A stretch of DNA of 41,262 nucleotides from contig ADNK01003164.1 of NCBI GenBank assembly GCA_000320545.1, forward strand, positions 1 to 41,262, written 5' to 3'. Origin of the DNA: Bigelowiella natans CCMP2755. Taxonomy: Eukaryota; Protista; Cercozoa. The notes under the pieces are model-generated. The model saw nothing but the letters and a program-made list of their open reading frames with translations, had not been told where the DNA came from and searched no databases. The translations under genes were made by a program, and so were the position numbers. Positions within the stretch are counted from its first letter, which is position 1. Each line of letters begins with the position of its first letter. Shown here piece after piece: positions 1 through 41,262 of this stretch.

Positions 1-156
1 CTCACTCACTCTTTCTCTCCTCCCACCTTCCCCCTGAGCAATAACAAATAATCTACGTTTCAAGAACAACAATGACACAATCATTGCTATCTAATAGCAT
101 TGTAACAAACCACCTCTCCAACCCCCCCCCCCCCCCATACCAAAACGACGCAATAG

Positions 157-584
157 ATCGATTGTCCCGAGCGACACAAGCTACTCTTACATGATTCTCT
201 CCTGCTTCGAGCTGGTATTCCTACCACCACGACTACTACTTCTACTACTACCTACTGTGATGATGAAAGCACTATTAAAAGCATCAACTACTACTGCTAA
301 CTCCTTACTCATCTACTCTCCCATGCGCACGTGTGCGAAGTGTATACTCGGCGCCGGCGACTATCGTCTCTGTTTCCCACGTCGTCATTCTGACTACTTA
401 CATTGTGCAGCGATTGAAAGATAGCATGACCATTTTTTTATTAAGTTAAATAGCGATTTATTTTTAATCTATCGTATGCTATTATCAATATATTGCATTT
501 TTTAAAAAGTTTTAAAGCATTACATTGTCAAAAAAAATTTGAAATCCTACCACGCCTACCGGTTAGAAGAGATCATGCAATGAG

Positions 585-631
<47 letters not shown>

Positions 632-1157
632 ACTGTGTAATCTAGGGTGAGGAGGAGCGTATGCACGAATGGATTAGGAAAGACATGCGCGCCCGGAACT
701 CGAATGTACTATGCACCACGACACTTAATATTCACAAAAAGCGATTAGAAACTCGTTGAGATGTCAGTAATCATTGCTGCTCTATTTCTTCTTCTTCTTC
801 TTCTTCTTCTTCTTCTTCTTCTTCTTCTCCTTCTTCTTGCCCCCCTCTCCCAAACACAAAGGAGATGAACCCCTTTGCCGCCACTATCATCCTCGAAAGA
901 CTGGCGAAGCGAAAGTGAGCGCACAGCACACGGCGTCTTCTCATACACACACACACGCGCGCGCGCGCGCGCACATACCACGCAAATGCTCCCATCCGCT
1001 GCTATACTACATGAAACAGAGACGGGTTTGAGGTGACGGCGCGAAATGCACTGCCAGATGTCAAAAAACTACGATTGACATCGAGAATCGATCTCGTTGA
1101 GCTGCTCGCCTGTCGATTTCTTAGACCTCTCTCTCTCTCCCCCCCCCCCCCCCCCCC

Positions 1158-1194
<37 letters not shown>

Positions 1195-1257
1195 TGTTTG
1201 CTTACTCTTGTCCAGTTTACTCTGTGCAACATCTCTTTCCAAAGCGATTGTCCATGA
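157..1257 (+). CDS. 3' part of a spliced gene, probable pentatricopeptide-repeat (PPR) protein; 5' end lies outside the window
   Basis: GT-AG exons 157-214, 646-705, 862-914, 1020-1095 and 1216-1257 join in frame. The product reads SIVPSDTSYSYMILSCFEL|GEEERMHEWIRKDMRARNSN|EMNPFAATIILERLAKRK|DGFEV...RIDL|FTLCNISFQSDCP*. The P..tY..mI..c...G..e......M pattern resembles a PPR motif. Confidence 0.5.
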
Positions 1258-2993
1258 CATTATCGTGAAACAAAAACGCAGTTATCAGCAAGAGGAGCAA
1301 GTGATACAGAGGAGGGATTGTGGCCAAAGTAGTGGTAATGTGAGCAGCGACATCATGAAGAAGACGACATTGAAGAAGCATAAATAAAATCCCGAAATTG
1401 AAAATCATATTGTTGTCTAGAGTTTCTGGGTGTAGCTCGTTGAGAGTAGCAGCAGAACCTATTCAAGTAGTACAGCAAGACTATTATTTCACAAGGTAGT
1501 AAGATAGTTGTGGTAGTACTACTAGTTGTTGTTGCGGTTGCGCAAGGGACCCCTGAATGGGTGCATCTATTTTCTTCTATAAGAAGCAAGTAACGGCATG
1601 TGGTCCAGTTATTTTTGCAATAGCTCTCACTAACGCTGTTACTGAGCTGTGATGGATTCTTTGTTGTTTTGCGAAGGTTGGCGTGGTGGGAGAAGCACAC
1701 GGTGAATCGTAAAGCAATCATGATAAACTCCTCGGTAAAATTGCGGAAGTCATTGCATTATCTTAGAGGGAGGAAATAATTTAACACATTAAGCCCCAAG
1801 CTAGTTGCACGATAACATCCTTCAAGAAGGAAATAATAGATACAAGTGCATGTCATATTTGAAGAAGTTATCATAATGTTGCTGCATCATCAATACACAT
1901 ACTTCAACTAAATTGTATAAGGGATAGACTATAATTACATCACCTGCAACTTATGTTATTAATACCAGGTTGTCGCCATTGAAAAGTCGAGACACGTAAA
2001 GCGGGGAAAACAGAAGGCTGCACAGAGTACTAAAAATTCAATATCTGCGCAAAGCGTAAAAAACTCAATAAGAAAAAGTGACAAGACGAGCAATTTAAGC
2101 AGTACGAATAACAGCTGCTCAACTTGTTGATAACACATGTTGACATCTTTGTTACATGCACAACTTTGCAAGCAATCTTTTTTAGCATCAAAATTCAACA
2201 TTGGTGCATCCTTAAAGTACATCATCAAGGGCACGTGCATTGCACAACTACGATGACCGGGTCATCCGAAGTCATTTCATTTGCAAATATGTGTCATCGG
2301 AGAACATGCAAACATGTCGTACATATGTGATGCACATGCATGATCGAAGATCTTAGTCATCAGTGGATGCGAATTTGCACACCGCACTTATAAGCATAAT
2401 ATTTGTTGTCGTATAGTTTTATCACACAAGCGTATTAGGCGACGTGCGAAGTTGAAATGTGGGCACGAATGTGTATTGTGCATGCGCGCGTAGGTATACA
2501 TCTGCAATATAGAAGAACTTTGACGGGATGTGATGACAGTTATCATACACTATTATGTGCATGCAAGCAACGTGGCTTCTTGAATGCTAACGCATGAAAA
2601 CGCCAATCAATTTTCGATGTTATCAGATTACCATTTATCCCATACCTCACAACTGAATCAAAATGTTTTGAATGTTGATTTACTCGCATGATCAACAAAT
2701 GTGTCCGAGCTATTCTTTCTTGTTGTATCTGGGATATACTAAAATGACTTTTTCTCATGTTCCATAGGCCGTTTTCGTATAGCATGATTTGATGTGAAAA
2801 ATCCCGATTGTGCTCCTAATACAATATTTATTACTAGGATTTAATACCAGGCTAAAATAGTAATATGTTTATACTCAAATTGTTACTGAAACTAATTGTA
2901 TCTACGATATTAGTAAATGTGTAGAAGCAGCAATAGGAGGTGGTACTATGATTGTGGTGATGATAAAGAAGTTGGCAATATTTGATGAATATC

Positions 2994-5219
2994 CTAATGT
3001 GATGTCGGTGAGAACGTGAGTGATGATGGTAGTGAGCGTGTTAATGAAAAGAGGAAAATACCCTTTATGTTATATATCAACTGACAATAGGTCGGAAACA
3101 GGCATCTTCTTTTTTTGCTGTCATAGGTGTTCTCAGCTGCTATACCTCCTCCTAGTGGCGTGTCTGCTTTCAATTTTTCACGCCATTCTTTGAAGGTCAA
3201 AGGCTCTCCTGGAATCTTGAGTCGGTTCATGGCCCTCGCGAATACTCTGTCATTTATCAATTAATTTTATGTTATCATAGTCAACATCTTTGTTTAGCAA
3301 TACAATAAAGTAGTATCATTAACATTTGTGCTACTCACTGGCGCTGGAAAAAGAGAACGTAGACATCCCTGCTTTTGATGATGTTCTGGGAATATAATAA
3401 CAAAAAGTATCACAATAAATTAAAGTAACCGACAGGTTGTAATGGTGGTGGTGGGTGGGTGTATATTTCAGATAATAATAACAATACAATGGTAAGGAAA
3501 GAAAATGATGAAATACATTGGAATAATTCATATGGGAGATGATATTTCATCAATTCATTAGTAGTATCAGCTGCAGTAGCAAGAAGCACTTACTAGATAT
3601 TTTAGGAAATTGCAGAGCATAAAACAATGTGGTTTCATCATAATTACACCTCCATAATAACATATTATCATCATCATCATCATCATCATCATGATCATCA
3701 TCATCATAATCACGGCACACTTACTGAAGGAATGTGGCAGGGTTTGATTTTACGATCATTAAACGTATGCCAATCTCCCGTTCGCATGTTGCGCACATGT
3801 GCAACATAGTGACCTGTAAATAGAATTAATAGCAGTAGAAGAAGGGAAAAAGTCGTAGAAAATGTCGTCAACGTTAGCAAACTATTTTGTATGCAAGAGC
3901 AATACATAAACATACTCAATTAAACTACACAACTTCGTGTGTCTTAACAGAATGTATCTTAGCTATCGTCATCACTGTCATCTTTTTCTCCTCACCATCA
4001 CCAACAGAAAATGTCAGAACTATAAAACGAGAACTACTAAAACTTATACAAAATAACATGACAAGAGTTCATCCAACTCAAAGAGTGAATGCATAGCCAG
4101 CAAGAAAATATCTCGCATGAATTACCTTCGTTATGAATTACGATACGTTATTATCACACCATCATCATTACTCCCCCCCCCCCCCCCCTCCCCCCTTCAT
4201 CATCATCGATGAGTAACAAACTATTTTTCATTTATGTTTTAACAAATCATTGGAGTCCGTGACCGATATACGATGAAGACAAAAGTATCAGTAATAACAA
4301 ATAAAATTGAAAATTTTGATTGTATCGCAAACACACCTAAAAAATACAACAGTTGCTGCAATAATCTTCCAGAAATACTAGCTACCTACCTTTTTGTGGC
4401 GTTCCTGAGTGTGACAAGATTGCGTAAAGATCATACTTCATAGTACGATCCTCCTCTTTACCATCGCTATTATCCTCCTTTGTTGGTGCTGTACATTGAC
4501 TTGTCTCCCCTCCTTTGGCACTAGTATTTGTAGTAGTGGCAGTAGTAGTAGTAGTAGTAGTAGTAGTAGTTGTAGTAGATGTAGGAGTTGAAGCAGTTTT
4601 AGTTGTTGTTGTTGTAGTAGCTCGTCCAGTAGTCTTTTCTTCTGCACTATCAGCCGCTGCAACACATTCATTTACCTGTTCCATGATTTTTTGAATCTCG
4701 CAAAATTTTTGTTGCCGTTGCTGATGTTCACGTTCATCATATTTCTCAATTTCTAATTCTGTATTGCTGTTCACGTTTTTATCGTTAAAAGTACTAGAAT
4801 CTTGGCCATTAGTAGAGGTAGCAACAGTAATTTTCTTCTTTTTTTTATCATCGTTATCATATTTTTCATCCTCTTTTTGCTGCTGGTGGTGGTGCTGGTG
4901 AGTCATTGGAACGCCCTCTGTCTCAGCTAAAGTACATAAATCTAACCCTCGTCTTGGAATCCATACCTGTTGTTTGTAGTAGAGAATAATCTATATGAAT
5001 GATAGTAGAAAAATAAGATGGAGACTTGTTCATAACCGCATGTATACAAACAAGATGGTTTCAGCAGTCTTCCTTATTAAGAACGTCGTGTACCTCGGTC
5101 TTGTTTTTAATGAGCTTTCCCGATTTTGTTTTCATCACTCTCTAAGTTATCACCAATCATATCTCAATCCCAACTTCATACGTGAAACTTAAGTAATTTC
5201 TATAAGTGTATTCTGAATA

Positions 5220-5264
<45 letters not shown>

Positions 5265-5357
5265 CTCCCTCCTCCTACACCACACAAACACACAATATAG
5301 TATTCTTGGGTGTATATGCCTCCTCCTGCTAGCTTTTCACCACTACCACTAGCATTA

Positions 5358-5393
<36 letters not shown>

Positions 5394-5656
5394 ATCATCA
5401 TCATCATCATCATCATCATCACGAATAGAATGACCATCTACACTAATCTTAACCTCAATATCCACCCTATAGGTACAGCTACTCCTACTCATTAATATAG
5501 CGGCAGGTATTACGGCATACCCACCTGTATGAGAGCCATAAGTATATTAGGAAGTTTCCATATTCCTTCTTCTACAAGAATTTCATGCTTATTGTGCAGT
5601 ATTGTGCTCCCTTTCAACGTTGAAGGGGTACCAGCGAAAGTTACAGTAGTAGTAGT

Positions 5657-5689
<33 letters not shown>

Positions 5690-8461
5690 GGGTAGTATGG
5701 TTGTTGCGGTGGTAGGTTTTTTAGCAGTGTAATGATTGTAACAATTCTTGTCGTCGTCCCTCTTATTATTCTTGTTTTCCTTCTTCAGCAAGTTACATAC
5801 AGGGCATCTGAATTCAATCATTGTTCAGATAACGACGGATACGAGTGATCGTAAGAATAACACAATGATTCACACATCATCGTAACCTCAGGATAATCAT
5901 CCACCATTCATCATCTCCGCTATCACAATAAAAAACGAGCTTTTAACTATAAACTAGATTAATAATTAGCATAATTAGCATGGTATTAATGACTACTGAA
6001 ACTAACTATTTCTACCACCACTACTACTATACTACTTCGACCTCCATTTCTTGAGGCTGTGTCTTCTCGGTAATTTTGAAAACAAATCCACAAAGCGCAC
6101 GGTTTCCTGGGATGATGATGACCAGATATGATGATGATGATGATGATGATGATAATGAGAACAGTAATAAATGGTAAAGAATAAACCAAACCCTAAAATG
6201 TAGTAAGCTGCGCTGCTGTGCGACAATGAATATTATAGTAGTGACGATGACGACGACGACGACGACGACGCGAGAATGATGATAATAGTAAATTATTATC
6301 ATATTAGGAATGGCACTCTACGCATAGATAACCTGGTTCGGAGGGGGCGAAAGAGGTAAGAACTGAAACGCTGGAAAGTCGATTGAGGTTCTGAGGCATT
6401 TATTACACGTTACACGGCGGATACTTTGTCCTTGGAAATTCTCGGTGAAAAAACTGCGACCTAAGTGAGATAAACGATGGTGGTGTGAATGATAACTATG
6501 ATGAGAATACTGATACAAACTTGTTACTAATCAAGAATTACTAAGGTTACCGCCGCAGTAGTAAAATCCATAGAAAGGGTACATAATTATCACCATATTC
6601 ATTACCAACACCACGGTGTATCATCATTAAAATATATATGCTGCTCAAAAGGGGGAATAGACTGGAGAGGAAGAAACAGACACATTGTGTAAGTATTGAT
6701 CACAGCTTTTATCTTTGGTTATCATCCTAGCACCAGGCAACCAGGGTTATTACGTTTGTGTAAAAAAAAAAATCTTGTTTAGGTATTATTTATTTCTTTA
6801 TTTTTTCGACACCATGAGCTGCAAGATGCATTTTCCAGGCGTAATTTGCAGCCCTTTGCATATGTTCGGGAGTTGGAAATGTTGGTTGCTTCGACCCTTC
6901 TTCCTTTTTTTTATCCTCCTCTTCGTCATGATTGCCATTATCGTCGTTGGTATCATAGCGTCGTTCGCTACCTCTAACATCATCGCGGTGCAGTCCCTCC
7001 TTCATCTATGTATGAACAAAAAAAAATCCTTTATCATTATTGTCATCTCAATTCTTTAACTTTTCTCTCTTTCTCGTTGAGGAATTATTCTGAATTACGA
7101 CGATTATTTATTAGTACTGCATTATGATGAGTAAGTCTTAACAAATCGCTTTACTTCCCAATGGGATCTATAATACTACTTACTAAAAGTCTCTTTCCCT
7201 GTTTTATTTCTACTACCGTTCTTCTCTTGTTACTCCTGCGTGGAAGATGATGATGATGATGATGATGCAGTGGCAGTCTTGGTGGTGGTTTCTCAGGAAG
7301 AAAACGAGGAGGAGGTGGTAATGCTGCACCAGCACCAGCACTAGCACCAGCAGATACTGACGACGACGACGACGACGACGACGATGATGATGAGTCGGCA
7401 TATATATTTTTGTAACCCTTCTTGTTGTTGTTGTTGTTGTTGCTGCTGCTGTCATCGTCGTTATGGCTTCTATCCGTCGTCGCCGCATTTCTTCTTCTTC
7501 TTATGGGGTTGTTGTTTTTGTTTTTCACTGATGATTTGGTGGTGATACTACTACTACAACAATCACCACTTTGTCGACCATCCTCATCACAAATCAGATC
7601 ACGACAATCATCATTCGGTAATATTAAAATGCCCCGTTTTAGCAGAAATTCAACTTCTTCATTGTGTTGTTGCTGCTGGCGGCGCCGCCGCCGATTTACA
7701 TACGCTGCCGTAGAATTTTCGAATTTGTCGTCGTTGCAGTCGGTATTTGTTGTTGTTGTTGTTGTTGTTGTTGCAGTTTTCAGAATGGTGGAGCGACGAC
7801 TTTGGGGAAGATTTTCGTGCAGGCCAGAGGAGGGAAGAAGATGTGGGGAGAGATTTTTTATATTAATCGTAGGTGATGCTGGTGAAGAAGGTGATGATGT
7901 TGTTGTTGTTATTATTGGTGATGGTGTTGATTGCAAGGACGGAGGTATTGATGATGATGATGATAATGATAATGATGATGATGATGATGATGGCGCTGGG
8001 AGGGGTGGAGTATAGGGGAACGGTAAGCATACGTCCGCATGTAGATGTCGAATAAATACATTGAGGAAAAAATCAACCTAACAAATATACATACATTCAC
8101 TATTATCAACTTGAAGAAAAAATCAACGGCAATAAAGATACGTCGTTTTCATTCCGATCTCGATCTAACGAACATTGATGACCATTGAACTGCTTGCTAC
8201 TACTACTCCTTCTTCTTCTTCTTCTTCTTCTTCTTCTTCTTCTTCTTCTACCTACCGCATCTCGTTGTTCTGTGCAGCCTCGGAAACGAGGGTTCACCAC
8301 CTGATCTATTGTACGTTTCAACTCTTCAGGACTTACACATGAGGCGACCTCATTTTCACCCTTTGAGGAGTCCCAAATTTTCTCAGAAAGAGCAAGAAAT
8401 CTGACACATTGGAAGACAAATAATTTAAATATTAATTTACGGGAAGACGATGATCATTATA

Positions 8462-8500
<39 letters not shown>

Positions 8501-9606
8501 AAATTTCATCAGAATATTTCTCGTCGTTATTGGGTTTTCGATTGTTGTGACTGGTGTAGAGTGGATAATAATGTCTACAAAATAAAAATATTTGCACATA
8601 TGTAAGTATGTATGTATGGTATGCTTTTCTCGAGAACATTTACAAATTACGAAATTAAATTTAAAGAATGTCGTAGTAGCAGTAGTCCTAGCAGTTCGTA
8701 GCAGTAGTGGCAGTAGTAGTAGTAGTAGTAGTTGTTGTTGTTGTATCGATAAATAAATGAACACATGAAAATTTAATATCATCATTATTTTTTTAATAGT
8801 AGTAGTAGTAGTAGTATTAGTAATAGTTGAGAAATAAACCGATGAAAACTTATTCAAATAACACCCGCATCATCAGGAAAATTGATCAATTTACAACAGG
8901 ATCGTTGATACATTAGTATTCAGAATCGCCCCCCTCCTTATTATGATTGATTTATCTTCTAGGATTCACGTACTTTCGCACAACGGATGCCTCATTTCTC
9001 TTTCTATGCTTCTTCGGAATGCGCTCCACGGTGTTGTCCCAATGACGCAGCTGGCGCGAGGAGGAGGAAGTAGGCGAAGTTATTAATTTTGTTTCTTTTT
9101 TGGTTTTAATATCGCCTCCTACTCCCATTTTGGAGCCATCTTCGTTGTCACCATCGTCGTTTACTTTGGCATTATCTAGTCTTTGCCCACTACTATTATT
9201 GCTCATGTTGCTTGGGTTGTTTTTTTTTACTTGTGCAGAAAGAGTTGCTGTCAAGCCTGGGGTCTGGAAAAGGCATTGAAGGCCCACATTCATGTAGCAT
9301 GTGCTGTCCAGGTTCCTGAAAGTCGTATGTAAGAAAGAGCTCATAAAAATGTTATAAGCATGCGATGATGCCTATGTAATAATAGAACACCCTTGGGGTA
9401 GGACACAACACACCAAACACTACGTCATCCTACTTCTCGCTCCTGGAAGAGGGCGCAACACAAACACAAACACAAACACCACGTCGGACAACACTCACTT
9501 CCTGGAGGGAGGAGGGCACAACACAGACACAAACACCACGTCATCCTACTACTCACTTCAAGCCACGGACGCCAGGGCCTGAGAGGCCGCTCCCAGCTTG
9601 ACCCAT
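2994..9606 (-). CDS. Ubiquitin carboxyl-terminal hydrolase (USP / peptidase C19), multi-exon, with long low-complexity insertions; 3' end uncertain
   Basis: The Cys box PGVRGLK|NLDSTCYMNVGLQCL spans exons 9606-9557 and 9315-~8971. Other USP motifs follow in order: QRDA|VDFF (~8256/8077), SFFTENFQGQ..VTCNKC..FQFLPL (6333-6460), CPVC and IWKLPNIL (5526-5810), VWIPRRGLDL (~4940), YDLYAILSHSG and GHYVAHVRN..WHTFND His/Asp boxes (4390-4440, 3725-3812), and VYVLFFQR (~3345-3365). Confidence 0.88.
9392..9556 (-). repeat. Three imperfect ~55-nt tandem units in USP intron 1, each shaped like a complete intron
   Basis: On the minus strand: GTGAGT...CCCTCCAG (9556-9502), GAA, GTGAGT...CTTCCAG (9498-9443), GA, GCGAG...CCCCAAG (9440-9392). 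The units share a GACGT(G/A)GTGTTTG core. Confidence 0.8.
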
Positions 9607-9943
9607 TGACAACCAGCCTATGGAGTTCTTTTATTCTATTGTTTTCTTTATCGGCATACATACATGCATGTTCGATGGTCTCCTCGTCCTCCTCCCCCTC
9701 TCTCCTACTCTCTCTGTCTCTGCATTTGAAATGAAGAGGATGAGGACAGAAATGTGAGATTCACCACTTCCTTTCGAAGTTAATTTCTTTCAACTCATGA
9801 TTGATGTCGCATATCTGAAACGCATGAAATCCTCGGAAATCGTAGCTTGTCGCAGGGAAAAAATGATCAATCATCACCACAACACCTTCCCGCCAGTGGT
9901 AAGTAGGAGAAGGAAGTCTTGGGAGGGTCAGTACGTAAAAACA
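9607..9943. promoter_or_regulatory. Probable bidirectional promoter between the divergent USP and HAUS1 genes
   Basis: The predicted start codons (9606 on -, 9944 on +) are separated by only ~337 bp. This is a positional inference; no motif was identified. Confidence 0.45.
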
Positions 9944-11327
9944 ATGAGCAGCTGCCAGAAAAGGTGAACTATAGTGCACAATATGTAAATTTAGGTTCTC
10001 AACATTTGTTGTGACAATCTTTCACCATAGATTTCTTCATGTTCAAGCTGACTTGAAGGAAATAGGCATATCAAAGCTGCTTCCCGAATTTGAAGTCGAT
10101 TTGCAAATGATAATCCTTTAATGTTCAAAGTTGGAGACTGTAAGGCATGTAACGTTCAAATATATATTACAGATTAATGTGAGTACAGTAGCAGCTCTGG
10201 AATCTCTGCTTCAGCGCCATCAGCTTAGGATGCAAAGCTTGAAATACGTGTCGAAGAATCTCCACACTCAGATCCAACAATATAGAGCAGAAAGTAAGGA
10301 CACAAAGCACATATTCTATTCACAATAGAATAATATTTCTCCATTAATATTTGACTTAATTTTTATAGACCTCCAGACAACGAGTATCCTAAAAGGCGTT
10401 GGTTTCCATCCTCGTGATGCTGTTCTGTCACAATACGGAAAATCCAGGTAGTAGGAGTAGTAGTAGTAGCAGTAGTAGTAGTAACAGGCCAATTATTGTT
10501 GGAATCATGCATACGACACGGGTTGTTCGTATAAATCAATGTGTTAGTATTGTAGAGAGGGTTTGCAACCTCATTAACAGAAAATCTACTAATACACACG
10601 AGTTGTTTGATTCCCCCTATTTTACGTCAATACCATTTGATCGTTATCATGTCCTCACCATTACTATCTAGGCTGGATATCCTCTCGAAACTTGCGACTG
10701 CGTTAGGGACTAAAAATCCCCCTACCGTGGGCAGGTTTTAATTCAAAATGTTGAAAAAGCATTTCACTTTATCACGAAACATGCGAGAAATCCCCTTCTC
10801 ACCTTCAAATATTTTTGACATTCAATCGTTAACACTGTGAAAACTGACAGCGATGTTACCCTTTTATAAGTATGATGCTTGCCGTTGGAGAACTGTATCG
10901 ATCTCTACACGGTGCCGAGAATGAGCTCAGGGGCCTGAAAAAAACAAACAATGATTTATTCGGAACTCTATCGGAGACAAACTCTTATCTCAATACAATC
11001 AAGGAGTGAGTTCTAGTTCGTTATAGAGTATCCGATATGTTTTAGTCTTGCAGCCTTAGATTACTAAATAGCTCTCCATCTAAGACCCCAAATCACTCAT
11101 GCAATCTAATTTTAAAAGTCTCAGCGCTAAAAAGGAGGCTACTTTCCAGTACCACTAAATTTACTGTACGTAAATTAGGTTACGTGTGCGGCTTGAACGC
11201 GACGTACAGGAGTTTAAGAGGAAAAAGATAAACCACATTCCTTCAAGGATGCGCCATCTGCATGATCGCTTGTCGGAATACAGCAAAATCCAAAATTCAT
11301 GGAAAGTATTGATTATTCATCTCTCTC

Positions 11328-11371
<44 letters not shown>

Positions 11372-11752
11372 GTCTCTCTATGCGCGCATGAGGTTAGTCT
11401 CTTCATGCGTTATCCTCGTTAAGCTGTGACGGCACTGTTGTGGTTGCTCAGGAACATCTCGACAAATCAGGAGTTACGAATTCTGTTACACACAGAGCAA
11501 TTTGCAAGCTTTCTTCAGAATTAAATTCTCTTGAAGAAAAGCAAAAGTCCCTGCAAGCAACGTTGGATGGCTACAATTCACTACCTCCGGTAGCTGGGAC
11601 ATGTGTAGAACCTCGGGTAAAATTCCTGATTTTTTTGTTTCCTTTCAATGCAGAATTTTTCTTTGGCGAGGGAAAAAATCGAGGAGGGAAAAATACAACT
11701 CCAAAGACTGGAAACTGAATTCAAGGAACGATGCGCTGCAATGTATCAATAG
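9944..11752 (+). CDS. HAUS1: HAUS augmin-like complex subunit 1 (HAUS1/AUG1), about 9 exons
   Basis: The spliced product is MSSCQKR|FLHVQADLKEIGISKLLPEFE|INVSTVAALESL..QQYRAE|NLQTTSILKGVG..|LDILSKLATALGTKN..|..|EHLDKSGVTNSVTHRAICKLSSEL..LQATLDGYNSLPP|NFSLAREKIEEGKIQLQRLE..MYQ*. It matches the HAUS1 hallmarks P.FE.N..T, L...A.AL, H.....LS and Y..LPP...LA..KIEE. Confidence 0.85.
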
Positions 11753-11789
11753 TCCTCCAATTCTTGCCCTGTGTCGCACAGCGTAGCGA

Positions 11790-13075
11790 CCACACACCGC
11801 CCGCCGCCTCTAGGCCTGGCTCATTGCACTGATTCACATCATCATCAACACATGCTAGCATGCACGGCATGCGACCAACATGTGTGTAATGCATGATCAT
11901 TTCTGTCATGGAACAATGCAACGTTGTGAACTTTGCTCTGCAAACGTGTTGACACGTCTAGACGCATGTGCGCATGTGCACCATTGGTGGCACCCATGAA
12001 CGTGCAGCACACGTGCGTGTGTGGCAATTGCTGTGTACACTGACTGCACTAGTCACGCCCAGGTGTGTTGCAACGCTAGAACGTGCAAGGGGTCTCGTGC
12101 ACAATGTGAGCCAGTCTAGCAGTGAGTGCGTGCGCAACTGGCTGTGTGTGCTCGCCACGCCAATCATTCGCACGACATCGTGCTTTGTTTTTGCGGCAGG
12201 CTGCAATTTGTGCAATGCCGAGCTAGCGAGTGCACGACTTTGTGAAAAAATCGTGCGAAAGCGAACAGAACCAGAGAACGCAAACAAGTCTTTGAAGCAC
12301 CACCAGAACAATTTGCATTCAACAATCAAACTGTTCGCAAGTTGTGAAGAGTTTCACTTTCAACCATTCTGGTATTCGAATGAGTGAAATGGCAAGAACC
12401 ATTTTGATTGCAACCACTCGTTCGAGTGGAGTGTCATGGTTGTGCTGCGCGGCAATTGTTCCACTCGCTGGCTCGGTGATCGTGTTCGTCGTTCGTTGCC
12501 AGCTAGCCAGCCCTGCAGCCCTGCTGTCCTGCCATCACCTAGTCATGAATGATGCGTGGTCGGACGTGGCCACCTTTCAGGAGTGGAGGGCTTGGAAAGG
12601 CCTTGGCGTCCAACAGTGGGGACTTCGTCTGCTCCGGTTCTCCACTCACGTCGTCACGTCAAGCCAAGGTGGCACGTTGTGAGACTTTCAAACCCTTGTT
12701 GTTTCCCATGGTTTTGCCAAACCAGTGTCTGCCTTGCAGCTCAATTGGTCCCTGCGCAAGGCGTTTGCCGATTTTTGATGTTCCAAAAGGAGGCTCGAGT
12801 GTTGCCCTGTGCAAACTTGTTGCCAGCTGAAGTGTTTGTGGTCGTGATTGCAGATCCTTGAACTCACGCCACCTTCTTCGATGAGGACCTTGACCACCTG
12901 GCTAGCTGGAAGCTTGTGTCTCACTCCTGCTTCATTGAGGAACGGCATGCCTGCTGCACGAGTGCTCGTGGATCTCTGAACGAACGAGTGAATGAAGGAT
13001 TCCTCAGGAGCAGCTGAGAGGCACGCACAAAGAAAAAGAAGAGGAAGAAGTCGAACAGCAAGAAAGTTCCTGGAA
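11790..13075. other. TpA-erased block A (TG/CA-rich; residual TA mostly in CTAG)
   Basis: Hand count: 13 TA in ~1285 nt, 10 of them in CTAG. Confidence 0.9.
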
Positions 13076-13788
13076 CTGATAACCACAACAGCTTTTGTGG
13101 ATGAAACAAGGGGAAATTACCGACATTCACATGAATTCCTAGAACGGGCACATGTCACGTAGCAAACCATGAGAGTCAAGAAATAATTTGTGGTGCAAAG
13201 GGCGAAAATTCAATATTTTTGGAATGTAAGGCTTTTTTGGCCTAAATCCACCACATTTTTTTGTGGCCCCCGCCACCACCAAAAGAGAGCGGGAAGAAAA
13301 TAACCAATGAACGACAAATTATCCTTCATTTTACGTGAAAGACAACATGGAGATGCAGCGACATCATGCCGAAATGAAACAAAAAAAACTTAAGTGAACA
13401 GGACGTATTCCACCTTTGCGTCAAGGACAAGCTAAAGAGCTTTCAGATAATAAATTTACATTTTAAAATTGACTAAGTCTAAATCATCATCAATAAATAG
13501 TAAAAAGACATCAATTTTAATCAAAGAATGTCCATTTTTAGGTGTCTTAAATTTCATTACATGACTCAGCCTATTTATTGAATCCAATGCTACCTCAATT
13601 CTTCCATTCAATTTTTCAGCCCCTTTTATTTTGTTCTGAGTATTGTCGCATCAAAGATATCAATGTAGTTTTCCATAGATATATTCAAAGCGCGGTATTT
13701 TCATTCTGAAGTTATCGTTAAGGACACGGATACGCATTACCCCTCACCATTCACGTCCACAGCTTTCACGCTTAGTAACTTGGAAGTC

Positions 13789-16700
13789 ATGAAGGCGTCT
13801 CCGGCAGCCCAGAGGTCGGTTGACTGTAAAGAGAGGATTCCTTCGGCAAGGAAATTCAAAAAATCTTCAACCTCGTTTGGGAAAATGGGCCTAAGTGGAT
13901 GTACGAAGGATACGGTTCTTCCTCGAGGAAATGGCTACATCCTTATCGTTATTATGCTCACCATGCTAAGTGGTGCAACAGCTCTTATGCCTTGGGCCGC
14001 ACCGATCGTTTGGATAGTTGCGGGCATTTTCGTTTGGTAATTTCCAAAAAAGTCTCTTGACATAAGCCTTTGTTAAGCCTCAGTTATTTCTCCTACAGGA
14101 TCACCGAGATTAAAGGTGAAGCACGAGATCACCTGAGCTGGCAACCGTTGAAAGAGGTCTAAAATGATATTTAGAACAAAAAATGGCTTTATTGAGTTGT
14201 TTTTACATCAGATGGAAGACTCCACAGAGGTCAAAGTTCCATTTAAGGCAATGCTGCTCAGCGTTCTTGCTGCTGGTTTCGTTGGGGTCGTGAGCTGGTT
14301 GCGTCCTCTTTACAATATGGTACGTAGCTGATGTGTAAAAATTAAATACAAAGAATGTAAATACAAAGAATGTAAATAAATTGAATCGTATGGCATGTAA
14401 TTAGGCACAAGCAAGAGATTTGCATTCTCTCATGGCGATGTTAACCACGAAGATTCAGAATTTCAGCTGGAATTCTCCAAATGTACCGTTTACGAGTATG
14501 GAGTTTGCATTTGGAATTCATGGGTTATGTGCAGCCTTGCTTTTGATCAGCAGTGTTGTTATGCACAAGAGAAGTAAACCCAGCTGGCATAGCTCTGTCT
14601 GCTTTATTCACAATACTAGTATGTGCCTTTTCTCTTCGGTGATGTTGGTGTTGCTAATTGTCGGAGCTGTGGGAGAGAACAGATTTACCTCTATCGACTC
14701 ATTTTTATGTCATCGCCCTCATGGAGAGCCTTCTGGACTGATATCCTTCACGATGTACATGTTTTACCTAACCAAAATCATGGAGTTGTTCGATACGTTC
14801 CTCACAGTTCTTGCTAAACGACCCATCTGGTGGTTGCACATCATCCACCATTTTAGCACTGCATCTATGGTTTTGCATGCAAACGGGAGCAACCATTCTT
14901 TGGATATCCTCTGCGCTGGATTAAATTGTTTTTGTCATATCGCAATATATCTATATCTTGCGAAACCGTGCAAAACACTCCGTTGGCCAATTACCTTCCT
15001 GCAAATTGTGCAGTTCACAATTGTCTTGGGATGTTCAGCGTACCTGATGTATCAGAGATATATTGGGACTCCTTGCGATGGAACCCAAGCTTCTGAGTGG
15101 CATTGTATTATAATGTACTTCGTATACCTTGGCTTGTTTGCGAACTTCTTCATTCAGAATTATGTCATGAAACAGAGGAAGGACATTCGTGCTGGTCCTG
15201 GTGCAGGCATGATCGCAAAAACAGTGCTGTGTGCATTAGTAGGAGTTCTTTGTGTCAAAACTCTCCCTTGGTATTGCCTCCCAGTCGGAGTTCTGATTAC
15301 CTCTTCAGCAATGTCATGGCTGTATGTGATGGGTCAGAATTGCTGCGAACAAGCTCTCTTTCGATCTTCACTGGTTAATCGAGTTGTGGGAACGATAATC
15401 CTTCTACCTCTTTTGAGACCTTTCTCAGCAGTAACTGGAAACGCAGGTAGTGGAGCCCCATGGTCAACTCGTTTACTTCAAAAGTTGTACGGAATGTCCA
15501 TCTCGCACATCTTCGTCTGGACGTTCATTGGGTTATTCTTTCCAATCATGACTTACACAGTCGGCATCAGCGGTATTGTCAAATACTGGTTGTTACCATT
15601 CTTGTGGATGCACTACAAGATGGGCACATTTTCCTCAAGAGAAAGCAGACCTTCGTATATTCTGCTTTATCCAGAGTTACAAAAGTTGGTTGAAAATGAA
15701 ACTGAGCAGTTCGCCCAGGATTTACATACTCTCCGAACGGTACCAATTGACAAACTCAGTCAGGCAGTTGAGAATATATTTGGATCTAATGCGATAAAGA
15801 AAGACTCCCAGTTCGGGACAGGGATCTCTGGACCATTCGGGCAAATTGCTAGTTTCTACAACGAAGCAGCAGACATCGTCATGCGAGAAATGATCCTCTG
15901 GAAAGGATGGCGAGATCTTGTTCTGCTGGTTGCGGCTGCAGGTTTCTTTTATCTTGTCGGAAAGCATCTCTTCATGCTAGCATGTATTCCTCTTGTTCTC
16001 ACTCTCCTATTCTCACATCGATTGTTAAAGCTATTTCATTTCGTGGAGAAGGAAATCAAATCTCATTGGGATGAGTTGAATTGGCCTATGGGAATCTACA
16101 TTACGCTAGTTCACATCTGGGGAGCTGTCGGGCTTGTATACATGTTCAGCGCCCAATGGCAGACGCTTGTATGGGCATTCGTACTGTGGCCCATCTCAGG
16201 TCTTGGAATTACGGCTGGAGCACACCGTTTGTGGTCACATAGGTCATTCAAGGCTGGGCTGCCACTTCGTGTCTTCTTGATGCTCTGCCAATCGTGTGCC
16301 AATCAAGGTTCCATTCTGCACTGGTCAAGAGACCACCGAGTACATCACAAACACTCTGAAACTCCGGCGGATCCTCACAACGCACTCCGTGGGTTCTTTT
16401 TCGCTCATATGGGCTGGCTGTATGTGAAGAAAGATAAGCGAATTGCAGAAGCTGGTAAGAAGATCAACTTTCAGGATCTCTACAATGACCCAGTAGTGAT
16501 GATCCAGAAGCGGTTGGACCCGTGGTTTGCACTCTTTATGTGTTTCTTGATGCCAGGAATTGTTGCAAATAAGTGTTGGGGAGAAAGCTTTTGGACCGGA
16601 ATGTGGGTTGCCGGAGCACTTCGATACGTCGTAGTTCTGCACTTTACGTGGTTAGTGAACAGTGCTGCACACTTGTGGGGTACCCGACCTTACGACCCCA

Positions 16701-17002
16701 AATCCAATCCTGCGGAGAACCGATGGGTATCGATCGCAGCCATTGGAGAGGGATGGCACAATTGGCACCATGCATTCCCTTTCGACTATGCAGCAAGTGA
16801 ACTCGGTATATCAAAGCAGTGGAACCCCACTAAGTTATTTTTGGATGTATGTATGAGCCTGGGATTAGCTTGGGATCCGAAGAGGGCGACCGGCTTATGG
16901 AAGCTGCGACAAGAAAAAGAGAATCAATGGAAACGGAGGTTGTCGGACCGGCTTTATTCAAGCGTAGGCAAATTGTCCGCAATTAGACCAGACTCATCAT
17001 AA
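13789..17002 (+). CDS. Tripartite fatty-acid enzyme fusion: N-terminal hydrophobic extension + ELO/GNS1-SUR4 elongase + degenerate FAD6-like domain + delta-9 (stearoyl-CoA-type) desaturase, ~1003 aa
   Basis: Exons 13789-14036, 14099-14156, 14212-14319 and 14405-17002 join in frame through GT-AG introns of 62, 55 and 85 nt. ELO motifs: KIMELFDT, LHIIHH, NCFCHIAIYLY, TFLQIVQF. Delta-9 motifs: GITAGAHRLWSH, DHRVHHK, DPHNALRGFFFAHMGW, VNSAAH, GEGWHNWHH. The start ATG is the least certain element. Confidence 0.92.
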
Positions 17003-17579
17003 ATTAACGAGAAATAATGAAATTGGTCAATCCAGGATTAAGTGCCTGTGGTGGGTATTGCAATTCACGCCAGTCCCTAACACAACAGCTCATACATATG
17101 ATTAGAATATGCATAGTGGTGCGGTCATACATGATATTAAACGATTTAAGGGAAATCTTAATTTAGAAGAATAAGCACACAAATATGACTAGTCTAAAGC
17201 GGCAAACGCATCGTGTTAGCATTAGTTTCAACATCGTACCTTTCCTTTCAACACCGCACCTTTCCATGAAGGAACACTGCTATGTGTCACGTATGAAACG
17301 GATGTAGTGACGTGATTAAATCTTTTCAATAGTCATCCTAATGTAGCTGTGCAAAGCTAAAAGGCAGCGGTACGGTGCTCATGCTGTGTCTATTTGTTTC
17401 TGCCACTGTGTGCCTCATGCAAGCAAATGCATCCACGCTCCAGCGCTCTGTCGTCGTCGATGTCGCGCAGCGGTGCGTGCTTCTCTTTCAGCTCTACAAT
17501 AGTGCTGTTATCAGTTGTTTGGTGGTTGTCACTGCTGCTATCGTATCCAAGCGCTAGTAGCCTGATCTCTAGATCCGCA

Positions 17580-18000
17580 TGATGGCAGTTCATTGGTTTC
17601 GCAGTCTCAATTGCTGGTCGTGAGCATGCCACGCTAGCACAGTATGCGTCACATTGACTAGTTGAAGGAAATGGTTCATCGCCATGTCTTTCACATCTCC
17701 TGCCATGCTACGATTCTGCGCCACTGCTGCATTGTGATCAATGACCATTGAAAACGTTCGACTGCTTCATCACATCCTCCTGTTCACGACGTGCACCACA
17801 CGTGTCTAGGTGTGTCCTAGCTTGCCAATGTCACACGTGCTAGCGTCTGCTTCTTCAACATTGGTCCACGGGACAACTAGACAACGCGAAGCTTCCGGCG
17901 AGATTGCCCAAGCTGTCACAACGCCACGCACACATGCACATCGTGTTGCGTTGTCCATGATTGGCGTATTGCACAATGATCACAGCACTAGAGCATGATG
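17580..18000. other. TpA-depleted block B (weaker depletion from ~17380)
   Basis: Hand count for 17580-18000: about 10 TA, 7 of them in CTAG; rich in TGCA and CACGTG. Confidence 0.75.
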
Positions 18001-18318
18001 ACGGCGTAGGTCGCTACCTGTGCGCGGATTGAACTCGAAAAATGGGAAATTGATTTTAGCGCACGTGAATTCCTACACAAATTCGACGTTCGATGATGCA
18101 TGATGTCCATGATGAACTAGATAAAGTCTAGAGGCCTCAACTTTGCACAGCTCACGCTGGTTCATTGATTTACCCCAATTTAACTGTCGAGCTTTGCAGT
18201 CGTTGGTCGTTAGTCGTTAGTCGTTAGTCTTGACTGTGGCATGAGGTGAAGGGCAAGTCATTACAGTGCCTACGCAGTGATAAGTAAACATAATTTCAAA
18301 CATTTGCACCGTTGGTGC

Positions 18319-19728
18319 TCATTGACGACACGCTTCAGGGAGACACGCTCCCCGCTTTGACTTCACGCCTTTTAAGGAATTGATTCCAGCTTTTATTTGA
18401 CACATTCTCCGCTTGTAATCAAGTTCCCATTTGTATGGATCGGAATAACTATCAAAACCCTTTCCAGTGAGAGCCCCTTTTTTGCATTTTTCATACACGG
18501 TGTTGTCCCCAGATTCCTGCATTGCGCTCCACATCGTAATGGATGTCTTACTTTTGAGAAGATCTTCAACCGTGGCTGATTGATGTCTTCTGTTGTCAAC
18601 CCATCCGTGAATGATTTGGTATGGGCCATCCTTCTCTATAATTGCTTTGACCTGGTGAAACTGACATGGAGGAAAGATAGGAGCTATTAGAATTAATCAC
18701 AAGCAATTCCAATAAGAGTTTGACTATATTTACGACAAATGGTCGTTCATCCTATTCACCACGCATACCACCTTAGCTCTTCCTCCAAACTCGACATCCT
18801 CTGCGTAGCAAGGGAAGAAATTTTCGTCGAAAATACCTATCTTGGCCACTGCATGTGCCGTCACCGCGAAGTTTGACCAGGGTTGATATTGATCATCGAT
18901 GAAACCGAACCAATGCAATCCAGCGTTACCGGTGATGATGTGTGTATTGACCGATTCTGCTATGTTTCCCAACACACCGGGAGGATATGCAACATCATGA
19001 CTAGCGCACAGCCACCATAGGGCATCCATACTCTGATATATCACCTCATTGACTCCGAAGGAGAATCCCATATTCAGAGGATATTGATTTATCACCAACT
19101 CATCGCAGATTATGTTGTCATACCCGCCATTCACTAAAGCACGAATGACTGTGTGTGCCTCACGGGAGAAGTTTCCGAACCATGTTACCACCAAGACACC
19201 GACGGGCGTGTCTATGCTTTGCAAAAATCTATCTACGTACCTCGTCGTCTTGTCATCACGATATACGGTGATCCCAAGCACAGGAACCTTTCGAAGGTTA
19301 GCGGGAATGTATTGCTGCGACTTTTCCAAACGTACCCTAGATGCATTGACCGCTCTACGATGCCATGCCGTTCGAGCCAGAGCAAAATTTTGAAACCACA
19401 TTTCGTCAAGGTTTTCATAACCCTTGTCCGAAAGTGGATTCCCCATCCTCTCTTCGTAGTTGCTATAGAATCTAGAAAAATCTACAGACCTTGATCGTGC
19501 ATAGTCTTCGGTTTGCTGTATGGACTGTATGTCCATTCTTGAGCCCGTTGGTCCTGTGGGAACTGGGTGCTGAATTGAAGAATCTGAGAGAGGGCGCTGA
19601 GCAATTGGAACAGTGGCGACATCCTTCATGTGAGGGAGGGCATCAACTTCTTTTGTTTGAACGAGTGTGCCAAAGATTGTGATTCCCAAAAGCAAAGCCG
19701 CAATCATCAAGTAGACTTTCACATGCAT
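18319..19728 (-). CDS. Type II membrane GT-A glycosyltransferase (GT2-like; resembles trypanosomatid LPG1-type beta-galactofuranosyltransferases)
   Basis: Exon 1 (19728-18769) carries an N-terminal TM segment (VYLMIAALLLGITIFGTLV) and the motifs RFLQSIDTPV, NMGFSFGVN, WWLCASHDVAYPPGVL and IGIFDENFFPCYAEDVEF..R. After a GT-AG intron, exon 2 (18660-18319) continues in frame, includes WELDYKRRMCQI and ends at TGA. An upstream in-frame ATG exists at 19785. Confidence 0.82.
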
Positions 19729-19929
19729 GTCCAAGCTGTGTTTGATCAAAGGTCCAATGGAAGAAAGCACGGAGTGCTTGCACATTCGAGAAAAGCCCTA
19801 ACTTGAGCACGGTGTTTTGTGGGTACGACAACCACAATATCAAGTCTCACCGGGAGGAACAGGTGCCTTTTTCATCATTGTCTTCTTTTCGGCCAAAAAG
19901 GAAGGAAGATCCTCCAATGTTTAGTTCGT

Positions 19930-21830
19930 GCCAATTTGCACGAACCCCGCTAGCTTGACAGCTAGTCAGTCCTCACTGAAGCCAGTTTGTTCGAGGCACT
20001 GCATTTCGCACATTGCAAGTGTCATGTCACACTTTGGAGATGTAGTTTTTCATCATTGTTCATTGTTCATTGTTCATTGCCGAGCCCAACACAGCCACCT
20101 AGCCGTGCCAGCATGCCAGCAGCCATGGCCGGCGGGTGTGAAAACAAACTCTCAAAGATTTCAGGGGTGTCCCTGTCCGAAGAGCAAGAGATCTGCTCTG
20201 TGAGGTTGTGATCAAAAAGTCGGCTGAGAGGAACAAGATGGAAGGCAATCCTCCACGACTTGCCAGCGTCGTGTTGCATGCATCGCACCCACGTTGCACT
20301 TGTTGTTGCGTTGCTTGGAATGCAAGTCTGGAAGTGGCTGCGGTCAGGTGAGCAGCAGTTTCATCATTTCAATCAAATCTTGATTGCGTGCATCAAGGGA
20401 TTGATTGATTGACTGACTGACAGACCTTCCGAGAGAAGGTCTGCACGTTGCTAGCGTTGCATGGCTCTCACTGGCTCACACCCTGTCGTGGCCTGGCCTT
20501 CTGGCCTTGCTGTGTTGCACGTGGGCGTTTTGCACTGCGATGTTCGGCGTCATGGGGGTGTGACAACCCCCGCCTTGTCGTAGGTGACTTTCGCCCGTGG
20601 CCCTCTGTTGCGCCACACAATGCCAGAACGTTGTTGACAGGAAGCACGGCACGTGCTTGTTCCCATCACAGCACGCACACGCGCCGCTCGTTGCAGCCAT
20701 GTGGCATGCACGTGCGTGCGTGCAATGTGTGTGCGCATCCTCGCGCACACCTCATCGAAGCTGGACAAGTCCAGAAGTCACGCTGATCGCGAAGGACAGC
20801 TGCATGCTGCAAGCTGGCAAGCACGCACTGCCGCGCCGTGCTGGCTGGCCAGCGTGTGACACACCAATCCACACGTGCGTGTGCTGAGGGCGCGTCAGGT
20901 TTTCAAGCACATTGGACGAAAGAGTGATGACAATGGGCTGTGCAATCACGTGCAGCACGCACTGTCACAATTCCGTCAAACCTGCAACGAGTGGCATGAC
21001 CTCTCAATTGAGAGCAATTTTTGCGTTTTTGTGCTGAACAAATTTTGCAAGCATGCAAAGCTGGTGTGCGCACACCCTCATGAGCTCACAAAACTTGTGG
21101 CACAGCAAGTGCAACTGCGCTAGCTGTTTCAGAAGTCCAGAAGTGGCAAGCATTTTCCGCTGGCAGGCGTTGAAAAATGAGATTTTGAAGCTGGTGTTCG
21201 AAAAAAAAAATCAAAATTGAACTTCAAACAGGCTCCAGTGTGCTTCCAATGTCCAATTGCAACGATTGAGCGCGCCAGGCCGCGCGCGCAAAGCATGGTT
21301 TGTGCAAAACCCAGTCGTTGCAGGGTTTGACGGAGTTGTGGTGCCTGCTAGCCTGTCTAGCTGTGTGTGTGTGTGTGTGTGCGTGCGTCGTGCGCACGCA
21401 CGCACCGTTCTAGCTTTGTCCGCTTTCGATTTTGCTCATTTCTAGATTTCAACAGGGCTCAAACGGTACCACTTTGCTCCGAAACTGCACTTTGTGCAGT
21501 GACCATCACTGCATGCAATGAGACTGTGTGCGATCTGTCCAGTGTCGTGTTCACAATCAAGCAGTGCATCGCATGCGATGATGATGAGGCCTGCAAAACA
21601 CATCACAACAATGGACGTGTCTACACTGAAGCACGCACACATGGCATCGCACATGACTAGATGACGTGCTGCAGACAAGTCCTAGAGATCAATGGCCCTG
21701 CTTGCCTGCTGCGCCTGTCCCACTGATGACACCTTGCTCATTGTGCAACGTGTGGTCGCGCCTCTCGCAATGGCACAATGCCATGTCTCCAGTGAATGAA
21801 CACAGTTCATTATTCATGAGCACTCCAGCA
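19930..21830. other. TpA-erased block C
   Basis: Hand count: 15 TA in ~1900 nt, 11 in CTAG. Three of the remaining four are GTAG or CTAC. Confidence 0.92.
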
Positions 21831-22040
21831 GTAAAGCAGTGCTTGTAAATTGTTGTTTATCAAATTTGTTCACTCGTTACAAATGTCGAGTGGTCTCCGC
21901 AACTTTGTGTCCACACTTGCCACTTTGTTTTTGAAAACGATTTTTTATTCATTGAAGTGGCTGACAAATACTAGCTAGATTTGTCTCATCATTACTTAAA
22001 GGATACAATTTTGTTAATAAATATAGTTCTGATGCATTAA

Positions 22041-22328
22041 CTAATCGAGGAAGTACTCTGGCAAGCCTGTACATTCCATGATGCGAGGGATACACTTTTT
22101 AGTGTAGCAATTCACGCAGGAGTTACTTTTGTAATTCATACTGCATTGTACAGGACACTTACGGAAAATACAGACACCGAAGTCTGCGAAACAGCGGCTG
22201 CAGTCCAAGCTCAGCTTTAGTTCCGTATGCGAACAGTTTTGCGTGCAACTCACAAACAGCTAAGAACACGTGGTAAAAATGGTGATTATGATGATAGTTG
22301 TAGGATATGATGGTCACAGTTTAATTAA

Positions 22329-22362
<34 letters not shown>

Positions 22363-23324
22363 TTGCGTGTGTGCGTACAACTTTATATATATCGTGTAGT
22401 GATATGATCATCATCGTCATCATCATCATGGATTGCAATGTAATTCTTCTCTTAAGAATAAATACCTGTTCCCCATTCCAATACTGCGGCGCACAATCGT
22501 ATATGCAATTTGCGACGGAATCAATGATATTTGGATTTGCCTGAGAATGTTATACTACTATCATTTGTTGAACAACAAATCGATAACGCGATATGATAAG
22601 TATTATCATAGTTCTTGCTACGATACATTAGGTATGACGAGGATGATATTACGGTAGTAGTAGTAGTAGTACATACACTATGATGAAACAATGGTACTAC
22701 TCACTCACTCACTCACTCACTCACTAACCTTTCCGCTGGTGAGATCATCTCGATTCGTGCAAGCTCCTGTAGCCTTTCATAAAGCAAGATCAACCGTTTA
22801 TAATTATTACTCTGTTGTTCTGTGACGTGTTGTGTAACATTAATTCCATCTTTACTACTGTAAATAGAGACGGATGGATGATGGGACAGTACTAGCTCGC
22901 AGCTGCTTGCTGCAGCTGTAAGATTGAGAATAATGCTACAGGTAAGATTGGGAATGATGCTGCCACCCCTCTCGCTCCAAGGAGAAGAAGGTACAATGTT
23001 TTGACAAAACAGGACGTAATATCGTCAATTATGACAACATCCTTCATCCTCTTGTCGTTTCCTACATCTCTAGAATTTGTCGTATATTACCTTGGTAGTG
23101 ATATTCAATACGGGGGTGTACGCGCTGCAACTATATTATTGCATAATAGGGTCAATTCAAGCAGCAAATAACAAACAACAAATTAATATTTAGATGTGGT
23201 ATGGAAATACCATTTACCCTTCACACACATTATACCATTCATTCTAGGTAGGCATAGTAGTAGTAGTAGTAGTATTAGTAGTAGATGTTGTAGTAGTAGT
23301 AGTAGTAGTCAGTCTAGATAGGCA

Positions 23325-23360
<36 letters not shown>

Positions 23361-24333
23361 TACGAAGTTGTAAAGGAAGAAATTTCCTTGTAGTTAAGGG
23401 AGGGAAATTAAGGAAAATAATGATCTTCCAGAAACAGCAATAACTAACATAATTATTATTCTTGATCCCAATGAACTTATTACCCATTTACTACTTTATT
23501 GATATACTAAAATATACAAATAATACCCAGCTCCATTGCACGCTCTTACACGGAAGCTATATGGAACCTGGTCGATGACAGGAAGAGGTGTAGGAGGAGG
23601 AGGAGGGCATGTTAATGAATAAAAAGAAGAAGAATAAAGACTTGTTCCATTATTACAGAGAAAGAAGAAAAATGCCAATCGATAATGAATTATCATCACG
23701 GAAATATGATGATATATTACAAAAACAAATGGAGAAATATCTATATTCCACAATTATGAATCAATATCCTGTAGAAAGTAGTACCGCTGGAAGGAGTTTC
23801 TCTGCTCGGGCAGTCATCTCCTTGCCTGGAATTATCATGCAATTGGAGGAGGAGTACTTCTCATTCAATCATGTAAGCAGAAACATGCTTCTATCACCTG
23901 ATCTTCTTAACTATAACATCATATCACCACAATCTTATCCAATGCTTCTTAAACTTCTTCTACTACCTCTTCTTCTTCTACTTCTTCTTCTACAACTGCT
24001 ACTACTGCTACTTGTACTACTACAACTGCTACCACACCTGTGTAGAAATTTGCGAATGGTTTATCTGAGAACAGGAGAGGTAAAAGACGAAGAAGAAGAA
24101 GAAGAAAAAGAAGAAGAAGAAGAAGAAGAAGAAGAAGAAGAAGGAGAAGCAGTACAAAGAGTATTGAGGGGGAGGAGGTGGAGGAGGGGGGGGGGAAGAG
24201 GAAAGGAAAGTGATCAGATGTAATTGTTTGTGTTTGTGATGGGAGGGGATGAAAAGCTTGAATAAGAGCGAGTAAGATAGAGAGGGGTAAGGTGGAGGGG
24301 AGGAGGAGGAGGGAGGTGGGCTGGCCAAACCGA

Positions 24334-24365
<32 letters not shown>

Positions 24366-24615
24366 CCCAATAACATCAATATGATCCTTTGTTCGCTTTT
24401 ACCTGTATACCAATCGTCTCGTTCCGCTTCATAGGTGTTAACCTCACTATCCTCAGGCGCACTCCAAGATATATCTATGCTATAGCTATAAAAATAGGTG
24501 GTATTATCGTTGGGGAGGGGTAGAGAGATAATCATTAGGCACAAAAATGAATCAGAAATATATACACCAGATATTATGATGTGTGTGAGAACATCCTGAC
24601 CAAGATAACTTAATC

Positions 24616-24647
<32 letters not shown>

Positions 24648-24700
24648 TTTATGTTCCTAAGATTGATTTGATGTGACGAGATACTACTACTAGTAATAGT

Positions 24701-24735
<35 letters not shown>

Positions 24736-25299
24736 TGTAGTACATATTATTCTCCCACAACTATCTTCTAACTAACTAAAAAGCTCTAAACAGCAGCAGC
24801 AGTACTACCCTGTCTTTGACTTCATATGAACGTTCTGTGGTGTTTTGGGAGGTACAGAAGTTGATGTAGACATAATCAAAGAGTTGGATTCCATACCTAA
24901 GAAGGAAGAAGTAGTAGTAGCAGCAGCAGCAGTAGCACGGAAAGGAGGAAGAGGACAAGCAGGAGAAGCAAGATGAGAATAAAAAGTGTGAATAAAATGT
25001 AAATATATGTAATAAAGTTGGATGATAATCCTGTCAAATCAACTGTTGTTGTTGTTGTTGTTCATAATGATGTTCTCTTCTTTTAGATTGAATATAATTT
25101 CAATTAGCTACTGAAACTCCTCCTTCTCTTTTACTTCTTCTTTCTTCGGACTTGTTTTCTTTTATTCTCCCTTCGTTTTTTGCTGTGCTATTTTGATTTC
25201 TTTTTGTATTCGTTATGTGTGTTATATTAGCCATGAATATCCCCTCCCCCCCCCTCTTCCATATCCTCCTCATATCAATATGTTAGACAACGGCCAATA

Positions 25300-25332
<33 letters not shown>

Positions 25333-25585
25333 CTCTAATAATACCCTCTCCCTTGGAGTTTCTGGCAGAAACGATAACTTCGTAAGTAGATTCAGCAGTT
25401 AGTCCGTGCATGGTGTAGTGAACGACTCGACTGACACATATTATGAGGAGGGGGGAGGGGGAAGCACGGGGAGGAGGAAGAGACAACAACGCAGAGAATA
25501 GAGCGACGGACGGAATTAATGATAGATTGATAGGAATAACGTTCTCTTTCTTCCATGAGGATAATTGACTTATATTATTAGTTGT

Positions 25586-25620
<35 letters not shown>

Positions 25621-25882
25621 ACATTAGGAAGAGAAAGGAACGTATAGAGAGTGCTGGAGGATTATGGACTTACGATGGTCATCAGTATATAATGCACTCC
25701 CCCCCTCGCTCTCCTCCTCTCTCACCCCCCATGGTCATTAATTATAGTCTATACTTATGTTCCTCTTTCTCCCTCTGTACCACCACTTTATATCTAGATG
25801 AACCATCCTCTTCCTCCCTCTGTACTATGTTATATGTAAATGAACCATCCACTTCCAGAAGAGGAGGAAGTCGAAGTGTGTG

Positions 25883-25929
<47 letters not shown>

Positions 25930-26247
25930 ACGTAGTTGTGGTTGTGGTTTATCACGAAGGAATATCATTACCTGCCATCATGGAAATCATCATCATCGTC
26001 GTCGTCATCGCCCTTCTTCGGTTCTCCCTTTGCTGCTGTATTGGCTACAGTGCTTGCAATAGTATATCTTCTTCTTGCTGGATGGGGGAGAGAAGAAATA
26101 TTGCATATCTGCCAAGAAGCAGTAGTAATGAGATTATTAGGAGGGTTCTCTTTTCCCTCTATCCTCTCTTGCCTTCTTCCTCCTCCTCCTTCTCTTTCTT
26201 CTGCTGCTTGTTGATACTCCACCAAATCATCAACTTGTGATGAAGAA

Positions 26248-26282
<35 letters not shown>

Positions 26283-27010
26283 TTTATTATTAATAATAGT
26301 AGTGGTACTAGTAGTAGTATCATCATCTATGAGGTGCTGCATCTTCTTCTTCTCCATCATTATTTTCTTCTTCTCCTTCAAGTGACGAGAATCACCAGTA
26401 ATGTTGTTGCCTGTTGTTGTTGTTGTTGCTGCTGCTGCTGCTGCTGTTATAATTGATTCTTCTTCTCCTTTTCCTCCTCTCCCAACTCCATCTTCTTCAG
26501 TAGCAGCTGTTATTGTTGTTGTTGGTGGTGTTGTTGTAGCAGAAGAAGTACTCCCCATAACAATGCGACGATATTTGATTTTGTATCCAAGTAACGTTGC
26601 ACCATTGTCGTTTGAGTCATACCATTTTAGCTGCACACTGTTTGGACCGGCCTTTACCACTCGAAGACTGTTTACTGTGTCTATAAGAGGGAGGGAGGGA
26701 GGGAGGGAGGAGAGATAGATGAATGGACGCATGCATTGCATACACCACCAGAGAAATAAGAGAAAAGAATAAATGTAGAGAAACGAACGCGAGAGAGGGG
26801 GCAAAGGGGGGAAAGAACGATAACGACAAAAAGAGCAAAAAGAAGGTAGATGATTAAAGCCTGATATATATGTAGTATTATGTAGTGAGAGAGAGAAATA
26901 GTAAGAGGGGGGAATGTGAGAAGAGGGAGACTTGTATTGGTTTGCCACCACCTGGTATTTTCGCATCGACTTCGTCTGTTCTTACAACTCCAATCTATGC
27001 GGGTACGAAA

Positions 27011-27064
<54 letters not shown>

Positions 27065-27329
27065 AGAGTGAGTGTGTGATATAAACAATAGCACAAAATA
27101 GTTGTTGAAGTCTTGAATCCTCGAGAACATTAAGCACCGTGATATTATACTACCTAGCAGCAGCTTAAACATATTATTTGATGACATATGGTTACTACTA
27201 CTACAACATCCTTTCTTTTCGTTTTTCCCCATCATCATCATCATCATTCTTCTTCTAACTCAAAATGATTGATTCCCTCAAGGCTGTGTGCATTACGCTG
27301 TTGATCATTTTGATCATCATCATCATTAT

Positions 27330-27361
<32 letters not shown>

Positions 27362-27656
27362 CCTCTCCCCAGGAACTAGCACCAACTGCTGATATGGCGC
27401 GAACACGAAATTGATAACTAAAGCAAATGAATAGATATAGTTAATATTAGGAGAAACATCATCCTTTTCTCCCATCCATCCATTAATCCATCTATCAGCC
27501 TCTTGCTTTTTCTCATGTTTTACAGCCACTACTTCATCATCATCATCAACAACAACAACAACAACTATCAAGAGTAGGAGAATATATAGATGATGATATA
27601 TTGTTGGAAAACAAATAAGCAGCAATCAATCAATCAATCAACCAACCAAACAATAG

Positions 27657-27687
<31 letters not shown>

Positions 27688-27947
27688 CTCTTTCCTGGAT
27701 TTAGACCCATCTGTTTGTCAGCAGAATCTCCACACTGAACGACGATTGTCTAATTGTTGTTGTTACCATGAGTAGTATTCTCCAACAGAAAAATAACAAT
27801 TTAAAGGAAAGGGGGGGCGGGGGATGAAATACGAGTATCAAAAAAATTATTAATAATGATATGGAAGAACAAGAAGTAAAAGGAGGAGGAGGAGGAGGAG
27901 AAAAAGAAGACATCGTAGAGTGGTGAAAAGACAAATATTATTAGTAC

Positions 27948-27982
<35 letters not shown>

Positions 27983-28215
27983 CCAAAATCAATAAAATAA
28001 GACTATCAGCATAGTATCATACCCCACTACTACTACTACTACTACCACTACTACTACTACCACAACCATCGTCCATAGAAGTAGTAGTAGTAGTAGCAGC
28101 AGGTACATGCATGTGCTATTATTATCATTATCATATATTCCCACTCTCTCCTTAACGTGAGAAGACAACTATCTCGTACAATAAGGGGGGGTTACGAATC
28201 GTAAGCACTGTTGTC

Positions 28216-28253
<38 letters not shown>

Positions 28254-28586
28254 CTGTGTGTGTGTGGTAGTAGTAATCTTAACCAGTAATAGCTATATTG
28301 TATATCTTCAAGTAGTAAAAGTAGGTAGTAGTAGTTGTAGCAGTGGTAGTAGTAGCAGCAGTAGCAGTTGTAGTAGTACCGTGGGTTTCTCTCCCTCATA
28401 AATGAGGTTGAAAGCATTTTGCTGCCCTGGAATCATTTGTCTTACGGAGCTCCTAAATCGGTGTAACTGTGGTAGTAGTAAGTAGGATAATAATAAGCTT
28501 CTTCTCTATATGGCAGACAGCAAAGGGATGATGATAATGATAACAACACAGAATAAATGATGGATAAAGAGATAATAGCAAAAGAA

Positions 28587-28622
<36 letters not shown>

Positions 28623-28697
28623 CGATGTTGTTATCTATTAATATTCATTCATTACGTACGACTGGTAATTGCGAGAAGTAAGAATATATGTTTATAA

Positions 28698-28750
<53 letters not shown>

Positions 28751-29878
28751 TTATATAATGTATATCAGTATCCATAATATATATGCATAAATATCGTCAA
28801 TACCCGTTTTCCTGCAGCTTGCCAAAGTGACCGAATACGATGGGGCATCTGATAAATGATGAAGAAAGGGTGGAGGGATAGAAAGAGAAAAGAGAAAGAG
28901 AAAGAAGAAGAAGAAAATAGTGATGAAGATGAAACGTTGGGAGGATATATGTGCTATTCACCAATCGTTAATTTGTGTAAAACAAAAAGTTGTTATAATG
29001 AGTAGTCGCTAGTAAATATTGTATAATAGCATTTTTATTCCAGTTCCAAAGTATGATCATATACATATCAACAATTAATTCCAAAATAGTATTGATGAGA
29101 ATACATAAATTTTGTAAATAGTAGTTAAGTTCTGATGTAACTGCTTCTTCTTCTTCTTCTTCTAGCTGCTACTACTACTACTCCTCTTTTTCATCAAAGC
29201 AGTATACAAACGAGAACAATCAATACTAATGACTACGATGATGATGATGATCATGAAGGTTTCAACCCTAATGTACATTCATCATCATCATCATCCTCAT
29301 TATCATGAGGAATTCAGCAGCAGCAGCGGCAGTAGCAGACAAACACATACAATACAACAACAACGGTAACACTTAAACACGGTGTCGTTGTGTGTTTTAA
29401 TGGTGCTGCTGATAACGTATTATTACATTCCTCAAGAAGCTTCCTACAGCAGTCCGTAGCTTCTTTCCCCATAAAAAAGAGATGAATCTCCATCTTGTGC
29501 TGTTCTTCTTTCTCAAGTTCCTCCTCCTATTATTCGTGTTATCTGCACCATCTTCTTCTTCTTTTCCTTCCATGCTTTGGAAGAAGACACCACCAAGGCG
29601 TTCTTCTCCCTTCTTCTTCTCAAGAGTCTAGTACAAGGATAACATTCATCCAAATTTAATAACAACAATAATGGAGAAACAAGCCTATCAGTAAAGAATT
29701 ATCATCATGCCATCATCATTATCATCATCATTGTTTTGTTTAAACTAATCTAAGAGGTCATCGTCACTGCTCACGTAAGTAAGTAAGTAAGTAGTAACCT
29801 ATATACTCCTTATAGATATTATCCTTACAAAATCGTAGTAAAAATAATTGAGATTGTATGGTGACTAGTATAAGTATA

Positions 29879-29910
<32 letters not shown>

Positions 29911-30400
29911 TATGTGTTATGTGTGTGGAATGTCACAAACATCATTCATGATGTTTCTTAAATACTACTACTCCGATAAACAAATTACTACATATTATCT
30001 TTTCTACACTACTAATGATGCTACTTACCGAATCATCGTAATGGTGATGAGGAAGGTGCTCATCATCACCAGCACTACTTAACAGAGATATTAACTTCTT
30101 GCCCTCCACCTCCTCCTCTTCCTCCTCTATTCCATTTTTTTTCTTTTTCTTCTTTTTTTGTTCCTGCTGTCGGTGATAAATTCGGTCGTATCTCATCATA
30201 GGAGCAGGGTGTCCTAACATTCCACCCCCCGTGCTGCTGCTGCTGCTGCTACTGCTACTGCTGCTGCTACTTTCTCTGCTGGATATAACGTAGTATACAC
30301 ATTAAGTTCTCACTTCCTACTTTGGGAGATAACGATTGAATCTACTACTACTACTATTAAGAACAACGTCTTTCCCATTTTAACACACACACACACACAA

Positions 30401-30440
<40 letters not shown>

Positions 30441-30930
30441 TAGTAGCAATTAGTAGTAGTAGTAACAGCAGCAGCAGCAGTATGTGGATGTATGTAAGTT
30501 AATATAATGTTGTTTGGTTTGGAATTACCTGACGATGATATTGACTTCATTTTTCCCTCCTTCTTCTTTTTCTCCTTCTTGTTCTTCCTCATCATCTTCC
30601 TTCTCCTCTTCTTGACGAATGACTCTATTGCTTCTACTACTACTTAAATTACCAACTGTGTTGTCAGTAGGGTTAATAATGCTGCTGGTTGCTGCTGCTG
30701 AAGTGCTGTTTTCCGATGTAGTAGTAGTAGTAGTAGTAGTAGAGGAAGAAGAAGAAGAAGAAGAAGAAGAAGAAGAAGGCTCTTCCCTCTCCCCCTCCTC
30801 CTCCTCCTCCTTCTCCTTCCTTTTCTCCTGCTGCTGCTTCCTCATCACCCTTTCATGCTGCTCCTCCTCATATAATAATGATGATGATGATGATGATTCA
30901 TCATCATCATCATCAACTTCTTCTCTCTCT

Positions 30931-30965
<35 letters not shown>

Positions 30966-31160
30966 GCTATTTTCTTCAGCGAAGACTCTATGTTTACCAT
31001 CAACAGTAGCACTGTTACTAGTACCATCAAAAACATGCTTATCAGTGATCAATTGCTGTTTCTTATTATTACTCATTTTTATTTCATTGATAATTGGATA
31101 ATTCTCTTTATCGTCGTTTCCAACATCGCCGTCGGAGAGTTGCTTCTGCTCACCGTGTGT

Positions 31161-31192
<32 letters not shown>

Positions 31193-32866
31193 AAGAGATT
31201 TCTGCCATCATACCCTTCTTCACCGTCTCTTCAATCCTGCTGGTGGTGGTGCTGTTGTATTTGTTTTGAAGTGTAGAAGGAAGGACTCTCTTCTTATCCT
31301 CAACTACTACTTTTTCTTTATTTATGTTATCTGCAGCAGCAGCAGCAGCATCAACTTCTTGAGAATGGGAATGATCAATACACGACGCCGTCCTTTTTTG
31401 TGCTGTCGTCGCCGTCCTCATTGCTGTTTTTGAGGATATGTTCTCAGCAGACTTGGTACAACCATGACCAACACCATCATCATCGTATTTTGTTTCTCCA
31501 TTCAAATAGGAAGAATTTGGGCTAGTAGTGCCTTCTGCTCCCAACGACGTCGTCGTCGTCGTCGTCGTCGTCGTCGGGTTACCACTCTTTTGGATTTTCT
31601 CGTGAGCTGATTCTTTATTTTGACCTTTTTGTTCCTTTTTTCGTAACTCAATATAATGTTGTTTATTATTATATTTCTCTGTTACGATCCTGCTATCTTT
31701 GTTAATATCATTATCATAAAGCAGGTTGCTTTCTTCTTCATCTTCAGCCTCCTTCTCCCTTTTCCCATGATTAGTGTAATAATTCTTGTCACCTCCTTCT
31801 TCTGATGGAAGTGGAGTAGTAGCCCTCCTTGTATTGTTGTTGTTGTTGTTGTTGTTGTTGTCTTCTTCTTTATACGAATGATGCTGAATACTGGAATCGT
31901 CGTCTTCTGGTACAACTGCTACTACCTCCTTTGCAGCTACTAATGATGGCGACGGGATCGAGGACGAAGAAGAAGATGATAATGATGATGTTTGGTGCTC
32001 TTGAGTTGTACTGCTACTAGTGGTAGGAGGAGGAAGAGGGGGGGAAGGAAGAGGAGGAGAATTGGCGGAAGGAGAAATGTTCCGTGTCGTTGGAGATGTT
32101 GATGAGGGTGATGACGATGATGATGAAACTAATACACTTGAAGAAGTCTCACGTGTAGCAGCCGTAGCTTCATTATCATGAGCGGTTGTAGTTACAATGT
32201 TGTTTTTCGATGCTGTCGTATCTGAATAAGGTGACGACGAAGATAAAGAAGAAGAAGAAGAAGAAGAAGAAGAAGAAGAAGGGCATTTTGTCCTCCTTCT
32301 TCTTCTCACTGGATCATCACCATTATCATCATCGTCGTCATCATCGTAATCAGCATCAGCAGTATCACTAGTATGAATGCCGTCGGTTTTACTTGGATGA
32401 TGATGCCAATCAGCAGGATGAATAGATGGCTCGAGAGTGGTGGTGGTGGTAGATGATAATGAAGTAGAAGTAGTAGTAGTAGTAGTAGTATTGAGAGCAG
32501 TTTCAGTATCATCAGTAGTGCTATCAACACCACCACCAGTAATCCTAGAACCAGCAGCTCTGGAAGATAAGGAAGAAGAAGTAGAAGAAGAAGAAGGAAG
32601 TACTACTGGTTGTTCCGATGTAAATTTTGTTCCGTCCGGTAGTGTTCTTGTCGCAATGGTAGTAGTAGTAGTAGTAGTAGTAGTAGCAGCAGTGTTTGTT
32701 GTTGGCAGCCTCTTCTTCGACTGATCATTATTACCCATCCTTTTGTGCTGCATGATAGATGCATCATAGTCTTGCTCCTCCTTGTCGTAGATTTTATCAT
32801 GTCTCTGTCGTTCCATATCCTCTCCTTCCGTTTGGTTGACAAACGGGATGTTATTATTATCATTAT

Positions 32867-32899
<33 letters not shown>

Positions 32900-34282
32900 A
32901 TGCTGCTGGTTGTGCTGATGGTTGTAGGTTTGACGATGATTGCTGATGCCTTAGGTTATCGAGAGATTGTTTTGCAGTCTTAGCATGATTTCCTTTGCTA
33001 CTGCGCTTAGACTTTGAAGAAGAAGATGATGATGATGTAACGTTGAAGGATGGATCATCGTTGATAGTAGTAGTAGTAGTAGCAGTAGCAGTAGTGGTAG
33101 TCGTCGTCCGATTATTATTATCATTACTAGCTGCTTCTTTAGCAACCACCTGGTGTTCTCCTTTTCTATTCTTTACCGGTATTTCCAGACCACCATTTCT
33201 TCCCCCCCCCCCCCCACCATTCAAACCAGAGGGGATTCCACTAAATATAAAACCATAAAACGACGACGACGGTGACGTTTATATTAAGGTAACAGGTACA
33301 AACTACTAGGAGGTACCCTAATGCTACATATTTTCGTGCTGATTAGCTTCTGTTATAGACATAATAAGAACAATCTTATTTACAACTACAACAAATAAAT
33401 ACAGACAACTCACTTTTTATTGTAATTATTCTGATGATGATGCTGCTTCTTCTTCCTGGTTGTGGGATGATCCCTATTGAATCTTGACGTAATAATCGAC
33501 TCCCAAGTCCATTTTATCTAATTGTACGATATTATTACTATTACTACTTGTAGTATTAGATAATTCACAACTATATAGTAACAATATTACATAACGAAGG
33601 TTGTGTTGTTGTAAGTAAGTACTTCTACAACTGCAACTACAACTATTACTATATTAGTACCTTACGACATTCGAGTTCGTATGAAATAACATGGTACCTA
33701 AGCACATTTATAATATTATTACTTCCTATTATTTTCATTATTACAATATTGCCTTTCAAATACGATGATTTGTCCGTGTCTTATTCTCCTCTCATAGTGT
33801 ATGTATGTATGTGTGTATGTGTGTATAGTAGTATGTACATATGTCTTCCTCTCATTACGTATGTATGTATGAATACCCACCCCCTGGGCTTCGATTCGTC
33901 CCATACTATCTCCAGAGTGCGCTCAGAAGTCATAATGGCCTTTTACAACAAAAGCAGCAGCAGCAGTAGTAAAGTAATGGATGCATTCAACGAGAAGAAG
34001 ATAGTAAGTCGTCATCATCATCATCATCATTATCATCATCGTCTTGATCATCCCACATCCTGGTTATTATTATTATTGTTACTATCATTATTATTACCCT
34101 AGGTATTCCTGGTGGTTCTGGTGGCTTCCCTGCCAGCGTTCTGAAACATGCAATATTGCTCCAATATCCCGGCCTTGAAGGATCTCCTCCAATTGCACGC
34201 ACCTTGAATAGAGAGGAGGAAGGAGAAGGGGGAGGGTGGTGAGTTGTATCAGTGTCACCACTACTACTACTGCAAGCACCGT

Positions 34283-34317
<35 letters not shown>

Positions 34318-35226
34318 CCTGGAAACAGTACTCAGAGTCAGGTGCCAGACTGCTCACTTTTATCGACGTTGCATCTTCTTCAGGCTGCTTATCAAGTAGA
34401 CGGAACTTCATCTTAATGCCCTTCTTCTTCTTCTTCTTCACGCCAGTGATGGGATGAATAGTATCCGCTGTAACTAGATCATCAGTGCTAGCTGGAGATG
34501 CCGACGACGATGAGAGAGACGATGATGATGACGTTGAAGAAGAAGAATACAAGGGCGTGATAGGTGAGGAAGAGGAGAGGTTAGAGCGATCATGGTGGTG
34601 CGTGTGGGGGGGGGGAGCAGGAAATGGCCCTGCGACTTGAATCTCGAAGCTTTTCGCCTTTAGTTAGTATCATTGATATTCAGTAATCAGTATGTAGAAT
34701 CCATACCATCACTACCACACACCATCTGCAGCAGCAGCAGCAGCATCTTAATATCCATCTTAAGATGCTGCATTAACTACGTGAAGAAGAAATCATTAAT
34801 GGTGATAGTTCTGATTCAAGGGTGAGGACTCTGCTCACTACACTACTTGAACTACTACTACTTTAGAGTATCATGGTTGACAATAATACCTGAGCAGAAG
34901 TTGCTGATGGGATCTCCCACGAAAACGATATAGACGTATAATCAAATGCAATCAACTGAAGGACTGAGATATAATAAGAAGAGGAAGTGATCAAATGTAT
35001 ATCAACATGTACACATATACATATCGAGTCGTCATACACAAAATAGAAGTCTGCGCACTACTTTCTGGCACTCCTTCAAACGGAGTAAGCTCCTCTTTTG
35101 TGGTTGTCTTTGTCGACTTATGCTTCTTCTTTCTTCCGTAGCCTAGATGATGTGCATGTTATTTATCATTCTCCTGCTGGCTGCTTGTGGACTATTGCTT
35201 GCTACTACTGAATTATTACATTGTAA

Positions 35227-35259
<33 letters not shown>

Positions 35260-36442
35260 AAGTAGTAGCATTTACTACTTACTACTTTAATCGTCGTTTA
35301 TGACTGGTATCGTATTATATACGTGTGTATGTATGTATGTATGTATGTATGTATGATAGGGGGAGTGGCAGGATCCATCAACATCCTCATTTTCGTAAAC
35401 AACATCGAATAGTGAATAGAATCATGGGAATTGCTGCTACTATACAGCTTTATGTTACTTTGATGATACCCCTCACAATGTAGTACGTAGTATTCATTTA
35501 GAGCAAATAAAAAATATGGATGGAGCGCCATGTTGTCCTTCTTTTTGTGCAGCAGCAGCAGCTTGTTATTACTACTACCTGCGAACCAAGGATAACCAAG
35601 ATACCCATCTCTACTGCCACTGCTACTACTACTTTCTCCTCCTCCCCCTCCTCCTCTTCCTTCTCCCATGTATTCGTAGTAGTCTCCCATTATTCTACTG
35701 CTGCTCGAAATCAGTCGTCGCCGTTGTATTCCATCGTACCGGGATCCATTAGGGACAACAACCACCACCACCACCACCAGTAGCAGCAGCAGCAGTGGTA
35801 TGAAGCATGCTACTGGAAAGGAATAAGTACGCAACAACAACACAAAACTATGAGCTTAATGATTATGGACGGCGATTGATAGTCGAAAGAAGATAGATCT
35901 ATGCAGTATGTGCGCTGTTATCTTCCGGTTCTCTCTATTCTCGCCATGGGAAAACATGCATAATTTTTCTCCCCCTCCTCCTCTCTTCTCTGAGGTATAA
36001 CACCTAGAAAACTCTGAAATCTTATAATGATCCTAGTGGCAATGGAAGAATTCATTCGTGTTCTCCGACAGCACCAACGATCAAGACAACTGTGCTGCTG
36101 CAGAGCCGAATATTTATGATGATGACTACATCCTCCTTTTCTAGGTAAAGATTCATGTCTGAGCAGTAGTTCTGTGTATTCCGATGGTGCTGGCGAGAAT
36201 GATGCTGTGACAGCGTGTTCCATGGATTTGGAATGTGTTGCTGGTGATGATGATGATGATGACATTGATTCAGCCGCAGATAGCTGGAAAACTTCTAAAT
36301 TGTTAGCATTCTTGTCATCATAACTGCTGTCATACTCAGATTGGTAACCCGCCCTGAGACAACCAAATAAATGATAATTTAATATTGATGAGTTGAGTAC
36401 AAATAATGCTACAAGCTGTGATAACGTGTTAACTCTCACCAT
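22041..36442 (-). CDS. Large secreted multi-exon protein: signal peptide, four fibronectin type III domains with very long low-complexity insertions, and a C-terminal 14-Cys domain
   Basis: A signal-like N-terminus (MVRVNTLSQLVALFVLNSSIL) starts at 36442. FN3-1: TSISFSWEIP..VSSLAPDSEYCFQ|VRAIGG..GYWSN (34950-34130). FN3-2: LEIVWDES..G|YHVISYELE...YQFRVRAISAVGASSW (33940-27365). FN3-3: SVQLKWYDSNDNGATLLGYKIKY...GLTAESTYEVIVSARNSKG (26680-25345). FN3-4: IDISWSAP..LLPA|VPYSFRVRACNGAG|CSAYT (24485-23090). Terminal exons 22773-22729, 22540-22466 and 22259-22041 join in frame. Some internal exons are unresolved. Confidence 0.8.
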
Positions 36443-38395
36443 CTCGACTTGCCCAGCAAAATGACTCCACTTCTTCGTCCATCATCCTCCTCCGGTTCCA
36501 TGCCCGATTGGGTAAGGAAAAATGGGTAGCTTAGTGGTTTGGTTGTGCTACTACTACTACTACTACTTTATTTGGTGTTGAGCATGTGCTTTCCCCATGT
36601 AGAATGTAGAAACTAGGTTGCTTTTTCCGAAAGCATCTGGTAGGCGGAAAGAGTGTAGTAATGATGGAGATGGAGAATGACGAGAAGAATAAGGAGGAGG
36701 AGGAGGAAGGTGGTGGTGGTGGGTACCCTCTACCTCGTTCCAACCAAAAGAATTGCAATTTCGGAAGGAGTAGAGACTAAGAACTAACACTCCACTTTTA
36801 GCCGTACAATAACACCTATATTATTGCCATTCATTTATTGCGACTTACATAAAAAGGCTTTTAAGAATTAATTATGGCCCTTTATAGCAGTTTGGCTGTC
36901 TGAGAAAAGTGTAACAAAACTAACAGAACTTCAGCGAGAGAGGAGAAGGGGCCCACACACCCGCTCGGTCGGATGGAGAAGGAGCAGGAGGAGGGGGGGG
37001 GGGAACCTGATCATCCAATTATTCGCATTAGAGACTTGGAGGCCCTAACGCACATCCTCCATCAAGTTCTCAAATTTCTACATGCGAACGAGGTTGTAAG
37101 GATAATGATAGCAATAATATAAGTAGCGGTGTGCGAAAAATGGCAATAGGTGAGCAGTTGTAGTAGGTAGTAGTAGCAATAGTAGCAGCAGTGGTTGTGG
37201 TGGTGGTGGTAGAGGTGGTAGAATCGAGAAGAAACCTTGCCTGCTCCTCTTTCTGCTGCTGCTGCTGCTGCTGCTGGTGGAAGTACTCTAAAAGGTTCAG
37301 ATGGGGGTGGTGTGCCTCAATTTCAAGTGTTTATTAATCAATGAAATAGTGAATGCATGATGAAGTAGTAGCACTCATTCTTTGGCTGCTCTTGGCTACT
37401 ACTTCCTTACTAGGTTTGTACATTTGGAAGGGTGTCAAAGAAATGGTGCGAGGTGGGTGATGATCATTTTGGATCAACATCACAATACACTGCTTGTATG
37501 AGTTACGAGTGAGTGCCATGTGTGCCTTCCCCCCTTATTTCTTGTTTCAGCTTGCCAACTGCCTTATAACCATACCCCCATCCCTGTGTGCTATGGAATA
37601 CTGGCTAATACCATGCCACCGCCGCTTTTATGTACTGAGCAACACTAGCTTATCCTTCACTACTGCCTACGATATACACTAAAATGCTATTATGATGATG
37701 TATCATCAGGTCGGTTCCTCTCCACTCATTTGGAAGCAAATGTGCAAACGACTTTTTGAAGGAAAGGTAGTAGTGTTTTGGATTGATGATGCTACTACTT
37801 AAAATGATGCATACATTCCTACATGCAACTGCTATGTACATGCTTACTTCTAGACGGTGGGTTTACAGTACAGCAAGGGTCGTATTCTTCTTGTTATGTT
37901 CCTCCGTCCGTCTATCTTCCGTCATTATCAAATATATTTCGAAAAATGTGATGACTCCCTCCTATGATTAAGCCTGCTTTCAATTTAACAAAAATGATGA
38001 TATATGAGTGAACTAGTAGTACCGCATCGCTGCTCCTGACTGGTGCTGCTTCTTATTATTATTTCTTTCAGAAGCATGTACGGATCACAGACGAAAGAAA
38101 ATACTTCAAGCACACGTGAGAAGGAAGCCAAAAATATATCATTATCATTCAAAAGCTACCTAGCACATTGATTCGATGCCTAAGATGGATGGATAATACT
38201 TGCTGCTTTTCAATCATCACCTCAACTGATGGATGGCCACGATGTAGGTATGTAGAGGCACTTAACGACGGTCGAAGGGAAAATATTACAGCTGGTATAC
38301 ACTTCTTAGAGAAGAAGACAGCAAAGATGGGTTCAGAAGAACAGTACTAAAATGGAGAGATATTCAACAAAAAGATGCATGAATCAGACTCTTCC

Positions 38396-38479
38396 TCCTC
38401 TTTCTTCTCGATAGCATTGTGTTGTGGACATAGCAAGAGATTCCTCTTTCTTCTCGATGGCATTATATTGTGGACATAG
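38396..38479. repeat. Imperfect 38-bp direct repeat (38396-38433 / 38442-38479)
   Basis: tcctctttcttctcgatAgcattGtGttgtggacatag versus tcctctttcttctcgatGgcattAtAttgtggacatag; 3 mismatches. Confidence 0.9.
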
Positions 38480-38821
38480 TAGGCGAGAATGTCACAATAA
38501 TTATTCTTGTTATTCTTTTTGCTAATATTCCTATCATTAATGTTAATCAGTAACCATACTAAGTGATAGCCATCGTTTTGCTCACCACAACTAACAACAT
38601 GAAATCAGAAGAACTTGTGCAATATCACTGGGAGTTTTCGTACAAGGTCAATCACTGTGATGATGTCTTAAATAAAGGGTATTCGTTACCATTCGTCTCA
38701 TCAGCAACCAGCAGCATCATTCATAGCTAAGACGCAGTTTGACAGAAATGTCTAGGTTCTGATTTTACAGCAATGGAGCCGTTCTTCAAAAGCCAGGTGG
38801 TGGTTTGCCATCGATACAATC

Positions 38822-38921
38822 ATCACTTTACCAGCCACAGAATCACAGTAACTACTGCTGCTACTACTATTATCACTTTACCAGCCACAGAATCACAGTA
38901 ACTACTGCTGCTACTACTATT
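38822..38921. repeat. Perfect 50-bp tandem duplication
   Basis: atcactttaccagccacagaatcacagtaactactgctgctactactatt occurs twice in tandem. Confidence 0.95.
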
Positions 38922-40364
38922 ATTACTTGGGGGGACTATCACCAATCAATCGAGAGAATTGATAGTAGCATTTAGGAGCATGTAGGAGTACTACGTAGAT
39001 GCTAGGCTGCCGCCACACATCATGGGTTAGACGAGCAGGTAGGAGAAGAAGGATGAGGGGGAGAAGGAGGACGATCACTTTGTTCAGACAACCAATCAAC
39101 CCCAATAAATAATAATAATAATCATAACAACAGGCTCCAAGAGGGCGTCGATTCAATTGTAACGGCTGCTTAGAATCTCTGCGAGGTTATGAACCCTTGA
39201 TATATCACACTGGAGATGGTGCCTGCAGAAAAAGAAGAAGAAGACGATGAAGAGGAAAACGTTGATTGAGGTGGTTTATCACATTAATAAGAAATAATGA
39301 TGACTACCTTATTAAGTTACATAGTGATGATATTTGACGAGAGCATTTAATTGAATGAAGAAGATATATTATCATCGTGTGAATAATAAGAATGTGCCGT
39401 AGTATTTGTAATCATTCTGATGGTCAATAGGCAGGACAGATATATGTTGATTGATGTCGTACTCTTCAGGAAAGTGATGACGACGATGGCAAATTTTTCT
39501 CGATTTTCCCTCCAGGTGGCTTATCATCATCATCATCATTGTTGTTGTTGTTGTTGTTGTTGCATGTGGACATTGCTATTATTAACTGATTCTCAAATAT
39601 GCTGTTCGTTCAGTGTCTTCTCATGGCACCACGACCTCTCTGTCTCCTGCAGTTTCTGCTGCGAGATCATTGCGAGTAGGGGGGGACAGAATAGTGTAAG
39701 TTGTACGTCTTTTAAGTTATACTCTGATCATTCATCTCCATCATCTTCATTACATCAAATGTTTAAACTGTAACTATATCGTCTTTTCCATCTGTTGTCT
39801 TCTTCTTCCTTTTCCTCCCCCTACTTCATAGCTACTGGGGGCATATGAAGTTTCCAATTCTCAATGTCAAACGAGTTGATAACTGGTAGAAATAGTAATA
39901 CAGTAACATAGTAGCAGCTACAGCTGCAGTCAATCGTAGCTAGTTGCAAAACGAAGTAAGAAAACATCACTAATTTTATCGACTCGGGGAGCAAGTCAGT
40001 CATTCATTCGGTCATTTAGTCGGTCAGTCAGTCACATGAGCAGTCGATATTGTTCGTCGCAATTTATTTTTTACTGAATTTGTTACTTTATCCAAAATAG
40101 TAATTTATTACCATCGAAATCAACATTCCCCACTAGCTTCATCGTAGTGTGTCTGCCTCATATTCCCTCGGCTTGATACAACAATAGGGGGTGGGTTTTG
40201 GAGTCCTCGGCTGTCGTCTTCTGCTCGTTTTCGGTACTTTGTAGACATAACATTGATAAATTAAATTTGGAAAGCGGAACGTGTTGGGTCATGTTGAATT
40301 AGCTTTCACATCCAATTGGGCATTGATTGCATTTCTAACATCACAACAGTTGAAAGAGTATCTC

Positions 40365-41056
40365 GAGCTGTCAAAGAGATCTCTGTGATGGCAGCAATGC
40401 ATCGAAGCAACATGAGGATGGTGCATTGCTAGATTGCTGCTTCATGTTCTGACCCATGATGAATTGACAAACGAACTCCCCCTCTCATCAGCACGCAGAG
40501 ACAACTATGCAAATGCATCAGAGCGATCTTGTGACCTAGTGATGACCGCATGTGACTCTCATGACGCCCACAACACACCTCCGAGTGTTTTTGCCCGTCT
40601 GCACATCTTCTCAAAAGCACAAACATGCTCGTGCGCACGCGACCTGCGTGCACTGTTGACGACTGCAGAGTTGATTTTTCCTTCCTGATGACAGACATGC
40701 AATGCACCTCTCATCCTGGCGGCAACAGATTGCACACAACATGGCGTTCATGAGAACAAACACATTGCCAGGCATGCAGCACACCTTTGCATTTCTGTGC
40801 GCTCACTTGGCTTTGCCTGCAAAAGAGTGAATGGTGTCAACAGTGCCAAAATGCGTGCAGTGATCGAGCAAGCTAGCACGCAACTGACACACCAGTCAAA
40901 CAACTTGACAACTTCCACTACTTCGACTTTGCTTGGGTCATTCTCCACACATCACCTTTCAGGCCACATGCAACGATGCTCAGGGTTGTCGTCAGGGTTG
41001 GTGGTCAGGGTTTGTGGTCATTGTTGGTGGTCAAGGTTGGTGGTCAGGGTTGGTGG
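40365..41056. other. Subtelomeric TpA-erased block D, ending in degenerate telomere-like repeats (TCAGGG-TTGGTGG, 40980-41056)
   Basis: Hand count: 5 TA in ~690 nt (3 CTAG, 1 CTAT, 1 CTAC). About six 12-13-nt units abut the perfect telomere. Confidence 0.88.
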
Positions 41057-41262
41057 TTAGGGTTAGGGTTAGGGTTAGGGTTAGGGTTAGGGTTAGGGTT
41101 AGGGTTAGGGTTAGGGTTAGGGTTAGGGTTAGGGTTAGGGTTAGGGTTAGGGTTAGGGTTAGGGTTAGGGTTAGGGTTAGGGTTAGGGTTAGGGTTAGGG
41201 TTAGGGTTAGGGTTAGGGTTAGGGTTAGGGTTAGGGTTAGGGTTAGGGTTAGGGTAGGGTTA
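41057..41262 (+). repeat. Telomeric repeat (TTAGGG)n at the chromosome end
   Basis: About 34 consecutive TTAGGG units run to the end of the window, with one TAGGG variant near the end. Confidence 0.98.

What the first reader, a model, noticed from the sequence alone, without database searches (positions are those of the whole stretch)
13789..17002. One polypeptide joining a fatty-acid elongase and a delta-9 desaturase
Seen: a single uninterrupted exon (14405-17002) encodes a complete ELO condensing enzyme (~14510-15170; KxxExxDT, HxxHH, NxxxHxxxY, TxxQxxQ) and an intact SCD/Ole1-type delta-9 desaturase (~16075-16910; HRLWSH, HRVHH, HNWHH), with no cytochrome b5 domain. Because both domains share one exon, the fusion cannot be a splice-prediction artefact. 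Established: ELO elongases and SCD-type desaturases are normally separate ER enzymes acting in sequence (e.g. 16:0 to 18:0 to 18:1), and the familiar desaturase fusion partner is cytochrome b5. Inference: a covalently linked elongation-desaturation module that may channel acyl-CoA. I know of no characterised enzyme with this architecture, but I cannot search.
Basis: partly seen in the sequence, partly recalled or inferred. Interest (0 to 1): 0.9.

Follow-up and report, generated by a model that had tools for sequence, protein, structure and literature searches.

The report
Multi-enzyme fatty-acid elongase–desaturase chain
A marine alga strings a fatty-acid-lengthening enzyme, a disabled but conserved desaturase and several copies of a working delta-9 desaturase into one membrane protein; similar untested chains occur in many protists and in giant viruses.

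Summary
The window is Bigelowiella natans; the public model Bigna1|56435 covers only the elongase. Exon 4 holds an intact ELO, a FAD6/DesA-type desaturase with no His boxes that is as conserved as the active domains, and an SCD-type delta-9 domain. Another scan note on this same window had already named the dead domain.

A public DNA run shows the delta-9 unit at 4.5-4.9x depth, a head-to-tail joint and a different tail. The assembly has therefore collapsed a tandem array (at least 3 units, probably 4-5), and the ORF end at 16904-17002 is an artefact. Amorphochlora has three intact units in one 1742-aa model.

ELO-delta-9 fusions recur in cercozoans, haptophytes, chromerids, apicomplexans and giant viruses, in different orders and with ELOs from separate clades. 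A chromerid paper lists two such proteins without comment. B. natans has two more ELO-desaturase fusions.

Direct ELO-to-desaturase channelling is chemically unlikely, because ELO releases a 3-ketoacyl-CoA. Co-expression and dosage are the likelier purpose. No member has been characterised in the papers I could search.

The parts
13789..14036 (+). Exon 1: start codon and first hydrophobic stretch of an N-terminal membrane extension (about 140 aa) seen only in chlorarachniophyte homologs; no family match
   Evidence: Matches JGI model Bigna1|56435 residues 1-82, GT donor; similar in Chlorarachnion and Amorphochlora; no Pfam or Atlas hit
14099..14156 (+). Exon 2 of the N-terminal extension
   Evidence: AG/GT sites, model residues 84-102
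14212..14319 (+). Exon 3 of the N-terminal extension (one hydrophobic helix)
   Evidence: AG/GT sites, model residues 103-138
14405..16903 (+). Reliable part of exon 4: one open frame from ELO to the end of a delta-9 unit
   Evidence: independent contigs 13318-16105 and 16079-16903 with no differences
14492..15181 (+). ELO/GNS1-SUR4 condensing enzyme, all mutationally essential residues present; member of an 'LHxxHH-T' clade found mostly in fusions
   Evidence: PF01151 E 6.6e-40; fold matches ELOVL7, TM-score by target 0.75-0.76; motifs; tree
15182..15820 (+). Pseudo-desaturase of the plastid omega-6 (FAD6/DesA) type: box 1 reads QNCCE, the box 2 region is deleted, box 3 is lost; still under purifying selection
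   Evidence: BLASTP E 5e-20 to Sesamum FAD6; alignment; profile hits intact FAD6 proteins to 1e-23; model pLDDT 87, best fold matches FADL Z 14.3 and AlkB Z 9.6; 82% aa identity to Amorphochlora
15900..16060 (+). Hydrophobic helix pair ahead of the delta-9 unit; Amorphochlora has such a pair ahead of each repeat unit
   Evidence: Helices in the model; hydropathy and linkers of P0121
16079..16903 (+). SCD-type delta-9 desaturase unit (9 His + Asn; Trp/Gly at mouse SCD1 positions 104/108); stands for a collapsed tandem array of at least 3, probably 4-5, near-identical units
   Evidence: SCD1 match E 1e-85, rmsd 1.5 A; depth 38.4 against 7.8 and 8.6 on the flanks, joint 16923 to 16067; three units in Amorphochlora
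16904..16923 (+). Chimeric join: the tail of an internal unit pasted onto the terminal unit, shifting the frame
   Evidence: The terminal DNA contig and two RNA contigs differ here by 8-9 letters plus one inserted base; another DNA and RNA contig follow the window to 16923 and then leave
16921..16986 (+). True C-terminal codons of the last unit, in the neighbouring frame, with the conserved GPxLF motif and a stop at 16984-16986
   Evidence: ORF 16849-16986; the motif ends every delta-9 unit of P0121 and the stand-alone B. natans delta-9
16987..17232 (+). Probable 3' untranslated region
   Evidence: RNA contig 16241-17232 in run X16; contigs cannot show a transcript end

Best explanation
One nuclear gene of Bigelowiella natans encodes one polytopic membrane protein, probably in the ER: N-terminal membrane extension, active ELO, catalytically dead FAD6-fold spacer, then 3-5 tandem active delta-9 acyl-CoA desaturase units, each preceded by a helix pair. 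SHOWN: domain identities, catalytic residues, loss of His boxes, purifying selection on the dead domain, several delta-9 units. INFERRED: the delta-9 units turn C16-C18 saturated acyl-CoA into delta-9 monoenes using a separate cytochrome b5. The ELO condenses acyl-CoA with malonyl-CoA and releases 3-ketoacyl-CoA to the shared reductase/dehydratase enzymes. The fusion works like a eukaryotic operon: it fixes co-expression, location and the ELO:desaturase ratio, and the repeats raise desaturase dosage. If any intermediate is handed over directly, it goes desaturase to ELO (for example 16:1 delta-9 towards 18:1 delta-11), the only direction needing no other enzyme. The dead domain is kept as a folding, topology or partner-binding scaffold. 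Part confidences: fusion real 0.95; collapsed array 0.85; middle domain dead 0.95; co-expression/dosage rather than channelling 0.6.
For: Open frame and spanning contig. Same three-domain layout in Chlorarachnion, Amorphochlora, Mataza and two metagenome proteins. Depth ratio 4.5-4.9, head-to-tail joint and graph breaks at both ends of the unit. Amorphochlora has three units with linkers in frame inside single exons, and transcript-derived proteins cross the linkers. Its units form their own clade, 100/94. Middle domain: 82% aa identity and position-2 divergence 0.08, like ELO (79%, 0.10) and delta-9 (82%, 0.08). Domain order is shuffled among relatives (E-M-D, M-E-D-F, E-D-F, M-D-F, E-M-b5-FE-b5-FE), and the same genome has two more ELO-desaturase fusions. 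The nearest solved fold, FADL, is a FAD6-like subunit with degraded His boxes in a protein-import motor.
Against: No activity or protein data. Only one DNA run was laid, as contigs; depth is one figure per contig and the linkers between units were not read, so their open frame in B. natans rests on Amorphochlora. The run may be another strain. No RNA contig crosses the middle-domain/delta-9 boundary in B. natans itself. pTM 0.58 from a 60-row alignment cannot exclude a defined inter-domain contact. ELO substrate is unknown.
Confidence: 0.62

Rival explanations
1. Substrate channel in the first reader's direction: ELO passes its product straight to the delta-9 domain (16:0 to 18:0 to 18:1).
For: Both domains are intact and on one chain; ELO-delta-9 pairing arose with ELOs of separate clades; in alveolate and viral forms the two domains abut.
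Against: ELO's product is 3-ketoacyl-CoA and its tunnel is sealed at the far end and opens to the cytosol; three further enzymes are needed and none is in the fusion; a 300-aa domain intervenes; no fixed packing predicted. It would need the dead domain to recruit the missing enzymes, for which there is no evidence.
Confidence: 0.1
2. Relic of a PUFA assembly line: the ancestor joined delta-9 desaturase, delta-12 desaturase and a C18 'delta-9 elongase' (18:0, 18:1, 18:2, 20:2). The ELO still elongates C18 unsaturated chains for the delta-8 route and is metabolically independent of its neighbours.
For: The ELO's clade (100/99) includes ELOs fused to cytochrome-b5 front-end desaturases in B. natans C1631 and a Paramoeba-cluster protein. 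The C1631 desaturase resembles haptophyte delta-8 enzymes (from memory, untested). Amoebozoan middle domains keep boxes 1 and 2.
Against: No characterised elongase was available for the tree; the middle domain is dead in all close relatives; FAD6 enzymes act on glycerolipids with ferredoxin (established knowledge), an awkward fit to an acyl-CoA line.
Confidence: 0.25
3. Polyprotein: the chain is translated whole and cut into separate enzymes, as for some euglenid and dinoflagellate polyproteins (own knowledge).
For: Tandem near-identical units and a low-confidence linker after ELO (residues 252-255).
Against: The two Amorphochlora linkers differ in length and sequence and carry membrane helices, not a repeated short spacer; fission appears to have happened at gene level instead, since a stand-alone delta-9 gene groups with the window's unit, 98/91.
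Confidence: 0.1
4. The window is right as assembled: this strain has one delta-9 unit, and the extra depth comes from another strain or from unlinked copies missing in the assembly.
For: The genome search finds only the window copy and a 70% paralog; the linkers are absent from the assembly.
Against: The run is identical to the window over 2788 bases; one contig joins a unit end to a unit start; the window's join falls in the divergent tail and shifts the conserved GPxLF motif out of frame, whereas a true crossover within 825 identical bases would leave a clean frame.
Confidence: 0.1

Closest known systems
Chromera Cvel_14249 and Vitrella Vbra_9666 (884-885 aa), PMC7464705
   Same: ELO and delta-9 desaturase on one chain; the paper lists both proteins in its elongase and its delta-9 tables
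   Different: The fusion is not mentioned in the text searched or tested. Order is ELO, delta-9, dead FAD2-type domain; the ELO is from another clade; one delta-9 unit only
Toxoplasma SCD (TGGT1_238950) and coccidian orthologs
   Same: Long (about 1040 aa) protein with a central delta-9 domain, described as a putative SCD (PMC4870972); Eimeria homologs carry an ELO-like N-part and a desaturase-like C-part
   Different: In these the ELO has lost its His box and the C-terminal omega-6 domain is dead; here the ELO is intact
Stearoyl-CoA desaturase SCD1 / yeast Ole1
   Same: Fold (rmsd 1.5 A, 48% identity), three His boxes and NxxxH
   Different: No fused cytochrome b5 (unlike Ole1); embedded in a multi-enzyme chain; repeated in tandem
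ELOVL/ELO elongases (ELOVL7, Dictyostelium EloA)
   Same: Fold and the essential K, D, H, H, N, H, Q residues
   Different: Normally stand-alone; the His-box context (WWLHIIHH) differs from the FLHxYHH of the other B. natans ELOs
Plastid omega-6 desaturase FAD6 / cyanobacterial DesA, and Chlamydomonas FADL
   Same: Sequence and fold of the middle domain
   Different: All three His boxes lost and the box 2 region deleted; no sign of plastid use; FADL is a motor subunit, so only the idea of a scaffold carries over
Euglena 'DHA synthase' multizyme (C20 elongase plus delta-4 desaturase; patent literature, from memory)
   Same: Natural ELO-desaturase fusion, reported active
   Different: Front-end desaturase with cytochrome b5, not delta-9; no dead domain or repeats. 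I could not retrieve it, so this is a lead only

Membership tests
ELO/GNS1-SUR4 elongase | Full-length match to PF01151 above cut-off | tested here: met
   137.6 bits against cut-off 27, profile 4-240 of 242
ELO/GNS1-SUR4 elongase | Essential residues K124, D130, H150, H151, N177, H181, Q211 (ELOVL7 numbering) | tested here: met
   All present in order
ELO/GNS1-SUR4 elongase | ELOVL barrel fold | tested here: met
   Predicted model matches 6y7f, TM-score by target 0.75-0.76; sequence search alone missed it
ELO/GNS1-SUR4 elongase | Condensing activity and substrate class | not testable with these tools
   Needs expression; no characterised reference in the tree
SCD/Ole1-type delta-9 desaturase | Three His boxes plus NxxxH (9 His) | tested here: met
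SCD/Ole1-type delta-9 desaturase | Sequence and fold closest to SCD1 | tested here: met
   E 1e-85; rmsd 1.5 A over 274 columns
SCD/Ole1-type delta-9 desaturase | Fused C-terminal cytochrome b5 (Ole1 subtype) | tested here: not met
   None in the window, nor in the complete Amorphochlora model
SCD/Ole1-type delta-9 desaturase | Delta-9 regiochemistry on C16-C18 acyl-CoA | not testable with these tools
   Bulky Trp at 104 and Gly at 108 fit a closed C18-length tunnel; inference only
FAD6/DesA omega-6 desaturase (middle domain) | Homology and membrane di-iron fold | tested here: met
   the only FAD6-like match in the genome
FAD6/DesA omega-6 desaturase (middle domain) | Three iron-binding His boxes | tested here: not met
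   Box 1 QNCCE, box 2 deleted, box 3 lost; it is a homolog, not an active member
Channelling multifunctional enzyme | Consecutive reactions with a defined inter-domain path | tested here: inconclusive
   Only desaturase-to-ELO is consecutive; pTM 0.58 with confident single domains
Cleaved polyprotein | Repeated cleavage spacer and processed products | tested here: inconclusive
   No repeated spacer in Amorphochlora linkers; products not testable

The most novel reading that the evidence does not exclude
Protists and their giant viruses have an undescribed family of membrane-embedded fatty-acid assembly lines: shuffled chains of ELO, delta-9, omega-6 and front-end desaturase modules. In them a dead FAD6 fold acts as a conserved scaffold that recruits cytochrome b5 or the missing elongation enzymes, so that chains really are handed from module to module. 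The B. natans protein of about 2000-2500 residues with up to five delta-9 units would be an extreme member.
Probability: 0.2. Interest if true: 0.88.

Novelty: new variant of a known kind. Interest (0 to 1): 0.66.

Why it matters
Elongases and desaturases are taught as separate ER enzymes, and whether they exchange acyl-CoA directly is an open question. Natural fusions in several orders, with live and dead modules and different ELO:desaturase ratios, let it be tested by comparing fused with split constructs. The family includes the Toxoplasma/Eimeria desaturase, whose flanking dead domains seem unnoticed, and three-enzyme cassettes (ELO, delta-9, intact omega-6) in giant viruses that could rewire host lipids and might be useful single-gene tools for oil engineering. 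Practically, the B. natans reference assembly and annotation both misrepresent this gene.

Tried and rejected
Splice artefact or misassembly between ELO and delta-9: rejected (open frame, spanning contig, orthologs). Separate ELO-only transcript suggested by the 401-aa JGI model: rejected, as the model ends with no stop or donor site at that place. Middle region as an unstructured linker: rejected; Pfam on the single sequence missed it. Search of the assembly for the inter-unit linkers with Amorphochlora linkers: only the known units found. Search for other long multi-unit proteins with P0121: no hit, but candidates were capped at 8000, so this is not evidence of absence. N-terminal extension: no Pfam or Atlas match. 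ELO against PDB by sequence: nothing. Ten paper searches and four papers read found no description of the fusion, the dead domain or the repeats; most subscription papers and all patents are outside the library. One SCD1 structure paper was not held. No synteny signal between the window and the Amorphochlora locus (the tblastx rows were noise). The 30-letter loose ends have no reference, so they were read by eye and not searched.

Full report
OBSERVATION. The frame 14405-17002 is open for 865 codons. Pfam finds ELO at 14492-15181 (E 6.6e-40) and a fatty acid desaturase; the latter matches mouse SCD1 at E 1e-85. No cytochrome b5 is present. The ELO part is 100% identical to JGI model Bigna1|56435, so the organism is the chlorarachniophyte Bigelowiella natans. 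That model confirms the start at 13789 and exons 13789-14036, 14099-14156 and 14212-14319, but it stops just after the ELO where the window has neither a stop nor a donor site. A contig of public DNA run X2 covers 13318-16105 with no difference, and an RNA contig covers 15097-15313 across the ELO end. A transcript-derived Chlorarachnion reptans protein is 80% identical over the same layout. The fusion is real.

BOTH ENZYMES LOOK ACTIVE. The ELO keeps equivalents of all residues reported essential in Dictyostelium EloA (K124, D130, H150, H151, N177, H181, Q211 in ELOVL7 numbering; 10.1101/2020.11.11.378570). The delta-9 unit has nine His and the Asn. It has Trp and Gly at the positions that cap and size the tunnel in mouse SCD1 (PMC7317563), which fits C16-C18 substrates by inference. 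A model of exon 4 (pLDDT 88, pTM 0.58) matches SCD1 (rmsd 1.5 A), ELOVL7 (TM-score 0.75) and a third fold.

A THIRD DOMAIN. The middle 300 residues are a pseudo-desaturase. They align with plant plastid FAD6 at E 5e-20. A profile of 19 middle domains retrieves intact FAD6/DesA-type proteins down to 1e-23. Box 1 reads QNCCE, the box 2 region is deleted and box 3 is gone. The separate model (pLDDT 87) matches Chlamydomonas FADL best (Z 14.3), then AlkB (Z 9.6). Against Amorphochlora the domain is 82% identical with divergence concentrated at third codon positions, the same as ELO (79%) and delta-9 (82%). It is therefore maintained, not decaying. His-less middle domains from cercozoans, euglenids, haptophytes, dinoflagellates and a Paramoeba cluster form one group (SH-aLRT 97, quick tree, long branches).

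THE ASSEMBLY HIDES A TANDEM ARRAY. In run X2, 16079-16903 has depth 38.4 against 7.8 upstream and 8.6 downstream (ratio 4.5-4.9), and one contig joins 16923 back to 16067. The downstream contig and two RNA contigs differ from the window at 16904-16920 by 8-9 letters and one inserted base; another DNA contig and an RNA contig follow the window to 16923 and then continue into other sequence. Contig ends and RNA loose ends, read by eye, indicate three different entries and three different exits. The GPxLF motif that closes each delta-9 unit in relatives lies in the neighbouring frame of the window, ending at 16986. Amorphochlora amoebiformis GAB5353051.1 (1742 aa) has the same N-terminus, ELO and middle domain followed by three intact delta-9 units. 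They are 90-92% identical to each other and 81-82% to the window's unit, with in-frame linkers inside single exons and transcript-derived proteins across them. The Chlorarachnion transcript model breaks off at the unit's end, as a repeat would cause. I conclude at least three units, probably four or five. Limits: one run, contig depth only, linkers unread, strain not certain.

HOW COMMON. Among about 300 proteins fetched, 47 carry an ELO-like domain, most of them fused. Layouts (E = ELO, M = dead FAD6 type, D = delta-9, F = FAD2-type omega-6): E-M-D in Chlorarachnion, Mataza and metagenomes; M-E-D-F in Pavlovales; M-D-F in Eutreptiella and Euglena longa; M-D in dinoflagellates; E-D-dead F in Vitrella; dead E-D-dead F in Eimeria and probably Hammondia; E-M-b5-desaturase-b5-desaturase in a Paramoeba cluster; E-D and E-D-F with all boxes intact on gene-dense contigs with giant-virus markers. 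The window's ELO sits in a 100/99 clade apart from the alveolate, viral and haptophyte fused ELOs, which suggests at least two origins; the tree is midpoint-rooted and flags long branches. The viral delta-9 domains nest with alveolates, 100/100. B. natans itself has two more fusions: ELO-b5-front-end desaturase (C3382) and ELO-ELO-b5-front-end desaturase (C1631). It also has a stand-alone delta-9 gene that groups with the window's unit.

MECHANISM. ELO performs only the condensation and releases 3-ketoacyl-CoA from a tunnel that opens to the cytosol. Reduction, dehydration and a second reduction must follow before a desaturase can act (established knowledge), and none of these enzymes is in the chain. 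The reverse, delta-9 monoene to ELO, is a consecutive pair. Shuffled domain order, loss of activity in different modules in different lineages, variable unit number and no predicted fixed packing all fit a device for co-expression, co-location and dosage better than a tunnel. Free-standing cytochrome b5 candidates exist in the genome. The ELO's substrate is unknown; its clade-mates are fused to front-end desaturases, which keeps a C18-PUFA role open.

WHAT IS KNOWN. PMC7464705 lists Cvel_14249 and Vbra_9666 as both elongase and delta-9 desaturase without remarking on it. The Toxoplasma ortholog is described simply as an SCD. From memory, Euglena has a patented natural elongase/delta-4 desaturase fusion; I could not retrieve it. 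I found no account of the dead FAD6 module, the tandem delta-9 array or the family as a whole.

VERDICT. Real, and a new variant of a known kind: fused lipid enzymes are known and ELO-delta-9 fusions already sit in databases, but this architecture and its family appear undescribed and are easy to test. Interest 0.66.

Noticed in passing
L040:2631-4808 (G000:C3382): Second fusion in the same genome: PUFA-type ELO, cytochrome b5 and front-end desaturase in one 725-aa open frame.
   Followed up: partly
L041:3305-6064 (G000:C1631): Third fusion: two ELOs (perhaps a third in upstream exons at 2590-3191), cytochrome b5 and a front-end desaturase resembling delta-8 enzymes from memory; possibly a natural delta-9-elongase/delta-8-desaturase.
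   Followed up: partly
L002:1411-2421 (G000:C3527): Stand-alone delta-9 desaturase, 70% DNA identity, groups with the window's unit on a long branch (98/91): probably split off from the fusion.
   Followed up: partly
L046:4356-6977 and protein P0100: Giant-virus-like contigs (Erv1/Alr, patatin, ribonucleotide reductase, DUF5755/5759) encode ELO, delta-9 and an intact omega-6 desaturase in one 870-aa protein; their delta-9 nests with alveolates.
   Followed up: partly
proteins P0066, P0074, P0087: Coccidian 'fatty acyl-CoA desaturases' (Eimeria, Hammondia, Neospora) appear to be dead ELO, active delta-9, dead FAD2-type domain.
   Followed up: partly
proteins P0300, P0303 (L045:5001-9849): Paramoeba-cluster protein: ELO, dead FAD6 domain and two cytochrome b5/front-end desaturase modules, possibly a whole PUFA route in one chain.
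   Followed up: partly
window 13789-14319: N-terminal membrane extension of about 140 aa, conserved in three chlorarachniophytes, absent from Mataza, with no family match.
   Followed up: partly
window 17273-17400: Very high-copy repeat just downstream of the gene (summed depth about 4700 in run X2, many loose ends).
   Followed up: no
window 30525-33224 (minus): 899-codon open frame with low-complexity start and no Pfam match.
   Followed up: no
window 18730-19785 (minus): 351-aa ORF with a hydrophobic N-terminus and a weak purple-acid-phosphatase C-terminal hit (E 0.19).
   Followed up: no
G000 genome: No intact FAD6-like gene was found in the assembly; the dead middle domain is the only match to a plant FAD6 query, though intron-rich genes can be missed.
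   Followed up: partly
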